From: a virus
Taxonomy: Duplodnaviria > Caudoviricetes
Length of the DNA stretch: 64,000 nucleotides
Direction: 5' to 3' (one strand)
IMG/VR virus record: IMGVR_UViG_3300021378_000015
Coordinates: 1 to 64,000 of that record
Shown here: in pieces, positions 1 through 64,000 of the stretch
Position numbering within the stretch: the stretch's first letter is position 1
Layout: the number at the start of each line of letters is the position of its first letter
Translations under genes and position numbers: made by a program
The notes under the pieces: generated by a model
What the model saw: only the letters and a program-made list of their open reading frames with translations
The model's database searches: none
What the model was told of the DNA's origin: nothing

Positions 1-592
1 TCGGGGGGTTATTGTTCCCACCCCCTTTACAAGGGGGCGCGGGAATCGCTGGGCTGTGACCTCCTCCCCTAACATCCTCCTACCAAAGGTAGGGCACTGG
101 TTGAGGGCAGTAAAGCCCAAAATCCTGGAAGGATTAGCGCGCGCGTTGACCCCCCTGGGGTCAGAGAATCGGTTTCGGCTTTGGCGCGCGGACGTGTACA
201 TATATATATAATCCCCGCCCTGAACATGACTCAATAGATTTTGCAGGTTGTAACGCGCTGGAGATTGATCGCTTTAGAAATTCTTTGTCAGCGAATTTAT
301 GCGCTCATAGGGATGCAGTAATAACGTCACCGATCGTGAGACGATGGTAACTATTACCGCTGTAATGAATGTTTGTTCTTTGGGAAAAATTTGAGCAAAG
401 AGAGGGCCCCTTTGCAACGGAGTGAATCTGTGTGACGGTTGCTCACTCTCTGAATCAAGTGTCTCACAAACCACTGATGTTTCTTCTTGTCGCTATGCTA
501 AAGAAACTTACAGTTGTTGCTCAATAGAACCTCATACTGATGGTACGAAGTTAGGGTAAAAAAAGGAGAATGTCAAGAGTATAAATACCCAA

Positions 593-913
593 TCAGAAGT
601 TATGGTCATAGTTTTCCATCTCCACTATAAACTTGTGGAATTCAAATGCTTTGAATCCGTTTACATGTGAATCTGTTGGGAAGAAGTACTTCCATCCTTT
701 TGATTGTCCTCTTGGTATGTAGTAGAAAAACGCGAGTCCGACCTTCCCGGTATTCTTTTTGAATCTAACTACTGCGGTGTGGTCTGACGTTGGTATTACT
801 TTCTCTACAGCAAAGTCTTCGTTGTTGAAGTTACCTTCTCTGTCTTTTCTTGAGAACCTTGTTGCTACGACTGTAACGAACTCTTTAAGTTCGATGGCTA
901 TATTCTTATTCAT
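593..913 (-). CDS. Hypothetical protein
   Basis: 106-aa ORF, ATG with A-rich upstream, directly downstream of the DUF5675 gene. Confidence 0.8.
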   Translation of the reverse strand: MNKNIAIELKEFVTVVATRFSRKDREGNFNNEDFAVEKVIPTSDHTAVVRFKKNTGKVGLAFFYYIPRGQSKGWKYFFPTDSHVNGFKAFEFHKFIVEMENYDHNF

Positions 914-926
914 GTTATAAAATTAA

Positions 927-1379
927 TTAAGCGAAGTCTTCGTATGTGATCCATACGTCATTACCATCAAGTAACTCGTTTGATATCTTAGGATATATAT
1001 GTTGATATGCGTATGTGCTCTTACCTATTGTTCCCTTCATATCTGCGGCGTTCCCCACGAGTAAACATCCTGCGGTGTGCTCATCGGTATTGCCAATATG
1101 GATAAGGATGTATTCAAACCCAGGTACGTTTCTTACCCAAAGCATACCATTGTGCATTTTCGGAAACTTGTCTTTGTATCTGTTGTGGAATCCTCCCACT
1201 GTTCGTAGTGTGATGCGGTAGGTGCCGGCGGGTATGCGGGTCTCGCCCATTACCTTCTCATCTCTATCTTCATCTTCAAGAGTAAAACAGAGAAACTCTC
1301 TGCCTTCTTTACTTTCTGCGTACAGTGCTCCAATAGTAAAATCATCTTGGCTGTACATTCTTATTACACGTAGTTCCAT
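927..1379 (-). CDS. DUF5675-family protein (putative L,D-transpeptidase-like endolysin)
   Basis: TLED..IPAGTY, YILIHIGNT..TAGCLLVG motifs; start moved to MELRV to match paralog 61537-61989. Confidence 0.8.
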   Translation of the reverse strand: MELRVIRMYSQDDFTIGALYAESKEGREFLCFTLEDEDRDEKVMGETRIPAGTYRITLRTVGGFHNRYKDKFPKMHNGMLWVRNVPGFEYILIHIGNTDEHTAGCLLVGNAADMKGTIGKSTYAYQHIYPKISNELLDGNDVWITYEDFA

Positions 1380-1384
1380 ATGAT

Positions 1385-1401
1385 CAAAGATACTATATTT
1401 G
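1385..1401. promoter_or_regulatory. Back-to-back Bacteroidota -7 promoter elements (TATCTTTG on -, TATATTTG on +)
   Basis: caaagata-c-tatatttg; same geometry at 61995-62011. Confidence 0.7.
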
Positions 1402-1404
1402 TGT

Positions 1405-2004
1405 ATGGCAAAATCAGAGTTAGAGAAGATATACAGAGCAGAGTTGATCCATCCTGATCCTCGTGGTACCATGTTGACTGATAAAGGAAGTCATCATTCT
1501 TATATACAAAACTATTACAGCAAAGAGTTTACAGACAGGGAGGGAGTATCTAATATTCTTGAGTTGGGTGTGATGTCTGGCGGCAGTGTTATGTTATGGC
1601 ACAAGTGGTTTACCAATGCTGTTATTGAGGGTGTGGACATATGGGATGAAACCATTTCTAACTTCAAGGAGATGTCAGGAGATACAGAGTACCCTCGTGC
1701 GAAACTCTATGAGATGGATGGCTATACTGCTGACGCTGTTAATTGCTTTGATGATGACAAGTATGATTACATTATTGATGACGGTCCCCATAGTTTAATG
1801 TCTCAGGTCTATTGTATAGAGAACTATCTGTGTAAGGTAAAGCCAGGAGGTAAGATGATCATTGAGGATGTGCAGGATATAAAATGGATTGAAACTCTGG
1901 TGAAGGCTATAGACCCAGAACTTGCAGTTGAATTTTGTACCTTTGACTTCAGTAAAATGTCGAACGTAAGTGACGATATCATTTTTGAAATAACACGACA
2001 ATGA
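1405..2004 (+). CDS. Class I SAM-dependent (O-)methyltransferase
   Basis: ILELGV.SGGS motif I, GVDI, YDYIIDDGPH, VKPGGKMIIED. Confidence 0.85.
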   Translation: MAKSELEKIYRAELIHPDPRGTMLTDKGSHHSYIQNYYSKEFTDREGVSNILELGVMSGGSVMLWHKWFTNAVIEGVDIWDETISNFKEMSGDTEYPRAKLYEMDGYTADAVNCFDDDKYDYIIDDGPHSLMSQVYCIENYLCKVKPGGKMIIEDVQDIKWIETLVKAIDPELAVEFCTFDFSKMSNVSDDIIFEITRQ

Positions 2005-2261
2005 AAAAAAAGACCTATAGAGTAGGTGGTCAGAACCCACCACAAGAAAAGCCAAAGGCGAAAGTGTATGGACCACCAAAGCCACCGGGCTATAGAAAGT
2101 CTACCCCGGAAGAGGATAGAGAGCGTGCTGGTGAAAAAGCATACCTGGAACTACGAAAACAAGTTGACCGTGAGGTAAGACAGATGCGTAAAGATGGTGC
2201 TACTGAAGAGCAGATCAATCGCCATGCAAATAAAGTACTAAGCACTTTAGGTCGCTATTAG
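2001..2261 (+). CDS. Hypothetical basic protein
   Basis: ATGA-coupled to the methyltransferase. Confidence 0.7.
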   Translation: MKKKTYRVGGQNPPQEKPKAKVYGPPKPPGYRKSTPEEDRERAGEKAYLELRKQVDREVRQMRKDGATEEQINRHANKVLSTLGRY

Positions 2262-2606
2262 ATGCCAGGACCTGATGAGTTTTACAGAGCCTTATCCCGT
2301 GCTTTAGGACACGGTCGATTTAGTAACCCCAGTGTTACCAAGGAGATCTTTGATCCTAAAACATACGCTAAGAAAGATGGTAAACTCATTTACAGATCTT
2401 CTGGTGAGGAGGTAAAGATGCGTGATAAGAAGCCTAAACTAAAGGTGCGCGGAATTGATGTTGATAAACTGCCAGAGGGTAGAATAAAAGAAGAGGATCC
2501 ACCGTTCCCATTTAGAAAACGATTTGAAGAGGGTGGTCGTTCTGTTAACTATGTTTCAAATTACATTCCTGATCCCTTAGCAACAGGTAAAAAATATAGA
2601 CGATGA
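2262..2606 (+). CDS. Hypothetical protein
   Basis: KVRGIDVDKLPEGRIKE..PFPFRKR segment conserved in 62016-62150. Confidence 0.75.
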   Translation: MPGPDEFYRALSRALGHGRFSNPSVTKEIFDPKTYAKKDGKLIYRSSGEEVKMRDKKPKLKVRGIDVDKLPEGRIKEEDPPFPFRKRFEEGGRSVNYVSNYIPDPLATGKKYRR

Positions 2607-2809
2607 AACTAAAGAAAACAACCAAATCTGTAAAGGTCTCAGCGCCAAAGGGTTACCACTGGATGACAGAAGGCGGTCGTCATTTCTTGATGAAAGGTGA
2701 TTACAAACCACACAAAGGTGCTTCAGCCGAGGCGCCATTTAGAATTGTAACACACGATAAAGGAAAAAGCAATCCAGCAATGGATGCCGCGCGCAAGGCT
2801 AAGGGTTAA
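2603..2809 (+). CDS. Small basic conserved phage protein
   Basis: APKGYHWM motif; near-identical paralog at 62147-62356. Confidence 0.85.
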   Translation: MKLKKTTKSVKVSAPKGYHWMTEGGRHFLMKGDYKPHKGASAEAPFRIVTHDKGKSNPAMDAARKAKG

Positions 2810-3239
2810 ACTCCTCCTCTCCACCCATCTTGCGGTAAAGGCGGGCTACTATTAGCCGGCCTTTTTGCGTTAAGGCGTATCGTACTGCATAGTTATACTT
2901 AGTCTCTTCTCTAAATATATGATCCTCTATGTGATGACTGGGTGTTAGTTTATCGAAGTGTTTATATATAAAGCCTTTGCTCTTTAGTGTCCATATGAAA
3001 TGCTTCCGCATTTGGTTTTCACTCTTCTGCATTTTAGTTGCAACGTACTTTATTGTCCAAAATTCAAGATCGTAAACAAACAAAATGAAATCTACTTCAG
3101 GTCTGGTAAGACTATAATTGTTTTTAGCATCTCTGTATAGGTATGTTAGATTCTTTAAATAGTTTTCTTTGACAAACTTTTTGTTTATCTTAGAGAATTC
3201 TCGGAATCTTTTCTTTCGGTCTACCCTACTTTTAGGCAT
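2799..3239 (-). CDS. Putative winged-helix DNA-binding protein
   Basis: LT..EVDFILFVY, LKSKGFI, YALTQKGR (MarR-like wing); paralog 62322-62786. Confidence 0.65.
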   Translation of the reverse strand: MPKSRVDRKKRFREFSKINKKFVKENYLKNLTYLYRDAKNNYSLTRPEVDFILFVYDLEFWTIKYVATKMQKSENQMRKHFIWTLKSKGFIYKHFDKLTPSHHIEDHIFREETKYNYAVRYALTQKGRLIVARLYRKMGGEEEFNP

Positions 3240-3271
3240 ATCAGTATCTTTGCTGATACAAACATAATCAT

Positions 3272-4249
3272 ATGGCATCACTTAGCGGAAATAAAATAAA
3301 GGATACTTTTAATCTACTCTTGAAACTTCAATCTTCAGAGGCATCAGCCACTGAGCAAGTTGTAGAAGATGGAGCAGGCAACGATACAGCGTTAAAGATA
3401 TCTACAGATACAGTAGAGACTACGGGATCCCTGAAAATATCTGGGACACCATCTACATCCACATCAAACACTACGGCTCTTATGCTCGATGGTAGTGGCG
3501 TTGTTGTAACACGTAACCTCAGCACCAGCCCAATTGGTACTGCATCGATCACAGCAAATACACCGCTATCTGCAACAGGTAGCACTATTGAGTTAAAAGA
3601 CCCAGCGCTACTAAGTCAAATCACTCAGCCGGCGACTAATGATAAGTATCTGATCTGGGATGAAAGCGCCAGTGCTTATAAATACATTGAGCAATCGGAT
3701 TTAGCAACGGCAGTAGGTAATTCTATAACCGCTGGTACGGCAACACAAGGCATCATGTATGCTCGTGCAGGAGCAACCTTACAAATGAGTAGTGCAGCGA
3801 CCAACACGCTTGTTCAGTACGCAGAGATATACGAGGACAGTTCGGCGACTGGTGCAACTACGGCAACTGGGAGTTCAGTATGGTTTGGTACACTGGCCAA
3901 TGGTGCCTCACAACCTGGATTATCTATTTCTCAAGTTTCTGATCCAAGAGATTCAGTTCTAATAAATGAGATTGAAGGGTGGTTTAAAATAACGGGAACT
4001 ATACAGGTAATACTAACTGCGGGTGCGGACTTTAATATAGAAGTTAATAGTACAATCATTCGGACGATAACGGTACCAGCAGTAGCCGGAGAAATAAGCA
4101 CATATACTCTTTCTGCTCTTTATTATTCCGATGGTGCATCAGGTTATAAAATTAGACTCACAGGTCAAGCCGACGGGTTAGGTGTTAACGTGTATGGAGT
4201 CAATACATCTCTTGAGGTTGAGTACATGGGTGATAACGCAACCTTATAA
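3272..4249 (+). CDS. Putative virion fibre or structural protein with beta-rich C-terminal domain
   Basis: Thr/Ser/Gly-rich; paralog 62818-63786 with conserved N-half and diverged C-half. Confidence 0.65.
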   Translation: MASLSGNKIKDTFNLLLKLQSSEASATEQVVEDGAGNDTALKISTDTVETTGSLKISGTPSTSTSNTTALMLDGSGVVVTRNLSTSPIGTASITANTPLSATGSTIELKDPALLSQITQPATNDKYLIWDESASAYKYIEQSDLATAVGNSITAGTATQGIMYARAGATLQMSSAATNTLVQYAEIYEDSSATGATTATGSSVWFGTLANGASQPGLSISQVSDPRDSVLINEIEGWFKITGTIQVILTAGADFNIEVNSTIIRTITVPAVAGEISTYTLSALYYSDGASGYKIRLTGQADGLGVNVYGVNTSLEVEYMGDNATL

Positions 4250-4554
4250 TGACAAAACAAGAAAGATTAGAATTCTTCCAGCAGTTAAGATTAAAACTTG
4301 ACGAGATCGATGATCTTATGGATTCCTATGGCGGTAAAGAAGAGTTCCTATCTATGTATTGTTTTGGTGCGTTTTTACCTGGAGACGAAGACCTTGATAC
4401 CAATGACAGGTATGAGTTTATGTGCGGCATGCATATGTCCGCAATAGAGGAATATGAATTAATGACAGATACAGTAGAAGATACTTTCACTAATTATTTA
4501 CAAGATGAAAGTGACAGAGGGGATTCCTCTTCAATTGACTACTGGTTAAATTAA
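4249..4554 (+). CDS. Hypothetical acidic protein
   Basis: TAATG-coupled; paralog from 63786. Confidence 0.8.
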   Translation: MTKQERLEFFQQLRLKLDEIDDLMDSYGGKEEFLSMYCFGAFLPGDEDLDTNDRYEFMCGMHMSAIEEYELMTDTVEDTFTNYLQDESDRGDSSSIDYWLN

Positions 4555-4559
4555 ATGAA

Positions 4560-4799
4560 ATGGAACTTATTAGAAAAATCATTATCGGGCAAAACCCGAA
4601 AGATGCCATGGCTTACTATGTAGGGCAGAAGGCAGGAGAGTCAGTAATCGATTCTATCGTATTAGACGACAGATGTTTTGTCAAACACGGAATTCGTCGC
4701 TATCTTGTATACATCTATAATAAAGAACAGGGTATAATGCTTTGGAAGACAGTAGATGATATGCCAGTATTAATTGAACATGATTGTGACTTCGAATGA
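4560..4799 (+). CDS. Conserved hypothetical phage protein
   Basis: IRKIIIG..PKDAMAYYVGQ; in operon. Confidence 0.75.
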   Translation: MELIRKIIIGQNPKDAMAYYVGQKAGESVIDSIVLDDRCFVKHGIRRYLVYIYNKEQGIMLWKTVDDMPVLIEHDCDFE

Positions 4800-5359
4800 T
4801 TGTAATTGATAATTTTATAAAAGACCAAGATCTTTTGATGGATCTTGAACTTAACAAAGAATACCTATTTAGTGATAACGGATCTTACTACTGGTGGAAC
4901 GGATGGTGGAACTCACCAGACGATACATTAAAGAAAAGACTAATCTGTTATATATGGAGAGACTATCCTCCGTATGGATCTGTTTCTTTAGATGGCTTTG
5001 AGTACTGGACCGGACAATACGGTGAAGGTAAAGGAGTGTCTAACCTAAATATGCACTTAGACAAAGACGAAGACTTATGGAAAACAACGGGTGAAATAAA
5101 AGCCCCTATCATAGGTACAGTGTTCTATCCTGTTGAAATGGACATAGAAGGTGGTTATCTTGAGATATTCTCTAATGGTCCTGACAATGAGCCTGAAAGA
5201 ATTCAAGCAAAGTATAATAGGTTAATCATATTTGACGCAGGTAACATACATCACAGAGTTACAACTGTGACCAAAGGAACAAGATCTGCTATTGCAATAA
5301 ATCTTTGGGATGAAGCACCTACAACAAAATTAAAGTTTGAGGCTCCAGAACCAATATGA
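4796..5359 (+). CDS. 2OG-Fe(II) oxygenase (prolyl-hydroxylase-like)
   Basis: HLD...GGYL...NRLIIFD..HRV...RSAI: HxD..H triad plus 2OG-binding Arg. Confidence 0.85.
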   Translation: MIVIDNFIKDQDLLMDLELNKEYLFSDNGSYYWWNGWWNSPDDTLKKRLICYIWRDYPPYGSVSLDGFEYWTGQYGEGKGVSNLNMHLDKDEDLWKTTGEIKAPIIGTVFYPVEMDIEGGYLEIFSNGPDNEPERIQAKYNRLIIFDAGNIHHRVTTVTKGTRSAIAINLWDEAPTTKLKFEAPEPI

Positions 5360-6006
5360 GACCTTTAAAACATTTTCTTGTAAGGGTTCCTCATGTAACC
5401 CAGGACACCGTAACTCTTAACGGAGAGGAGATATATATTGACACTAAGTGGGATGAGTTTAAGCATCGTACCATGGAAGGAGAGGTTGTTGGCGTTCCAG
5501 AAAAATATGACACAGGGGTAGAGATTGGAGACACAATGTACTTTCATCATCATGTAATACTGGGTGGTAACCACTTAGTTCTTCAGGATGGTGCTGATCA
5601 ATTAGAAGAGTCCGCAAAAAGAGGACAGTGGCTTGATCCAAACAACGATGTATATATAGTCTATTACGACGGAGGACATGACCCCCTGTCTTGTCAAGCG
5701 TATGCACATAAAAGTAAAACAACCGGTGAGGTTAAGTTACTTGGAGAATGGATATTCCTTACACCAGCAGAAGAAGAACAAGAATTAAAAAGTGACACAC
5801 TGCATCTATTAGAGGAGAAACATGAGTATAACCAATATGGATATATCAAGTATGGTTCTGATAGATTAGAAGAAACTGGGTTGGTACCTGGCGATAAAGT
5901 TATTATTCGAAAGAATTCTGACTATCGAATGGAGGTTGATGGTGAAACAATGTTTAGGGTATACTTAAAACACATACATGGCAAAGTCATCGAAGCAGAA
6001 GCATAA
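5356..6006 (+). CDS. GroES-like co-chaperonin, two tandem domains
   Basis: MRPL..FLV..GEVVGVP..VEIGDTMYF and VKLLGEWIFL..GYIKY..LVPGDKV..VDGE. Confidence 0.7.
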   Translation: MRPLKHFLVRVPHVTQDTVTLNGEEIYIDTKWDEFKHRTMEGEVVGVPEKYDTGVEIGDTMYFHHHVILGGNHLVLQDGADQLEESAKRGQWLDPNNDVYIVYYDGGHDPLSCQAYAHKSKTTGEVKLLGEWIFLTPAEEEQELKSDTLHLLEEKHEYNQYGYIKYGSDRLEETGLVPGDKVIIRKNSDYRMEVDGETMFRVYLKHIHGKVIEAEA

Positions 6007-6274
6007 CATAGTTACAGCGCAAAGATTAGTTGCAGCGATGGATATCGCGATTGACAACATGATTGCTGAAATACAAAAGCCTGTAGATCAGGAACTTAGC
6101 GGATCTCAAAGAAAGGCCGAACTTCAGTCAATTAAAATTACCGCTGTTGACGCTAAAGAACTTATTGTTGAAAGAGAAAGACTTGAACAACTCATTAAGA
6201 CACTTAAAGAAAGTGGGCAAATTAAAGAAGAGCAAGACTATTCAGGAGGATTCGCAGAAAAATTCTCAAAGTAA
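5978..6274 (+). CDS. Putative terminase small subunit
   Basis: Helical 98 aa immediately upstream of TerL, ends GGFAEKFSK. Confidence 0.55.
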   Translation: MAKSSKQKHNIVTAQRLVAAMDIAIDNMIAEIQKPVDQELSGSQRKAELQSIKITAVDAKELIVERERLEQLIKTLKESGQIKEEQDYSGGFAEKFSK

Positions 6275-6305
6275 TCAAGTCTTCATCTACTGGGATTATT
6301 AAACA

Positions 6306-8408
6306 ATGGCGGGACTTGTAGAAATAGAAGATGAGATTGTAATAAATATCTGCCCTGACAAAACTTCCGGAGACGTCAGGCTATACTTTGACTTACCCAT
6401 ACAGTTCCCTAAGCAGCCAGCCAAGAAAGATATACTTTTTAATAATTTAAAAAAAGAAGATCAGAGATGGGTGAGAGAGGGACTTCCTGATGATATCAAA
6501 AAGATCCGGTCAATGGAAGAATGGCTTGGGATGCCGGAATCATTTAGAAAAAAGTTCACACCCTATATAAGCGAAGAATTTAAAAGACGTAGAGATGGAG
6601 TATGGTTTTACAACAACGGGGTACCTACCTATATCACAGGTAACCATTACTTCTTCTTACAGTGGTGTAAGATCGATATTGGATACCCATCATTCCTCGA
6701 CTTTCAAAGGAAACTATTCGTACATCTTGAAGCCTGTATAAGAGATCCAAGATGTGTTGGACAGATCTATGTGAAGTGTCGTCGTTCTGGATACACAAAT
6801 ATGTCCGCATCTATACTCGTCAATGAAGGAACCCAGGTAAAAGAAAAATTATTGGGCATCATGTCGAAGACAGGAACAGATGCACAAGAAAATATATTCA
6901 TGAAGAAGGTGGTGCCTATGTATAAGTCGCTACCTTTTTTCTTTAAACCTATACAAGACGGTACTACCAACCCCCGTATGGAACTCGCATTTCGTGAGCC
7001 ATCAAAAAGAATCACAAAGAAAAATAAGACATCTTCTTCTGGTGAAGCACTCAATACAATTGTAAACTGGAAGAACACTACAACCAATGCATATGATGGG
7101 GAAAAACTCCATATGCTATACTTGGATGAAGCGGGTAAGTGGGAAAAGGGAAACGACATAAGAGAAGCCTGGAGGATACAGCGTACTTGTTTGTTGGTTG
7201 GTCGTAGAATAGTAGGCAAGGCTCTTGTTGGTAGCACCGTTAATCCTCTGGACAGAGGCGGTAAACAATTTAGAGATCTGTATGGTGCAAGTGATCCAAG
7301 GGAAAGAAATGACAATGGGCGTACACGTAGCGGACTGTACTCTGTCTTTATACCGTCTTACGATGCCCTTGAGGGCTTCTTTGATAGGTATGGGATGCCA
7401 GTGGTCGAAGATCCAGAGAAAACTCTTTACACGGAGTATGAGGAGCCTATATCTATAGGAGCAAAGACTTACTTAAAAAACGAACGCAAAGCACTGGTAA
7501 ACGATTCTTATGAACTCAACGAGGTAATACGCCAGTTCCCATTCACTGAAGCAGAGGCATTTAGAGATAGCGCCAAAGCCTCTCTGTTTAATGTGCAAAA
7601 GATTTACGAACAGATAGAATACAATGATGATCTATATCCTTCTCCAATTGTAGTAGGAAACTTTGTTTGGTCTGGCGGTAAGCAGGACACAGAAGTTATG
7701 TTTAAGCCTGATCCAAATGGAAGATGGCGTGTAGCATGGATGCCTCCTTCTGATTTGAGAAACAAAACCAAACCCGATAACGCTTGGATTGGATGTGCCG
7801 GTGTGGATAGTTATGACATCGATGCAACAGTAGATGGAAGAGGATCAAAGGGCGCCTGTCACTTCTATAATAAATTCAACATGGGTCACCCATCGAATAT
7901 GTTTGTTGCTGAATATGCTTCTCGACCACCTCTTGCTAAAATATTTTATGAGGATGTATTGATGGCGGCTAAGTTTTATGGATACCCTGTGTTAATTGAA
8001 AACAATAAGTACGGTATCGCAAGGTACTTTGAGACAAGAGGTTACGATCATTTCTTAATGGAAAGACCAGAGCATTTAGGTTCTAAATTTCAAAGCACTA
8101 AAACTAAAACCAAGGGTATACCATCGAATTCAAAGGATGTTATACAGGCTCATGCTCAAGCGATCGAAGCATATATACATGACCATGTTGGACTCAATGA
8201 AGATACTCTTGAGTTTGGCAAGATGTACTTTGAGCGAACACTGGAGGACTGGGTTAATTTTAAAATAGATGACAGGACTAAGTATGACCTTTCCATATCA
8301 AGCGGGTTGGCATTACTTGCTGCTCAAGGACATAAGCCTGTTAAAGTAAAAAGTGATTTCGAAAAGAAGCAATTCTTCAGAAAGGGTCAGATAATTATAC
8401 GAAAATAA
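6306..8408 (+). CDS. terL: Terminase large subunit
   Basis: KCRRSGYT Walker A, LYLDEAGK Walker B, GVDSYD nuclease, IENN, KYD. Confidence 0.92.
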   Translation: MAGLVEIEDEIVINICPDKTSGDVRLYFDLPIQFPKQPAKKDILFNNLKKEDQRWVREGLPDDIKKIRSMEEWLGMPESFRKKFTPYISEEFKRRRDGVWFYNNGVPTYITGNHYFFLQWCKIDIGYPSFLDFQRKLFVHLEACIRDPRCVGQIYVKCRRSGYTNMSASILVNEGTQVKEKLLGIMSKTGTDAQENIFMKKVVPMYKSLPFFFKPIQDGTTNPRMELAFREPSKRITKKNKTSSSGEALNTIVNWKNTTTNAYDGEKLHMLYLDEAGKWEKGNDIREAWRIQRTCLLVGRRIVGKALVGSTVNPLDRGGKQFRDLYGASDPRERNDNGRTRSGLYSVFIPSYDALEGFFDRYGMPVVEDPEKTLYTEYEEPISIGAKTYLKNERKALVNDSYELNEVIRQFPFTEAEAFRDSAKASLFNVQKIYEQIEYNDDLYPSPIVVGNFVWSGGKQDTEVMFKPDPNGRWRVAWMPPSDLRNKTKPDNAWIGCAGVDSYDIDATVDGRGSKGACHFYNKFNMGHPSNMFVAEYASRPPLAKIFYEDVLMAAKFYGYPVLIENNKYGIARYFETRGYDHFLMERPEHLGSKFQSTKTKTKGIPSNSKDVIQAHAQAIEAYIHDHVGLNEDTLEFGKMYFERTLEDWVNFKIDDRTKYDLSISSGLALLAAQGHKPVKVKSDFEKKQFFRKGQIIIRK

Positions 8409-8415
8409 TAAGAAG

Positions 8416-8423
8416 TATATTTG
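8416..8423 (+). promoter_or_regulatory. Bacteroidota -7 promoter element
   Basis: TATATTTG 20 nt upstream of the portal ATG. Confidence 0.6.
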
Positions 8424-8443
8424 CATAAGTAGCAATCTCAAGT

Positions 8444-10876
8444 ATGGATAACCAATATAAATCAGGACAGTCTTCCTTTCCAGACGCTTTAGCAGGCACA
8501 GAGGAAAAGATGTCTATGCCTTATGGCTTGCAATATGCAAAGGCCATGTTCGCTCAATGGGTTGGGAGTGACTATCAAAATTCATTATACGGCAGAAGAA
8601 ATACAGAAATGGAACGCTGTAGAGACTATGCTCAGGGAACTCAAGACACGTCTATATACAGACAGATTCTAAATTCTCTTGACCCTAATAACGGGGATGG
8701 AACATTATTAACTCTTGATTACACACCTGTTCCAATCGTTCCAAAGTTTGTAAAGATTGTTGTAAACAAAATATTATCTAAAGAGCCTTATCCACAAATA
8801 CAGGCAATAGACCCTCTTTCAAGATCAGAAAAAGATAAAAAGAAAGCCGCTACTATTTTACGTATTGAAAACCGTAACATAATAGAAGAGGCTAAAGCAC
8901 TTGGTTTAAATGTTTCAGTAGATCCAAATGAACTACCGGAAACACCAGAGGAAACAGAAATATTTCTTGACACAAATATCAAAACTGACGCTGAGATATC
9001 TGCACAGATTGCTACTGAACTGACTCTCAAGTGGAACAACTTTAATGAATCTATATATCGCCGTTGTGTTGAAGACTTGGCCACACTTGGTATGGCTGTG
9101 GCTAAACGTACTAATGATCCTAACTATGGCATCAAAGAAGAATATGTTGATCCAAAACGGTTTGTCCATAACTATACTGATGATCCGAACTTTGGGGACC
9201 TGACATATGCTGGACACTTTAAGTTCATAACCATAATGGAACTCAAGCGTATTGCCGGTGATCAGTTTACTGAAGCGCAATACGAACAGATTGCAAAGAC
9301 CGTAATGAACAAGTACGGAAACAATCCGACTCAATTTAGTTCTGCTGGATATACTTATGATCGTCCAGGAACACGTTACCGTCAGGGATACGATGAGTAC
9401 AAGGTTGAAGTTATGGACTTTGAGTTCATGTCTGTTGACAACATCATATACGAGAAGAAAGAATCTGCTTATGGGAACATAGGCTTTTATTACAAAGGGA
9501 CAGAGTACAATGCTCCTCAACAATCGGTATACGATCGAGAAGCAATGTACATGAGTAACGCTACTGTATACGGAGGTACTTACATTGTGGGTACAGAGTT
9601 AATGTTTGACTACGGTCCTAAGAAAAACATACCTAAGAACGTACACGATATATCCCGTGCTACATTATCATACAGCGCCATTGCAACAAACATTAGAGGA
9701 ATGATTCCTAAATCAATGGTTTCCTCTGTTATTGGGTTTGCTGATATGTTACAAATCACACACCTCAAGATTCAACAATCTATTGCTAAGGCAAAGCCTG
9801 ATGGTTTGATCATAGATATCGAGGGCTTAGAGAATGTACAACTTGGTAGAGGTGGAGAACTTCAACCATTAGAGATTCAAGACATATACGAACAAACTGG
9901 TATCTTCTATTACAGAAGTAAAAATCCAGAAGGTGGATTCCAAAACCCACCGGTTCGCGAAATAGGAAATGCTATCAGAAACATCACAGAATTGGTTGCT
10001 ATATACAATCACTATCTAAGGATGATTAGAGACGCCACAGGGATCAATGAGGTCATGGATGGAACTTCACCCAAGGGAGATGCTCTTGTGGGCGTTAGAC
10101 AGCAGCAAATAGCCGCAGGTAACAATGCTATATATGATATTACTAACGCTGCTATGGTTCTTTACAAAAAGGTTTGTGAAGACGTTGTGAAATGTTTACA
10201 GATTATACCACCAAAAAGTATTCTTTACAAGGCATATACTAATGCTATTGGAGAAACAAACATGGCGGTGATAACCTCGTTTGATAATCTATCTATGTAC
10301 AACTTTGGAGTAATGGTTGTTACAGAAATGGGTGAGATGGACAAGGCCTATTTAGAACAAAATATTCAAATAGCGCTTGCTCAAAAAGAAATTGATCTTG
10401 AGGATGCTATTGCGATCAGACAAATAAAGGATGTTGAGCAAGCCGAAAGATTATTGGTTGTTCGTCGCAAGAAGCGTATGAAGCAGCAGCAACAAATAGC
10501 GGCTCAAAATATGCAGATGCAAGCACAGGCAAATGCAGAGTCATCACAAGTTGCAGGTCAGATTGAAATGCAGAAAAAACAAATGGAGGCTCAGATAGAA
10601 GCACAGCGCATTCAATTAGAGACCCAAGCAAAAGCACAACTGTTGGAACTTGAATATCAATACAAGATTCAATTAGAAAACATAAAAGGAGAGTACGGTA
10701 TTGTTGAACAACAAATTGAGAGTGGGGTAAAGCAACAAGAGCAGGCAGTATCAGAGAACCGTAAAGATGCTCGAATAGATAAGCAGGCTGCTGCTCAAAG
10801 TAAATTAATCGCTCAACGTCAAGGAGAGAGACCCCCAATGGAAGAAGAAGTAATAACAAACTTAACCCTATCGTAA
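8444..10876 (+). CDS. Portal protein
   Basis: 810 aa after TerL; PVPIVPKFV, IRDATGINE..DG, Gln-rich coiled-coil C-terminus. Confidence 0.88.
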   Translation: MDNQYKSGQSSFPDALAGTEEKMSMPYGLQYAKAMFAQWVGSDYQNSLYGRRNTEMERCRDYAQGTQDTSIYRQILNSLDPNNGDGTLLTLDYTPVPIVPKFVKIVVNKILSKEPYPQIQAIDPLSRSEKDKKKAATILRIENRNIIEEAKALGLNVSVDPNELPETPEETEIFLDTNIKTDAEISAQIATELTLKWNNFNESIYRRCVEDLATLGMAVAKRTNDPNYGIKEEYVDPKRFVHNYTDDPNFGDLTYAGHFKFITIMELKRIAGDQFTEAQYEQIAKTVMNKYGNNPTQFSSAGYTYDRPGTRYRQGYDEYKVEVMDFEFMSVDNIIYEKKESAYGNIGFYYKGTEYNAPQQSVYDREAMYMSNATVYGGTYIVGTELMFDYGPKKNIPKNVHDISRATLSYSAIATNIRGMIPKSMVSSVIGFADMLQITHLKIQQSIAKAKPDGLIIDIEGLENVQLGRGGELQPLEIQDIYEQTGIFYYRSKNPEGGFQNPPVREIGNAIRNITELVAIYNHYLRMIRDATGINEVMDGTSPKGDALVGVRQQQIAAGNNAIYDITNAAMVLYKKVCEDVVKCLQIIPPKSILYKAYTNAIGETNMAVITSFDNLSMYNFGVMVVTEMGEMDKAYLEQNIQIALAQKEIDLEDAIAIRQIKDVEQAERLLVVRRKKRMKQQQQIAAQNMQMQAQANAESSQVAGQIEMQKKQMEAQIEAQRIQLETQAKAQLLELEYQYKIQLENIKGEYGIVEQQIESGVKQQEQAVSENRKDARIDKQAAAQSKLIAQRQGERPPMEEEVITNLTLS

Positions 10877-10877
10877 T

Positions 10878-11276
10878 ATGGCTTGCGGATGCTCAAATAG
10901 TCCATGTTCATGTCCTAACCCGACAAACTTAAATATGAACAACGCTGCACAGTTAAATATCTGTACGCGTCGTGGAGACACGTTTATCTTAAACTCTGTT
11001 GTAGCATCCTCGAATGGTGTGAAGTTAGATCTTACTCTATACTCTTTTAAAATGGAAGTTAGAGAATATGACAATGGACCACTGGTTATAACCAATACCG
11101 ATATAACTACCACTGGAGATATCAATGGAAATCTCGTGGTGACTATAACAGCGGCTAATATGCAGGTACCAGCAGGTACATATGTATATGGTTTTCAATC
11201 AACACTTACATCTGCTGGCACTGTTGAGACTTGGTTCTATGGAACCTTTGAAGTAGTGCAGGACATCGTAACATAA
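10878..11276 (+). CDS. Putative fibre adaptor (BppU/DUF2479-like beta sandwich) with Cys-rich N-terminus
   Basis: RRGDTF..DLT.Y..MEVR..GTYVY..GTFEV; MACGCSNSPCSCP. Confidence 0.55.
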   Translation: MACGCSNSPCSCPNPTNLNMNNAAQLNICTRRGDTFILNSVVASSNGVKLDLTLYSFKMEVREYDNGPLVITNTDITTTGDINGNLVVTITAANMQVPAGTYVYGFQSTLTSAGTVETWFYGTFEVVQDIVT

Positions 11277-11294
11277 ATTTCAGAACAACCCCTA

Positions 11295-14200
11295 ATGGCT
11301 GAAGTAGAAATCATAGTAATAGAAGCAGGCGGACTTGTCTTCGACATAACACTTCCACCTCAAACAACAGCGGTAATAACTCCTGGTAGTGTTACTCAAC
11401 TTGTTGGTGCCAAAGGAGACAAGGGACAAAAGGGCCAGAAGGGTGAAATAGGTCTTAAAGGTTCTAAAGGGGAAATAGGAGTTAAGGGTGATACTGGATC
11501 AAAAGGAAATACTGGAGATAAGGGTACTACTGGTGATAAAGGCATACAGGGCGACAAAGGTGAAGTCGGTGCAAAAGGAGAAGAAGGTGCTAAAGGTGAG
11601 ATCGGTGTTAAAGGAGATACCGGTGCAAAGGGAGACACTGGAGACAAAGGTACTTCTGGAGACAAAGGCCAGAAAGGTATAGATGGATCCAAAGGACAAG
11701 AAGGCGCTAAAGGAAATATCGGTGATAAGGGTACTACTGGAGATAAAGGTATTACTGGTGATAAGGGCGAGGCTGGTGACAAAGGCCAAAAGGGTATTGA
11801 TGGTACCAAAGGAGATACTGGTGATAAAGGTACTGCTGGAGATAAAGGTCAGAAAGGAATTGACGGAACCAAAGGAGATACGGGAGACAAAGGTACCGCT
11901 GGAGAAAAAGGAGAGAAAGGAATTGATGGCACCAAAGGAGATACTGGCGACAAGGGAATCACTGGTGATAAAGGTGAGGCCGGAGCCAAAGGTGAAAAAG
12001 GAATTGACGGAACCAAAGGAGATACTGGTGATAAAGGTACCGCTGGAGAAAAAGGAGAAAAAGGAATTGATGGTACCAAAGGAGATACTGGCGACAAAGG
12101 TCAGAAGGGTATTGATGGTACTAAAGGAGATACCGGAGACAAAGGTACTGCCGGTGACAAAGGTGAGAAAGGTCAGAAAGGTCAGGATGGCGTCAAGGGT
12201 CAAGAGGGAGATTCATGGACATCAGCGGTAGGACCACCATCTACTCCCGGAGTTAACATAGGTGATCAGTATTTAGATACGGCCACTGGCGATGTTTATG
12301 AGTGGGATGGTGCCCAATGGGTCCCCACCGGAAATATCCAGGGTCCTGCCGGAGGCAAAGGGCAAAAAGGAATTGACGGTACCAAAGGTGATACTGGCGA
12401 TAAGGGAACTGCTGGTGATAAAGGCGAAGCCGGTTCTAAAGGTGAGAAAGGTATTGACGGTACGAAGGGCGCCACTGGCGATAAAGGTACTACCGGAGAT
12501 AAAGGAGAGAAAGGTCAGAAAGGAATTGACGGGTTAAAAGGAGAAGAAGGAGATAGTTGGACTTCCGCTGTTGGCCCACCATCTACTCCCGGAGTTAACA
12601 TAGGTGACCAATACTTAGATACGGCCACTGGCGATGTCTACGAATGGGATGGTGCTCAATGGGTACCTACTGGAAATATTCAAGGGCCTGCTGGAGGTAA
12701 GGGACAAAAAGGTATTGATGGCACTAAAGGAGACACAGGAGATAAGGGAACTGCTGGTGATAAAGGAACTGCTGGCGATAAAGGTCAAAAAGGGATTGAC
12801 GGCACCAAGGGGGATACTGGAGATAAAGGAACCACTGGTGACAAGGGTGAGAAAGGTCAGAAAGGAATTGACGGTCTTAAAGGACAAGAGGGAGATAGTT
12901 GGACTTCCGCTGTTGGACCGCCGAGTACTCCAGGTACTAACGTAGGTGATCAATATCTTGACACTGCAACCGGTGATGTCTACGAATGGGACGGTGCTCA
13001 ATGGGTACCAACTGGTAATATACAAGGACCACAAGGAGGCAAAGGGCAAAAAGGTCAAGACGGCACCAAAGGAACTACGGGGGACAAAGGTATTTCCGGG
13101 GACAAAGGTGAGAAGGGTATCGATGGTACGAAGGGCCAGAAGGGTGAAGACGGAACTAAGGGGACTACGGGAGACAAAGGAGAGAAAGGCCAGAAAGGTA
13201 TAGATGGCGTCAAGGGTCAAGAAGGTGACTCATGGACATCTGCTGTTGGACCACCGAGTACTCCAGGTGTTAACATAGGCGACCAATACCTTGATACAGC
13301 GACTGGTGATGTTTATGAGTGGGATGGTGCACAGTGGGTACCTACTGGGAACATCCAAGGTCCTGCTGGTGGTAAAGGCCAAAAAGGTGAAGACGGCGAC
13401 AAAGGTGCGGCTGGAGACAAGGGAACTGCTGGTGATAAAGGTGAGAAGGGCATCGATGGTACCAAAGGACAGAAGGGTATTGACGGTACTAAAGGTACAA
13501 CTGGCGACAAAGGAGATAAAGGACAAAAGGGACAAGACGGTGTTAAAGGGCAAGAAGGTGATTCTTGGACCTCAGCAGTAGGCCCCCCATCTACTCCCGG
13601 CACGAATATAGGTGATCAATATCTTGACACTAATACAGGAGACGTTTACGAGTGGGATGGTGCTCAGTGGGTACCTACCGGTAATATACAGGGGCCTGCT
13701 GGTGGCAAAGGTGAAAAAGGACAAAAAGGACAAGACGGTGCATCTGTAAAAGGCCAAAAAGGTGAAGCGGGTGACAAAGGTCAAAAAGGGATTGACGGTA
13801 CTAAAGGTGATAAAGGTATCGATGGCACCAAAGGAACCACTGGAGATAAAGGTGAAAAAGGACAAAAGGGACAAGACGGTGTTAAAGGCCAAGAAGGAGA
13901 CTCTTGGACTTCCGCTGTTGGACCTCCATCTACTCCAGGTACTAATGTTGGTGATCAATACCTTGATACTAATACAGGTGATGTCTACGAATGGGACGGA
14001 GCGCAATGGGTGCCGACTGGAAACATTCAAGGACCACAAGGCGGTAAAGGAGAGAAAGGTCAGAAGGGCCAAGATGGTGCTTCAGTCAAAGGGCAAAAAG
14101 GAGAAGAAGGAGATAAGGGATCCAAAGGAGAGAAGGGTATTGACGGTACTAAAGGTACCACTGGTGATAAGGGACAAACTGGTGAGAAGGGTGTCGCTGG

Positions 14201-17200
14201 AGATAAAGGCGCTGCTGGAGACAAAGGTCAAAAAGGTGAAGATGGTACCAAAGGCCAAAAAGGTGAAGAAGGAGATAAAGGACAAAAAGGCCAGAAAGGT
14301 GAAATAGGTCTTAAAGGACAAGAAGGAGACTCTTGGACATCTGCTGTTGGACCTCCGTCTACTCCGGGTACCAATGTAGGTGATCAGTACTTAGATACTA
14401 ATACAGGCGATGTCTACGAATGGGACGGCGCTCAATGGGTACCAACTGGGAACATCCAAGGTCCACAAGGAGGTAAGGGCCAGAAGGGTCAAGACGGAGC
14501 CTCGGTCAAAGGTCAAAAAGGAGAAGAAGGAGATAAGGGTCAGAAAGGTCAAGACGGTGCTTCCGTTAAAGGACAGAAGGGCGAAGCCGGTGCTTCGGTT
14601 AAAGGTCAGAAGGGTGAAGCAGGTGCCAGTGTTAAGGGGCAGAAAGGCGAAGAAGGAGACAAGGGCCAAAAAGGAATTGACGGCACCAAGGGAACTACTG
14701 GTGATAAAGGAGAGAAAGGTGAGAAAGGGCAAAAAGGAGAGATAGGAGTTAAGGGCCAAGAGGGAGACTCTTGGACTTCCGCTGTTGGACCACCTTCAAG
14801 TCCCGGAACGAATGTAGGCGACCAATACTTAGATACTAATACAGGCGATGTCTACGAATGGGATGGTGCACAGTGGGTTCCAACCGGTAATATCCAAGGG
14901 CCACAAGGTGGTAAAGGACAGAAGGGTCAAGATGGAGCATCTGTCAAGGGCCAGAAAGGTGAAGCGGGTGACAAAGGTGCACAAGGAGCGTCTGTCAAAG
15001 GACAGAAGGGCGAGGCTGGAGACAAGGGTGCACAAGGAGCATCTGTCAAGGGTCAGAAAGGTGAAGCAGGAGATAAAGGAACAGCGGGAGATAAAGGACA
15101 GAAAGGTGAGGCTGGTACTAAAGGTCAGAAAGGTGAGGCTGGAGATAAGGGTCAGAAAGGACAAAAAGGAGAAATAGGAGTCAAGGGCCAAGAAGGAGAC
15201 TCTTGGACATCGGCTGTTGGGCCGCCATCTACCTCTGGCACTAATGTTGGCGACCAATATCTTGACACTGCCACAGGTGATGTCTACGAATGGGACGGAG
15301 CGCAATGGGTTCCTACTGGCAATATCCAGGGACCACAAGGTGGTAAAGGAGAGAAAGGCCAGAAGGGTATCGATGGAGCCTCTGTTAAAGGACAAAAAGG
15401 TGAGGCTGGAGACAAGGGTCAAACAGGCGCTTCAGTTAAAGGACAAAAAGGTGAGGCTGGAGACAAGGGTGCAACTGGTGCCAGTGTCAAAGGTCAGAAA
15501 GGAGAAGCCGGAGACAAAGGTGCAACTGGTACAGCGGTCAAGGGTCAAAAGGGTGAAGACGGAACCAAAGGTCAGAAAGGACAAGACGGTGCTTCGGTAA
15601 AAGGACAAAAAGGCGAAGCAGGAGATAAAGGTGCTCAAGGGGCTTCGGTCAAAGGACAGAAGGGCGAGGCTGGAGACAAGGGTGCACAGGGTGCAAGTGT
15701 CAAAGGCCAAAAGGGTGAGGCTGGAACTAAGGGTCAGAAAGGACTTGAAGGTGATTCATGGACTTCTGCTGTTGGACCACCGAGTGGTTCAGGTACTAAC
15801 GTAGGTGATCAATATTTAGATACAGCGACTGGTGACGTCTATGAATGGGATGGCGCGCAATGGGTACCAACTGGAAATATCCAGGGGCCTCAAGGCGGTA
15901 AGGGTCAGAAGGGTCAAGATGGCGCATCCGTTAAAGGCCAAAAGGGTGAAGCAGGTGATAAGGGTCAGAAAGGACAAGACGGTGCATCTGTTAAAGGACA
16001 GAAAGGTGAGGCCGGTGCATCTGTTAAAGGACAGAAGGGCGAAGCCGGAGCAAGCGTTAAAGGACAGAAAGGTGAGGCTGGTACTAAAGGTGCTACCGGT
16101 ACTGCCACTAAGGGCCAGAAGGGTGAGGCTGGTACTAAGGGTGCTACTGGTACCGCTACTAAAGGTCAGAAGGGCGAGGCTGGTACTAAAGGTGCTACCG
16201 GTACTGCTACCAAAGGACAAAAAGGAGAAGTGGGAGATAAAGGCGCTGCTGGAGCATCTGTCAAGGGGCAGAAGGGTGAGGCAGGTACCAAAGGCCAAAA
16301 GGGAGAAGAAGGAGATAACTGGACCTCAGCAGTTGGACCACCGAGTGGTGCAGGTACCAATGTAGGTGATCAGTACTTAGATACTACCACAGGTGACGTG
16401 TACGAATGGGATGGTGCACAGTGGGTTCCAACTGGAAATATCCAGGGGCCACAAGGTGGTAAAGGACAGAAGGGTGCTGCTGGTGCTGCTACTAAAGGTC
16501 AGAAGGGCGAGGCAGGAACAAAAGGTGCTGCTGGAGATAAAGGTGCAACGGGCACAAGTGTTAAAGGTCAGAAGGGTGCTGATGGTGCTTCAGTTAAGGG
16601 TCAGAAAGGTGAAGCCGGTACTAAAGGTGCTACCGGTACTGCTACTAAAGGTCAGAAGGGTGAGGCTGGTACTAAAGGTGCTACTGGTACTGCGACTAAG
16701 GGACAAAAAGGTGAGGCTGGTACTAAGGGTGCAACCGGTACTGCGACTAAGGGCCAGAAGGGTGAAGCCGGTACTAAGGGTGCTACTGGTACTGCGACTA
16801 AGGGACAAAAAGGTGAGGCTGGAGCCAGTGTCAAAGGACAAAAAGGTGAGGCTGGTACAAAGGGACAGAAAGGTGAAGAAGGAGATAACTGGACCTCAGC
16901 AGTTGGACCACCGAGTGGTGCAGGTACTAATGTTGGAGATCAGTACTTAGATACTACCACAGGTGATGTCTATGAATGGGACGGCGCTCAATGGGTACCA
17001 ACTGGAAATATCCAAGGTCCTTCTGGTGCTTCGGTCAAGGGACAGAAGGGTGCTGCTGGTGCTTCGGTCAAGGGACAAAAAGGTGAGCAAGGTGTTTCAG
17101 TCAAAGGACAAAAAGGTGAGCAAGGTGTTTCAGTCAAAGGCCAGAAAGGTGAGGCTGGTGCTTCAGTCAAGGGACAAAAAGGTGAGGCTGGTGCTTCGGT

Positions 17201-17783
17201 CAAGGGACAGAAAGGTGAGGCTGGTACTTCAGTCAAAGGCCAGAAGGGTCAGACAGGATCAGCGGGTAATGATGGATCAGACGGTACTAAAGGACAGAAG
17301 GGTCAGACAGGTTCTTCTGGAACACCGGGTACTGGATTTACTCCTATGATTGGCGGAATTGACTCCAGTCAAACATTTACTACGGCTCAAACGCGTTGTA
17401 ATATAAACAGAACTTTAGGTGGTGGTCAAGCGGGTACAAACGTAGATATTAGTTCTAATCAAATTACTATATCAGCAACGGGTACATATCTGTGTACTTA
17501 CTCTGTGACACTAAAGTCTAATTACAACAACCGTTCATGTGTAGGTTTCTACTTAAAGCAAGTGACAGGGGGTAGCACAAACCCAATAGGTTCAGCGGCA
17601 ATTCAATACTTCCGTCATAATACTTATGGAGACTTCAGTACCCTTAGCGCATGTTTTATTTTCCAATCAACATCTGGTGATGCATATGAGTTGACTACAT
17701 CCAATGCTCTTGATGGTATTTGGAATCACTCAACGCAATCCGCAAGTGTATATAGAGGTATAATGGTTCAAAGATTAACATAA
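11295..17783 (+). CDS. Giant collagen-like fibre protein (Gly-X-Lys rich, 12 repeated knob domains, C-terminal C1q/BclA-like head)
   Basis: Long Gly-X-Y runs (GDK, GQK, GEK, GTK); 12 x D(S/N)WTSAVGPP..GDQYLDT.TGDVYEWDGAQWVPTGNIQGP; ITISATGTYLCTYSV in C-terminal domain. Confidence 0.95.
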   Translation: MAEVEIIVIEAGGLVFDITLPPQTTAVITPGSVTQLVGAKGDKGQKGQKGEIGLKGSKGEIGVKGDTGSKGNTGDKGTTGDKGIQGDKGEVGAKGEEGAKGEIGVKGDTGAKGDTGDKGTSGDKGQKGIDGSKGQEGAKGNIGDKGTTGDKGITGDKGEAGDKGQKGIDGTKGDTGDKGTAGDKGQKGIDGTKGDTGDKGTAGEKGEKGIDGTKGDTGDKGITGDKGEAGAKGEKGIDGTKGDTGDKGTAGEKGEKGIDGTKGDTGDKGQKGIDGTKGDTGDKGTAGDKGEKGQKGQDGVKGQEGDSWTSAVGPPSTPGVNIGDQYLDTATGDVYEWDGAQWVPTGNIQGPAGGKGQKGIDGTKGDTGDKGTAGDKGEAGSKGEKGIDGTKGATGDKGTTGDKGEKGQKGIDGLKGEEGDSWTSAVGPPSTPGVNIGDQYLDTATGDVYEWDGAQWVPTGNIQGPAGGKGQKGIDGTKGDTGDKGTAGDKGTAGDKGQKGIDGTKGDTGDKGTTGDKGEKGQKGIDGLKGQEGDSWTSAVGPPSTPGTNVGDQYLDTATGDVYEWDGAQWVPTGNIQGPQGGKGQKGQDGTKGTTGDKGISGDKGEKGIDGTKGQKGEDGTKGTTGDKGEKGQKGIDGVKGQEGDSWTSAVGPPSTPGVNIGDQYLDTATGDVYEWDGAQWVPTGNIQGPAGGKGQKGEDGDKGAAGDKGTAGDKGEKGIDGTKGQKGIDGTKGTTGDKGDKGQKGQDGVKGQEGDSWTSAVGPPSTPGTNIGDQYLDTNTGDVYEWDGAQWVPTGNIQGPAGGKGEKGQKGQDGASVKGQKGEAGDKGQKGIDGTKGDKGIDGTKGTTGDKGEKGQKGQDGVKGQEGDSWTSAVGPPSTPGTNVGDQYLDTNTGDVYEWDGAQWVPTGNIQGPQGGKGEKGQKGQDGASVKGQKGEEGDKGSKGEKGIDGTKGTTGDKGQTGEKGVAGDKGAAGDKGQKGEDGTKGQKGEEGDKGQKGQKGEIGLKGQEGDSWTSAVGPPSTPGTNVGDQYLDTNTGDVYEWDGAQWVPTGNIQGPQGGKGQKGQDGASVKGQKGEEGDKGQKGQDGASVKGQKGEAGASVKGQKGEAGASVKGQKGEEGDKGQKGIDGTKGTTGDKGEKGEKGQKGEIGVKGQEGDSWTSAVGPPSSPGTNVGDQYLDTNTGDVYEWDGAQWVPTGNIQGPQGGKGQKGQDGASVKGQKGEAGDKGAQGASVKGQKGEAGDKGAQGASVKGQKGEAGDKGTAGDKGQKGEAGTKGQKGEAGDKGQKGQKGEIGVKGQEGDSWTSAVGPPSTSGTNVGDQYLDTATGDVYEWDGAQWVPTGNIQGPQGGKGEKGQKGIDGASVKGQKGEAGDKGQTGASVKGQKGEAGDKGATGASVKGQKGEAGDKGATGTAVKGQKGEDGTKGQKGQDGASVKGQKGEAGDKGAQGASVKGQKGEAGDKGAQGASVKGQKGEAGTKGQKGLEGDSWTSAVGPPSGSGTNVGDQYLDTATGDVYEWDGAQWVPTGNIQGPQGGKGQKGQDGASVKGQKGEAGDKGQKGQDGASVKGQKGEAGASVKGQKGEAGASVKGQKGEAGTKGATGTATKGQKGEAGTKGATGTATKGQKGEAGTKGATGTATKGQKGEVGDKGAAGASVKGQKGEAGTKGQKGEEGDNWTSAVGPPSGAGTNVGDQYLDTTTGDVYEWDGAQWVPTGNIQGPQGGKGQKGAAGAATKGQKGEAGTKGAAGDKGATGTSVKGQKGADGASVKGQKGEAGTKGATGTATKGQKGEAGTKGATGTATKGQKGEAGTKGATGTATKGQKGEAGTKGATGTATKGQKGEAGASVKGQKGEAGTKGQKGEEGDNWTSAVGPPSGAGTNVGDQYLDTTTGDVYEWDGAQWVPTGNIQGPSGASVKGQKGAAGASVKGQKGEQGVSVKGQKGEQGVSVKGQKGEAGASVKGQKGEAGASVKGQKGEAGTSVKGQKGQTGSAGNDGSDGTKGQKGQTGSSGTPGTGFTPMIGGIDSSQTFTTAQTRCNINRTLGGGQAGTNVDISSNQITISATGTYLCTYSVTLKSNYNNRSCVGFYLKQVTGGSTNPIGSAAIQYFRHNTYGDFSTLSACFIFQSTSGDAYELTTSNALDGIWNHSTQSASVYRGIMVQRLT

Positions 17784-17784
17784 T

Positions 17785-17982
17785 ATGGCGGTTCAAGAAA
17801 GTTTCTACATACAAAATGCAGACAATACAGCGAATTTAAAAACCGATGGATCATGGGAAAGGACTGATGATAACTTCGATGAGTTTCGTTCGTTCTCAAC
17901 AAAGGCAGAAGCGCTTGCATACATAGATAATATACCCGACGGGGCATATGTGATATACAGTAGAATTGTAAAGACCAGTTAG
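17785..17982 (+). CDS. Hypothetical protein (possible fibre chaperone)
   Basis: 65 aa directly after the collagen gene. Confidence 0.7.
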   Translation: MAVQESFYIQNADNTANLKTDGSWERTDDNFDEFRSFSTKAEALAYIDNIPDGAYVIYSRIVKTS

Positions 17983-18029
17983 ATAATGTATCTTTAGTGA
18001 TGCAATAGTTAATTTAATTGTATCAACAA

Positions 18030-20282
18030 ATGGTCATTGTATTCCACGCAGGATATTATGCAAGTGCCTGGAACCCCTATTATAACTCAGAAGGAATAGG
18101 AGGAACCGAGCAATGTATAATGGGGTTATCAAGGTCACTGGCTATACAAGGGCATAGTGTTTTTGTAGTAGGCCAGGTCAAGCCTGTTTCTGATAAATAC
18201 CCCAACAGCGGATCCCTTAATTATGTAGATCTAAAAAACATAAGTGAGATCCCAGAGATAGATATACTTATCGGTGTATCATATATCCACTACTTAAAAT
18301 ACTATAATCTAAAGCCACAGACTAAGAAGATATTCTGGTTACACAATGAACATCCTCACTATTGGTACAAGGGCCAGCGTATGTCTGACGCAGATATAAA
18401 AGATGCTTATCTAAACACGGACACAATTGTTTGTCTTACCAATTGGCATAAAGAATACTTTATAAAGAATGAAGCCCCGGATCATTTATCAGTAGATAAA
18501 GTAGAGGTGATTGGCAATGGCCTTGATACATCGCTGTTTGAGCCTGTCATCACTAAGAAAAAAGATTCTTACATATACACATCTCATCCAGAACGAGGAC
18601 TTGATGCAGTAATCAGTGATATTGAAAAAGGATACCTTGATGGGACTCTCGATATATGTACACCTGCTTATGGTTTGGAGTACTACAATAAAAACTTTTC
18701 CGAGCGTGTATCTAAATTAGAAGGTGTTACTTTTCATGGTAGTCTCTCTAATAAAGAGTTGTATAAACTAATGTCTAAGTGTGAGAGTTGGTATTACCCT
18801 ACTACATACAATGAAACTTATTGTTTAACAGCGATTGAAATGTTGGGACACCATGTAAGACCTTTGGTCAATCCTATTGCTGGGCTTAAAGAAACTTTAA
18901 ATAAGTTTAGCAAACATATAACAGATTGGTCTAAGGTTGATGAATACGTTAACTCTCGTGACTGGAAGTTAGTAGCAAAAGAATGGGAAATTTTATTTAA
19001 TAAAAAGGAAAGCCTTATGATTCAAAAAGTCTATGTAATATCTATGGACACCTCTGACAAAAAGTTAAAAGAGTATACAGGTAGACTAAAGGAAGCGGGT
19101 ATTGATTGTGACGTAGTGATAGTGCCAGGTGTAGACGCAAGATCTTTTAAAGATTATAAATGGTCTCCACATGATTCATGGGCTATGAACAGTGATAATA
19201 AATGGTGGAACCAACCGGTAACAGTCGGTGAGATGGGCTGTGGTTTAGCACATTTAAATACCTGGAAGAAAATTGTAGAGGATCAAACAGAGATTGCTTT
19301 AATATGTGAGGAAGATTTCTTCTTTAAAGGCAAGATAGATTATTCAATTATTCCTGATCCAAGTACATGGGACATGCTTTACTTAGGGCGCAGAGCAATG
19401 GCTCCAGATAGAGATGATTACGGGGATATTGTAGTCCCTGGATACTCTTATAACTTGCATGCGTATATGGTTACCCAGGCAGGTGCATTATCTTTTACTC
19501 AGCATAACTTCCAGGAGTATATAACAGCGGCAGATGAATTTATTCCTGCTACTTATTGTGTCCATCCAAGAGGTGATTGGGACTGGGTAACAAGAGATAC
19601 TCGTGCACTTGCGCTAAAAGAAGATATTGCTTTTCAGTCATCTAATGACAACACAAGTAGAACCCAGTCTACTGTTCACGAAGAGATTTTTAAATCTGGC
19701 AAATGGCCTGAATGGGTTGATAAATGGATTCATCCTGCTGCTAAGACAAAGGCTTGGGACATGATATTTGAAGAGCCTATACAAGATGTTATATCATATC
19801 CTTTGTTTACAGAAGAGTTTTGCAAATTGCTTATAGATGAGGCAGAGCAGAAGGCTTTATGGCAAACTAAAAGACATGAATTTTATCCAACAGTGGATAC
19901 ATTAATATCTTCATTTGGGTACGACGAAATATACAAGCGTGTTCTAAAAGAGTTTGTTTTTCCGGCGGCGATAACCAGGTGGCACCTTCACGGTAAAGCA
20001 TGGATAAATATGGATAGTGAAAACTTCATGATTAAATACACTACAGATACACAGGGTCACTTAGATCTGCATCATGACAACGCTGTTATTAGTTCGGTGC
20101 TAACTTTAAACAAAGACTATACAGGGGGAGGTACATATTTCTATAATCAAAAACAAACACACGTAGGAGATGTGGGGCATATTGCTGTTCATCCTGGGCA
20201 AGTAACACATAGGCATGGTGGAAGACCAGTACACAGTGGTAAGAGATATATACTTGTCTCGTTTTGTAATAAACAAAACTAA
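18030..20282 (+). CDS. Trifunctional GT4-like glycosyltransferase / GT25 (COLGALT-like) / PLOD-like lysyl hydroxylase
   Basis: GIGGTEQ..WLHN..IGNG..YTSHPERGL..ETYCLTAIEM (GT-B); GVDA..GEMGCGLAH..EEDF..WDMLYLGR..AYMVT..DEFIP (GT25); NFMIKY..HHD..DYTGGGT.F..HPGQVTHRHGG..RYILVSF (PLOD). Confidence 0.88.
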   Translation: MVIVFHAGYYASAWNPYYNSEGIGGTEQCIMGLSRSLAIQGHSVFVVGQVKPVSDKYPNSGSLNYVDLKNISEIPEIDILIGVSYIHYLKYYNLKPQTKKIFWLHNEHPHYWYKGQRMSDADIKDAYLNTDTIVCLTNWHKEYFIKNEAPDHLSVDKVEVIGNGLDTSLFEPVITKKKDSYIYTSHPERGLDAVISDIEKGYLDGTLDICTPAYGLEYYNKNFSERVSKLEGVTFHGSLSNKELYKLMSKCESWYYPTTYNETYCLTAIEMLGHHVRPLVNPIAGLKETLNKFSKHITDWSKVDEYVNSRDWKLVAKEWEILFNKKESLMIQKVYVISMDTSDKKLKEYTGRLKEAGIDCDVVIVPGVDARSFKDYKWSPHDSWAMNSDNKWWNQPVTVGEMGCGLAHLNTWKKIVEDQTEIALICEEDFFFKGKIDYSIIPDPSTWDMLYLGRRAMAPDRDDYGDIVVPGYSYNLHAYMVTQAGALSFTQHNFQEYITAADEFIPATYCVHPRGDWDWVTRDTRALALKEDIAFQSSNDNTSRTQSTVHEEIFKSGKWPEWVDKWIHPAAKTKAWDMIFEEPIQDVISYPLFTEEFCKLLIDEAEQKALWQTKRHEFYPTVDTLISSFGYDEIYKRVLKEFVFPAAITRWHLHGKAWINMDSENFMIKYTTDTQGHLDLHHDNAVISSVLTLNKDYTGGGTYFYNQKQTHVGDVGHIAVHPGQVTHRHGGRPVHSGKRYILVSFCNKQN

Positions 20283-20869
20283 TGGTATATCATAATCATA
20301 AATTAGTTTTCATAGCAGTACCAAAGTGTATGACAACTTCGATCCACAGAGAATTGAGGACTCAAGAAGAGATTGATAACAGACATGGTCATAAGCATTA
20401 CACATTCTTTGACCTAACAGAGGAATACAGCAATAAAATGCTTTCTGAATATACATCCTTTACTATTGTACGTAACCCCTATGATCGAATATGGTCCGCG
20501 TGGAAACATAATTTTTTAAGACAGCAGACTATAGAGGAGCCAAACATGATTGAAAGGTTTCAAGATTATATTAAAACAGATTTGCTACTACAATTTAAGA
20601 AAGATGATTATGACCGTATACATTTTGTACCACAGGTAGACTTCTTGTATCTAATGCGGAGGCACAAACTTGTAGATCATATTTTTAAATACGAGACATT
20701 TGCTAATGATTGGTTACTGTTCAGGGAGAATCATAACAAGAAACTACCAGAGAAATTTGTCCGCGTAAACTATACAGCGAAAACAGATCAAGATCCATAC
20801 GACAATGAATCAAGAGAGATTATAAAAAAAATATATGAAGACGATTTCAGACTCTTTAATTATTTATAA
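20282..20869 (+). CDS. Sulfotransferase family 2 (carbohydrate sulfotransferase-like)
   Basis: FIAVPKCMTTS 5'-PSB, VRNPYDRIWSAW 3'-PB, HFVPQ, YEDDFRLFNY; TAATG-coupled. Confidence 0.87.
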   Translation: MVYHNHKLVFIAVPKCMTTSIHRELRTQEEIDNRHGHKHYTFFDLTEEYSNKMLSEYTSFTIVRNPYDRIWSAWKHNFLRQQTIEEPNMIERFQDYIKTDLLLQFKKDDYDRIHFVPQVDFLYLMRRHKLVDHIFKYETFANDWLLFRENHNKKLPEKFVRVNYTAKTDQDPYDNESREIIKKIYEDDFRLFNYL

Positions 20870-20871
20870 AA

Positions 20872-21015
20872 ATGAGACACTTCTTAGATCTAACTACAGA
20901 TCAATTAAAATTATTACATGAGATGATTTCTTCTCGTCGTCTTGAAAGTAATGAGGTTTTAGAACTTATTGAGAAAATTGAGATACACCTCGCTATACCC
21001 GGCATAAAACGATAA
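20872..21015 (+). CDS. Small hypothetical protein (47 aa, not in ORF track)
   Basis: MRHFLDLTTDQLKLLHEM..; fills the intergenic gap exactly. Confidence 0.55.
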   Translation: MRHFLDLTTDQLKLLHEMISSRRLESNEVLELIEKIEIHLAIPGIKR

Positions 21016-21031
21016 TACTTATATTTGCTTT

Positions 21032-21325
21032 ATGGCAGAAAGTAAGTACGGCAACATACTAAAACGATATAGACTCAAGGGTTTTAATCAACCTAAGCGG
21101 ACTCCAGATCATCCTAAAAAGTCACATATTGTAGCGGCTAAAGAAGGCGACAAGGTTAAGATTATTCGCTTTGGAGAGCAAGGAGCATCAACAGCGGGTA
21201 AGCCAAAGGCAGGTGAATCTGACAAGATGAAAAAGAAACGTGCTTCCTTTAAAGCCCGTCACGCCAAGAACATTAAGAAGGGTAAATTCTCTGCTGCGTA
21301 CTGGGCCAATAAAGTAAAGTGGTAA
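21032..21325 (+). CDS. Small basic protein (DUF6321-like)
   Basis: KSHIVAAK.GDKVKIIRFGEQG..RASFKARH..SAAYWA; TATATTTG 4 nt before ATG. Confidence 0.75.
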   Translation: MAESKYGNILKRYRLKGFNQPKRTPDHPKKSHIVAAKEGDKVKIIRFGEQGASTAGKPKAGESDKMKKKRASFKARHAKNIKKGKFSAAYWANKVKW

Positions 21326-21507
21326 TGGCTAAGAAGTACAAATCAAAAGTAAATCAATCAGGAAACTATACTAAGCCAGGGATGCGTAAGCGTTTGTTTA
21401 AAAGAATTATGGCTGGTACTAAAGGTGGTAAAGCAGGGCAGTGGTCTGCTCGTAAAGCACAGATGTTAGCGAAAGCCTATAAAGCCGCAGGGGGCGGATA
21501 CAAATAA
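21325..21507 (+). CDS. Small basic protein (DUF5872-like N part)
   Basis: YTKPGMRKRL..GGKAGQWSARKAQMLAKAYKAAGGGY. Confidence 0.75.
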   Translation: MAKKYKSKVNQSGNYTKPGMRKRLFKRIMAGTKGGKAGQWSARKAQMLAKAYKAAGGGYK

Positions 21508-21752
21508 TGCCAGGTTTAAAAAAAGCACAAGAGTCCCTAAGAAAATGGACTAAACAAAAGTGGCGTACTAAATCAGGTAAGGCCTCATCTAAGACAGGAG
21601 AGCGTTACCTACCTACAGCGGCAATTGCTGCGCTTTCAGATGAAGAATATAATGCTACTTCAAGAGCGAAAAGGGAGGGTACAAAAGAAGGAAAGCAATA
21701 TGTTCCTCAACCCAAAGCCGTTAAAAAGAAGACTAAGGTTTACCGAGCATAG
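21507..21752 (+). CDS. Small basic protein (DUF5872-like C part)
   Basis: SLRKWTKQKWRTK..GERYLP..KQYVPQP. Confidence 0.75.
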   Translation: MPGLKKAQESLRKWTKQKWRTKSGKASSKTGERYLPTAAIAALSDEEYNATSRAKREGTKEGKQYVPQPKAVKKKTKVYRA

Positions 21753-21891
21753 ACACACAACGATCTATAATCTTAGCGTATAACTCAGACTTTTCTTTTG
21801 TTCTCATCATGTTGCTTGCAGCGTAGTCAGCAATATTTGTCAACACACATTTACTTTCAACACTGATGTTTGTTTCGTAATTTGTTTTCAT
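21733..21891 (-). CDS. Small hypothetical protein (52 aa, antisense to the late operon)
   Basis: MKTNYETNISVESKCV..; TAAGTTTA element at 21911-21918 on -. Confidence 0.45.
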   Translation of the reverse strand: MKTNYETNISVESKCVLTNIADYAASNMMRTKEKSELYAKIIDRCVSMLGKP

Positions 21892-21957
21892 GATATGAAT
21901 TTCAGTTCCTTAAACTTACATAACATTACTTAAATTTGCAATACTAATCTTATTGAC

Positions 21958-22200
21958 ATGGATGATCGACTAATGAAAATGTACAAAAGTGGGGGACTAC
22001 TCAAGGCTCTACTTAAAGACCCAAGCCAAAGAGAGATGGCTCGCAAGATGCTTGACTCTAACAGCGACTCAGTTGTTGATGGTAACGCTGGAAGAGGTGG
22101 TACTAAGAAGTATAAAGCAGGTGGTAAAGCAGAGAAAGCAACAATGACAATGCTTGGTGCTAAAGCAGGATTTAATCCAGGAGCAAAGGATACTTACTAA
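21958..22200 (+). CDS. Hypothetical protein with two KxYKxGG motifs
   Basis: Own promoter TAAATTTG 21931-21938 and downstream terminator. Confidence 0.75.
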   Translation: MDDRLMKMYKSGGLLKALLKDPSQREMARKMLDSNSDSVVDGNAGRGGTKKYKAGGKAEKATMTMLGAKAGFNPGAKDTY

Positions 22201-22220
22201 ACACCGCTTACACTATATAT

Positions 22221-22256
22221 AAAAAGGGGACTCTTAACAGGGTCCCCTTTTCTTTT
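22221..22256. terminator. Bidirectional intrinsic terminator
   Basis: aaaaaggggac..gtcccctttt. Confidence 0.8.
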
Positions 22257-22348
22257 GGCTACTCCTAACCACAGTAAGTGCCATTGCACTCACTTCCACA
22301 AACATACAGTTTATGTATTAAATTTGCTGTATAAATAAATTAAATAGA

Positions 22349-23497
22349 ATGGAAAAAGTAGAAAGCCAAATGGAGCAGGCTATCCAGGATGCAGGATTCA
22401 CTATTACTGATACCTTCCCCGGAGAGCCACAGACTACAGAAGAGGCACCTGTGCAAGATAATGTGCAAGCGCCTACACCAGAGGTAAGTGCAGAGCCTGC
22501 ACCTACAAATGAAAGTGAGCCGCAACAAGTAGTTGAATCGGCTCAACCAGAAGTACAACAAGAAGTACAACAAGATGTACAACAGGTTGTAGAACAAGAA
22601 ACGGCTCCTGTACAAGAGGAGCAAAGTTCTTTAAATAATGAGAGTGAAGGTTTTGAAAGTTTCTTTCAAGCGTTAACAGGCGAAATGCAGGCAACGCAAG
22701 AAGAACCAACAGAGCCTCAATCTATATCTGAGTCAAGTCTCGACCCACGGATTGCAGTCATTGCTGATTTTGTGGAGAAGACAGGTCGCTCACCTGAAGA
22801 CTGGTTCCGTTACCAGGCATTAGATCCGTCCGAAATGGATGATCGTACTGTTATGCGGGTCCATATGGCAAGTGAGTATCCATCTCTTGGTAATGATGAA
22901 ATTGATTTATTAATCTCATCTAAATACAAGACTGATGAAAATGTTTTCTCTGAAGAAGAAGTTAGACTTTCAAACCTTCAGTTGAAGATTGACGCAGAGA
23001 AGGCCAGACAGAATGTAGGATCATTACGTGAAGCGTATACCCTACCTGCTGAAGGGTCTTCAAATGTTGTTGAAACTGAAAGCCCATTTGATGTGGAATG
23101 GTCTCGGTCGAATGCACAATCATTAACAGAGTTAGGCGAAATTGCCTTTGAACTCCCCGGTGGTCGTGAATTCAATTATGGCGTGAGTACTGATTACCGC
23201 AATGAGTTGGCCAAGGATAACGGCAACATGACTGAGTTCTTTGATAAGTACGTGGATAACACGGGCAACTGGGACCATGATCTTTGGAATATGCACCGTA
23301 CGGTTACTGATAACCTACCGAATATCCTACAGAGCATTTACCAGCAAGGTATGAGTGACGGACAACGCAATGTCGTTGAGAAGGCAGCGAATATTGACGC
23401 CAGTAATCCTACTGCTAATCCAGAGCAAAGTCAAAGAGATTCTGTTGCCCAACAGGTACTTGATGCTTTGGGACGGCAACAAACATTTTTAAAATAA
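22349..23497 (+). CDS. Capsid scaffolding protein
   Basis: Acidic, disordered N-terminus, directly before the capsid gene; promoter TAAATTTG 22319-22326. Confidence 0.7.
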   Translation: MEKVESQMEQAIQDAGFTITDTFPGEPQTTEEAPVQDNVQAPTPEVSAEPAPTNESEPQQVVESAQPEVQQEVQQDVQQVVEQETAPVQEEQSSLNNESEGFESFFQALTGEMQATQEEPTEPQSISESSLDPRIAVIADFVEKTGRSPEDWFRYQALDPSEMDDRTVMRVHMASEYPSLGNDEIDLLISSKYKTDENVFSEEEVRLSNLQLKIDAEKARQNVGSLREAYTLPAEGSSNVVETESPFDVEWSRSNAQSLTELGEIAFELPGGREFNYGVSTDYRNELAKDNGNMTEFFDKYVDNTGNWDHDLWNMHRTVTDNLPNILQSIYQQGMSDGQRNVVEKAANIDASNPTANPEQSQRDSVAQQVLDALGRQQTFLK

Positions 23498-23517
23498 CGC
23501 TATAAAAACAAAATAAC

Positions 23518-24900
23518 ATGGCAACATCTTCAGCACCTCCGGTGTTTAATGACAACAAGGCTGCGGTATTCCGTCGTCTTGACCCAGCGAAATACACTTC
23601 ATTGGGTGACTTTATTGACGAAATCAATGCTCCTGACAATCGTGATCAGTTGGTTAAAACTTATGGTTACCAGCAAATCTCAGGTGGTTTAACGGGGTTC
23701 CTAAACCTTACAGGCGCCGTACGCGCAAGCGGTACCGCCGATGAGGTTCAATACTGGGAAGAAACTCGTCTACACTCTTACGCAACTGTAAACCCAACGG
23801 CAACAGCGGCTTCTACTGCAACTACATTAGTAGTGAAGAAAGCAACTGCTGACGCTAACGTATTGCGTTTAAACGATGTAATCTTATGGAATGGTGAGCA
23901 CCGCATGATGGTTACTGCTATCTCTCCAACTGGTGAGATCGGTCACAATGCAACTGCTGACTATACTCTTGAGTCTTTAAGTGGTAACATCGGCGCTACT
24001 GCTGCTACTACTGCTGTTAACCTACCAGTGATTGGTAACTTGTTTGCACAAGGATCTGATCAAAACACTGGTTACTTGGAGTCAAACGTAATCAAGCGTA
24101 CAAACGCTTACAACATCATCAAAGAGGTGTTTAAGGTTACAGGTTCTCAAGCAACTAACATTGGTTGGGTTAATGTAGGTAACGGCGATTACCGTTGGTA
24201 CGTAAAAGGAGAGATGGACACTCGTGCTCGTTTCCTCGATAAGCGTGAAATGATGTTATTGTTAGGTGAGACAATCACTAACACATTGACAACTACAAAT
24301 ATCGGTGGTACACCAACAGCAGGACAAGGTTACTTCGCTGCTATTGAGAATCGTGGTATTGTACAGAATGGCCAGATCGATGACTTCACTGAAATGGATG
24401 TATTGATCTCAGAACTTGACAAGCAAGGTGCAGCACCAGAGTACGCTATGTACGTGAATACTGCTCAGGCTTTGGCAATTGATGACATGGTTGCTTCATT
24501 GAACGGCGCTGCTGGTTTCACTGATGTAACTTCTGGTATCGGTGCATTCGGTGGACGTGGATCAGAACTTGGCTTCGATTCATTCAAGCGTGGTGGATAC
24601 ACATTCCACAAGCACTCTTGGAAGTTATTGAACGACCCAACATTGTTGGCTGGTTCTGATTACTTAGGAGCAATGATTCCGTTGACTACTGTAGTTGATC
24701 CTAAGACCGGTGATCGTGCCGCTGCTTTGGAATTGAACTACAAGGACACTAACGGATACTCTCGTGAAATGGAGCACTGGATGACAGGTTCTATCTTAGG
24801 TGTGAATAACACCAACACAGATAGCCTACAGTTCAACTACCGTTCTGAGTGTGCATTGGTTACTCGTGCAGCAAACCAACACATCCTTATCAAGTCATAA
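23518..24900 (+). CDS. Major capsid protein
   Basis: 460 aa, strongly biased codons, WEETRLH and GFDSFKRGGYTFHK, followed by a terminator. Confidence 0.85.
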   Translation: MATSSAPPVFNDNKAAVFRRLDPAKYTSLGDFIDEINAPDNRDQLVKTYGYQQISGGLTGFLNLTGAVRASGTADEVQYWEETRLHSYATVNPTATAASTATTLVVKKATADANVLRLNDVILWNGEHRMMVTAISPTGEIGHNATADYTLESLSGNIGATAATTAVNLPVIGNLFAQGSDQNTGYLESNVIKRTNAYNIIKEVFKVTGSQATNIGWVNVGNGDYRWYVKGEMDTRARFLDKREMMLLLGETITNTLTTTNIGGTPTAGQGYFAAIENRGIVQNGQIDDFTEMDVLISELDKQGAAPEYAMYVNTAQALAIDDMVASLNGAAGFTDVTSGIGAFGGRGSELGFDSFKRGGYTFHKHSWKLLNDPTLLAGSDYLGAMIPLTTVVDPKTGDRAAALELNYKDTNGYSREMEHWMTGSILGVNNTNTDSLQFNYRSECALVTRAANQHILIKS

Positions 24901-24915
24901 GGATAATGATTTCTG

Positions 24916-24942
24916 GAGAGGGGCTTTGCCCCTCTCTTTTTT
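24916..24942 (+). terminator. Intrinsic terminator
   Basis: gagaggggc-ttt-gcccctctc-tttttt. Confidence 0.85.
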
Positions 24943-24962
24943 AATTTTTTAATTCTATTCAA

Positions 24963-25769
24963 ATGTCAACTACAACAAAGGCTGCTCCCAAGGCGGCAGC
25001 AAAAAAAACACCTGCGCCTAAAAAAGGCTACAGCGTAATCAAAAAAGATGCGGCTCCAGAAACCACTAAGGTTTTTGAAATTCCAAAAGGAGGCGGTATC
25101 GTTTCAAAAATAAAATCAGAGGTAAGTGTATACGATCCAGAAACAAATCAGGTTCGTAGTATACGTTATTGTCCTGGAGAACCAAGTGTATTCCGTGATC
25201 AACAGAACGAAAAGTCTCGTCGAGAACACGTCATATTCAGAGATGGTCTATTGGCTGTTCCGTATAATAAACCAAACCTTGCTAAGTTTCTTGAACTACA
25301 CCCCAGTAATATAGCAAACGGCGGTAAGTTGTTTAAGATTGTAGACAACAGTAGAGATTCTGAAGAAGTGGTTAACAGCGAGTTCTTGACTCATGATGCT
25401 GTTTCCCTTGTTCGTACAAAAGGTTCTGATGAGATATTAGCAGTTGCTTTATCTTTAGGAATCAACATTGAACAACAAATGATTGATATCCGTAGAGAGA
25501 TGTTACGCGAAGCAAAAAGCAGCCCCGCTACTTTTATTGCTATGTTTGATGATCCACGCGTTAAGACTCGATCAGCAGTTATTCAATCAAATGATTTTCA
25601 AATCATATCGTGTAAGCCTGACGGAGTATACTGGTTTGACAGTGGTAGATTAATTATATCTGTTCCTGCTGGTCAAGATCCAAAAGACATGATGGTTCGT
25701 TTTTGTCTTACCGAAAAAGGAGCGTCTGTATACGATGAACTAATATCTCGATTAGAAAAACTTTCGTAG
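24963..25769 (+). CDS. Conserved phage protein
   Basis: RSIRYC..SVF.DQQ..IFRDGLL.VP; follows the capsid gene. Confidence 0.75.
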   Translation: MSTTTKAAPKAAAKKTPAPKKGYSVIKKDAAPETTKVFEIPKGGGIVSKIKSEVSVYDPETNQVRSIRYCPGEPSVFRDQQNEKSRREHVIFRDGLLAVPYNKPNLAKFLELHPSNIANGGKLFKIVDNSRDSEEVVNSEFLTHDAVSLVRTKGSDEILAVALSLGINIEQQMIDIRREMLREAKSSPATFIAMFDDPRVKTRSAVIQSNDFQIISCKPDGVYWFDSGRLIISVPAGQDPKDMMVRFCLTEKGASVYDELISRLEKLS

Positions 25770-25820
25770 ATTTACAGTACATTATTCGTATATGTGTTCT
25801 GTTAAACACATGTAAGCAGT

Positions 25821-25850
25821 AGAGGGGGTCCCGTAAGACCCCCTCTTTTT
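25821..25850 (+). terminator. Intrinsic terminator
   Basis: agagggggtc-ccgtaa-gaccccctct-tttt. Confidence 0.85.
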
Positions 25851-25884
25851 ATTTCGTATATTTGCTGTAAAGCCAAAAACTATT

Positions 25885-26637
25885 ATGGCAAGTGTAGAAA
25901 GAGTTTACAAAGCAGTTAGAGACATAGCCAACAAAGACCAAAGAGGTTTTGTTACGCCGGCAATTTTCAATGAGTTCGCAGGCATGGCACAGATGAATGT
26001 ATTCAATAGTTTGTTTGAAGAAATGACTATGGCTAATAGATTACGTCGTAGTGCATTGGACGGGTCTCGTCAGTTTGCGCGTGCTAAACAGATAGAAGAA
26101 GATCTGTCTACATTCTCTAAGAAGTCAGAGTTGACTTTAACTTCTGGAGTAGTGGATAAGCCTTCTGATTTTGCTCGTGCAATTTCAATATCAACTATTG
26201 GCAAAATGATACTGGGTGTTCAACAACAGTCTCTTGTGCAGATGTGCTACAATGAAGATCATATTGATAGAATACTAAACAGCGATTTATCAGCACCTTC
26301 AGATGATGCCCCTGTTGCATTGATTGCAAATCAGATAGAGATATTCCCTAATGTAAATACAAGCATAAATAAAATCAACCTTCGGTACTTTAAGTTGCCT
26401 CAAGGTATTGTCCCAACGACAGGAGCAAAAACAACAGCGTCTCCTAAGTTTGGTTATTCCTCTTCTGTAGCAGGTGTTGAATTATATCTTGCCGCAAACA
26501 GTGTAGACTTTGAATTACCTGAGCAATACTTTGGTGAGTTGGTTAACGAGATTGCTTTACTTATAGGTGTAAACCTTCGTGATGCGAATGTATACAATTA
26601 CTCTAATTCAGAGATAACGAAACAAGAGAATAGATAA
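25885..26637 (+). CDS. Putative tail adaptor or ring protein
   Basis: ANKDQRGFVTP..FN..AQ, DFELPE; position; promoter TATATTTG 25857-25864. Confidence 0.65.
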   Translation: MASVERVYKAVRDIANKDQRGFVTPAIFNEFAGMAQMNVFNSLFEEMTMANRLRRSALDGSRQFARAKQIEEDLSTFSKKSELTLTSGVVDKPSDFARAISISTIGKMILGVQQQSLVQMCYNEDHIDRILNSDLSAPSDDAPVALIANQIEIFPNVNTSINKINLRYFKLPQGIVPTTGAKTTASPKFGYSSSVAGVELYLAANSVDFELPEQYFGELVNEIALLIGVNLRDANVYNYSNSEITKQENR

Positions 26638-27380
26638 TGAGTCAGTCATACGTAACAGTAGATAAAGTAGTTAACGACTACACAATGAGTATAGATGCAG
26701 ATGACTATGGGTCTAATGCGTCTGATTATATGTTGCGTCAGTATGCGTTAAGAGGTATCCGTGAATTTGGATTTGACATAGCACATACTATTAAAACAGT
26801 ATTGCTTGATGTTAATCAATCACTGGGTACCGTTGACATGCCGTCTGATTATGTTGACATGGTCAAGATGGGGCAGTTGGGTAATGATGGACTCGTATAT
26901 GTTTTTGCCGAGAACCCTAACATGAATCTTCTTCCTGATCAACCGGCTGATGCTATTCCAGATTACTTACTGGGGTTTGATTCTTATGTGTTCAGAAACT
27001 TTGTTTATGAATCTACAATGGGACGTCTATACGGTCTTGGTGGTGGACAAGGTGCAGGAGAGTATAGAGTCAACTGGGCAGAATGTAGATTTGAGATATC
27101 ATTACTTTCAGATACTACCCAGGTAGTTCTTGAGTATATTTCAGATGCTGCTAAATCAAGTAACCCTTGTGTGCCTGTATACGCAGAAGAAGCGTTACGT
27201 GCTTATATATATTACAAGACAGTACATCGTAAATCAAGTGTACCTGTAAGTGAGAAACAGCGCGCTCGTGCAGAATACTATAACGAACGTCGATTGGCAA
27301 ATGCTCGATTGAAATCGTGGAATAAATTTGATGCGTTAAGCACAAGCAGAAGAAATTTCAAACTAAGTCCTAAAGCATAA
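26637..27380 (+). CDS. Putative tail ring protein
   Basis: MPSDYVDMVK, VVLEYISD, AEEALRAYI; TAATG-coupled. Confidence 0.65.
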   Translation: MSQSYVTVDKVVNDYTMSIDADDYGSNASDYMLRQYALRGIREFGFDIAHTIKTVLLDVNQSLGTVDMPSDYVDMVKMGQLGNDGLVYVFAENPNMNLLPDQPADAIPDYLLGFDSYVFRNFVYESTMGRLYGLGGGQGAGEYRVNWAECRFEISLLSDTTQVVLEYISDAAKSSNPCVPVYAEEALRAYIYYKTVHRKSSVPVSEKQRARAEYYNERRLANARLKSWNKFDALSTSRRNFKLSPKA

Positions 27381-27383
27381 TCA

Positions 27384-30300
27384 ATGCCGTCTATTGATAA
27401 AATCATACCACGCTATCTGAACAGTGACGATGATGAGCGTTTGATCAAGCGTACCGAAATGGTTGACGCTCAAAACGTACGTGTATCTATAGACTCAGAG
27501 ATAGATGCTCAAGTTTTAAAAAATGCTTGGGGTAATATTAGTCGAGCAGACACAATAGAAAACGGAACTATACCGGCTGGTACTAATGTTGTTATAGGAT
27601 CTATTGCTGATGAGCAGTCAGCGCAGATATATTATTTCTGTTACAACAGTGCCACCAATCATACGATATTTAGATATGATCAAAACGCTAAGAAAACATT
27701 TATTGTTTATCAAGGCTCTGTGTTGCAGTTTACAGAAGAAGGTCATGTTGATGCTGACATAGTTCGGCTATCAAATCACAACATACTTTTATACTTTAAT
27801 GACAGCCTAAGTCAACCAAAAAAGATTAACGCTACCCTTGCTGAACAAAGTGTATCTGGTGCAGGAGGTTACCCTGCTAATTTTATAACAGGTAGTGATG
27901 AAGAAAGACTGGCATATATCACAGTGGCAAAGGCACCGCCTTTAATTCCTCCGGTTGTTACCTTTCAAAACAATAGTAACTATCCTCAGAATGATATATT
28001 CGAAAAAAACTTTCAGTTTGCTTATCAATATGAATATTTTGATGGTGAGCAGAGTGCATTAAGTCCATACTCTTTACTGGGTATATCTAAGTCTCAATTG
28101 AAAGATGGGTTTATAAATGCCGGTGCAAGAAACTTTTATAATGAGGCCAAGATCCAGGTGACATACAGCGCAGCAGATGTAAAAGATTTAAACATCTACG
28201 GGCGTATTGGTGATAAGGATGCTCCATTCTTTTTGATTGACACTATACCTAATGACAACGGAACCGGAACACAGAATATATTTTTTAGGAATGATTCTAA
28301 CTATATAGGTCTTTCTACTCAGGTTCAAGATAAGAGATACGATAATGTACCTCAGAAAGCAGATAGTCAAGCACTGTCTCAGGGGCGTCTTTTTTATGGT
28401 GGTTATACCGAAGGGTACGACAACCTTCCGTTTATGGATGTAGACGCGTTACCTAACTATAACGAGAAGCCGAATACCTATCAAGTAACTATTTCAAAAA
28501 ACACTAATCTAACTCCTTACTTAGGTGAGTTTATAGATATAGACTTTAGCAGTATACCAATAGCAGGAGTTACCGCAGACTCAAAAGTATTGCTATCATT
28601 CAATTGGAATGACGGTGCTATGACCATACGTAATGATCTCAAAACCGACAGAGATTTTAACTTTGTTGACTCACTTGGTAATTTTAAATTATATAATGAT
28701 GCAGCCGGTACAGATTTAGTAGGTCTTGCAGGTGGTACAGATGCGGAGAAACTTGCAGGAATGGCGGGTCTTAGAACTATTGCCAATGGTACTAATTATC
28801 AGACTGGGATAAACCTTGATTCAGGAACGCTAAACTCTCCTCCTCAAATAAGATTTATATCTCAAAAAGGAACTTCAGATACAAGAGAAGAAAGTGTTGG
28901 TATTAAAAAGATCAACAACGGTATTAAGGTTATTAGTAGTGGTTTTCAGGTAAGAAAGATTATAGATATACCGGCTAACAAAACTCGTGCTGAGATACAG
29001 ACGATTATAGCAAATGAAGTCGATGGGTTATACCCTACTCAGTTGATGCCTCAAGATGGAGAGGCAGGCTTCAGTACTTTTACTACAGGCTTTGGCACCA
29101 GAACAACAGTTGAGTCCGCTGCTTTTGCGGGTGCTGGAGAGGTATGGTTTAGAAGAACTAATCCAAACTTCACGACTGGTGTTGACACCTACAAGTTGTC
29201 TTTAAGCCTTGTGAACATGAGAATCAATAAATTGGTTTTCGGAACAAAGGAGGCTGAGGTCATAGAGCCGTTTGGTACATCTTCATCATTTGACATTATC
29301 GAAGCAAACATCGATGGCCAGTTACCAATGCTTAATAGTGGCAGTAGTTTTAATCTTGTGCCAACTACTAATGGACTTTATCTTTCAAACCAGGGTGCAA
29401 GTATCACTGGTAAGGGCGCATCGATTGAGCGCAATGGAGGATACATTACAGCGGGAGGTAGTTTTGCTATTGCTAATGATGACATGGATGGTAACAGGTG
29501 TTTTAAGTCTGGTTCAAGTCATGAACTTGGTTTGCTATACTATGATCAAAAAGGAAGACCAGGTGGTGTGCAGCCTTTAGATGATGAGACTTTTGTTCAG
29601 CATACTAACAATCGTTCAAATCAAAATAATTTAGATGGCTACGCAGATATTACAATGCGTATACGCCATAAGGCCCCTGCTTGGGCAGATAGGTTCAGTG
29701 TTGTTTATGCTGGCCAAGGATCAATAATAAACAAGGTTCAGTACTCTATTGGCGGAGCCTATCTTGCTTTAAATGATGCGGCTGAAGGAAGTTTTGGATC
29801 AACAATGAGTATGTATCTATCAATAGGTACGCTGCAAGGGCGAAACAATTCTTATGATAATCAATTAGGCGCTGACATAAACTATGGTTTTGCCGAAGGC
29901 GATAGAGTTCGTATAGTTTCATATGGCGACAATCTTAAAGAAACAAAAACATGGAGGATATCTAAAAAGATAACTCTCTTAGCAGACGCTACCTTAAATC
30001 CTATTTTAGACAGAAGTTCAAAGGCAGCCATTCAAAATACAACTGGTGACTTTCTTGTATTAGAAGACAACAATACTCCTGGTTGGAATACCAGTAGTTT
30101 AATGGACAACACCTCCAACTGGAACAACAAATGTGTTATAGAAATATACCGAGAGAGCGATGCCTTCACGGAAATGTTCTATTACGAAATAGGTGAAAAC
30201 AAATCTATAGACAGCGTAGGTGTTCACCAGACAGATCGCGTAAGCACAACCGCAACCATTGAGATAGTTTCGCAAACAGGAGACGTTGTAGAGTTTCGTT

Positions 30301-32444
30301 CACCAATACGATTTTTCAAGGGAGATAATATTGAAACTTCAGGTGGATCAAGTATTACAGTGGGTAATGTTGTAGAAGATACATCTAAGTCTGGATATTC
30401 TTTTAGAGTTTATGGTGAGACTACATACACATGGCCAACTTTAAGCCTACATGTAATGACTGTTACTAATCCTGATTCTGTATTTAATATAGATCAGGGT
30501 GATTCATACTTTAGGTTACGTACATTATTCTATGGTAGTGCTCCGCGAAAAGGAGACGTATGGAGAAACCTTTCAGCAGCGTATACTCAAAATGCTTTAG
30601 TTGATTGGGTTGAAGATCCTCGTGTTAGTGATTTCTTTAAATCAGATTACACTTCATTAGGTAAGAGTTATCCTTATCTTCCTGATGCAACTACTATAAA
30701 AAGATATGGTTCTATAACTTATTCAGATCCATTCTCTTTTGAAAACACACAACTTGGACTTTCGTCATTTAATTTGACGATGCAGAATTTTGCCGATATG
30801 TCTTATGACTACGGCTCAATTAAGTCTATGGTTTCCCATGATCAACTAATGTATATAATACATGAGCGCCGTGCTGGTGTTGTACCTGTTCAGAGAAATA
30901 TACTCACAGCGGATTCTGGTGAGTCTCTTGTAGCGTCAAATATGATACTGGGTCCAGTAAACTATTATGTGGGAGAATATGGGGTAAACAATAACCCTGA
31001 ATCTGTTGCTCAGTATAGAGGACAGATTTACTTTATGGATGCAAGAGCCGGTAAGGTATTGCGTATAGGAAAGGAAACAGGGATTAGTGTTATAAGCGAG
31101 GTTCTGGTTGATGGATTCTTTAAAAGCAAAACATTCTCAACTGCTCTTTCTGCTAAAAACAAAAGATATCATGGTGGCATAGACAGAGAAAACACGGAGT
31201 ATATTATTAGTTCTCCTGCTCTGTTCACATCACGCATTACTATCAATGATGCGTGTACGGGTCAAACGGCTACAGGTAACTCAAGAACGAATCAGGACGG
31301 TGACATCATAAATGTTTCGCCGGTGTATGACGATTCGCTAACATTCTTTTGGAATACAGATGTAAGAAACTGGGAGTGTAGTCTTGATGACTGGGACACT
31401 TCGGGAAGCGGTCTTATATTAATTGATCAACTTACGTCTAACCCTATCGTAGGGCTTTCAGAGAACTACTCTCCGTCACTTTCTACGTCTTTGAATACTG
31501 CCATACCAGTTGTAATGACATCGTCTCAGTATACAGCGTTTTATCCTGCAACATTTAATCAATTGACAGGGGTGGTTAGACCTGATACAACATCACCGAG
31601 TGGTGATATTCTAATTGACAACACTCTTGAAACTCTTGAGGCATTTACTATTGCTTATAACCTTTGGGATAAATACTGGAGTACCAGATACTCTTACAAC
31701 ACCGATGGGATAATATCATTGACGGACAGAATGTATACGTTTAACGGTGCTAAGATATATGAGCATTCTCCTGATGCAACAAGAAATACTTTTTACGGAA
31801 TTGCTGGTGACACAATAGTTGAAGTGGTTTCTAACTTTAATCCATCTATGATTAAGGTCTATGAGGCGTTAAGTCTTGAAGGCAACAATTCAGCATGGAC
31901 TGTTACACTTAATAATAGTGACCAAACCAGTACGATTGCTTCCTCAATATGGGACGAGAAAGAAAATTTCTACTACGCTCCCGTACATCAAGACTCCTCA
32001 AACAATGTCACGTACACTTCTACCGCAAATGTTACTACCGTTAGCGGAACGTCTGAAGTCTTTTCACTTGGAGAAGTAGATACATTACCGAGTCCTCTTG
32101 CTGACAAGATACCTTTTAAGAATGCTATAAATAATCAAGCGTTCCCATTAGGAGACTCAACAGCGTTGTATGTTTTAAATATTGCTCAGAATAGATTAGA
32201 GCCTTTAAATCTCTATGCTGTTTCGGTTTCTGGTGAAAAAGAATTAACTTGTAATGCAACCATATCTGGGTTCTCTGCTGGAGATACGCTGGTGTTGATT
32301 GCTAACTCTGCAATAGAAGGAGATTCAATTAGAGATTATTATTTGAAAGCAAAATTTGTAAACCCGACTACAACTAAACATGAGTTGTACGCTATTAACT
32401 TTATATATACTAAGTCAAACCTACACAACCAACAAGGACAGTAG
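27384..32444 (+). CDS. Tail nozzle / stabilization protein (P22 gp10-like, crAss-type muzzle)
   Basis: LNSDDDERLI..DAQNVR N-terminus, QFAYQY.Y.DGEQSALSPYS, YGSIK, YGV.NNPES, EKENFYYA. Confidence 0.75.
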   Translation: MPSIDKIIPRYLNSDDDERLIKRTEMVDAQNVRVSIDSEIDAQVLKNAWGNISRADTIENGTIPAGTNVVIGSIADEQSAQIYYFCYNSATNHTIFRYDQNAKKTFIVYQGSVLQFTEEGHVDADIVRLSNHNILLYFNDSLSQPKKINATLAEQSVSGAGGYPANFITGSDEERLAYITVAKAPPLIPPVVTFQNNSNYPQNDIFEKNFQFAYQYEYFDGEQSALSPYSLLGISKSQLKDGFINAGARNFYNEAKIQVTYSAADVKDLNIYGRIGDKDAPFFLIDTIPNDNGTGTQNIFFRNDSNYIGLSTQVQDKRYDNVPQKADSQALSQGRLFYGGYTEGYDNLPFMDVDALPNYNEKPNTYQVTISKNTNLTPYLGEFIDIDFSSIPIAGVTADSKVLLSFNWNDGAMTIRNDLKTDRDFNFVDSLGNFKLYNDAAGTDLVGLAGGTDAEKLAGMAGLRTIANGTNYQTGINLDSGTLNSPPQIRFISQKGTSDTREESVGIKKINNGIKVISSGFQVRKIIDIPANKTRAEIQTIIANEVDGLYPTQLMPQDGEAGFSTFTTGFGTRTTVESAAFAGAGEVWFRRTNPNFTTGVDTYKLSLSLVNMRINKLVFGTKEAEVIEPFGTSSSFDIIEANIDGQLPMLNSGSSFNLVPTTNGLYLSNQGASITGKGASIERNGGYITAGGSFAIANDDMDGNRCFKSGSSHELGLLYYDQKGRPGGVQPLDDETFVQHTNNRSNQNNLDGYADITMRIRHKAPAWADRFSVVYAGQGSIINKVQYSIGGAYLALNDAAEGSFGSTMSMYLSIGTLQGRNNSYDNQLGADINYGFAEGDRVRIVSYGDNLKETKTWRISKKITLLADATLNPILDRSSKAAIQNTTGDFLVLEDNNTPGWNTSSLMDNTSNWNNKCVIEIYRESDAFTEMFYYEIGENKSIDSVGVHQTDRVSTTATIEIVSQTGDVVEFRSPIRFFKGDNIETSGGSSITVGNVVEDTSKSGYSFRVYGETTYTWPTLSLHVMTVTNPDSVFNIDQGDSYFRLRTLFYGSAPRKGDVWRNLSAAYTQNALVDWVEDPRVSDFFKSDYTSLGKSYPYLPDATTIKRYGSITYSDPFSFENTQLGLSSFNLTMQNFADMSYDYGSIKSMVSHDQLMYIIHERRAGVVPVQRNILTADSGESLVASNMILGPVNYYVGEYGVNNNPESVAQYRGQIYFMDARAGKVLRIGKETGISVISEVLVDGFFKSKTFSTALSAKNKRYHGGIDRENTEYIISSPALFTSRITINDACTGQTATGNSRTNQDGDIINVSPVYDDSLTFFWNTDVRNWECSLDDWDTSGSGLILIDQLTSNPIVGLSENYSPSLSTSLNTAIPVVMTSSQYTAFYPATFNQLTGVVRPDTTSPSGDILIDNTLETLEAFTIAYNLWDKYWSTRYSYNTDGIISLTDRMYTFNGAKIYEHSPDATRNTFYGIAGDTIVEVVSNFNPSMIKVYEALSLEGNNSAWTVTLNNSDQTSTIASSIWDEKENFYYAPVHQDSSNNVTYTSTANVTTVSGTSEVFSLGEVDTLPSPLADKIPFKNAINNQAFPLGDSTALYVLNIAQNRLEPLNLYAVSVSGEKELTCNATISGFSAGDTLVLIANSAIEGDSIRDYYLKAKFVNPTTTKHELYAINFIYTKSNLHNQQGQ

Positions 32445-32480
32445 TAATCCTTATTTTTGTAGGATAAAAAAACACGAGAT

Positions 32481-33629
32481 ATGGCAATAGGACCTTTAAT
32501 TAACCTTGGTGCAGGTTTAGCAAAAACCGGATACGGATTGTATCAGGAGAATCTTGCTAAAAGAAAAATGGCGCAGGCTGATCAAACTGCCATGGGACCT
32601 ATTCGTTCACAGGCTGCACGTCAGCGCATTGCGCGTCAAGAATCTGATTCACAGTCAGCGATAGATGCAGCGTTACGATCACAAGCCACACAAGCCCAGC
32701 AGATTGGGGCAACTGGCGGCTCTCGTTCTTTGCAGGCAGCAACTCCTGCATTACTTAGAGCAACAGAGTTAACAACCGGACGCGCATTAGATAGATTTGG
32801 GTCATTAGGTGCAAGAACATCTCAACTTGAAGACAAAGTAAACTTAGCAAATGCTAATGTAGGTGTAAACGCTAACCTTGCTCGATTACAACGTGCGGCA
32901 GATGCTGCTCGCTCTGTAACTTTAAGCGGTGTATCTGACGTTATCGGAGGAACAGCCGGCCTACTTGGAGGCATTGGTAAAAAAGGGAAGGGCACTGATG
33001 ATGTTGTTGAAACCATGACGGAAGAAACAATAACTCCAGAGAAACAGGCAGTTATGGATCAAGCCAGTATACCAATGACAACAAATGCTTTTGGTGCAAT
33101 GGATATTCCTGGAAGCAGTATGGCTGGAGTAAACAGAGCGTCTGATATTGCAGTACGTAGAAAGGGCGCTGGCCTCAATTTAACACCTGAGTACGAAGTC
33201 AATGCAAGTAACTATGCTCCTTCACCTGTTGGAGTACAAGACATTGATACTTCATTTGATACCAAGGCAGAATATGACTTTTTAAATCAGAGTCGTGCTA
33301 AAGCAACAACTCAATTAGATGATCTTGCTAATAGAGTAAACACTTTTGAAGACAGGCAAGAAGAAGAAATCAATAGATTGGGTCTGTTGAACCAGCCTAT
33401 GAGTGAAGGTGGAGAATTAGACAGAGCAGAAAAAACACCAGGTGATTTTGATCATGAAGAAAACCCAATTGACATTGTGCAAGAGGGAGACAAGATTGGT
33501 GAGATGACTGGAGGAGAGTATATATTTAACCCAGAGCAAGCAGAGGAATTGTTAGAACTTTCTAAAGAAGGTGATAGTGAACTACATGAGTTCGTCCGTA
33601 ACTTGTTAAGTAAAGAACAATTTAAGTAA
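32481..33629 (+). CDS. Putative internal virion (ejection) protein
   Basis: Ala/Gly/Gln-rich helical; EMTGGEYIFNPEQ C-terminal motif; promoter TATTTTTG 32452-32459. Confidence 0.6.
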   Translation: MAIGPLINLGAGLAKTGYGLYQENLAKRKMAQADQTAMGPIRSQAARQRIARQESDSQSAIDAALRSQATQAQQIGATGGSRSLQAATPALLRATELTTGRALDRFGSLGARTSQLEDKVNLANANVGVNANLARLQRAADAARSVTLSGVSDVIGGTAGLLGGIGKKGKGTDDVVETMTEETITPEKQAVMDQASIPMTTNAFGAMDIPGSSMAGVNRASDIAVRRKGAGLNLTPEYEVNASNYAPSPVGVQDIDTSFDTKAEYDFLNQSRAKATTQLDDLANRVNTFEDRQEEEINRLGLLNQPMSEGGELDRAEKTPGDFDHEENPIDIVQEGDKIGEMTGGEYIFNPEQAEELLELSKEGDSELHEFVRNLLSKEQFK

Positions 33630-35284
33630 TGGCTGATACATCCCAATTTATGGCAATAGGCCAGATGCCGTCTGTTGATTATGGTGCTATATATGAGCGC
33701 TCTAAACAACGCCGTGAACTGGAAGAGCAAAGAAAGTTAGATTACTTAAATCAGTTTCAGCAAGAGCGTGGTGCTTTTGCTCCTGGAGTAAAGGCTGAAC
33801 TTCAAAAAGTTTATGACGATACTATCAAGGCAGAGTTAGATAAAGGTGACATGTCTTTTGAGGGTAAGTCCAGACTACAGCGCAACTATAATGCTTACAA
33901 AGATCTTGCAGCAAATGCACTTGACTACACTGGACGCATTAATGATTTCGAAGCGTCGATCATGGCGGATCCAAAATCGTTTAACGATCCCGGTGCACTC
34001 ATAGAAACATTAGGTGTCGCAAGAGATTCTCAAATACCATTGAGTCAACTACCACAGATAATGCAAGACCTGCCTAATCCAAATGATTACCGTAGGTTCG
34101 AAGTAACAGAGATGGCTCCAATGGCCGTTGCTGGCGACATACTAAAGAAGTTAAAAACTGAGGGTGGGGGTATTAATCGTTTCTACGATATGGCCAAGAG
34201 TGGTCAGATTGATCCAGCCTCAATTACTGAAACTGTAACAGCGTGGTTTGACGGTAATCAAATATCTCAAGAACAAGAGAATGAGGCTATTGCTTTTTCT
34301 ATGCGTCAGTTAGGTGCATTAGACCAAGACCTTACAGATTACTCTAAACTAAATCAGTTAAGTGAAGAGCAGAGATTAAAATATCTACAGCAGTACGCAG
34401 GATATGTGACAGATGCTGTTACTAATTTATTGGCAGACGACATAACAACAGCGGCGGAACAAGCGAATGCTGAGATTCGTGAGTATGCCCAGAAAGAAGA
34501 CATTAAAGCGCGTGCAAAGGCTCGATATAAAGGAGCAGATGGTTCACAAGGTGATGCTGGTGCTCAAGGATTCCAAGTAGGTGCATTAGAATATGTTCCA
34601 GCATATGGTACAGATGAAAGAGGAAAGGTAACCAATCAGTCTCGCAAAGATTATAAAGACCAGTATGGAGACGATGGTATAGCCCAGGCTCAAACTGACC
34701 TCTTTAAAAACGTAAGTTATAGTCAACCTACTATTGTAAGTAGAAAAGGAGATAACAATGTATACACTGTAGAGTCTCTTGCTATAGGTCCAAACGGAGA
34801 AAAGTTAGTGTCTCTTCGTTTTAATCAAGAAGTTGCTGGAAAGAAAAAGACTGTAAGAACTATTGTTGATTTTGAGGATATCAAAAATGAAGGAATCAAA
34901 GGAGGACAAAAAGCAGTAGACAGAATAAGTAGTGACCTTGAAGGTATGTCAGCATACTGGACACAGAACATTCTTCCTACGAAGAACCAAGTTTCTTCTG
35001 TCACAGAAGAGCAGGTTATTATGCCTACAGCGAGCAGCAGAATATCACGATTGGAAGGAATGACTGGAGAGGGAACTCCGCCTTCTGAAGAAGCAAAATC
35101 AGAAACGTCAGCAAGAGAACGTCGTAGATTACAAATCGTACAAGCGAGTAGTCCTGAAGAACGTGCACAAATTATTGCACAGCAACTTCAAGAAGATTTA
35201 CCAGACGAAGAGAAAGAAGAGTTAATTGAGATGGGTGAAATGCCTATATTCGATCCATCAACCTTACCAAATGTTATAGATTAA
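33629..35284 (+). CDS. Putative internal virion (ejection) protein
   Basis: Helical 551 aa between nozzle and giant protein. Confidence 0.6.
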   Translation: MADTSQFMAIGQMPSVDYGAIYERSKQRRELEEQRKLDYLNQFQQERGAFAPGVKAELQKVYDDTIKAELDKGDMSFEGKSRLQRNYNAYKDLAANALDYTGRINDFEASIMADPKSFNDPGALIETLGVARDSQIPLSQLPQIMQDLPNPNDYRRFEVTEMAPMAVAGDILKKLKTEGGGINRFYDMAKSGQIDPASITETVTAWFDGNQISQEQENEAIAFSMRQLGALDQDLTDYSKLNQLSEEQRLKYLQQYAGYVTDAVTNLLADDITTAAEQANAEIREYAQKEDIKARAKARYKGADGSQGDAGAQGFQVGALEYVPAYGTDERGKVTNQSRKDYKDQYGDDGIAQAQTDLFKNVSYSQPTIVSRKGDNNVYTVESLAIGPNGEKLVSLRFNQEVAGKKKTVRTIVDFEDIKNEGIKGGQKAVDRISSDLEGMSAYWTQNILPTKNQVSSVTEEQVIMPTASSRISRLEGMTGEGTPPSEEAKSETSARERRRLQIVQASSPEERAQIIAQQLQEDLPDEEKEELIEMGEMPIFDPSTLPNVID

Positions 35285-35293
35285 TTTATATAA

Positions 35294-38200
35294 ATGGAAG
35301 ATCAAGACTTACTAATAGAGTTGCAATCCGCTTACGATCGTGGTGTTTCACTGGAGCAAATTCAACAGGTTCTCAGTGATGACCCTAATGTAGAGCAGGG
35401 TGCGTTACAAGTTGCAGAAGATTTCTTTTTAAAAAAAAAAGACTCTTCCGAAGGTTCACAGGCAGGAGATCTCGTGGTATCAGAATCAGAATCGGTTCAA
35501 GATACTATGGCATCTCCTTCTACAGCAGTCGACTCTAACTCTGGATTTCTTTTACAGGAAGGTCTTACATCTTTATCAGATGCATACGATCGTGGTGTAA
35601 ATCTTTCTCAAATTGAGCAAGAGTTTCAGGACGACCCTGAATTCGTAACCTTAGCAAAGGACTACTATAAAACTTTAGACTCTCGTGTATGGGATGATCC
35701 ACGCGAAGAAGGCATGGGTATTATCATTGATGATAATCCTAACATGCTTGGTCGCCTATGGAATAGAGGTGCGGCTTCAGGACGCCTTGCTGCTGAAATA
35801 GCAAAGGGTGAGGCAACCGGATACATGAATTGGGAGAATATCGCCTACCTAAATAGTATCATGCAACGAGACGGAGTAAAGAAAACAGGTGAGGAAAACC
35901 CTGTTTTTGATTTTGCTGGTGATGTAATTCGTGCTATACCTGAATCTTTAATATCAATGGCAACTGGAATAGAGGCTGGTCTTGCTGGAGCAGCGACTGG
36001 AGCCGGTACTGGAGCAGGAGTAGGATCTGTTGTGCCAGGGATAGGAACAGCGGTTGGTGCAGGTACTGGTGCTGTCTCTGGTTTCTTTGGCGCATCATCT
36101 TTAGCAATTGAGTATGCTCACTCTTTGATGGACGTTATCCGTGAAGAAGGTGTGAATGTTACAGACGGTGATCAATTAGCATTTGCATTTGAGGATGAAG
36201 AACTCATGGATCGTGCTCGCGAGAAAGGACTGAAGAGGGGTATTCCTATTGCAGTATTCGATGCTATTTCAGGTGGTGTTGGTGGTAAGGTTGGTACAAC
36301 CGTTGTAAAAAACATATCAAAATCAGCAACAAACAGAGCCGCTAAGATTTTAGCAGCAGAAACATTAACTCAAGGTGCACTTGGTGCTGGTGGAGAACTG
36401 TCTGGGCAGTTGGTTGCAGGTGAAAAGATACGTCCTCGTGACATTGCTCTTGAAGCATTTGCTGAGTTAGGTCCTGCTGCTCCTGTGATGGCATACAACC
36501 TTGCGGGTCGTATAAACGCTACTCCAGGAGAGTTAAAGTATGCTGACAACATAAAGGCTAAGGAGAAGCAAAGCGATGTAGTAGAGGCCAGCAATGCGGT
36601 AGATGCTATACCGGAGATGTCTAAACTAAATACAGAGATAGAAGAACTTGAGGCTGTAACACCAGTAGATAAAAATGAAGCCCGTGTTAAGAAACAAAAA
36701 CTTAGAGAACTTAGAGATAAGAAGTATGATCTAAAGGCTGACCTTTCTGAGAACTACTTAGCCCTTGATGAAGAAACTCGAAATCAAGTAAAGGCAAAGT
36801 TGGCTATGGTAATGGTCAACGACGAAACAATCTCTGCTCAAGGAGCCAACCCTGAACTTTCAAATGTTCTACGTGAAGAAAATAAAAAACTAAAGGCTGA
36901 GATTAAAGAAACAATAACCGGAAAAACAACAAGCAATGATCAAGCAAGTGGGCAAGAAGTACAGGGTGACATCGAAGCAAGGCAAGAACTTGGGGACGTA
37001 CCCGACACTGAAGGAAGCGCAACGCCGGTTACAGTTAGTGGAATACTTCAAGCGCGTGAAGAAGAAGGGCAAACGCAAGGAGAATTAATTGAAGGGGAAG
37101 CAACTGAGCGCTCATCATCTTTCTTAAATATAAAAGATAGAGATGGTCAAAGCCTTAATCTTTATGACCCTAATGATGCTGCTGCTTTACGTCGTGCTTT
37201 AGATGAGGGTGAGTTCAGAGCCGGGGAAAGAGAGTATTTAGAAAATATGATTCTTGCTTCAGAGTCATATCGCAAGTCAATTCCCGAAGCAAAGATGTTT
37301 GTTATTGGCTTCGGTAGAGAGGGGTATCAAAATGCACTTGAACGTACTGGATTTGGAAGAGACAAGCCAGGACAAAGAAGTGCTGGTATGACTGCTCGTG
37401 ATAGGGGGCAAAAAAATGTAGGTAGAATAGCATTAGAAGTACCAGTGGAAAGTTCTCTTTATGGCGAGGCTCAAGGCCGTGGACCAGGTGAGAAGTTTAC
37501 GGGGATTCAAACAGCGTATCATGAAATCTTTCACAATGTTTTAAATCAACATTTTGGGGAGAACCTATCTGATTACAATCAGTTAAGAAAGTTAGTGATT
37601 CGACAACTCGCAGAGTCAGATGTAAAGCAATTAAATGATTTTGCAAAAAGATACGCAGATGCAGATGATGTTACTGGTACACTACCTTCTGAGGAGTTCA
37701 TGGTTCAGTTGTCTGGACTTCTTGCAAATAAGAATATTAAGTTTGCTCCTTCTTTTTTAGAACAACTTAAAGCCTTTATAGGTAAGATTATTCAAAAGGT
37801 TACAGGAGGACGTGTCAAGTTTCAAGAATTAAACGATGCTGTTCTTGCTCAAGATCTTGCCAACTATTTAAAAGGAACGACTGAGGCTATGCGTCTTGGT
37901 GCTGATGTTAGAGAAGTTTCACAGCCTGCTTCTTTAAGAACAGAGCGTTTCCAAAGAACAAGGCAAGACGTAAGGTTTGGGCCTGATGGTGAAGTAGTTA
38001 GTCTTACTGAAGCACGAAATGCTGCGAGTCTACCTGATCCTGAAAACTATAACCGAACACTTGATCCTGTAGAAAAACTTTTAAAAAGTATAAAGGACAA
38101 GACAAGCAGTGCTACAAGAGCATTAGAAAAAAAATTAAACACTGGTCTTAGAAAAGTTAGAGGAGAGGTTCTGTCTGCGATGGAATTCAAACAGTCTGCT

Positions 38201-41200
38201 AACATACCATATCTAAAGAACCTTGCCAATAGACTTAAAAGTGTCAGAAAGATTACTGATAAGATGACACCAGAACAGCGTGATGAAGTCTATGAGGCTT
38301 CAGATGCATTCTTGTTTGGTGAAGATCAGAAGACCAGGGACGAAGGGATTGCAAGATTAAAAGAGATTAATGAGACACTTGCTCAGGAAGTAAGTATCAT
38401 GAAACAAATCAGAGATTTTTACCAGGGACAGTTTGAGTCTGACCCTATGTTTGATATACTCCCTGATGAGTTGATAGATATCATAAAAGATAATTCCCAG
38501 TTCTATGGCACCACAACTTATCGTGCGTTTACCGATCCTGATTTTAAGTTTGATAGTGAGTTAGGGAAAGCGGCAGAGCAGGTAATGGTACTGGAAGCCT
38601 TGGAAGATAAGTTTATAGAGTTAACCGATCAATTAACTCTTGCTCCAGAAGGGATGAAAGTCTTGGCTGAAATGCGGGAAATGAAACTTGATCCGCGTAA
38701 ACCAGATGATGTTAAAAAATATGTAGAGGCTAAGAAGAAGTCCTTAAACAAGGGGATAAAAGATATTTCCAAAGAGGGTAACACCTCGGCGGTTGTAACA
38801 GCGACAGATAACCTTAAAGCATTTTCTGAAAAAGATTTATCTCAGATACAAGAAGAAATAGATGCAGCATTTCTTGCTGAAAAAATACAAGCGCAAAATT
38901 TACGTTGGGATACAGACGAAGGACTTTTCGCTTATATAGACAAAGTTGAAGCCCCTGCAATTCAGGCTCAGGTAAGAAAATACATCAAAGACATACAGAT
39001 AACGTCTCGTCAAAACATTAACAATGCTGACAATGGTTTTGTTAAAGACACCAGTTTAGGTGGCCTCAGAGTGCCTACTAAATCCTTTAAGGGTAAGCAG
39101 GATCTACCGGTTGAATTAAGAACATTCTTAGGTGAGGAAAGAAATCCATTTATAAAGTTTACTACCACTGTAAACAACTTAGCCAATATCTATGGGCAGT
39201 ATGGATTAGTTTCAAGAGTAAACAAGGCGGGGCAAAACGCAGGCACAGGTGACATAATTATTACTAAGGCTATTGCTGATGCGATCATGAATGGAATCTA
39301 TTTGTTAGATGCTAAAGGAGATACGTTGCCGGTATTCATGAATGACATCAATGAGGTCTCTGCACGAGCGCAAAAAGAACTGATATATTTGGCAGAAGGC
39401 TTGGGCTTAAAAAGAAGAGACGAGTCGCTTACAGATTTCTATGACAGAATAGGAATTGAGTATAAAGAAAAAGACTACCAAACTAAAGTAATGTTTGTCG
39501 AGGGTAAAGTCGACAAGGTAATTGAGCCAACTAATTTTAATGAGTTCCAAAAATTAAGTGATGCTATAGAGATTTACTTTAGAGAAAACTATACATCAGT
39601 TCAAGATAATAACTCACCTCTTAAAGGTCAGTCTATTAATAATGATTTTGTAGAAGCGTTAAAGATGACGCCACTGTATGCTGCGAAGAACCAGGGTATG
39701 CGAATCTACTATGGTATCCTATTGCAGATGCGTAGAACACGGGTACTCTATAACCTGCCTACCTGGAGAAAGAACATTATGGGTGGTTGGTATTTCCTGG
39801 GGCTTAATGGAATACTTCCTATTGGTGAAAACTTAGGTGGCTATAATATTATAAAGGATCTAAGAACACGATTAAAGAAAATGAAAGATGGGGAATATAC
39901 TGATCCCCAAATACAAGAGCACTTTGAGACAGCGGCTAAGTACGGACTATTTGGTAGTTCTATTAGCCTGGCTATGTTTGACAACATCAATAATTCTTTC
40001 TATTCTCAGATGAGTGGAGAGAACCCCAATAAAGCATGGGGCTGGATGAAACAAAAATCAAAAGACTTAGCATATCAGTACGGTGCGATAGATGACTATA
40101 CTAAATTAGTAGGCTTCCTTGCTAAGAGAGAAAACTTTGCGAAGCGTTTAGCCTCTAACCCAGAAGGCAAACCATTCAGTGAGTTAAATCCTCAAGAGCA
40201 AAACGAAGTAAACGAGATGACAGCGGAGAGAATAAAACAAAACTTCCCGACGATGTCACGTATACACCCTGCTTTCAGGGGTCTTATGCAGAGTCCTTTT
40301 GGGGATTTCCTTTCGTTTAGACTGGAGTCGTTCCGTAGTTTTCTTGCTGTATACCAAAATGCAGTAAGTGATATAAGAGAGGGTGCAACTAATGAAAGTT
40401 TAACACCATCGCAAAAGAAAGCATACATCCTTGACGGTACGAAAGCATTGGTTACTGGATCAGCACTGGCAGGTATGTCTGCTGTTGGTTACACAATGAT
40501 TGGTGAACTTGTTCGCAGTCTCACGGGGAAAGAAGATGAAGATGAGCAAGAATTAGCAGCAACAGCAAGAGGTGTTAACATGATACTCCCCCCGTGGATG
40601 CAGGGCGCTAACATTGTCCCTATTGAAATGAATAAGAATGGTGAGATTCGTTTTGTAAACATGAGTTCAGAAGATCCTTACGATGAGATACAGGGATTGA
40701 TATATGGTCGTGACGGAATAAATAGGCTCACTCAAATCAATGAGATACTGTCAGACTTTAAAGATCCTAACATGGCGGTTAAACTTGTGTTTAATTTAGC
40801 CAAAGGAGAAAACCAATACGGACAACCGATAAGAAACAGCGATGATCTAAACTGGTTTTACAGACACTTGATCCCTTCTTCTTACTTAGACTGGGATAAG
40901 ACGACTGGCACCTATGTTTTAAAAGAAGTATTTATACCACCGAACATTGCTTTTATTGAGCGTACTCTAAGAAAGAGAGCAAAGGAAATACAAGATGCAG
41001 AAAAAGAAGGGCGTGATCCAGAGTTAGAACCTTTGAATGCACTTCAATTGGGTACTAATATATTCTTTAGAGACTACCCAGTTAATATCGCCAGTCAATT
41101 TGGTTGGAATCTCAAAGACAAAAACTTTAGAGAGAAGTGGGAAGATATTCCTGAAAGTAGAAGAACTGTACGCAAGGCGCATCTCGATGAGGTTAAGCAG

Positions 41201-41344
41201 GCTTATCAGTATGGGGTGACTTATGGTGAGGCAAAAGACAACTATGATCTTATTGATAAGTTTGAGAATCAAGTGCGTAGGAAGTTCGGTCGTAGCCCAG
41301 CAGAATTAGATTACATCCTGTATGACATGGAGTTACCAGATTAA
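35294..41344 (+). CDS. Giant ejection or polyvalent protein with HExxH metallopeptidase-like motif
   Basis: 2016 aa; Gly/Ala hydrophobic segment, AYHEIFH..EEF, duplicated L..AYDRGV.L.QI.Q...DDP. Confidence 0.7.
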   Translation: MEDQDLLIELQSAYDRGVSLEQIQQVLSDDPNVEQGALQVAEDFFLKKKDSSEGSQAGDLVVSESESVQDTMASPSTAVDSNSGFLLQEGLTSLSDAYDRGVNLSQIEQEFQDDPEFVTLAKDYYKTLDSRVWDDPREEGMGIIIDDNPNMLGRLWNRGAASGRLAAEIAKGEATGYMNWENIAYLNSIMQRDGVKKTGEENPVFDFAGDVIRAIPESLISMATGIEAGLAGAATGAGTGAGVGSVVPGIGTAVGAGTGAVSGFFGASSLAIEYAHSLMDVIREEGVNVTDGDQLAFAFEDEELMDRAREKGLKRGIPIAVFDAISGGVGGKVGTTVVKNISKSATNRAAKILAAETLTQGALGAGGELSGQLVAGEKIRPRDIALEAFAELGPAAPVMAYNLAGRINATPGELKYADNIKAKEKQSDVVEASNAVDAIPEMSKLNTEIEELEAVTPVDKNEARVKKQKLRELRDKKYDLKADLSENYLALDEETRNQVKAKLAMVMVNDETISAQGANPELSNVLREENKKLKAEIKETITGKTTSNDQASGQEVQGDIEARQELGDVPDTEGSATPVTVSGILQAREEEGQTQGELIEGEATERSSSFLNIKDRDGQSLNLYDPNDAAALRRALDEGEFRAGEREYLENMILASESYRKSIPEAKMFVIGFGREGYQNALERTGFGRDKPGQRSAGMTARDRGQKNVGRIALEVPVESSLYGEAQGRGPGEKFTGIQTAYHEIFHNVLNQHFGENLSDYNQLRKLVIRQLAESDVKQLNDFAKRYADADDVTGTLPSEEFMVQLSGLLANKNIKFAPSFLEQLKAFIGKIIQKVTGGRVKFQELNDAVLAQDLANYLKGTTEAMRLGADVREVSQPASLRTERFQRTRQDVRFGPDGEVVSLTEARNAASLPDPENYNRTLDPVEKLLKSIKDKTSSATRALEKKLNTGLRKVRGEVLSAMEFKQSANIPYLKNLANRLKSVRKITDKMTPEQRDEVYEASDAFLFGEDQKTRDEGIARLKEINETLAQEVSIMKQIRDFYQGQFESDPMFDILPDELIDIIKDNSQFYGTTTYRAFTDPDFKFDSELGKAAEQVMVLEALEDKFIELTDQLTLAPEGMKVLAEMREMKLDPRKPDDVKKYVEAKKKSLNKGIKDISKEGNTSAVVTATDNLKAFSEKDLSQIQEEIDAAFLAEKIQAQNLRWDTDEGLFAYIDKVEAPAIQAQVRKYIKDIQITSRQNINNADNGFVKDTSLGGLRVPTKSFKGKQDLPVELRTFLGEERNPFIKFTTTVNNLANIYGQYGLVSRVNKAGQNAGTGDIIITKAIADAIMNGIYLLDAKGDTLPVFMNDINEVSARAQKELIYLAEGLGLKRRDESLTDFYDRIGIEYKEKDYQTKVMFVEGKVDKVIEPTNFNEFQKLSDAIEIYFRENYTSVQDNNSPLKGQSINNDFVEALKMTPLYAAKNQGMRIYYGILLQMRRTRVLYNLPTWRKNIMGGWYFLGLNGILPIGENLGGYNIIKDLRTRLKKMKDGEYTDPQIQEHFETAAKYGLFGSSISLAMFDNINNSFYSQMSGENPNKAWGWMKQKSKDLAYQYGAIDDYTKLVGFLAKRENFAKRLASNPEGKPFSELNPQEQNEVNEMTAERIKQNFPTMSRIHPAFRGLMQSPFGDFLSFRLESFRSFLAVYQNAVSDIREGATNESLTPSQKKAYILDGTKALVTGSALAGMSAVGYTMIGELVRSLTGKEDEDEQELAATARGVNMILPPWMQGANIVPIEMNKNGEIRFVNMSSEDPYDEIQGLIYGRDGINRLTQINEILSDFKDPNMAVKLVFNLAKGENQYGQPIRNSDDLNWFYRHLIPSSYLDWDKTTGTYVLKEVFIPPNIAFIERTLRKRAKEIQDAEKEGRDPELEPLNALQLGTNIFFRDYPVNIASQFGWNLKDKNFREKWEDIPESRRTVRKAHLDEVKQAYQYGVTYGEAKDNYDLIDKFENQVRRKFGRSPAELDYILYDMELPD
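36936..37088 (+). CDS. Nested +1-frame small basic protein (50 aa)
   Basis: MIKQVGKKYRVTSKQGKNLGTYPTLKEAQRRLQLVEYFKRVKKKGKRKEN; A-rich start context. Confidence 0.6.
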   Translation: MIKQVGKKYRVTSKQGKNLGTYPTLKEAQRRLQLVEYFKRVKKKGKRKEN

Positions 41345-41386
41345 CTCAGCCTTCGCGAATAACAATCAGAATCTTATTTTTGTATA

Positions 41387-41620
41387 ATGAAGTGGAAACA
41401 AATATTTAAGGACAGCAACGACTGGAACGAGAAGAGTATTCTTGGTGCAATTTCTTTTGCTGTAATGGTTTTGGTAATGGCTCTTGACCTTATCACTGGT
41501 GCGTTCGGAAAAGATTTAGTAATCAATGAAGGTGTCTACAACTCTTTTGTGTACGTCACAATTGGCTGTTTTGGAATTGCTGGATTAGAAAAATTTTCTA
41601 AGTCCGGTGGCGATAAATAA
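41387..41620 (+). CDS. Putative holin
   Basis: Two TM helices, GIAGLEKF end; TATTTTTG 4 nt before ATG. Confidence 0.6.
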   Translation: MKWKQIFKDSNDWNEKSILGAISFAVMVLVMALDLITGAFGKDLVINEGVYNSFVYVTIGCFGIAGLEKFSKSGGDK

Positions 41621-41888
41621 AGAGATATCAGAAGACACGGTAGTAGGTCTATCACTAAAGACCGTTGGTATGATTATCGGCGGGGCAGTAATAGTTAGTC
41701 TGGGATACTTTGACCTAAAGGCTGAGGTACAGGATGCAAAAGAATTACCAGCACCTGTTATTGGCCGAACAGAGTATGACTTAAAAGATGAGTTGATACG
41801 GACCACGATCATGAACACCAAGTCGGATGTTGATGACATCAAAAAGCAATTAGACAAAATAGAAGAGCGCCTCTTCGAGATGAAATGA
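41607..41888 (+). CDS. Single-TM coiled-coil membrane protein
   Basis: Hydrophobic helix then LDKIEERL coiled coil. Confidence 0.7.
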   Translation: MAINKEISEDTVVGLSLKTVGMIIGGAVIVSLGYFDLKAEVQDAKELPAPVIGRTEYDLKDELIRTTIMNTKSDVDDIKKQLDKIEERLFEMK

Positions 41889-42217
41889 AAAAGGTTGCAC
41901 TCGCCATAGCATTCACCTTACTGTGTGCCTTCAAGGTGCCGACCAGGGGATTGGTGGTAGTGCATTATAACGCTGAGTTTAATTCAACCAACAGCGTACC
42001 ATTAAAAAAAATAAGTGATGCCCGTGTTATCAACGCATGGATAGACGAGACTGATGTAAAAGAATACGGGAAGATAAAATCTGTTCCTACCATAGTCCTT
42101 TACCAAAATGGTGAGGAGATACAGCGGTGGGAGCCAGGTCTTTCATTAAACCTTTCCGTAACACATAAGGATATACAGGAGAGTATTGATGAACTAACCG
42201 GCGCAATCAAATTCTAA
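41885..42217 (+). CDS. Exported thioredoxin-fold protein lacking CxxC
   Basis: Signal peptide; VVVHYNAEFN, IKSVPTIVLYQNGEEIQRW. Confidence 0.65.
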   Translation: MKKVALAIAFTLLCAFKVPTRGLVVVHYNAEFNSTNSVPLKKISDARVINAWIDETDVKEYGKIKSVPTIVLYQNGEEIQRWEPGLSLNLSVTHKDIQESIDELTGAIKF

Positions 42218-43296
42218 TGAGAAACATACTGATTACTTTTTTCTTAATGAGTTCTATGTTGCTGCACGCTCAAAAAATTGGGGGTGTATTTAAGTATGCT
42301 ACTGTTTACACAAGTGCATTCGCTTCATCACCTATGCCTGCTCAAAAAGAATACTTCGTTACTCAGGGCGGAGAACTTCAAGACATTACAATTGAGAATC
42401 CATTCGACTACAAAGCAACTATTGGTATACGTAGGGTTGCTCGGTATGACTATGAGAACAGACAGAACAGGTTCTATGACGGACAAACAGAGTCTACAAC
42501 AGCGTTGTCTGCTACAGTTGGTTCTGTGAAGGGACTTGAATACCTTGCTCAGTACGACGTGGGTCGTCAGCAAGGGTCAGCATACGTAAACCAAAGATAC
42601 TTCCTTAGATACCTTGCTAAATACTTTATGGTAAAGGGCGAGTACTATAGTCAAGGGCTTGTTGATTTGAATTATACGCAAGTAGAATCAAGACTAAGAT
42701 TACATATAGGTGAGTTAGATTTTTCAGCAGGTGTTGCCGGGCGTTTACACAGGTCATATGGATATAATCCAATAGCAGACTTCTTAGCACACAACCCTTG
42801 GTGGGACTTAGTACGCAACATGGGTTATGAAGACGTCTACTATGGCATTGATTACGACAATGATGATGAGATAGATAACGGCGACTGGTTCTGGTTAGAC
42901 CCAGAAGGGGAGAAGGTTGCTGATACCGATGAAGACTTCCGCAGATATATCTACCCTGGTATCGTAAATGAATTCAACAAACTTAGCATAGATAGTGTTG
43001 GTCTTATTCAGTCTGTGTCTGCGATAATTGGGGTAGACTATTATCACTATGAGGATGACTTTTGGATACACTCTTGGTTAAACATTCTTCCTTACCACAT
43101 GCACGTAGGTGACAAAGAAGAGTTTTCTTATAGCAACTACGTAGATGGGAATCAATGGGTTGACTACAGTACAGGTCTTGTCTTTGGATGGAAACCAGGA
43201 AAGCGTTGGGGCTTTTTTACAGAGGTCGAGTACATGAAGTATTGGGACAGAAATATATTCAACCTAAGAGCGGGTGTTAACTATCAGTTGAGATAA
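42217..43296 (+). CDS. Putative outer-membrane beta-barrel protein
   Basis: Signal peptide ending HAQ; alternating aromatic strands; C-terminal NLRAGVNYQLR. Confidence 0.6.
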   Translation: MRNILITFFLMSSMLLHAQKIGGVFKYATVYTSAFASSPMPAQKEYFVTQGGELQDITIENPFDYKATIGIRRVARYDYENRQNRFYDGQTESTTALSATVGSVKGLEYLAQYDVGRQQGSAYVNQRYFLRYLAKYFMVKGEYYSQGLVDLNYTQVESRLRLHIGELDFSAGVAGRLHRSYGYNPIADFLAHNPWWDLVRNMGYEDVYYGIDYDNDDEIDNGDWFWLDPEGEKVADTDEDFRRYIYPGIVNEFNKLSIDSVGLIQSVSAIIGVDYYHYEDDFWIHSWLNILPYHMHVGDKEEFSYSNYVDGNQWVDYSTGLVFGWKPGKRWGFFTEVEYMKYWDRNIFNLRAGVNYQLR

Positions 43297-43713
43297 ATGA
43301 AATGGCTATCCTTATTAATAATAGTGCTATCATTGAGCAGTTGCAGCGCGCAGTGGCACCTAAGAAAAGCAATCAAGAAAGACCCCAGCGTACTAAGGAA
43401 AGACACGGTTGTTGTTACGGATACGATTGTAACTGCACCGGTCTCGGTGCGTGATACCATAACTCTTCAACAGCGGGACACCATTACCATCACTAAGGAT
43501 AGACTTAAGGTTAACATCGTGCGTTCGTTTGACACCATTATGGTAGACGCAATTTGCGAAAGTGATACTATTGTACAGGTGATAGAAGTACCTGTCCCGT
43601 CCATCGTTATGAAGGACAGCGACAGGTGGTACAACAAGGTTTACAAGTTTTCTTTTTACTTACTGTTGCTTCTTCTATCTGTGCTTTTCTTACGTAAGAA
43701 ATTAATCTCCTGA
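43297..43713 (+). CDS. Lipoprotein with C-terminal TM helix (unimolecular-spanin-like)
   Basis: LSSC lipobox, DT-repeat beta region, C-terminal hydrophobic helix plus RKK. Confidence 0.6.
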   Translation: MKWLSLLIIVLSLSSCSAQWHLRKAIKKDPSVLRKDTVVVTDTIVTAPVSVRDTITLQQRDTITITKDRLKVNIVRSFDTIMVDAICESDTIVQVIEVPVPSIVMKDSDRWYNKVYKFSFYLLLLLLSVLFLRKKLIS

Positions 43714-43812
43714 TCAGGAGCCACACGCTTCGCAGTCTTCCGGGTTTAAGGTGTTACAAGTCGGTTGTTCAGCCGATTCAAGTTCTGCTACGAATTTGTC
43801 GAAGTCTTCCAT
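43714..43812 (-). CDS. 32-aa peptide resembling the ribonucleotide reductase alpha C-terminal CxxC tail
   Basis: MEDFDKFVAELESAEQPTCNTLNPEDCEACGS; TATCTTCG element at 43860-43867 on -. Confidence 0.65.
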   Translation of the reverse strand: MEDFDKFVAELESAEQPTCNTLNPEDCEACGS

Positions 43813-43877
43813 AATGAGCGATAAATAATTGTTTGTAACCCACGAAATTGTGGGAGCATCGAAGATACAAAACGTAT

Positions 43878-44387
43878 CTATAGAGGTTTCATTTCGTAAT
43901 AGGGTGAGTATGCGTGCCTTACATCCCAGAGCCTTACATCGTCGGGTGTGAAATCGGCAAATAGATATTCGTCTGGTGATGTAAACAAGATGAAGAGTAC
44001 TATGTCGGACTCTTCTTTATCCATCGCTCTCTTGTTAGCCTTGAATGTTTTCTCACAAGTCTTTACACTAAGTCCGTACTTAATCTTTGTTGACTCTACT
44101 ATAATGTCTGGGTCATCAGTAACATTCTTTGTTTCTTTTAACAGCGTAGACACTGTATATCTAGTTACCTCTGGTGTAACCTCAAAGTAATGACGGATAA
44201 GCAACTCACCAAGTATGCCTATGTACTCTGTGTAATACTCTCTTGATACTTCTCCCAATAATACTGATTGCTTTGTACCCTTTCTCTGTTTGTGAGTACC
44301 CTTATACCTTCTGCGATTAGCATCAATCCTTCTTAACGTAAGGTCATTGGCATATTCTTTTAGGTATGATGGGATCTGGTCTTTCAT
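43878..44387 (-). CDS. Hypothetical protein, possible PD-(D/E)xK nuclease fold
   Basis: GILGE..PDI..SVKT pattern. Confidence 0.55.
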   Translation of the reverse strand: MKDQIPSYLKEYANDLTLRRIDANRRRYKGTHKQRKGTKQSVLLGEVSREYYTEYIGILGELLIRHYFEVTPEVTRYTVSTLLKETKNVTDDPDIIVESTKIKYGLSVKTCEKTFKANKRAMDKEESDIVLFILFTSPDEYLFADFTPDDVRLWDVRHAYSPYYEMKPL

Positions 44388-45349
44388 GAGAGTCCTTCAA
44401 GCCGCAGTTTATTTATGGTAGACAAATCATAATGCTCTTTACAATACTCGTAAAGATTCTTACCAAGCCTCATAGCCTTGGGTAATGTCATGCCCTCTAC
44501 GGCCTCCTTCCATTCTTGTGGTGTGTCACACAGGATGCCTGTCTCTCCGTGCTTTATAACCTCCTTATATGGCGTTACGTTTGATGCTATGATTGCAGTA
44601 CGAGTGAACCCTGCTTCAACTACTTTTAATTCAGACTTGCTTTTGTTGAACTTGGAGTCCTTCAAGGGGCTAAGGGAGACATCGAAGAACTTGTACAACT
44701 TAGCGTACTGAGTAATATCCACAGGGTTCATTCTATACTTTGCTTTTAACTTTTCTGGATAGTCCATCAGACCCATGCAATATAACTCATGGTCTTCAAA
44801 CGTCATACCCATCTGCTCTAAATCTTTTTGATGTCCATTGGCTCCGAGATATCCAAAGCGAACCTTGTAGTCTTTAGGCATATCCTTTTCCCAATCAATC
44901 CATTGCTCCTCCTTTTGATGTATGGTATTCGGTATCACCCGGTATACAGCGGAAGGGTTTATGTCTTTCATTATCTCTACAAGAAACGCAGAGGGACTCC
45001 AAATCTCATCGGCTATGAGTATACTCGCCTTGATATCTTTTGACTGATGGTTCTTGTAGTATTCGTAAGCAGGATTATCCTTTGGTAGTTTCCAATAGTC
45101 ATCGTTGTCTAATATAAGTTTGACATCATTGTCTACCAGATACTGCTTGAATGCTTTATGATTGGAGACGCTAAACCTTCTTGACCCTACAAGGTTCTTG
45201 ACCTTTGAAAGGTCGAACTCTTTAAGGTCATTAAAGTTTTCTATAAAGTGTATCTCCAGATCCTCCTCTTCCTTAAGTCTAAGGAAGGGTGTCATTAGCC
45301 GGTGATAGTTGATACCATTTAGGCCGTCAAGATAAATCAGCGTCATCAT
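44384..45349 (-). CDS. GT4-like glycosyltransferase
   Basis: YHRL.TP, DNDDYW, DVSLSPL..FNKSKSELKVVEAG, IASNVTPY. Confidence 0.85.
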   Translation of the reverse strand: MMTLIYLDGLNGINYHRLMTPFLRLKEEEDLEIHFIENFNDLKEFDLSKVKNLVGSRRFSVSNHKAFKQYLVDNDVKLILDNDDYWKLPKDNPAYEYYKNHQSKDIKASILIADEIWSPSAFLVEIMKDINPSAVYRVIPNTIHQKEEQWIDWEKDMPKDYKVRFGYLGANGHQKDLEQMGMTFEDHELYCMGLMDYPEKLKAKYRMNPVDITQYAKLYKFFDVSLSPLKDSKFNKSKSELKVVEAGFTRTAIIASNVTPYKEVIKHGETGILCDTPQEWKEAVEGMTLPKAMRLGKNLYEYCKEHYDLSTINKLRLEGLS

Positions 45350-45551
45350 AATGCTCTAACAATGCGGCTCTTATTAAATCAAATTCTGTATCTATGCTTC
45401 TCTTATGCTTTCGTATGGTGTTATGCAGACGTTCAGCATCGGTACGAGCCTCACCACTGTTTGTGTGTAGGTCTTCGTACAACTCTATGGCTGCTTCCTG
45501 CATTCTTGCAGTCGCCAGGAAATAAACTTTACTTAATAGTTTCGTATCCAT
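45327..45551 (-). CDS. Hypothetical protein
   Basis: Fills the operon between RusA-like and GT genes. Confidence 0.65.
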   Translation of the reverse strand: MDTKLLSKVYFLATARMQEAAIELYEDLHTNSGEARTDAERLHNTIRKHKRSIDTEFDLIRAALLEHYDDADLS

Positions 45552-45903
45552 GCGCTTTTATTTTTGCTACAAAGGTGTCCTTGGCCACCGTCCCGTCGTA
45601 ATGCGTAGACTGTGATGTGAAAAATCTAGGACTATCGTCATCAATATAACCATTGTTTCGTAGATAATCAGCAAGAAATTTACTGCAACAAATAGCGTTA
45701 TCAACATCATAACGGCAATTGTAGTAAACATGAATAGACATAGACTCCATGTGCCACTTATCAAATCCTTCAAGAACCTTTTGGATTTTTTCCCAGTAAG
45801 TTTTTTTGTACTTTGAGCGTACCGCGTAATGCCTCCCACTGTAAAATTGATTAAGCGAAGGCGGCTTTGGTAACTCCAATTTGATTTCGGTGACTTCATC
45901 CAC
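45529..45903 (-). CDS. RusA-like Holliday junction resolvase
   Basis: LPKPPSLN, DVDN..K..AD, IDDDS. Confidence 0.75.
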   Translation of the reverse strand: MDEVTEIKLELPKPPSLNQFYSGRHYAVRSKYKKTYWEKIQKVLEGFDKWHMESMSIHVYYNCRYDVDNAICCSKFLADYLRNNGYIDDDSPRFFTSQSTHYDGTVAKDTFVAKIKAHGYETIK

Positions 45904-45906
45904 CCT

Positions 45907-47697
45907 CTAATATAAGTCTAAACTACTGTTCTTGTACGCTAAAGGAGTAAAACTTTTTTCACTACTACCAAGATTCCTAAAACCTGTACGTGAACTATTG
46001 ATTTCAAGAACCACAGGATCATCCCAAGGTGTGGGTTGACCACCGGTCTCTTGGTTACGTTGTTTACGCACATGAATCTCTGTACGTTGGCGTATATCGT
46101 AGTCGTTTGACTGCGTTTTTCTATGAAATGTGAGGAAAGAATCGGCCCTATTCACGAACTTACCGCCGCCCTCAGTCATAGCAGCACTCGGTGCTACAGG
46201 CAATCCATCGGGGCCTTTAATTCTTTGAGCCTCAGTAACCGAGTGGGTGTTCAGCCACACTGCCATGTTGTTGTTGACACTAAAGGTGAGTAGTTCTGAT
46301 GCGGCCTCGTAGTGATACTCATGAGAAGATAGTTGAGCGTTCTTTGATATGGTTGTCTTCAATGAGTTGTAAGGGTCAATCAGTATACCATCATAAGGCT
46401 CTTGTCGTATAAGTTTCTCAGCGAATACTATAAGGTCGGTGTAACTATACACTTGATTGTTATTTATAATCGTAAAATGTTTGTTCACCCACTTGTATGC
46501 GGCTACTCTTTCCTCATAGTGCATGTCACTAACAGGTACATCAACTAAGAACTCCATAAGCCTCATCTTAACAGCGGCAGTTCTGTTCTCGGAAGAATAT
46601 ATAATCCATCTCCAATTGTGTAGTACAGATGCTGTCACCATTAGATACAAAGCCATTGTTGTCTTACCAACATTACTGTGACCATTGATAATAGTAAACT
46701 CTTTCTTAAACAAGTAGTACTTATCTAGGTTTGTTAGCCCGGTGGTAAGTCCCTTCTCTATCTTACCTGTTGCGAAATCATTTATCCATTCCAGATCAGT
46801 GGCATCCGAAGATATAAAAGACATGTCTCCATCGTTGATACGGAACTCTCTTTTAATCTTGTTCTCGTCATCAATAATCTCACGGATAGGCATGGTCTTA
46901 CCCTGGTTGATGCCGTCACCCATAGTCTTACGTGCTAGGTCTATGTCTTGTACATCTCTACGTACAAGTTCACGCTCCATAACACGCAGTGCTTCGTCCT
47001 CTTCCATCCTTCCTGCGGCGATGTATCCACCACACAATATGGAAGCACGTAAAAGCGTACGATGTTTATCTCCATCATCAGCCTTGCGTATCATGTGTAC
47101 TACAATATCTAACTTCTCGTAGTCGGTGTATGCCTCACGCTGTACTACCTCTTGATGCTCACTGCCTTCTGAAAGCATTAGCCCAAACACATGAGGGTCT
47201 TCATTACTTACAAGGTCTGGGTCATAACTTTCAAAGCAAGCACGCGAAAGATTTATTCCAGAAGGGTCAACCTCTAGTCCATATGTTCTATCGAAGTAGG
47301 CTTGCAACGCACGGAAGTGATCACGGTGTCTCTCGGGATTTGTAACCTGTACAAGTGCTTTCAATCCGTCTCCACTCGGAGACGTCCAACAGGCACGTAT
47401 GTAATCATCGGTGCCAAGTAATGACTTGTAATCCTCTACATCTATATGGTCAAAGTCCAATACTATTATACCGCTATGCCCCAGGATCTGGCTGTCTCTT
47501 CTGCCTTCAAATACACCAGAGAACAGTGCGATAGGCAGGGTTTTCTTTACATCCTTATTGCCTGCTCTAACTTGCTCGACCTTGGCTTGACTTTTTCCTT
47601 CACGTATACGTGTGAGGGATTCATCTAGTGTTGTGTAATGTGGGTTATCTATATCCGTTACAGACGGAAACATTGTGATTGTCTCACTTGAACTCAT
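45907..47697 (-). CDS. Primase-helicase (BT4734/VirE N-terminal domain + DnaB-like helicase)
   Basis: KKTLP..FSG.F, LDFDH, SPSGDGLK, RACFESYDP; GHSNVGKT Walker A; ILIDPYN. Confidence 0.85.
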   Translation of the reverse strand: MSSSETITMFPSVTDIDNPHYTTLDESLTRIREGKSQAKVEQVRAGNKDVKKTLPIALFSGVFEGRRDSQILGHSGIIVLDFDHIDVEDYKSLLGTDDYIRACWTSPSGDGLKALVQVTNPERHRDHFRALQAYFDRTYGLEVDPSGINLSRACFESYDPDLVSNEDPHVFGLMLSEGSEHQEVVQREAYTDYEKLDIVVHMIRKADDGDKHRTLLRASILCGGYIAAGRMEEDEALRVMERELVRRDVQDIDLARKTMGDGINQGKTMPIREIIDDENKIKREFRINDGDMSFISSDATDLEWINDFATGKIEKGLTTGLTNLDKYYLFKKEFTIINGHSNVGKTTMALYLMVTASVLHNWRWIIYSSENRTAAVKMRLMEFLVDVPVSDMHYEERVAAYKWVNKHFTIINNNQVYSYTDLIVFAEKLIRQEPYDGILIDPYNSLKTTISKNAQLSSHEYHYEAASELLTFSVNNNMAVWLNTHSVTEAQRIKGPDGLPVAPSAAMTEGGGKFVNRADSFLTFHRKTQSNDYDIRQRTEIHVRKQRNQETGGQPTPWDDPVVLEINSSRTGFRNLGSSEKSFTPLAYKNSSLDLY

Positions 47698-47980
47698 TGT
47701 CGTAGTCTTTTTCTTTGTGAATCTCTGAGTACCCTACTATCTCTTTGCTATTGATTTTGTATACTCTGAAGTTTAGTTTCTTGGCTGTAAGTTTTGTAAG
47801 GCCCTCTAAAAATTCTAATGCTTTCTTATCCTTATTCAAACCCTTAAGGTCTTTCGCTCTGCTCACACACTCTAGCCCTTTCCATTTATTGGTATACATT
47901 TTTTTGCCACGCTTGGTCTGCCATATAATGTCTACATTATAGTAGTGTATAGGTTGCTTCTCACTTAAGTCCCATTCCAT
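47684..47980 (-). CDS. Hypothetical protein
   Basis: In operon. Confidence 0.65.
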   Translation of the reverse strand: MEWDLSEKQPIHYYNVDIIWQTKRGKKMYTNKWKGLECVSRAKDLKGLNKDKKALEFLEGLTKLTAKKLNFRVYKINSKEIVGYSEIHKEKDYDNEFK

Positions 47981-48599
47981 ATGCTATCCTGTCGTTGTAC
48001 ATTTTTATGTCATCTTCATACAAGATTTCAAAAACCTTCTTGGCCTCATCGCCTAGACTCCAGATCTTAGAGTTGGTAGCATTAGTTTTAAACAGCGGAA
48101 TGGTTTCTCCAATGCGCTCACAAACATACTGCCAATCCTCCTCGATGTTTTCAACCACGCCTAGCCACATGTCATCTTCCATCCATTCAACCTGCTGATA
48201 CTTAAGGTAGGGCTTACTCCAGAACTTGTCAAAGAAATGAAACTGCATGAGCATATCCCTTGTTATTATTTTGTCTTCCGGGGCAGGGAAGTTGCCTGTC
48301 TCGTCAAACACCCACGCAACACTGGGGTTATTCCTGTAGTGGTAATCGCAGTTGTATACATAGTGTGATATAAATCTTCTCTCCGGATTTCTGACAAACC
48401 CAAACTTAAAGTACTCGTTCCACCTATCTTCACCGGCTATCTTTTTGATAGTAGCCATTGTCTCGTGACCAAATGGTGGACTATTATTATCCATGACCAT
48501 TGCCTCTGGGTCTAGTTTAAGCAGTGCTTCCTCCATTGAGGTGCTTGCGTTCTTCGGAATCTTTACGAAGATGAACTTAAATTTGTCTGATATAATCAT
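47961..48599 (-). CDS. Sulfotransferase family 2
   Basis: FIFVKIPKNASTS, FKFGFVRNPERRFISHY, YEDDI. Confidence 0.87.
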   Translation of the reverse strand: MIISDKFKFIFVKIPKNASTSMEEALLKLDPEAMVMDNNSPPFGHETMATIKKIAGEDRWNEYFKFGFVRNPERRFISHYVYNCDYHYRNNPSVAWVFDETGNFPAPEDKIITRDMLMQFHFFDKFWSKPYLKYQQVEWMEDDMWLGVVENIEEDWQYVCERIGETIPLFKTNATNSKIWSLGDEAKKVFEILYEDDIKMYNDRIAYGMGLK

Positions 48600-49045
48600 A
48601 CCTTGGTTACATTTACTATTTCATATTTATCTAACGTCTCAGTGTTGTTGGTGTATAATACTACTCGGTACACTAGGGACTTATTCTTCTCACGTGTGTG
48701 GGCAAGCGCCTGATCCAGGATAACTGAACCCTCTTCATACTTGCTTACATACAAGGGGTTAATAGGCTTACCATTGCTGAACACATCCATGTTCTTGTTA
48801 TGCACCCTTAGACCTGCTATCACGGTACTGTGGTGTCTATTAAATACACTGCCCATATAGGACATGGTAAGTCTTGTGTTCTCTTTTAGATAAGCCCATA
48901 TCATCTGCCTAGTTTCCACTAACTCTCTATCCCTTCTGCTCATTGTTAAACTTTCCTTGTGTGCTCGGTTAATCTTCGAGAACACAGAGGTCGCTAGGGT
49001 TATAGCGTTCTGCTCTATGCTTCTTTCTATTTGATACTCAGTCAT
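48596..49045 (-). CDS. DnaA C-terminal (domain IV)-like DNA-binding protein
   Basis: RRDRELVETRQM..GSVFNRHHSTVI. Confidence 0.75.
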   Translation of the reverse strand: MTEYQIERSIEQNAITLATSVFSKINRAHKESLTMSRRDRELVETRQMIWAYLKENTRLTMSYMGSVFNRHHSTVIAGLRVHNKNMDVFSNGKPINPLYVSKYEEGSVILDQALAHTREKNKSLVYRVVLYTNNTETLDKYEIVNVTKV

Positions 49046-49269
49046 ATTAGTTTTTCATTTCTCAAGTAACTAATAGAGGATGAGTCCAACTCAATGTTGT
49101 TGAGCATCCATGTAATGTATGACCTAGGTACATCTTTGAGCGATTGACCTTTGTAGCGACCAACCAATAACCGCCCATCACTTCTTCTGAATGGTTGCAG
49201 TTTCTTCATTGGTATCGCATTATTATTGAGAGAGGTATTGTTCATCTCTCTTAGTTGAGACTTATTCAT
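49042..49269 (-). CDS. DUF3820-like small protein
   Basis: GRYKGQSLKDVPRSYITWM. Confidence 0.65.
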   Translation of the reverse strand: MNKSQLREMNNTSLNNNAIPMKKLQPFRRSDGRLLVGRYKGQSLKDVPRSYITWMLNNIELDSSSISYLRNEKLI

Positions 49270-49496
49270 TACTTGTCAATTATAATTCGTTTGTAATACT
49301 CTGGCACTAGCCTTTTGATTTCCCTGTACAGCACAGCCTCTGCTTCCTTAAGTTCCTTCTTTGTTCTTTTATCACCCTTACCTTTAGTACCAAACGAAGT
49401 GTGCAGTGTCGCTAATTTCTCTAACTGCTCATCCACTTGCGCGCGTACAAGAGTGCACATGTTGGCGCGATACGCGCTCTTACATATCTTGTCCAT
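49269..49496 (-). CDS. Hypothetical protein
   Basis: TAATG-coupled on both sides. Confidence 0.7.
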   Translation of the reverse strand: MDKICKSAYRANMCTLVRAQVDEQLEKLATLHTSFGTKGKGDKRTKKELKEAEAVLYREIKRLVPEYYKRIIIDK

Positions 49497-50104
49497 TATT
49501 CTTTCAGATTAAATTCGAAATGATTCTTGAAGGGATCTCTGCTAGAACTGGTGCGCATGTCTATAGCATACACGTCATCAAACTCTTGATAGACTAGGTA
49601 CTCTCTGCTCTCAAGTAATTCCCTCATGGATGCCCATCCATTTGCAACGTGCTTGTGCTCTGCCTTAATCAGTTTGGGTCGCAACGCACCCTCGTATGCA
49701 ACTTGATTAAGGATAACCAAGTCATGCCCTTCGGTGTCGATTTTTAAGAAGTCGATCTGGCTTATACCAGACTCCTTTATCATGTCGTCATAGGTAATTG
49801 ATTCAACTAACCTTGACTCCACTAGGTTCTTGTTGCCCTTGAGAGTGTACTCAGAGAACGAACTCATGCCCGCAAAGTCTCTGTCTTTTTCAATGACAGA
49901 CTGCTTGAATACATCCATCTGTCTTGAGCCTCTACTCACATCAATCGCGCAGTTCATGTACGTTACACCATCGTGCTTCTCTAAGTTGTTTAGGTACTCT
50001 TGTACCGGCTCAATGATAACTCCTGTCCACCCATTCTTACCTAGGTCATTCAGTGTGTTAAAATCACAACTACCTATCTCAACAAAACATTTAGTAGCAC
50101 TCAT
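49496..50104 (-). CDS. FkbM-family methyltransferase
   Basis: FVEIGSCD, GWTGVIIEP, IDFLKIDTEGHD; start set at MSATK. Confidence 0.87.
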   Translation of the reverse strand: MSATKCFVEIGSCDFNTLNDLGKNGWTGVIIEPVQEYLNNLEKHDGVTYMNCAIDVSRGSRQMDVFKQSVIEKDRDFAGMSSFSEYTLKGNKNLVESRLVESITYDDMIKESGISQIDFLKIDTEGHDLVILNQVAYEGALRPKLIKAEHKHVANGWASMRELLESREYLVYQEFDDVYAIDMRTSSSRDPFKNHFEFNLKE

Positions 50105-50546
50105 GAAGCGTCTCTGATTTGTGATAGTACTCATCGGGTGCAAAATATATGTAAGGCAACAGCGTTTCACCTTCGGGTGTGACCGCCCCTCGTCTCTTTC
50201 TTTTATACCAATCGGGGTGTCCTTCTAACATATCCAATTGTTTAAGTTCATCCTCCGATACTAAGTATAGTTCTACATCTACGTTGAATCCAACACCAGG
50301 CTTCTCTACGAGAAAGGGTAGTCCTGATCCATGTACTACCATAGGGTATTGTCTCTCTGTCTTTGCATTCGAAACGTATACAGCATTGCTTAGTAGTATG
50401 TTGTTACCAAAGCCACGCTTCAGTGTACCGTATACAGCGATTAGAATATCACGCAGTTCTTCGTTATCACTTCCTTGTACCACCACTCTACGTCCTCCTT
50501 CTGCTTCGCGCTGAAGATTGGGTTTATTCCTTTGTTTAGTTGCCAT
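50091..50546 (-). CDS. Gamma-glutamylcyclotransferase (AIG2-like); start uncertain
   Basis: IAVYGTLKRG..N, ELY.V, LDMLEGHP.WY.R. Confidence 0.85.
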   Translation of the reverse strand: MATKQRNKPNLQREAEGGRRVVVQGSDNEELRDILIAVYGTLKRGFGNNILLSNAVYVSNAKTERQYPMVVHGSGLPFLVEKPGVGFNVDVELYLVSEDELKQLDMLEGHPDWYKRKRRGAVTPEGETLLPYIYFAPDEYYHKSETLHECY

Positions 50547-50638
50547 CTTTTTTTTCGTCTATTGTATTTAATGTTATAAGTGCGCACACTGTGTTGACCA
50601 CCAGCCGTCTTTCTTTTATCTCCAAAGTTTCCATTCAT
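50441..50638 (-). CDS. Hypothetical protein
   Basis: 65 aa, protein-like composition, overlaps the GGCT 5' extension. Confidence 0.55.
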   Translation of the reverse strand: MNGNFGDKRKTAGGQHSVRTYNIKYNRRKKRWQLNKGINPIFSAKQKEDVEWWYKEVITKNCVIF

Positions 50639-50723
50639 AATGTAAAGTATTAATGCAGGGAGGGGCCCTTGAACAGGGGAGTTTTGCTTAACATGATTGA
50701 ATCCCCTCCCTTACATTAGTAAT

Positions 50724-51005
50724 TTAGAACGGCAATCCGTCGTTGCCTTGAGCCACTGCTTTAGCGGCTTGGCTTTGAGTGTTCGCTCCCCCGTTTGCAC
50801 GTGGGTTGAACACACTCGTGAATGCAGTTCCGTCGGTCTTAATGATGAAGTCCACGTTCACATTACCTGCGCCCGTTAGATACTTCTTCATCTCATCCAA
50901 CTGATCTTCCTTGAAAGAGATGTTGTACTTGACAACACCACTATCAAACTCTTTGCGTTCGCCTACATATCCCATGTAAACTCCCTTGCTTTGTTGTTGT
51001 GACAT
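50724..51005 (-). CDS. Putative single-stranded DNA-binding protein
   Basis: C-terminal NDGLPF tail; follows exonuclease and annealing genes. Confidence 0.65.
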   Translation of the reverse strand: MSQQQSKGVYMGYVGERKEFDSGVVKYNISFKEDQLDEMKKYLTGAGNVNVDFIIKTDGTAFTSVFNPRANGGANTQSQAAKAVAQGNDGLPF

Positions 51006-51018
51006 AGCAATTGATTGA

Positions 51019-51798
51019 TTAAATTTCCCCTTGTAAAAAGAACGTAGTCGATGGCTTGTCATTCTCATAATGTTCCTTGATTATGCTCAAGGCACGAGCC
51101 ACTTTACGTCTACCAGAGTCAAGGGTTTCCTCTGATGCTTTATATACTGCTGGTAAATACGGGTATGCTTTCTCCTGCACTACCCAATAGAAATCCTTTA
51201 CTCCGAATGCGTGTGTGTATAGGAATGCTTGTATGTCGTATCCGAATACACGTACATCTCTCGGGAATCCCTTCACGCTACGAGAAGACTTACTGTCTGC
51301 TATGAATCCTTTGCCGAGGCAGTCAAGGAAACCGCGGAAGGGAACTACCTCCCCGCCAATTTCAAGTTCTTGTAAGAACTCTACTTGATAGTCGCCATCT
51401 AGGTATATGTTCAGCACCTTCGATTCATCGAGCCTTGTTATCATGTCGATGCATTGTTGGTAGTCCTCTATAGATACAACAGTCTTGTCTTTTGCTTTTG
51501 TTTTTTCTTCAGCCTTCCATTCCTTGTACACTTTCGTGACACGAGGGTTCTTGCCTCCGACTTCTTTGATAATCTCAGTGTCATCCATGACGTGAAACTG
51601 ATTGTCAAACTTGTGAGGCTCAAACAAAAGACAATCGTAAGCACTCCCAAAAGTGAGTGCCTCCGATTCCTTACGCAACTTGCCTTGCATATATAATTCA
51701 AACAGCGCAATGTCTTGCAGTGCATGCTTGATTGAAGAGTACGATAGGTACTTCTTTCCTGTCTTCTTTACTAAAGACTCAAACCATCCATGAGTCAT
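51019..51798 (-). CDS. RecE/exonuclease VIII-like PD-(D/E)xK nuclease (DUF3799)
   Basis: LSYSSIK, FGSAYD, RGFLDC, IADSKS, YDIQAFLY, EKAYPY. Confidence 0.82.
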   Translation of the reverse strand: MTHGWFESLVKKTGKKYLSYSSIKHALQDIALFELYMQGKLRKESEALTFGSAYDCLLFEPHKFDNQFHVMDDTEIIKEVGGKNPRVTKVYKEWKAEEKTKAKDKTVVSIEDYQQCIDMITRLDESKVLNIYLDGDYQVEFLQELEIGGEVVPFRGFLDCLGKGFIADSKSSRSVKGFPRDVRVFGYDIQAFLYTHAFGVKDFYWVVQEKAYPYLPAVYKASEETLDSGRRKVARALSIIKEHYENDKPSTTFFLQGEI

Positions 51799-52331
51799 AC
51801 TAACTTCTCTAACTTAGAAATCTGAGAAGCAGTCATGGTGCCTTTGTATTTGTCTTGTATCGCAGTGAAGCGTGTGTTACGATCAGGCTTGTTCTTACCT
51901 GCCTTGATGTACTCCACTGACTTCTTGAATATCTCGTTGAGACTTTCCTTACTTTTGGGTGCAGGCTCCCCTTCCTTAGCGATTGCCATGCCTACCTCAT
52001 CAGCCGTAGCGATTGATGTCTCTATCCCTATACCTAAGAACCCAAGGGCTCTACCTACAGCGGACGTTTCACAATTCTCTACGTATGAGGTTTGATTGAT
52101 TCGAGAGGAACTCTTGTCCTCTTGCGCCATACCTTGAGCCACTACGTTTCCGTCAGCGTTTGATATGGTTGCTTGTATGACACATGACTCTGGATCCAGG
52201 TGTAGCACCTGTGTTTCCAATGAGAAATTTTTGTACTCTGATAGAGTACGGAATGCAATGACACGTTGATTAACCTCAACGTACTGCTTGCCTTTGATGT
52301 TCGTTGTTTTGAACTGATAAGTGTTAGACAT
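51795..52331 (-). CDS. Single-strand annealing protein (Rad52/Sak-like)
   Basis: IKGKQYVEV..R, TSYVENCETSAVGRAL; promoter TAAATTTG 52352-52359 on -. Confidence 0.7.
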   Translation of the reverse strand: MSNTYQFKTTNIKGKQYVEVNQRVIAFRTLSEYKNFSLETQVLHLDPESCVIQATISNADGNVVAQGMAQEDKSSSRINQTSYVENCETSAVGRALGFLGIGIETSIATADEVGMAIAKEGEPAPKSKESLNEIFKKSVEYIKAGKNKPDRNTRFTAIQDKYKGTMTASQISKLEKLV

Positions 52332-52385
52332 AGTATAAAATTTAATTGATTCAAATTTACAGTATCCACATTTAACTAACAAATG

Positions 52386-52631
52386 TTACACTGTTTTTTT
52401 TTTCAACGGCTCAAGATCTGGAAGTCTCCACTCAATATCCCACCTGTTGATGAGCCGGAATATTGTGCGGGGTGTTACCCCTAGTTCCTTGGATGCCTCC
52501 TTAACATTCTGGTGCTTGCACAATGCGTACCTTACCATTATCCTCCAATGTCTCTCGATGTTCAAGTCCTCTTGGGGGTACTTCATTCCCTCTACTTCTT
52601 TGTAGAGTGTCCATTCTTTCTTTCTTGCCAT
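52386..52631 (-). CDS. Fis-type HTH protein
   Basis: NVKEASKELGVTPRTIFRLI. Confidence 0.75.
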   Translation of the reverse strand: MARKKEWTLYKEVEGMKYPQEDLNIERHWRIMVRYALCKHQNVKEASKELGVTPRTIFRLINRWDIEWRLPDLEPLKKKTV

Positions 52632-52735
52632 CTTCTGTACATGTTTGCAGCCCACGCTCTGCGTTGAGCGGGGTGTTTGTAGATAGGGCGTAGCCTTGCC
52701 ATTGCTATGCGCATAAATTGTTTCATCCTTTTCAT
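52592..52735 (-). CDS. Small basic protein (47 aa)
   Basis: MKRMKQFMRIAMARLRP..; ATGA-coupled. Confidence 0.55.
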   Translation of the reverse strand: MKRMKQFMRIAMARLRPIYKHPAQRRAWAANMYRRWQERKNGHSTKK

Positions 52736-52809
52736 TGCTGTTCTCCTTTACCGGTTAGATACATAAACAAGACAGCAAGCATAAGTGTAAGTACAATTAG
52801 TGTTTTCAT
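52732..52809 (-). CDS. Single-TM microprotein (25 aa)
   Basis: MKTLIVLTLMLAVLFMYLTGKGEQQ; ATGA overlaps at both ends. Confidence 0.5.
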   Translation of the reverse strand: MKTLIVLTLMLAVLFMYLTGKGEQQ

Positions 52810-52948
52810 TTCTCTTTGGTGTTAAAGGTTATATGTGTGTACGTATAATGTGAAGGTTTACCCTTATTTTGTATGTTTAAACGTACAATTTTACCCTTAA
52901 TTTGTGACAATTTAAGGTTCATCGTTGTGAGGATTTGCGATTCGCGAA

Positions 52949-53134
52949 TCACATTCGTATTAACCTAAGTCTACGTTGGTACTTGCGTATCAACATCGCT
53001 GAGTTTGTTAGTTGATGTTGAATGTCAGTCGACCAACCAAACCTACTCGCATGTAGGGTAAGGTTGATCTGATCCAACTCAAGCATACGCAGGTATGCCT
53101 CAGTTCTTTTTATGTGTTTGCGTTTACGGAACAT
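52949..53134 (-). CDS. Hypothetical protein
   Basis: 61-aa ORF in the early operon. Confidence 0.65.
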   Translation of the reverse strand: MFRKRKHIKRTEAYLRMLELDQINLTLHASRFGWSTDIQHQLTNSAMLIRKYQRRLRLIRM

Positions 53135-53135
53135 G

Positions 53136-53279
53136 TTAGTATCCGAATAAAGTGTTGAGCCCCTTGATAATCACGTAGAAGAACGTGAAGATTGGGCCGT
53201 AAATAAATACATAAGCAAGCAACTCCATTACTAATGAAGGCTTCTTTCTCGGTTGAAATTCTTTGGGTGTCTTAGGCAT
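53136..53279 (-). CDS. Small membrane protein (47 aa)
   Basis: MPKTPKEF..LLAYVFIYGPIFTFFYVIIKG. Confidence 0.55.
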   Translation of the reverse strand: MPKTPKEFQPRKKPSLVMELLAYVFIYGPIFTFFYVIIKGLNTLFGY

Positions 53280-53919
53280 AAGTCAATTCATTTAATTTTA
53301 ATATTTCTAAACATAAGTCATGCGGTATCTTACTCCGCTCATGGTTGTTGGCTCTCCCTTGAGTGCCTGTTTGTGACCCTCTTGGTGCAGGCTCATGACA
53401 AGGCGCACCATTCTTACACATAGGGCGTGGGTTCCAACGCAAGTCGTTAGTCCATATGTCGGTTGGCTTCATACGTGTGTCTCCATACTGGCAGTACGTT
53501 ACCGTGTGCCGTATCGGATGACGCTTCATGAAGTCCATCTTGCGTAGCATACCACGAGGGTTCTCAATGTAGTACACAAGGTTAGGATTCAACAGTGTAA
53601 AGTAGTGTATCAACTCATGAACTTTGTCCATAATCTTGTCACTCTTTACAGCGAAATCTGACGTAGGTTCTTGTCCATTGCGGTGGTGTCTTACACCTGC
53701 AATACTATACGATGTACACGGGGGTGATGCCCAGATCACATCGGGTACCCATAGATTCTTAGTGAATCCATGCACTTCTGCTACATCAAAGTCCAGGATG
53801 TCAACAACGTAGTCGATACCACCAAACTGTTTGATGTCACTTGAGAATACATTCATCCCAAGTTCTTCTGCGGCTTTGCCCACTGAACGTGAGCCAGCAA
53901 ATAATTCTAATACTTTCAT
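53272..53919 (-). CDS. C5 DNA cytosine methyltransferase (short phage type)
   Basis: LELFAG, WASPPC, IENP, YCQYG..MKPT. Confidence 0.88.
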   Translation of the reverse strand: MKVLELFAGSRSVGKAAEELGMNVFSSDIKQFGGIDYVVDILDFDVAEVHGFTKNLWVPDVIWASPPCTSYSIAGVRHHRNGQEPTSDFAVKSDKIMDKVHELIHYFTLLNPNLVYYIENPRGMLRKMDFMKRHPIRHTVTYCQYGDTRMKPTDIWTNDLRWNPRPMCKNGAPCHEPAPRGSQTGTQGRANNHERSKIPHDLCLEILKLNELTYA

Positions 53920-53937
53920 AAGGCAAGTTGTATTTAG

Positions 53938-54231
53938 TTATCTGTACTCTATCTTCCACACCTTCACGGTGCCTTCGTTAATCATATCGAACACGCTATC
54001 CCAATCATTAGCATCCATTGCCCACTCAAGGTCATCCTTGTGGTGTGGTATTCCAAAGTTGCTGAATGCATAGCCACCCGTACGGATTACGAAATCTCCA
54101 TCGTCGTTCTTACTCGCTATCCATCTGTACTTGTTGTCGCACATCACGGACACCAAGTCAATCTTGATTTGACGTATCGAATCCGGTACTCTTAGTGTAG
54201 GTGGGTAGTCCACCAATTGTCTATAAGTCAT
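53938..54231 (-). CDS. Hypothetical protein
   Basis: Early operon ORF. Confidence 0.65.
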   Translation of the reverse strand: MTYRQLVDYPPTLRVPDSIRQIKIDLVSVMCDNKYRWIASKNDDGDFVIRTGGYAFSNFGIPHHKDDLEWAMDANDWDSVFDMINEGTVKVWKIEYR

Positions 54232-54376
54232 ACTCTTGTTTATTAAATTCTACTTCTGCTTTGGCAAGCACCTCAAGTGCCTGATCTAATTGTATACGTA
54301 TGTAGGTACTGTGTAGAAGCGCGGCGGTATCCCGCGCCTCTTCCACAATACGTACCGCTTTACGGAACTCATTCAT
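54221..54376 (-). CDS. Small hypothetical protein (51 aa)
   Basis: MNEFRKAVRIVEEAR..; TAATG-coupled to the upstream gene. Confidence 0.55.
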   Translation of the reverse strand: MNEFRKAVRIVEEARDTAALLHSTYIRIQLDQALEVLAKAEVEFNKQEYDL

Positions 54377-54957
54377 TATCCACCACGTTTAGAAGTTAAA
54401 CGCTCAATGAAACTAAGTTTGTCACGACTTAGCCCGGTGTTCTTTAAGCCACTAAGACTTTGGTTCACATCATCACTCACCTCATCTGCAAGAGATTGTA
54501 GTTCACTTAGTGGTACCTCCTCTATCTCAATTTGAGATTGTAGAGTAGACTCAAGGCCTCTGAATGCAACGAACTCATCGAGTTCAGTCACCTTACGGAT
54601 AGCCATAGCCAACAGCGGGTCGGTGCTGTCATTGGATATGAACTCACGCAGTAATTGTTTCGCTTGATTTGCATCAAGTGCTTCAATCTCCACGCTATCC
54701 AGGATCGCAGGGGTGTTGGGTACTACCGCTCGCTTGAGTACTCGTGAGTCCTCTGCGATAGGTGTAATAGTTGTGAGGGTAGGTAGGTTCCTTCCTCTAC
54801 CACAAAATTCTACGAACGCTAAACGCGCATCCTCGTAGTCTTTTGCGAAGACTGTAAAGTAAGATAGCATTGTCTCACCCGCAGGTGCTACTCGGTCAAT
54901 ACTCTTACTGCCTTCACCCAAGTAAGGATTGGGTACGGTTACTGCAAATACTTTCAT
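54376..54957 (-). CDS. Hypothetical protein
   Basis: Start at MKVFAV within the 20-bp start repeat. Confidence 0.7.
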   Translation of the reverse strand: MKVFAVTVPNPYLGEGSKSIDRVAPAGETMLSYFTVFAKDYEDARLAFVEFCGRGRNLPTLTTITPIAEDSRVLKRAVVPNTPAILDSVEIEALDANQAKQLLREFISNDSTDPLLAMAIRKVTELDEFVAFRGLESTLQSQIEIEEVPLSELQSLADEVSDDVNQSLSGLKNTGLSRDKLSFIERLTSKRGG

Positions 54958-54975
54958 AAGCATAGTTGTGCGGTG

Positions 54976-55182
54976 TTATCCTCTTGCACTCTTGAGTTTG
55001 GTTGTTACTAAATCATCTATGTCGCTCATCGCTAATTCGATTTCATGGGGTTGCGACCCACCATCTTCTATCTCCATCATACATAGGTCAAAGAAGTCAT
55101 GCACCTCATCCGTAAGATCTGGGTGCTTGGCCACGATGTCCTTGCAGTATGTAATAAAGTTATCTATCATCCTGTCATCCAT
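54976..55182 (-). CDS. Hypothetical acidic protein
   Basis: Early operon ORF. Confidence 0.7.
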   Translation of the reverse strand: MDDRMIDNFITYCKDIVAKHPDLTDEVHDFFDLCMMEIEDGGSQPHEIELAMSDIDDLVTTKLKSARG

Positions 55183-55183
55183 T

Positions 55184-55423
55184 TTAAACTGTGTAAATAG
55201 TTTCCGTTACGCCTGTCTTGTAGTCATAAAACATGGCGGCACCTCCATCATTCCCTTCATCATCGCACTGCAATATCAATTGCGTGTCGTCTTGGAATAT
55301 CAATACGAGTGGGTTCTTGTACCACATTAAATCGTTCATCTCTGAATCTTCCAATCTTCTTACCGCTTTTACGGTCTTGTTCTCCAGCATTTCGCCGAAT
55401 TTTTTTATGTGTTTCTTATCCAT
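55184..55423 (-). CDS. Conserved hypothetical phage protein
   Basis: DDEGNDGGA motif. Confidence 0.7.
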   Translation of the reverse strand: MDKKHIKKFGEMLENKTVKAVRRLEDSEMNDLMWYKNPLVLIFQDDTQLILQCDDEGNDGGAAMFYDYKTGVTETIYTV

Positions 55424-55493
55424 ATCTCATGTGTATAAGGTTACTAATCCGTTAATCATTTCCAAATGTGTCTCGCAAATTGAGACTAAATAC

Positions 55494-55724
55494 TTACTCA
55501 ACTCTATCGTTTATAATTTTATCAATACTATCTCGTAACTCTTTAGAGAGCAGTTCGGTAGGCAAGTACACAAGGTTACCCTCGTGGTCATACATACTCA
55601 CCTCCAGATCTTCCACCTCATGTTCGGTGTAAGGTGGCGTGTCGTATGTACCTTCATCTCGGTACACAGCAACAGTGGCCACCACGTTCAACGTGTTGTC
55701 TTTGTATTCTAATTCAAATTCCAT
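55494..55724 (-). CDS. Hypothetical acidic protein
   Basis: GTYDTPP motif; TAATG-coupled. Confidence 0.7.
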   Translation of the reverse strand: MEFELEYKDNTLNVVATVAVYRDEGTYDTPPYTEHEVEDLEVSMYDHEGNLVYLPTELLSKELRDSIDKIINDRVE

Positions 55725-56605
55725 TACGCTATATCTTTAAGGTCATCACCCTCGTAGCCACACTCAAGGCTTGTCCATAATTCCATGACCTCATCGACTG
55801 CATCGAGTTGGTATGCACTACAATTCATACACTCTGCGTTGAAGTTTATCTTCGTGTTTTGTGTGCCACATCCTACGCAGTCATACGTTCCTTGCAGTGG
55901 TGCTTCAGTGTCGTATGCTATGTCATCTAACTCATCGGTAGTAGTTACACCAAAGGATGCGTTCCAAGAATCCACATCGGCCTTGTCATCATCCCAATCG
56001 TAGGTGTACTGGCTCGATCCTGTGACGGCTGTGCTTCCGTAGTATCGTACGGCACGTGAATGGCTGTCGTTACTGAACCAATTGTCACCAATCCATGAGC
56101 CTGCACCCTCATTGAATATGCGGTACAACCCCTCGTTGTCCATGAACACCACCTTACTTGAGCCACCCAAGTATGTGAAGATTGCATCCTCGATAAAGGG
56201 GTTGTCGAGCATCTCAATATCTACGTTGGGTATGGTGCCCACAAGTTCTGCGAACTCGGCAGTGTCACTCTTGTCCTTAGTTCCGAACCCCGAAATAACA
56301 CCGTTGTGTATGAGTCCAAGTGTAGGTGTCACAGCGAATGGGTGTAGGTACTCGTCACTCATACCGTGTGTAGCGATACGGAAGTGCAAGAGCATGGGCT
56401 TGTCACCCACATCGGAAGTCTTGAGTTCGCGGTAACGCTCAAGGAATTTGTCAAACGAGTTGCCCCCCTTGTTAGGGAACTTCTCGATACACAACAAGCC
56501 ATCCATGATGTAGAGCATACCGGCCCCATCATCGTTGTTGTTCCAACAGTTCTTTAGTTTTTTCTTAGGTAACATCTTACCATCATTCATAATTGCAATA
56601 CACAT
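55724..56605 (-). CDS. Class II (Ntn) glutamine amidotransferase
   Basis: Start MCIAI (Cys nucleophile), NDDGAG, HFRIATHG, HPF, HNGVI, SDT. Confidence 0.88.
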   Translation of the reverse strand: MCIAIMNDGKMLPKKKLKNCWNNNDDGAGMLYIMDGLLCIEKFPNKGGNSFDKFLERYRELKTSDVGDKPMLLHFRIATHGMSDEYLHPFAVTPTLGLIHNGVISGFGTKDKSDTAEFAELVGTIPNVDIEMLDNPFIEDAIFTYLGGSSKVVFMDNEGLYRIFNEGAGSWIGDNWFSNDSHSRAVRYYGSTAVTGSSQYTYDWDDDKADVDSWNASFGVTTTDELDDIAYDTEAPLQGTYDCVGCGTQNTKINFNAECMNCSAYQLDAVDEVMELWTSLECGYEGDDLKDIA

Positions 56606-56658
56606 AAGCATAGTTGTGCGGTTATATCCCATCGCACTCTTCGGTTTCGGTTATATAA

Positions 56659-58035
56659 TTATTTTTGTTCTTCAAGAAGTTTATCCATCGCCTCCAAAGT
56701 AGGTTGCGCATCAGTCACGTAGTTCATACCGAACTTGTCTCGCAGTCTATCCACCGCCTCACTTGAGTACGACACGATAGTACGTGGGTCTACCTTGCGG
56801 TTCTTCAATCTACGCACAGCACTCTTGTAGAATACACCTACACCATCAGCACTAAAATTGAATGAACCGTACAAGTCATCGGCAAACTGAGCGTATAGGC
56901 TCACTACCTTCAGCACTTGGTCATTCGAGTACACCTTACGCAAGTGAATACCCAATGCACTCTTAGGATTGAGCATCATAGTAATCAATTGCAACGGCTT
57001 GATGTTCTCGTTAGCACACATAATACGCATCAGATCCCTACGCCATAGCAGGTTGGTCACGTTCTTGAACGCAGGTGGTAAGCGGAACTCAATGTATCTA
57101 CTTTGAATGTTGACCGCTGAATACTTGCCGGCACGCTTGTAGTTGTCCGGCTTACGTTGTATTTGCGAGTAGTGGTTAGTAATCCGGTGTCTCCATATAG
57201 TTAGAAACAACGGCACGAATGCTTGAATCGAATCGAAAAATTCCTCACCCGATATACCGCGCTTACCTACATTGATGTGTCCACCACAATTACTGCCGTA
57301 GTCAGCGTTGATATGGTCACGAAGTATTCGGCCCTCCAAAGCACTGTCTAACAGCGGGTCATTCAAGTCATAGATTGGACTGACTAATTCAAAGCCGGTC
57401 TCATCGCATAGGCTACTATCCGACTCGCGGCACCACCCTGTCTCATCCACAGCATCCAAGTCCCACGTATCTAACGGGTCATCATCTTCCTTCTCGACCT
57501 CGAAGCCGATTGTGTACACAGTGTCACGTGAAGTGAAGTCCCTGCGAAACCCACTATGGTATTCATGCAGTTGGCGGTCATTCTCCTCTTGAAGTCGGTA
57601 CTCCTCATTGCGCTCACTCCAAAAGATATTCGAACCACAATCATCAATGTGGTACGTGCCCCCATCTTCCTCGCAGTACAGCGTGTCATCTGTCCAACAC
57701 CACCCGCCTTCGTACATACTGTACGCCCCATCTATGTAGGAAACACTGCACTCATTGTCGTAGTCTGGCCACCATATCTTGTCACCACACACAAGTGTTT
57801 TTACATCTGACACGTACTCGTCATTAAGTATGGTGACTCTATTGAAACCCCCATCGTGGTGCAACATAGGTCTATCACACATCGCTTCTCGAGCAAACTC
57901 TCCCTCGTACTCGCTCGGTGCTGTAAGCATTAAGCAGTCATCTAAATTCTCGACTTCGCCGTTAAAACAAACGACTTGTCCATCTTTCAATTCATCCATA
58001 GGCATATGTTTATGTGCATCATTAGCCCTGCACAT
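56659..58035 (-). CDS. Putative amidoligase (COOH-NH2 ligase type 2)
   Basis: IGFEVE, DSSL, GFELVSP, CGGHINV, KYSAVN, IEFR. Confidence 0.82.
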   Translation of the reverse strand: MCRANDAHKHMPMDELKDGQVVCFNGEVENLDDCLMLTAPSEYEGEFAREAMCDRPMLHHDGGFNRVTILNDEYVSDVKTLVCGDKIWWPDYDNECSVSYIDGAYSMYEGGWCWTDDTLYCEEDGGTYHIDDCGSNIFWSERNEEYRLQEENDRQLHEYHSGFRRDFTSRDTVYTIGFEVEKEDDDPLDTWDLDAVDETGWCRESDSSLCDETGFELVSPIYDLNDPLLDSALEGRILRDHINADYGSNCGGHINVGKRGISGEEFFDSIQAFVPLFLTIWRHRITNHYSQIQRKPDNYKRAGKYSAVNIQSRYIEFRLPPAFKNVTNLLWRRDLMRIMCANENIKPLQLITMMLNPKSALGIHLRKVYSNDQVLKVVSLYAQFADDLYGSFNFSADGVGVFYKSAVRRLKNRKVDPRTIVSYSSEAVDRLRDKFGMNYVTDAQPTLEAMDKLLEEQK

Positions 58036-58041
58036 TTAGGC

Positions 58042-58152
58042 TTAGGGGACTGCATGGGACTCGAACCCATAGTACACCCAAACACCACGTTATAAACCAA
58101 AACCAAAAGACTTGGTGCTTGTGTAGCAGTCCGTTTATAGTGTGGTCTCCAC
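58042..58152 (-). ncRNA. tRNA-like structured element 1
   Basis: GGACTGC/GCAGTCC 7-bp stem, ATGGG-TTCGAGT-CCCAT T-arm, one long internal hairpin, no D or anticodon arms. Confidence 0.65.
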
Positions 58153-58168
58153 TACCAAATCATCCCTA

Positions 58169-58214
58169 CAAACATAGGGTAACTATCTGACAATCAGCGT
58201 TAAAGAAATGTTAA
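58169..58214 (-). promoter_or_regulatory. Early promoter TATGTTTG with TTAACA-N5-TTAACG box
   Basis: Boxes at 58209-14 and 58198-203, 21-nt gap, then -7 element 58169-76. Confidence 0.7.
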
Positions 58215-58235
58215 AACTCATTCTCAACCTTCGGT

Positions 58236-58400
58236 TCAACGTATGAGCGATCGGATAATACCTACGTCTACCGTACCGTACTTGTCATGTACCTTACATA
58301 GGTACGCCCAAGCCTCGCGTATTTCCTTCTCGCTCCCTCTCCTTCTGCCGGTGTGTATAGCAACAGCCCGGCTCAGTCTTTGTAACTCATTCATGCTCAT
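58236..58400 (-). CDS. Small hypothetical protein (54 aa)
   Basis: MSMNELQRLSRAVAIH..; starts right after element 2. Confidence 0.5.
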   Translation of the reverse strand: MSMNELQRLSRAVAIHTGRRRGSEKEIREAWAYLCKVHDKYGTVDVGIIRSLIR

Positions 58401-58410
58401 TCACATTTGT

Positions 58411-58499
58411 TTAGGGGACTACGAGTGTCTCGCTCACTCAGTGCAACAGGGGCATAGGTATCCCCTTTGCAGGTAGTCCGTTGTAGGTGTGGTCACCAC
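58411..58499 (-). ncRNA. tRNA-like structured element 2
   Basis: GGACTAC/GTAGTCC stem, GAGTG-AGCGAGA-CACTC arm, internal hairpin TGCAA-AGGGG/CCCCT-TTGCA; flanks shared with element 1. Confidence 0.6.
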
Positions 58500-58517
58500 C
58501 ATCCAAAAAGTACAGTT

Positions 58518-58739
58518 CTATTTCCGCTTTGCCCTACGGGTTTCACGTTGGGCTTGTGCCCTGTATACCTTGCGGTCAATCCGGTCAGCGTACATGTTTT
58601 CAAGTGCATCGGCTTTCATCTTACCCCGAACCTTGCGCTTACTTGCACTTGCAGTCTTACCGCCCAGAGTCGGTGCGCTCACCACTCGGACTACGTACTC
58701 ATAGCCCTTGTGGTTGCGTTGTGTTGCGAAATTCCCCAT
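58518..58739 (-). CDS. Hypothetical basic early protein
   Basis: TAATG-coupled. Confidence 0.6.
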   Translation of the reverse strand: MGNFATQRNHKGYEYVVRVVSAPTLGGKTASASKRKVRGKMKADALENMYADRIDRKVYRAQAQRETRRAKRK

Positions 58740-58975
58740 TACACATTTGTGTTTTGAGGGGCAACAAACATATCGAAGTTGCCTTGCACAAGTAAGCGGA
58801 ACTGCGGGTCACGGACACTCTTGTAGGCACCAGCCAGTAGGTCTGTGTAGAAGCCGAACGATGCGAAGGCTTCGGTGTTGATGAAATCTTCGAACAGGTT
58901 TTCGATGAAGTCACGCCCCATTGTGCTTTCGAGGGCTTGCAATTGTGTGGTTGTGTTGGGTGTTGTGTTGTCCAT
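58739..58975 (-). CDS. Hypothetical early protein
   Basis: First gene of the leftward early operon; TGCCTTATG start. Confidence 0.65.
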   Translation of the reverse strand: MDNTTPNTTTQLQALESTMGRDFIENLFEDFINTEAFASFGFYTDLLAGAYKSVRDPQFRLLVQGNFDMFVAPQNTNV

Positions 58976-59418
58976 AAGGCAATCGTTTTTAGTTTTCGGT
59001 TATCGTTTCAACACCACAAACAACCAACAAGATTTTTTAATAATATCACAACAAAATGTTAAAATCCCTGCGCATTATGCCCACCAATTTTCCTGCGTAC
59101 ATACAGGATCAGGCGTCGCGCGATGCTGCTTCACGCGTAAGGGAAGGGTCGAGTCAGTCCATCCCGTGATGAGCAAGTCCATGACTTGCGAAGGCGTGTG
59201 TGTATGTATGTGTACGCGCGTCACTCGCGCGCATAGCACGAAGGAATGGTTCACATTTGAGATTTCGCATTCTAAGGGGGTGTGGTGCTTCTCGAATGGA
59301 GTCCGAGGTATGGGAGGTAGGGGATTGCCGAGATAGTATAGAGATATCCCCCTACCACTACGTAGTAGGGGGTATATCTATAGAAAATAATTGACAAATC
59401 CAAATGAAAAAACACGCT

Positions 59419-59459
59419 TTAACAAAACTTTAACAGCACGTTTTAACAAGGCTTTAACA
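59419..59459 (+). repeat. Four TTAACA direct repeats (spacing 11, 13, 11)
   Basis: At 59419, 59430, 59443 and 59454. Confidence 0.8.
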
Positions 59460-59709
59460 GAAAATTTTTGTATTCATGTGTGTAGGCGTATGTGTGCGCA
59501 GGCAGGGGCGCAGGCGTGCCCGAGCGCAGGCGTGCAGGCGCGAGTGTGTATGTATGTACAGGTGCGCGTGTGTGTGCGTATGTGTGTGCGCGCGTGCATG
59601 GGTTGATTCTTCCCACCCTTTTATATATCAACCCCCTACCGAGCGTGTACATGTGAGCGCATACAGGATCTGGCGTGCGCATAATGCACACGTAAGATAG
59701 AAACACACT

Positions 59710-59755
59710 TTAACAAGGCGTTAACACTTTACAGCGAAATAACCCCCTATGTTTG
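59710..59755 (+). promoter_or_regulatory. Early promoter TATGTTTG with TTAACA-N5-TTAACA box
   Basis: Boxes at 59710 and 59721, 21-nt gap, -7 element 59748-55. Confidence 0.72.
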
Positions 59756-59778
59756 CGGTGTAACCAAAACGAAATACG

Positions 59779-60204
59779 ATGAAAAATTACAACGACAGAA
59801 CGATTGAACTACTACGTAGGGACATGGAAGCCTTCGACAAGCAAGTGCGTGACTGCGTAGTGTACATGTACGACTCGATTGTGAACCACGAAGTGAATGC
59901 AATTACTAAAGACTACCTACCGGTAGTTAAACTGATTGAAATTGTCAATGAAGTTGCCGATGCGCTCGACCTTGTGCATGATGTGTGCAAGGTGACCCAT
60001 GAGCACCTGTGTCACATGAGCCTAGTGTACTCGTACTGCGACTTTGCACATGGCCATGATACACGAATGGAAGTTGTTTGTGAACTGATTGGAACAATAC
60101 TCACTGATGAGGTAGAAATGTCCACTCGTTCGATTTACAGCCCTACATTCGAAGTTCTCGATGAAGGCTCACACTTGCAGGTGTACACAGAACACATGGA
60201 CTGA
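59779..60204 (+). CDS. Hypothetical protein, monocistronic early gene
   Basis: Own promoter and terminator; 141 aa. Confidence 0.8.
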   Translation: MKNYNDRTIELLRRDMEAFDKQVRDCVVYMYDSIVNHEVNAITKDYLPVVKLIEIVNEVADALDLVHDVCKVTHEHLCHMSLVYSYCDFAHGHDTRMEVVCELIGTILTDEVEMSTRSIYSPTFEVLDEGSHLQVYTEHMD

Positions 60205-60225
60205 GCCTACATGATGCACACACGA

Positions 60226-60254
60226 AGCCCCGCCATTGAGCGGGGTTTTTTTTT
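60226..60254 (+). terminator. Intrinsic terminator
   Basis: agccccgc-cattga-gcggggtt plus T run. Confidence 0.85.
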
Positions 60255-61105
60255 GCCCCAATCGAAAAACAACCGTTGCGCGGGGGCATTATGCGCGAGG
60301 GGATCAGGCGCGCTCAGACCTGCGCGAGCGTGCATACATATGGGCCTATGCGTTACACATATACGCGAGGCTATTTTAAGCCGTTCTAAGGGCTTTTCTC
60401 CTCTTGGGTGGTGTGTTGGTATTGTTGGCGGTAATGGATTCGCTAGGCGTTCTCTTGGGGTGGTCAGTGTGCCTCCAATGGTGGGGCGTGGGGTTGTGGT
60501 TTCCTTGTGGGGTTGTGTATGGGCGTGATTTGTTCCCCCCCTCATATGTACGGGGGGCGGGTGGGGGCTGTACGGGTCACCCATGGGGGCGTGTGTGTAC
60601 TACGTGTGTGCACATAGGCGTGCCGGTGTACGTACGTGCTCGCGTAGGTGCGCTCGTGCTCGTGCACAAACGCCCAAACCTGTGCGCGTGTTCGCTTGTA
60701 TGCATGCCCCCCCGTTCGTGCGGATGCGTTCGGGTGCGCGCGCGCTGGCGTCCATATAATATATTATCCCCACCAGAAACATTTCTCAGCAATTTTTACG
60801 GATCAGGAGTAATGGCCCGTGTTGTTTCAACTGATGTGCCGAATCGATACCCCCATAACAAAACACCCCCCGATAAACGGAGGGTATTTCTTGTCGCTGT
60901 AATACGCGAAGCATGCGAAAAATTTGAGCAAATTAGGGGCCCTTTGAAACTTTCTACTGTCTTGTTGTGTTCTGAGTTTCTTCTTTAGTCGTTTTGAATC
61001 CACTTACGCTGTTGCTGTGGATTAATAACTTTGTGACCCATAAGTCGTAAGACGGTGGAAAGGTACAAGAAAAAAATGATAAAGTCAATAGTAGTAAATA
61101 CCCAA

Positions 61106-61537
61106 TCAGTACATAATTTTAAATCCTACGTGTAAGTAGTTTAACTCTCTGTTGATTTGTAGTATGCTTGCTGATGCGTAAAGACGCTTATACAAACGAA
61201 GGTCTGCACCAACACGACCAATGATTAGACCCGGATCAAGATTCAGTTTATAAGCAGGCCCACCATATATTATTAATTGATGGATAACATACTCATACTG
61301 TAAGAAAGAATAGGTTGCTCCGTGATGACCTTGGCCCATTGCTAGAACACCAATAAACATATTATCATATCCTAACTCCGCAACAACTCCCGTAGCGTGA
61401 AGACAAGCAACATAACCAAGTCCTACAGACTTAGGAGCATTGTGTTTAATATGTTTAATCTTATGATAAGGACTGCACTCTTGACCCTTACCCAAGGTCG
61501 TCAGCAATATCAGTATCAATAGAATCTTTATCTTCAT
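61106..61537 (-). CDS. Exported protein, possible small outer-membrane beta-barrel
   Basis: MKIKILLILILLTTLGKGQ signal peptide; C-terminal YLHVGFKIMY; TAATG-coupled to DUF5675. Confidence 0.6.
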   Translation of the reverse strand: MKIKILLILILLTTLGKGQECSPYHKIKHIKHNAPKSVGLGYVACLHATGVVAELGYDNMFIGVLAMGQGHHGATYSFLQYEYVIHQLIIYGGPAYKLNLDPGLIIGRVGADLRLYKRLYASASILQINRELNYLHVGFKIMY

Positions 61538-61989
61538 TAAGCAAAGTCCTCGTATGTAATCCAAACATCTTTGCCGTCAAGCAGTTCGTTGGCTACCTTG
61601 GGATACATGTGTTGGTATGCATATGTGCTTTTGCCTATGAAGCCTTTCATGTCTGATGAGTTACCTACTAACAAGCAACCCGCTGTATGCTCATCTGTGT
61701 TTCCAATATGTATTAGGATGTATTCAAATCCTGGTACGTCGCGTACCCATAACATACCCTTATGCATATTAGGGAACTTGTCTGAGTATCTACTATGGTG
61801 ACCACCTACGGTACGCAGGGTAATACGATATGTACCTGCTGGGATCCTGGTTTCACCCATAACCTTCTCGTCACGATGTTCGTCTTCTAATGTAAAGCAG
61901 AGGAACTCTCTACCTTCTTTGCTCTCTAGGTACAGTGCTCCAAGAGTGAAGTCGTCTTGGCTGTACATTCTTATTACACGTAGTTCCAT
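61537..61989 (-). CDS. DUF5675-family protein (copy 2)
   Basis: Highly similar to 927-1379. Confidence 0.85.
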   Translation of the reverse strand: MELRVIRMYSQDDFTLGALYLESKEGREFLCFTLEDEHRDEKVMGETRIPAGTYRITLRTVGGHHSRYSDKFPNMHKGMLWVRDVPGFEYILIHIGNTDEHTAGCLLVGNSSDMKGFIGKSTYAYQHMYPKVANELLDGKDVWITYEDFA

Positions 61990-62015
61990 AAGGGTAAAGA
62001 TAGTATATTTGTAAT

Positions 62016-62150
62016 ATGAAATATAGAACAGGAGACCCCAAGAAAAAGAAGAAGGCCAAGGTGCGTGGTGTCGATGTAGACAAACTACCAGAGGGACGCA
62101 TCAAGGAGTACGATACACCTTTCCCCTTCCGTAAACGCAAGAAGAAATGA
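62016..62150 (+). CDS. Small basic protein (44 aa), short homolog of 2262-2606
   Basis: MKYRTGDPKKKKKAKVRGVDVDKLPEGRIKEYDTPFPFRKRKKK. Confidence 0.7.
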   Translation: MKYRTGDPKKKKKAKVRGVDVDKLPEGRIKEYDTPFPFRKRKKK

Positions 62151-62356
62151 AACTAAAGAAGACAAACAAGAGCGTTAAGGTAAAAGCACCAGAGGGATAC
62201 CACTGGATGACAGAGGGTGGACGCCACTTTCTAATGAAGGGCGACTATAAGCCACACAAGGGAGCATCACCAGAGGCGCCATTCAGACTGGTAACCCACG
62301 ATAAAGGGAAGAGCAGTCCTGCTATGGATGCTGCTCGGAAGGCGAAGAAAGGTTAA
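62147..62356 (+). CDS. Small basic conserved protein (copy 2)
   Basis: Paralog of 2603-2809. Confidence 0.85.
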   Translation: MKLKKTNKSVKVKAPEGYHWMTEGGRHFLMKGDYKPHKGASPEAPFRLVTHDKGKSSPAMDAARKAKKG

Positions 62357-62786
62357 ACGGTTCTTCACCCCTCATCTTTCTATATAGGCGGGCCACATTG
62401 AGCCTGCCTTTTTGTGTCAAGGCATACCGTACCCTGTAATTCATCTTGGTTTCATCTCTAAAGAAATGGTCTTCCATATTTTGGCTCGGTGTGAGTTTAT
62501 CGAAGTGCTTGTATATCCATCCCTTCTTCATTAATGGATACACGTATCTATCCGCTAACTTCTTATGGCTTCTATTCATAGTCTCTGAAACATAGGATAT
62601 CGTCCAAAACTCCAGGTCATAGATAAAGAAAAGTAAATCCACCTCAGCCTTTCCCAGATCCATGTTATCCTTCGCATCCCTGTAAAGGAAATGTAGGTTC
62701 TTCATACCGTTCTCCTGGATATACTTCTTGTCTATCTTCGAGAACTCTCTAAACTTCTTCTTTCGGCTTACAGTACTTTTGGGCAT
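62322..62786 (-). CDS. Putative winged-helix protein (copy 2)
   Basis: Paralog of 2799-3239; start MPKST. Confidence 0.7.
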   Translation of the reverse strand: MPKSTVSRKKKFREFSKIDKKYIQENGMKNLHFLYRDAKDNMDLGKAEVDLLFFIYDLEFWTISYVSETMNRSHKKLADRYVYPLMKKGWIYKHFDKLTPSQNMEDHFFRDETKMNYRVRYALTQKGRLNVARLYRKMRGEEPFNLSSPSEQHP

Positions 62787-62817
62787 ATCAGTATCTTTGT
62801 TAGGTAAAAGTAATACT

Positions 62818-63786
62818 ATGGCATCACTTAGTGGAAATAAAATAAAGGATACGTTTGACAAGTTACTCAAACTTGAGTCAGCGCAACTCTCAGCATCAGA
62901 ACAAGTAGTAGAAGACGGGGCTGGAAACAACAGTGCGCTCAAACTTTCTACCGACACACTCGAGACTACGGGTGAATTAAAGATATCTGGAACACCCTCT
63001 ACCTCTACCAGCATTACCAAGGCGCTTATGCTTAGTACATCTGGAGTAGTAGTTACCCGTGACCTCAACACAAACCCAATTGGAACCGCATCTATTACAG
63101 CGAATACTCCTCTGTCAGCAACAGGGAGCACGGTTGAACTACAAGATGCAGGAAACTTAGGGCAGATTACATCTCCCGCTAATGCAGACAAATACTTAAT
63201 CTGGGATGAAACTGCTAGTGCCTATAAATACATAGAGCAAGTAGACCTAGTGAACTCAGTCTCTACTCAAGTAGTTGGCCAGGGTCTTGAAACTTTATAT
63301 GCAAGACCACAGAGTAGTAACGCTGTACCCACAGTCCTCAACGCTGTGCAGTTCGCAGAAATATTTGGAGACTCTAGTGCTACAGGATCAGTAACAGCAG
63401 CAACATCATCTGTAATTTTTGGTTCAGCCAATACTTACATGAGTATTCCAGAAACAGGTATTTCTGACCCTAGAGATAATATCTTAATCAACGAGAAGCA
63501 AGGATTCTTTCAGTTGACCGCATCTATAGAGGTTACCTCTACAGCAAACACAGATGTTACTTTCGATATCTATGACTATAGCGCTAGTTTAAAACTCGCA
63601 GAAACCTTCAGAACTGTAAAGAACGGTGAGACTTATCACTTGGAGTTCAACGTATTATGGTACAGCGACGGACTAGCAGGATACAAGATTCAACTCAGAG
63701 GGTTTGCAGGAAGCAGCGGGGTGGTATACAGCGCTGACAACTCACATCTTGAAGTAAGATTCCTGGGAACAAACACATCTTTCTAA
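62818..63786 (+). CDS. Putative virion fibre or structural protein (copy 2)
   Basis: Paralog of 3272-4249; start MASLSG. Confidence 0.75.
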   Translation: MASLSGNKIKDTFDKLLKLESAQLSASEQVVEDGAGNNSALKLSTDTLETTGELKISGTPSTSTSITKALMLSTSGVVVTRDLNTNPIGTASITANTPLSATGSTVELQDAGNLGQITSPANADKYLIWDETASAYKYIEQVDLVNSVSTQVVGQGLETLYARPQSSNAVPTVLNAVQFAEIFGDSSATGSVTAATSSVIFGSANTYMSIPETGISDPRDNILINEKQGFFQLTASIEVTSTANTDVTFDIYDYSASLKLAETFRTVKNGETYHLEFNVLWYSDGLAGYKIQLRGFAGSSGVVYSADNSHLEVRFLGTNTSF

Positions 63787-64000
63787 TGAACTATAAGCAG
63801 AGATACGAGGCATTCCAACTCATAAGGCTTAAACTAGGGGAGATAGAAGAGATAATGGAAGTATATGGAGGAAAGACGCAGTACCTGTCTATGTATTGCT
63901 TTGGAATCTTTGTACCAGAGTCAGATCAGGAAGAGGAGAAGTACGAGATGATGACAGGGATGCATATGGCTGCACCAGACGAATACGATTTAATGATAGA
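63786..64000 (+). CDS. Hypothetical acidic protein (copy 2, truncated by window end)
   Basis: LSMYCFG..YEMMTGMHM matches 4249-4554. Confidence 0.75.
   Translation, partial: MNYKQRYEAFQLIRLKLGEIEEIMEVYGGKTQYLSMYCFGIFVPESDQEEEKYEMMTGMHMAAPDEYDLMI

What the first reader, a model, noticed from the sequence alone, without database searches (positions are those of the whole stretch)
58030..58499. Two covarying tRNA-half mimics in early mRNA leaders
Seen on -: both read GTGG(A/T)GACCACAC-N4-AAC-[GGACT(G/A)C .. one long hairpin .. CT-5-bp stem/7-nt NNCGAGN loop-G(C/T)AGTCC]-CCTAA-N2-4-AAATGTG, then a gene. The acceptor-like stems show a compensatory G-C/A-U swap. The T-stems (ATGGG/CCCAT vs GAGTG/CACTC) and inner hairpins differ wholly in sequence yet pair. 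Element 1 has a canonical TTCGAGT loop; neither has D or anticodon arms or CCA. Known: RNase P and RNase Z recognise acceptor + T-arm, and phage P1 C4 and P4 CI RNAs are RNase P-matured. Inference: a new structured RNA family acting as mRNA processing sites, or released tRNA decoys against anticodon nucleases or tRNA-sensing defences.
Basis: partly seen in the sequence, partly recalled or inferred. Interest (0 to 1): 0.8.

Follow-up and report, generated by a model that had tools for sequence, protein, structure and literature searches.

The report
Phage tRNA top-half mimic RNAs
Two conserved RNA structures that copy only the upper half of a tRNA sit at the head of a phage's first genes; they form a new RNA family that probably borrows the host's tRNA-cutting enzymes, though this is untested.

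Summary
On the minus strand, el2 (58479-58416) and el1 (58132-58047) each fold into a 7-bp acceptor-like stem, one long hairpin and a 5-bp/7-nt T-arm. A covariance model finds 82 matches (45 distinct) in uncultured phage contigs: 97.7% of cells pair and 10 of 12 pairs change on both sides. Rfam has no match.

Three things are new. First, the upstream "hairpin" is a separate, invariant 24-nt box. It occurs once or twice per ~60-kb phage genome, often with other, non-tRNA leaders. Its first copy follows a small gene with an arginine-rich tail. Its second copy follows a Bacteroidota-type -7 promoter box. Second, an H-type pseudoknot follows el1 and ends 6-9 nt before the start codon. Third, the 3' half of el1 resembles real Bacteroidota tRNA-Asp.

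They are neither working tRNAs nor decayed ones. My best guess is that they are tRNA-mimic cutting signals for RNase P and RNase Z; this is unproven. The main rival is a cis-acting regulatory leader working with the box and the small basic protein. The scan had noted other phage tRNA mimics on other DNA, but not this family.

The parts
58518..58739 (-). Gene for a 73-aa basic protein ending ...QRETRRAKRK. Its stop lies 18 nt before box copy 1.
   Evidence: ORF. Relatives are 62-109 aa with an invariant C-terminal QR..RRAKR. 83 cluster representatives in the 1.8-billion-protein library at E<=0.001. No Pfam or PHROG family. An ORF with this tail precedes the box in 17/18 el2-type, 6/6 group II first-type and 35/43 other-leader instances, against 0/36 chance hits.
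58476..58499 (-). Box copy 1: GTGGTGACCACAC-CTAC-AACGGAC
   Evidence: The box letters are invariant in 35 distinct instances. Every non-chance hit of a scan that left the first five letters free still had GTGG.
58416..58479 (-). el2, the short tRNA top-half mimic (64 nt). Acceptor 5' strand 58473-58479, hairpin 58442-58471 (loop ATACCTATG), T-arm 58423-58439, acceptor 3' strand 58416-58422. Tail CCTAA at 58411-58415.
   Evidence: Fold, covariation, model score 71.9 bits.
58236..58400 (-). 54-aa ORF between the two elements. It is uncertain; close relatives carry a different ORF here.
58169..58214 (-). Host-type promoter signals before box copy 2: TTAACA 58209-58214, TTAACG 58198-58203, and the -7 box TATGTTTG 58169-58176.
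Evidence: TAnnTTTG lies 24-30 nt before the box in 19/19 el1-type instances, against 1/19 el2-type, 0/6 group II first-type, 1/48 other leaders and 1/37 chance hits.
58129..58152 (-). Box copy 2: GTGGAGACCACAC-TATA-AACGGAC
58047..58132 (-). el1, the long tRNA top-half mimic (86 nt). Acceptor 5' strand 58126-58132, long hairpin 58073-58125 with a U/G-rich loop holding TTGGTTTTGGTT, T-arm 58054-58070 (loop TTCGAGT), acceptor 3' strand 58047-58053. Tail CCTAA at 58042-58046.
   Evidence: Fold, covariation, model score 72.4 bits. T-arm plus acceptor 3' strand resemble Bacteroidota tRNA-Asp.
58012..58042 (-). H-type pseudoknot. S1 is AGCCT (58038-58042) with GGGCT (58024-58028). S2 is ATGTGCA (58029-58035) with TGCACAT (58012-58018).
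   Evidence: Found after 14/14 distinct el1-type regions and 2/2 group II first-type regions, after 0/17 el2-type regions, and in 8/660 shuffled regions. S2 strands change together (ATGTGCA/TGCACAT, GTGTGTA/TACACAC, TATGTGTA/TACACATA). S1 is GCGGAC/GTCCGC in L045 (by eye).
56659..58005 (-). 448-aa gene after el1 (458 aa if read from the first ATG at 58035). The likely true start is ATG 58003-58005, 6 nt after the pseudoknot. No known family.
   Evidence: The conserved ATGCCTATGGAT start appears in relatives.

Best explanation
el1 and el2 are real RNA-level structures and members of a previously uncatalogued family of phage tRNA 'top-half' mimics. Each has a 7-bp acceptor-like stem stacked on a 5-bp T-arm (11-13 bp in all). 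A single variable hairpin replaces the D and anticodon arms. The tail reads N-C-N-A-A rather than CCA.

They lie in the transcribed leader region at the head of the leftward gene block of a ~60-kb uncultured podovirus-like phage of Bacteroidota (Flavobacteriia-type) hosts. They most likely derive from a captured tRNA gene.

Most likely mechanism (inferred, not shown):
- The host's tRNA-maturation enzymes read them as CCA-less pre-tRNAs.
- RNase P cuts just before G+1, that is after ...AAC.
- RNase Z or 3' trimming cuts after the discriminator.
- This punctuates the early transcript, sheds a small stable tRNA-like RNA, and leaves the downstream message with a defined 5' end.
- For el1, that end would be capped 4-5 nt in by an H-type pseudoknot, which stops 6-9 nt before the AUG.

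The invariant 24-nt box in front is a separate control site that works with the small arginine-rich-tail protein encoded just upstream. Whether it acts as DNA or as RNA is open.
For: Shown:
- The structure is conserved with covariation. 45 distinct sequences, 97.7% of 524 cells paired, 10/12 pairs with changes on both sides, 0/500 shuffles as high, and slid controls at 32-48% paired. The MAFFT-only alignment A6 gives the same picture.
- At least 11 G-U cells in the helices would be A-C on the other strand (per-pair table). This points to RNA or single-stranded DNA of this strand.
- The stack length is kept when the stem boundary moves: 6+6 bp in L003 and L009 against 7+5 bp elsewhere.
- The middle domain varies from 14 to about 60 nt while the top half is kept.
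- The module recurs independently of the box.
- The 3' half of el1 matches real tRNAs, including Bacteroidota tRNA-Asp(GUC). The tails of those genes (G-CAA...) look like the N-C-N-A-A tails here.
- The pseudoknot is tightly placed between module and AUG.

From established knowledge (recalled): bacterial RNase P, RNase Z and the CCA-adding enzyme recognise the acceptor/T-arm minihelix and the elbow. RNase P and RNase Z excise mascRNA from MALAT1. RNase P matures phage P1 C4 and P4 CI RNAs. 5'-proximal structure protects bacterial mRNAs from RNase E.
Against: - There is no direct evidence of cleavage or of a small RNA. The four RNA-library runs gave only low, even contig cover, which may be DNA.
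- The T-loop of el2-type copies departs from the tRNA consensus (AGCGAGA, CTCGTGA), and there is no D-loop partner for an elbow.
- el2 has no pseudoknot (0/17), so the 'protected 5' end' idea covers only one of the two elements.
- Related phages put quite different folded leaders behind the same box. The shared job may therefore belong to the box or to 'any closed 5' domain' rather than to tRNA mimicry.
- Part of the alignment set was picked with a descriptor that demands pairing. This inflates the percentage paired, though homologous members found by the box alone all fold this way, apart from the insert-bearing first element of L009 and its near copies (L234, L235), which is missing its acceptor 3' strand.
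Confidence: 0.4

Rival explanations
1. It is a cis-acting regulatory leader that is not cut out. The box, the small arginine-rich-tail protein and the folded 5' domain (tRNA-like here, other folds in sister phages) would form one control unit. This could be antitermination of the lambda N/nut or HK022 put kind, or switching translation or transcription of the delayed genes on and off. In this reading the tRNA shape is just one of several acceptable compact folds.
For: - The box occurs 1-2 times per complete genome and always points toward the downstream genes.
- Copy 1 lies 10-50 nt after the stop of the basic-tail gene: 58 of 67 first-position instances against 0 of 36 chance hits.
- Copy 2 lies about 10 nt after the expected start of a host-type promoter (19/19). 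That is the geometry of a nut- or put-like site.
- Other groups carry different closed domains starting at the same GGAC.
Against: - The box shows no covariation at all in its short stem. Strict sequence conservation fits protein or DNA recognition and does not prove an RNA hairpin.
- No terminators were mapped.
- tRNA-like modules also occur without the box. Their 12-bp stack, T-loop-like loop and N-C-N-A-A tail are more specific than 'any fold'.
- The small protein has no recognised family.
Confidence: 0.25
2. They are released tRNA top-half decoys. Once cut out, and perhaps given CCA, the small RNAs would soak up host factors or defence toxins that act on the acceptor end of tRNAs.
For: - Only the acceptor/T half is conserved.
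- There are two copies at the very start of the gene block.
- Some relatives encode C-CCA after the stem (L003 and L011).
- This reading is compatible with the processing model.
Against: - No defence target is identified.
- There is no anticodon arm, so anticodon nucleases are not addressed.
- The acceptor sequence varies widely between groups (GGACUGC, GGGGUGU, GGAUGUG, GGGUUGC), which argues against mimicry of one particular tRNA.
- Pseudoknot and start codon follow directly, as in an mRNA leader.
Confidence: 0.1
3. The box is a promoter and the structures simply mark the 5' ends of its transcripts. The 17 nt GTGGNGACCACAC-TATA followed by AACGGA have the length and layout of a single-subunit-polymerase promoter, or of a hairpin promoter of the N4 type.
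For: - It is a contiguous 24-nt invariant motif, 1-2 per genome.
- Folded domains start 3 nt after it in many groups.
- Its layout resembles known phage promoters (recalled, not tested).
Against: - No phage RNA polymerase gene was found. PF00940 gave no match, though the tool's control genomes were also silent. The 2016-aa ORF has no DxDxD motif, no PDB relative, and looks like a polyvalent LPD-type protein.
- A host-type -7 box already sits just upstream of copy 2.
- The spacer can be 4 or 6 nt, which is unusual for such promoters.
Confidence: 0.12
4. It is a working but odd tRNA, a decaying tRNA pseudogene, or an attP remnant.
For: - ARAGORN calls el1 tRNA-Gln(UUG).
- The 3' half is tRNA-like.
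Against: - There is no D arm and no 7-nt anticodon loop on a 5-bp stem.
- The ARAGORN call is not repeated in any of 13 related loci.
- Rfam's tRNA and tmRNA models are silent at E<=10.
- There are compensatory changes in 10/12 pairs, and the structure is conserved across phages whose neighbouring proteins are only about 50% identical. A decaying copy would not show this.
- The 5' strand co-varies with the 3' strand, unlike an att core.
- No integrase was seen among the ORFs scanned.
Confidence: 0.03

Closest known systems
mascRNA / MALAT1- and NEAT1-type tRNA-like elements, and the Arabidopsis GUT15 tRNA-like RNA (search listings and abstracts only: PMC12941219, PMC6152437)
   Same: A tRNA-like fold embedded in a longer RNA polymerase transcript. 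It would be recognised by RNase P and RNase Z so that one cut yields both a small tRNA-like RNA and a matured end on the long RNA.
   Different: Those are eukaryotic cloverleaf-like elements at the 3' end of long noncoding RNAs. These are bacterial-virus elements with no D or anticodon arm, lying at the 5' side of protein-coding genes. Cleavage here is not shown.
Non-tRNA substrates of bacterial RNase P in phages (P1 C4, P4 CI, T4 species 1 RNA) and intercistronic RNase P sites in operons (recalled; the review PMC11143913 was seen only in a search listing)
   Same: An acceptor/T-arm-like stack is used as a processing signal in phage RNA.
   Different: There is no sequence or family relation. 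None of those has the hairpin-for-two-arms layout, the following pseudoknot or the 24-nt box.
The tRNA-like domain of tmRNA
   Same: The topology matches: acceptor stem, one long helix in place of the anticodon and D arms, and a T-arm. A pseudoknot lies shortly before an open reading frame. A phage of the same host class (phi14:2) carries an ARAGORN-predicted tmRNA in its early noncoding region.
   Different: Pair 3-70 is A-U or G-C, not G-U. There is no D-loop, no CCA and no tag frame between the two acceptor strands. ARAGORN and Rfam do not call a tmRNA here. The ORF follows the complete domain instead of lying inside it.
Plant-virus 3' tRNA-like structures with upstream pseudoknot domains
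   Same: A tRNA mimic next to pseudoknots in a viral messenger RNA.
   Different: Those are 3'-terminal, end in CCA and can be aminoacylated. These are 5'-proximal and internal, and the pseudoknot lies downstream.
Lambda nut / N and HK022 put antitermination sites (recalled)
   Same: One or two short invariant sites per genome lie just after early promoters, paired with a small arginine-rich protein, with folded RNA immediately downstream.
   Different: There is no sequence likeness. The box lies after the small gene, not before it. No terminators or host-factor boxes were identified. Nothing was tested.

Membership tests
tRNA (Rfam RF00005, cloverleaf) | 7-bp acceptor stem with a 5-bp T-stem and 7-nt T-loop directly adjoining | tested here: met
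   el1's loop TTCGAGT is canonical; el2's AGCGAGA is not.
tRNA (Rfam RF00005, cloverleaf) | D arm, and an anticodon arm with a 5-bp stem and 7-nt loop | tested here: not met
   One hairpin of 30 nt (el2) or 53 nt (el1), with a 9-nt or roughly 20-nt loop, fills the space.
tRNA (Rfam RF00005, cloverleaf) | Scores with the tRNA covariance model or a gene finder | tested here: not met
   No Rfam match at gathering score over the window or at E<=10 over 57900-58600. ARAGORN calls el1 only, and calls nothing in 13 related loci.
tmRNA | G3-U70 pair, CCA end, and a tag reading frame inside the molecule | tested here: not met
   Pair 3-70 is A-U (34 of 45 distinct sequences) or G-C (11). The tail is CCTAA. 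ARAGORN and Rfam report no tmRNA.
RNase P / RNase Z processed tRNA-like elements (mascRNA kind) | Endonucleolytic cuts at the 5' end of the acceptor stem and after the discriminator | not testable with these tools
   The only RNA data were assembled contigs, which cannot show ends.
RNase P / RNase Z processed tRNA-like elements (mascRNA kind) | Coaxial acceptor/T stack of about 12 bp, with no encoded CCA directly after the discriminator | tested here: met
   7+5 or 6+6 bp in group I and 11-13 bp in group II. Tails read N-C-N-A-A. The exceptions are L003 and L011, which read C-CCA.
Single-subunit (T7-type) or N4-type phage promoter (for the 24-nt box) | A cognate phage RNA polymerase gene in the genome | tested here: inconclusive
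   PF00940 was not found, but the tool's own control genomes were also silent. No polymerase appeared among the ORFs scanned. An N4-type enzyme could escape these searches.
Lambda-type nut site with N protein (for the box plus small protein) | RNA hairpin bound by the arginine-rich peptide; read-through of downstream terminators | not testable with these tools
   Only the linkage of gene and box is shown.

The most novel reading that the evidence does not exclude
The invariant 24-nt box, the small arginine-rich-tail protein and the tRNA top-half plus pseudoknot leader together form a new early-gene control system of Bacteroidota phages. In this reading the tRNA mimic recruits host tRNA-handling machinery (RNase P, EF-Tu or the ribosome itself) to the 5' end of messages in hosts that do not use Shine-Dalgarno pairing. 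The pseudoknot, sitting where a Shine-Dalgarno site would be, then sets the ribosome on the start codon. That would be a bacterial counterpart of a structured, IRES-like entry site.
Probability: 0.08. Interest if true: 0.85.

Novelty: new variant of a known kind. Interest (0 to 1): 0.62.

Why it matters
tRNA mimicry is a recurring trick of viruses, but almost nothing is known about how phages of Bacteroidota organise their first minutes of gene expression. This locus offers three linked, strongly conserved, uncatalogued parts:
- a tRNA top-half RNA module with clear covariation;
- a pseudoknot placed a fixed few bases before a start codon, in a host group that lacks Shine-Dalgarno initiation;
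- a 24-nt invariant box coupled to a small arginine-rich protein family (83 cluster representatives, no annotation).

If the modules are cut by RNase P and RNase Z, this would be a 'tRNA punctuation' system in a DNA phage. If they are not, the box and protein pair is a candidate new antitermination or switch system. Either way it gives testable handles on early regulation in a large group of uncultured marine and freshwater phages.

Tried and rejected
RNA evidence: one look-up of public runs listed 24 runs. Of the RNA-library runs, the best held 6-9% of the sampled words, and I laid four (X15, X16, X18, X19). Contigs 90-95% identical to the window cover 57946-58203, 57971-58165 and 58391-58529, bridging both elements and their boxes. 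However, depth is low and much the same over the whole 5 kb. The tool warns that DNA can be present, and contigs cannot show ends. The spike at 59509-59675 is low-complexity GT repeat. I draw no conclusion on transcription or processing.

Rfam: nothing at gathering score. The only matches at E<=10 are chance-level snoRNA, CRISPR and miRNA hits.

GenBank phages: no match to the 2.5-kb region, to a 35-nt box probe, or to the small protein or a distant relative of it. TerL places the phage nearest the Flavobacterium 'elemo' podoviruses (41%) and an uncultured 60.8-kb record (48%), with weaker hits to Cellulophaga and Bacteroides crAss-type phages.

Phage RNA polymerase: not found. See the limits stated under Membership tests.

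More distant homologues of the 458-aa gene (L021, L022) have neither box nor module upstream.

A single-protein scan with P0063 found nothing. So I could not test whether the box's short stem covaries in remote relatives.

MAFFT could not put the long hairpin of el1 or pseudoknot stem 2 in register across subgroups. For these I rely on per-sequence folds and a script, not on the count of structure pairs.

Literature: five full-text searches listed no description of this family. I read passages only of the phi14:2 preprint (10.1101/2020.03.07.982082). All other papers were seen as listings or abstracts. Supplements were not opened.
Full report
WHAT IS THERE. The window is the first 64 kb of an 81,340-bp IMG/VR virus record. 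Bases 65554-70503 of that record are a 76%-identical second copy of 6031-10985, so the unit genome is about 59.5 kb.

Plus-strand genes up to about 43.7 kb are structural:
- large terminase at 6306-8408;
- a collagen-repeat protein of 2162 aa;
- a 1686-aa protein with a crAss muzzle C-terminal domain;
- a 2016-aa polyvalent-type protein.

A minus-strand block runs from about 59.0 kb down to 43.9 kb. It holds a primase-helicase, an exonuclease, a methyltransferase, a RusA-like resolvase, glycosyltransferases and a gamma-glutamyl cyclotransferase. TerL is nearest to Flavobacterium 'elemo' podoviruses and other Bacteroidota phages. The finding lies at the head of the minus-strand block.

THE OBSERVATION. 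Each folds on its own into a closing 7-bp stem, one long hairpin and a 5-bp/7-nt hairpin that abuts the 3' strand of the closing stem. z is -2.25 for el1 and -3.58 for el2. There are only two copies in the record. ARAGORN calls el1 a tRNA-Gln. Rfam finds nothing in the window at gathering score, and nothing tRNA-like at E<=10 around the elements.

RELATIVES AND COVARIATION. I ran exact-pattern scans of IMG/VR and of JGI metagenome contigs and a protein-anchored scan. After removing duplicates these gave 132 instances of the upstream motif with at least 120 nt downstream. By the rule, 38 of these are chance hits inside GC-rich coding sequence.

Close relatives (group I) carry both elements in the same order. 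A second group carries clearly homologous elements with quite different stem sequences (L025, L030, L048, L041, L045 and their metagenome twins). Examples are acceptor GGGGTGT/GCACCCC or GGGGGTA/TACCCCC, and T-stem GGTGG/CCACC or CCGTG/CACGG.

Formal counts:

| Set | Sequences | Cells paired | Pairs changed on both sides | Shuffles as high |
|---|---|---|---|---|
| el2 type (A3) | 7 | 97.4% | 6 of 22 | 0 of 500 |
| el1 type, acceptor + T-arm + pseudoknot stem 1 (A4) | 17 | 97.8% | 4 of 16 | 3 of 500 |
| All types, MAFFT alignment (A6) | 36 | 97.9% (74.4% shuffled; slid controls 30-48%) | 10 of 12 | 0 of 500 |
| Model R1 matches (A7) | 82 matches, 45 distinct | 97.7% of 524 cells | 10 of 12 (118 cells) | 0 of 500 |

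Two cautions apply. Part of the set was gathered with a descriptor that demands pairing. The last alignment is fitted to the model.

Real tRNAs in control loci score 18-24 bits, against 27-76 bits for the family. The one exception is an 83-nt tRNA-Lys in a tRNA array (L119, 44 bits).

The helices contain G-U pairs that would be A-C on the other strand, so the structure belongs to this strand. The total stack length is held at about 12 bp even when the stem boundary shifts: L003 and L009 have 6+6 bp. The middle domain ranges from 14 nt (L041, L045) to about 60 nt.

(1) The upstream 'hairpin' is an independent box.
- GTGG-N-GACCACAC, four (sometimes six) free bases, then AACGGA(C) is invariant in 35 distinct instances.
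- When the first five letters were left free in a scan, every non-chance hit still had GTGG.
- It occurs once or twice per complete 59-67-kb genome.
- In many phages it is followed by other folded leaders with no tRNA likeness. Several of these again close on the GGAC.
- Conversely, tRNA-like modules occur without the box (L041 3292-3373, L032 12240-12329).
- The conserved GGACT of the acceptor stems in this window is therefore the overlap of two signals.
- The first box of a genome follows, by 10-50 nt, the stop of a small basic protein gene whose C-terminus is QR..RRAKR. The counts are 17/18, 6/6 and 35/43 in the three first-position classes, 0/19 at the second position and 0/36 at chance hits (alignment).
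- That protein family has 83 representatives at E<=0.001 in the 1.8-billion-protein library. It has no Pfam or PHROG name and no usable atlas hit.
- The second box, the one before el1, instead has a Bacteroidota -7 promoter box TAnnTTTG 24-30 nt upstream in 19/19 cases, against 1/19, 0/6, 1/48 and 1/37 elsewhere. This follows a lead from another first-stage note on this genome. In the window the -7 box is TATGTTTG at 58176-58169, with TTAACA-type boxes at 58214-58198.

(2) An H-type pseudoknot follows el1.
- Stem 1 is AGCCT/GGGCT and stem 2 is ATGTGCA/TGCACAT (58042-58012).
- It begins 4-5 nt after the acceptor stem and ends 6-9 nt before the conserved ATG (58005).
- It was found after all 14 distinct el1-type regions and both group II first-type regions, after none of the 17 el2-type regions, and in 8 of 660 shuffles.
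- Both stems change in step between phages.

(3) The top half of el1 looks like a real tRNA.
- A scan of 185,579 species genomes for its T-arm plus acceptor 3' strand (one position free, one pyrimidine) hit 9 places.
- Six of the 9 lie in ARAGORN-called tRNAs: Asp(GUC) in a Saprospiraceae MAG, Asp in a Peribacteria MAG, Lys in two records and Val in one. The Taibaiella hit lies in a tRNA-Asp-like 3' fragment beside two tRNA-Asp genes, and the other two are archaeal contigs with no tRNA call.
- The U/G-rich hairpin loop of el1-type elements usually holds TTGGTT(A), which recalls the D-loop of those tRNA-Asp genes.
- The tail N-C-N-A-A recalls their CCA-less trailers. This rests on two genes only.

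INTERPRETATION. The elements are not working tRNAs, since they have no D or anticodon arm. They are not decaying copies, given the covariation across divergent phages. They are not tmRNA, since they lack G3-U70, CCA and a tag frame.

They are tRNA top-half mimics inside a transcript. The enzymes known to read exactly that half are RNase P, RNase Z and the CCA-adding enzyme (established knowledge, recalled). The most economical mechanism is therefore punctuation of the early RNA by the host's tRNA-processing enzymes. For el1, the pseudoknot would then sit at the new 5' end of the message. I give this 0.4.

The main rival (0.25) is that the box, the small arginine-rich protein and whatever compact fold follows form one cis-acting switch or antitermination unit. 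The gene-box linkage and the box's position just after a host promoter fit that idea, and nothing excludes both readings being true. A promoter reading of the box (0.12) lacks a polymerase. The decoy idea (0.1) needs the RNAs to be released first.

NOVELTY. No Rfam family matches. Five literature searches produced no description. The scan's own notes list other phage tRNA mimics on other DNA, but the only note on this family is a promoter note on this same genome. I file it as a new variant of a known kind, namely viral tRNA mimicry and tRNA-like processing elements. The attached box and protein module may turn out to be the more original part.

LIMITS. The model was searched only against fetched loci.

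Noticed in passing
window 58476-58499 and 58129-58152 (-); L025, L029-L032, L036, L040, L043, L053, L062, L067, L072-L080, L086 and many of L123-L236: An invariant 24-nt box, GTGG-N-GACCACAC-N4(6)-AACGGA(C), occurs 1-2 times per ~60-kb phage genome. It stands in front of at least six unrelated kinds of folded leader. Whether it is a promoter, an operator or an RNA site is unresolved.
   Followed up: partly
window 58518-58739 (-); alignment A5; P0001-P0083: A family of 60-110-aa basic phage proteins ends in ...QR(D/E/N)xRRAKR. It has no annotation and is genetically coupled to the box.
   Followed up: partly
window 59000-60800: This ORF-poor stretch holds CACACGCGC-type low-complexity repeats, repeated GCGCATAATGC and CAGGATCNGGCG words, TTAACA-box promoters on both strands, and one small plus-strand ORF (59779-60204). 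The RNA-library depth spike at 59509-59675 is due to the simple repeat.
   Followed up: no
G000:C1 65554-70503 versus window 6031-10985: The 81-kb record runs round into a second, 76%-identical copy of the terminase-portal region. It probably joins two strains, so the real genome is about 59.5 kb.
   Followed up: partly
L237 (NC_021806, Cellulophaga phage phi14:2) 4031-4500 (+): ARAGORN predicts a tmRNA (tag GSSVQKLAMVA) inside the early intergenic region that the phi14:2 preprint reports as an abundant long noncoding RNA of unknown function. Rfam gives no match at gathering score.
   Followed up: partly
L009 6010-6256 (-), also L234 and L235: In these relatives the first element keeps the box, acceptor 5' strand and hairpin. 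It then carries a folded insert of about 135 nt and a T-arm GGGGG-TTCGATT-CCCCC, with no matching acceptor 3' strand.
   Followed up: no
window 55724-58005 and 50091-50546 (-): The genes right after el1 are a 458-aa protein of no known family and a 302-aa protein with a weak class-II glutamine amidotransferase hit (E 0.012, below cut-off). Further on lies a gamma-glutamyl cyclotransferase. Together they may be a small-molecule or peptide-modifying set.
   Followed up: no
L118 (Taibaiella lutea contig) 7930-8000: A partial tRNA-Asp 3' half with an inserted hairpin lies about 1 kb after two intact tRNA-Asp genes. It looks like the scar or border of an element integrated in tRNA-Asp.
   Followed up: no
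L139 4811-4897 (-): An el2-type variant carries an extra CCAACCAACC stretch that is nearly complementary to the TTGGTTTGGTT loop of the el1-type element in the same contig. This may be a loop-loop contact or it may be chance.
   Followed up: no
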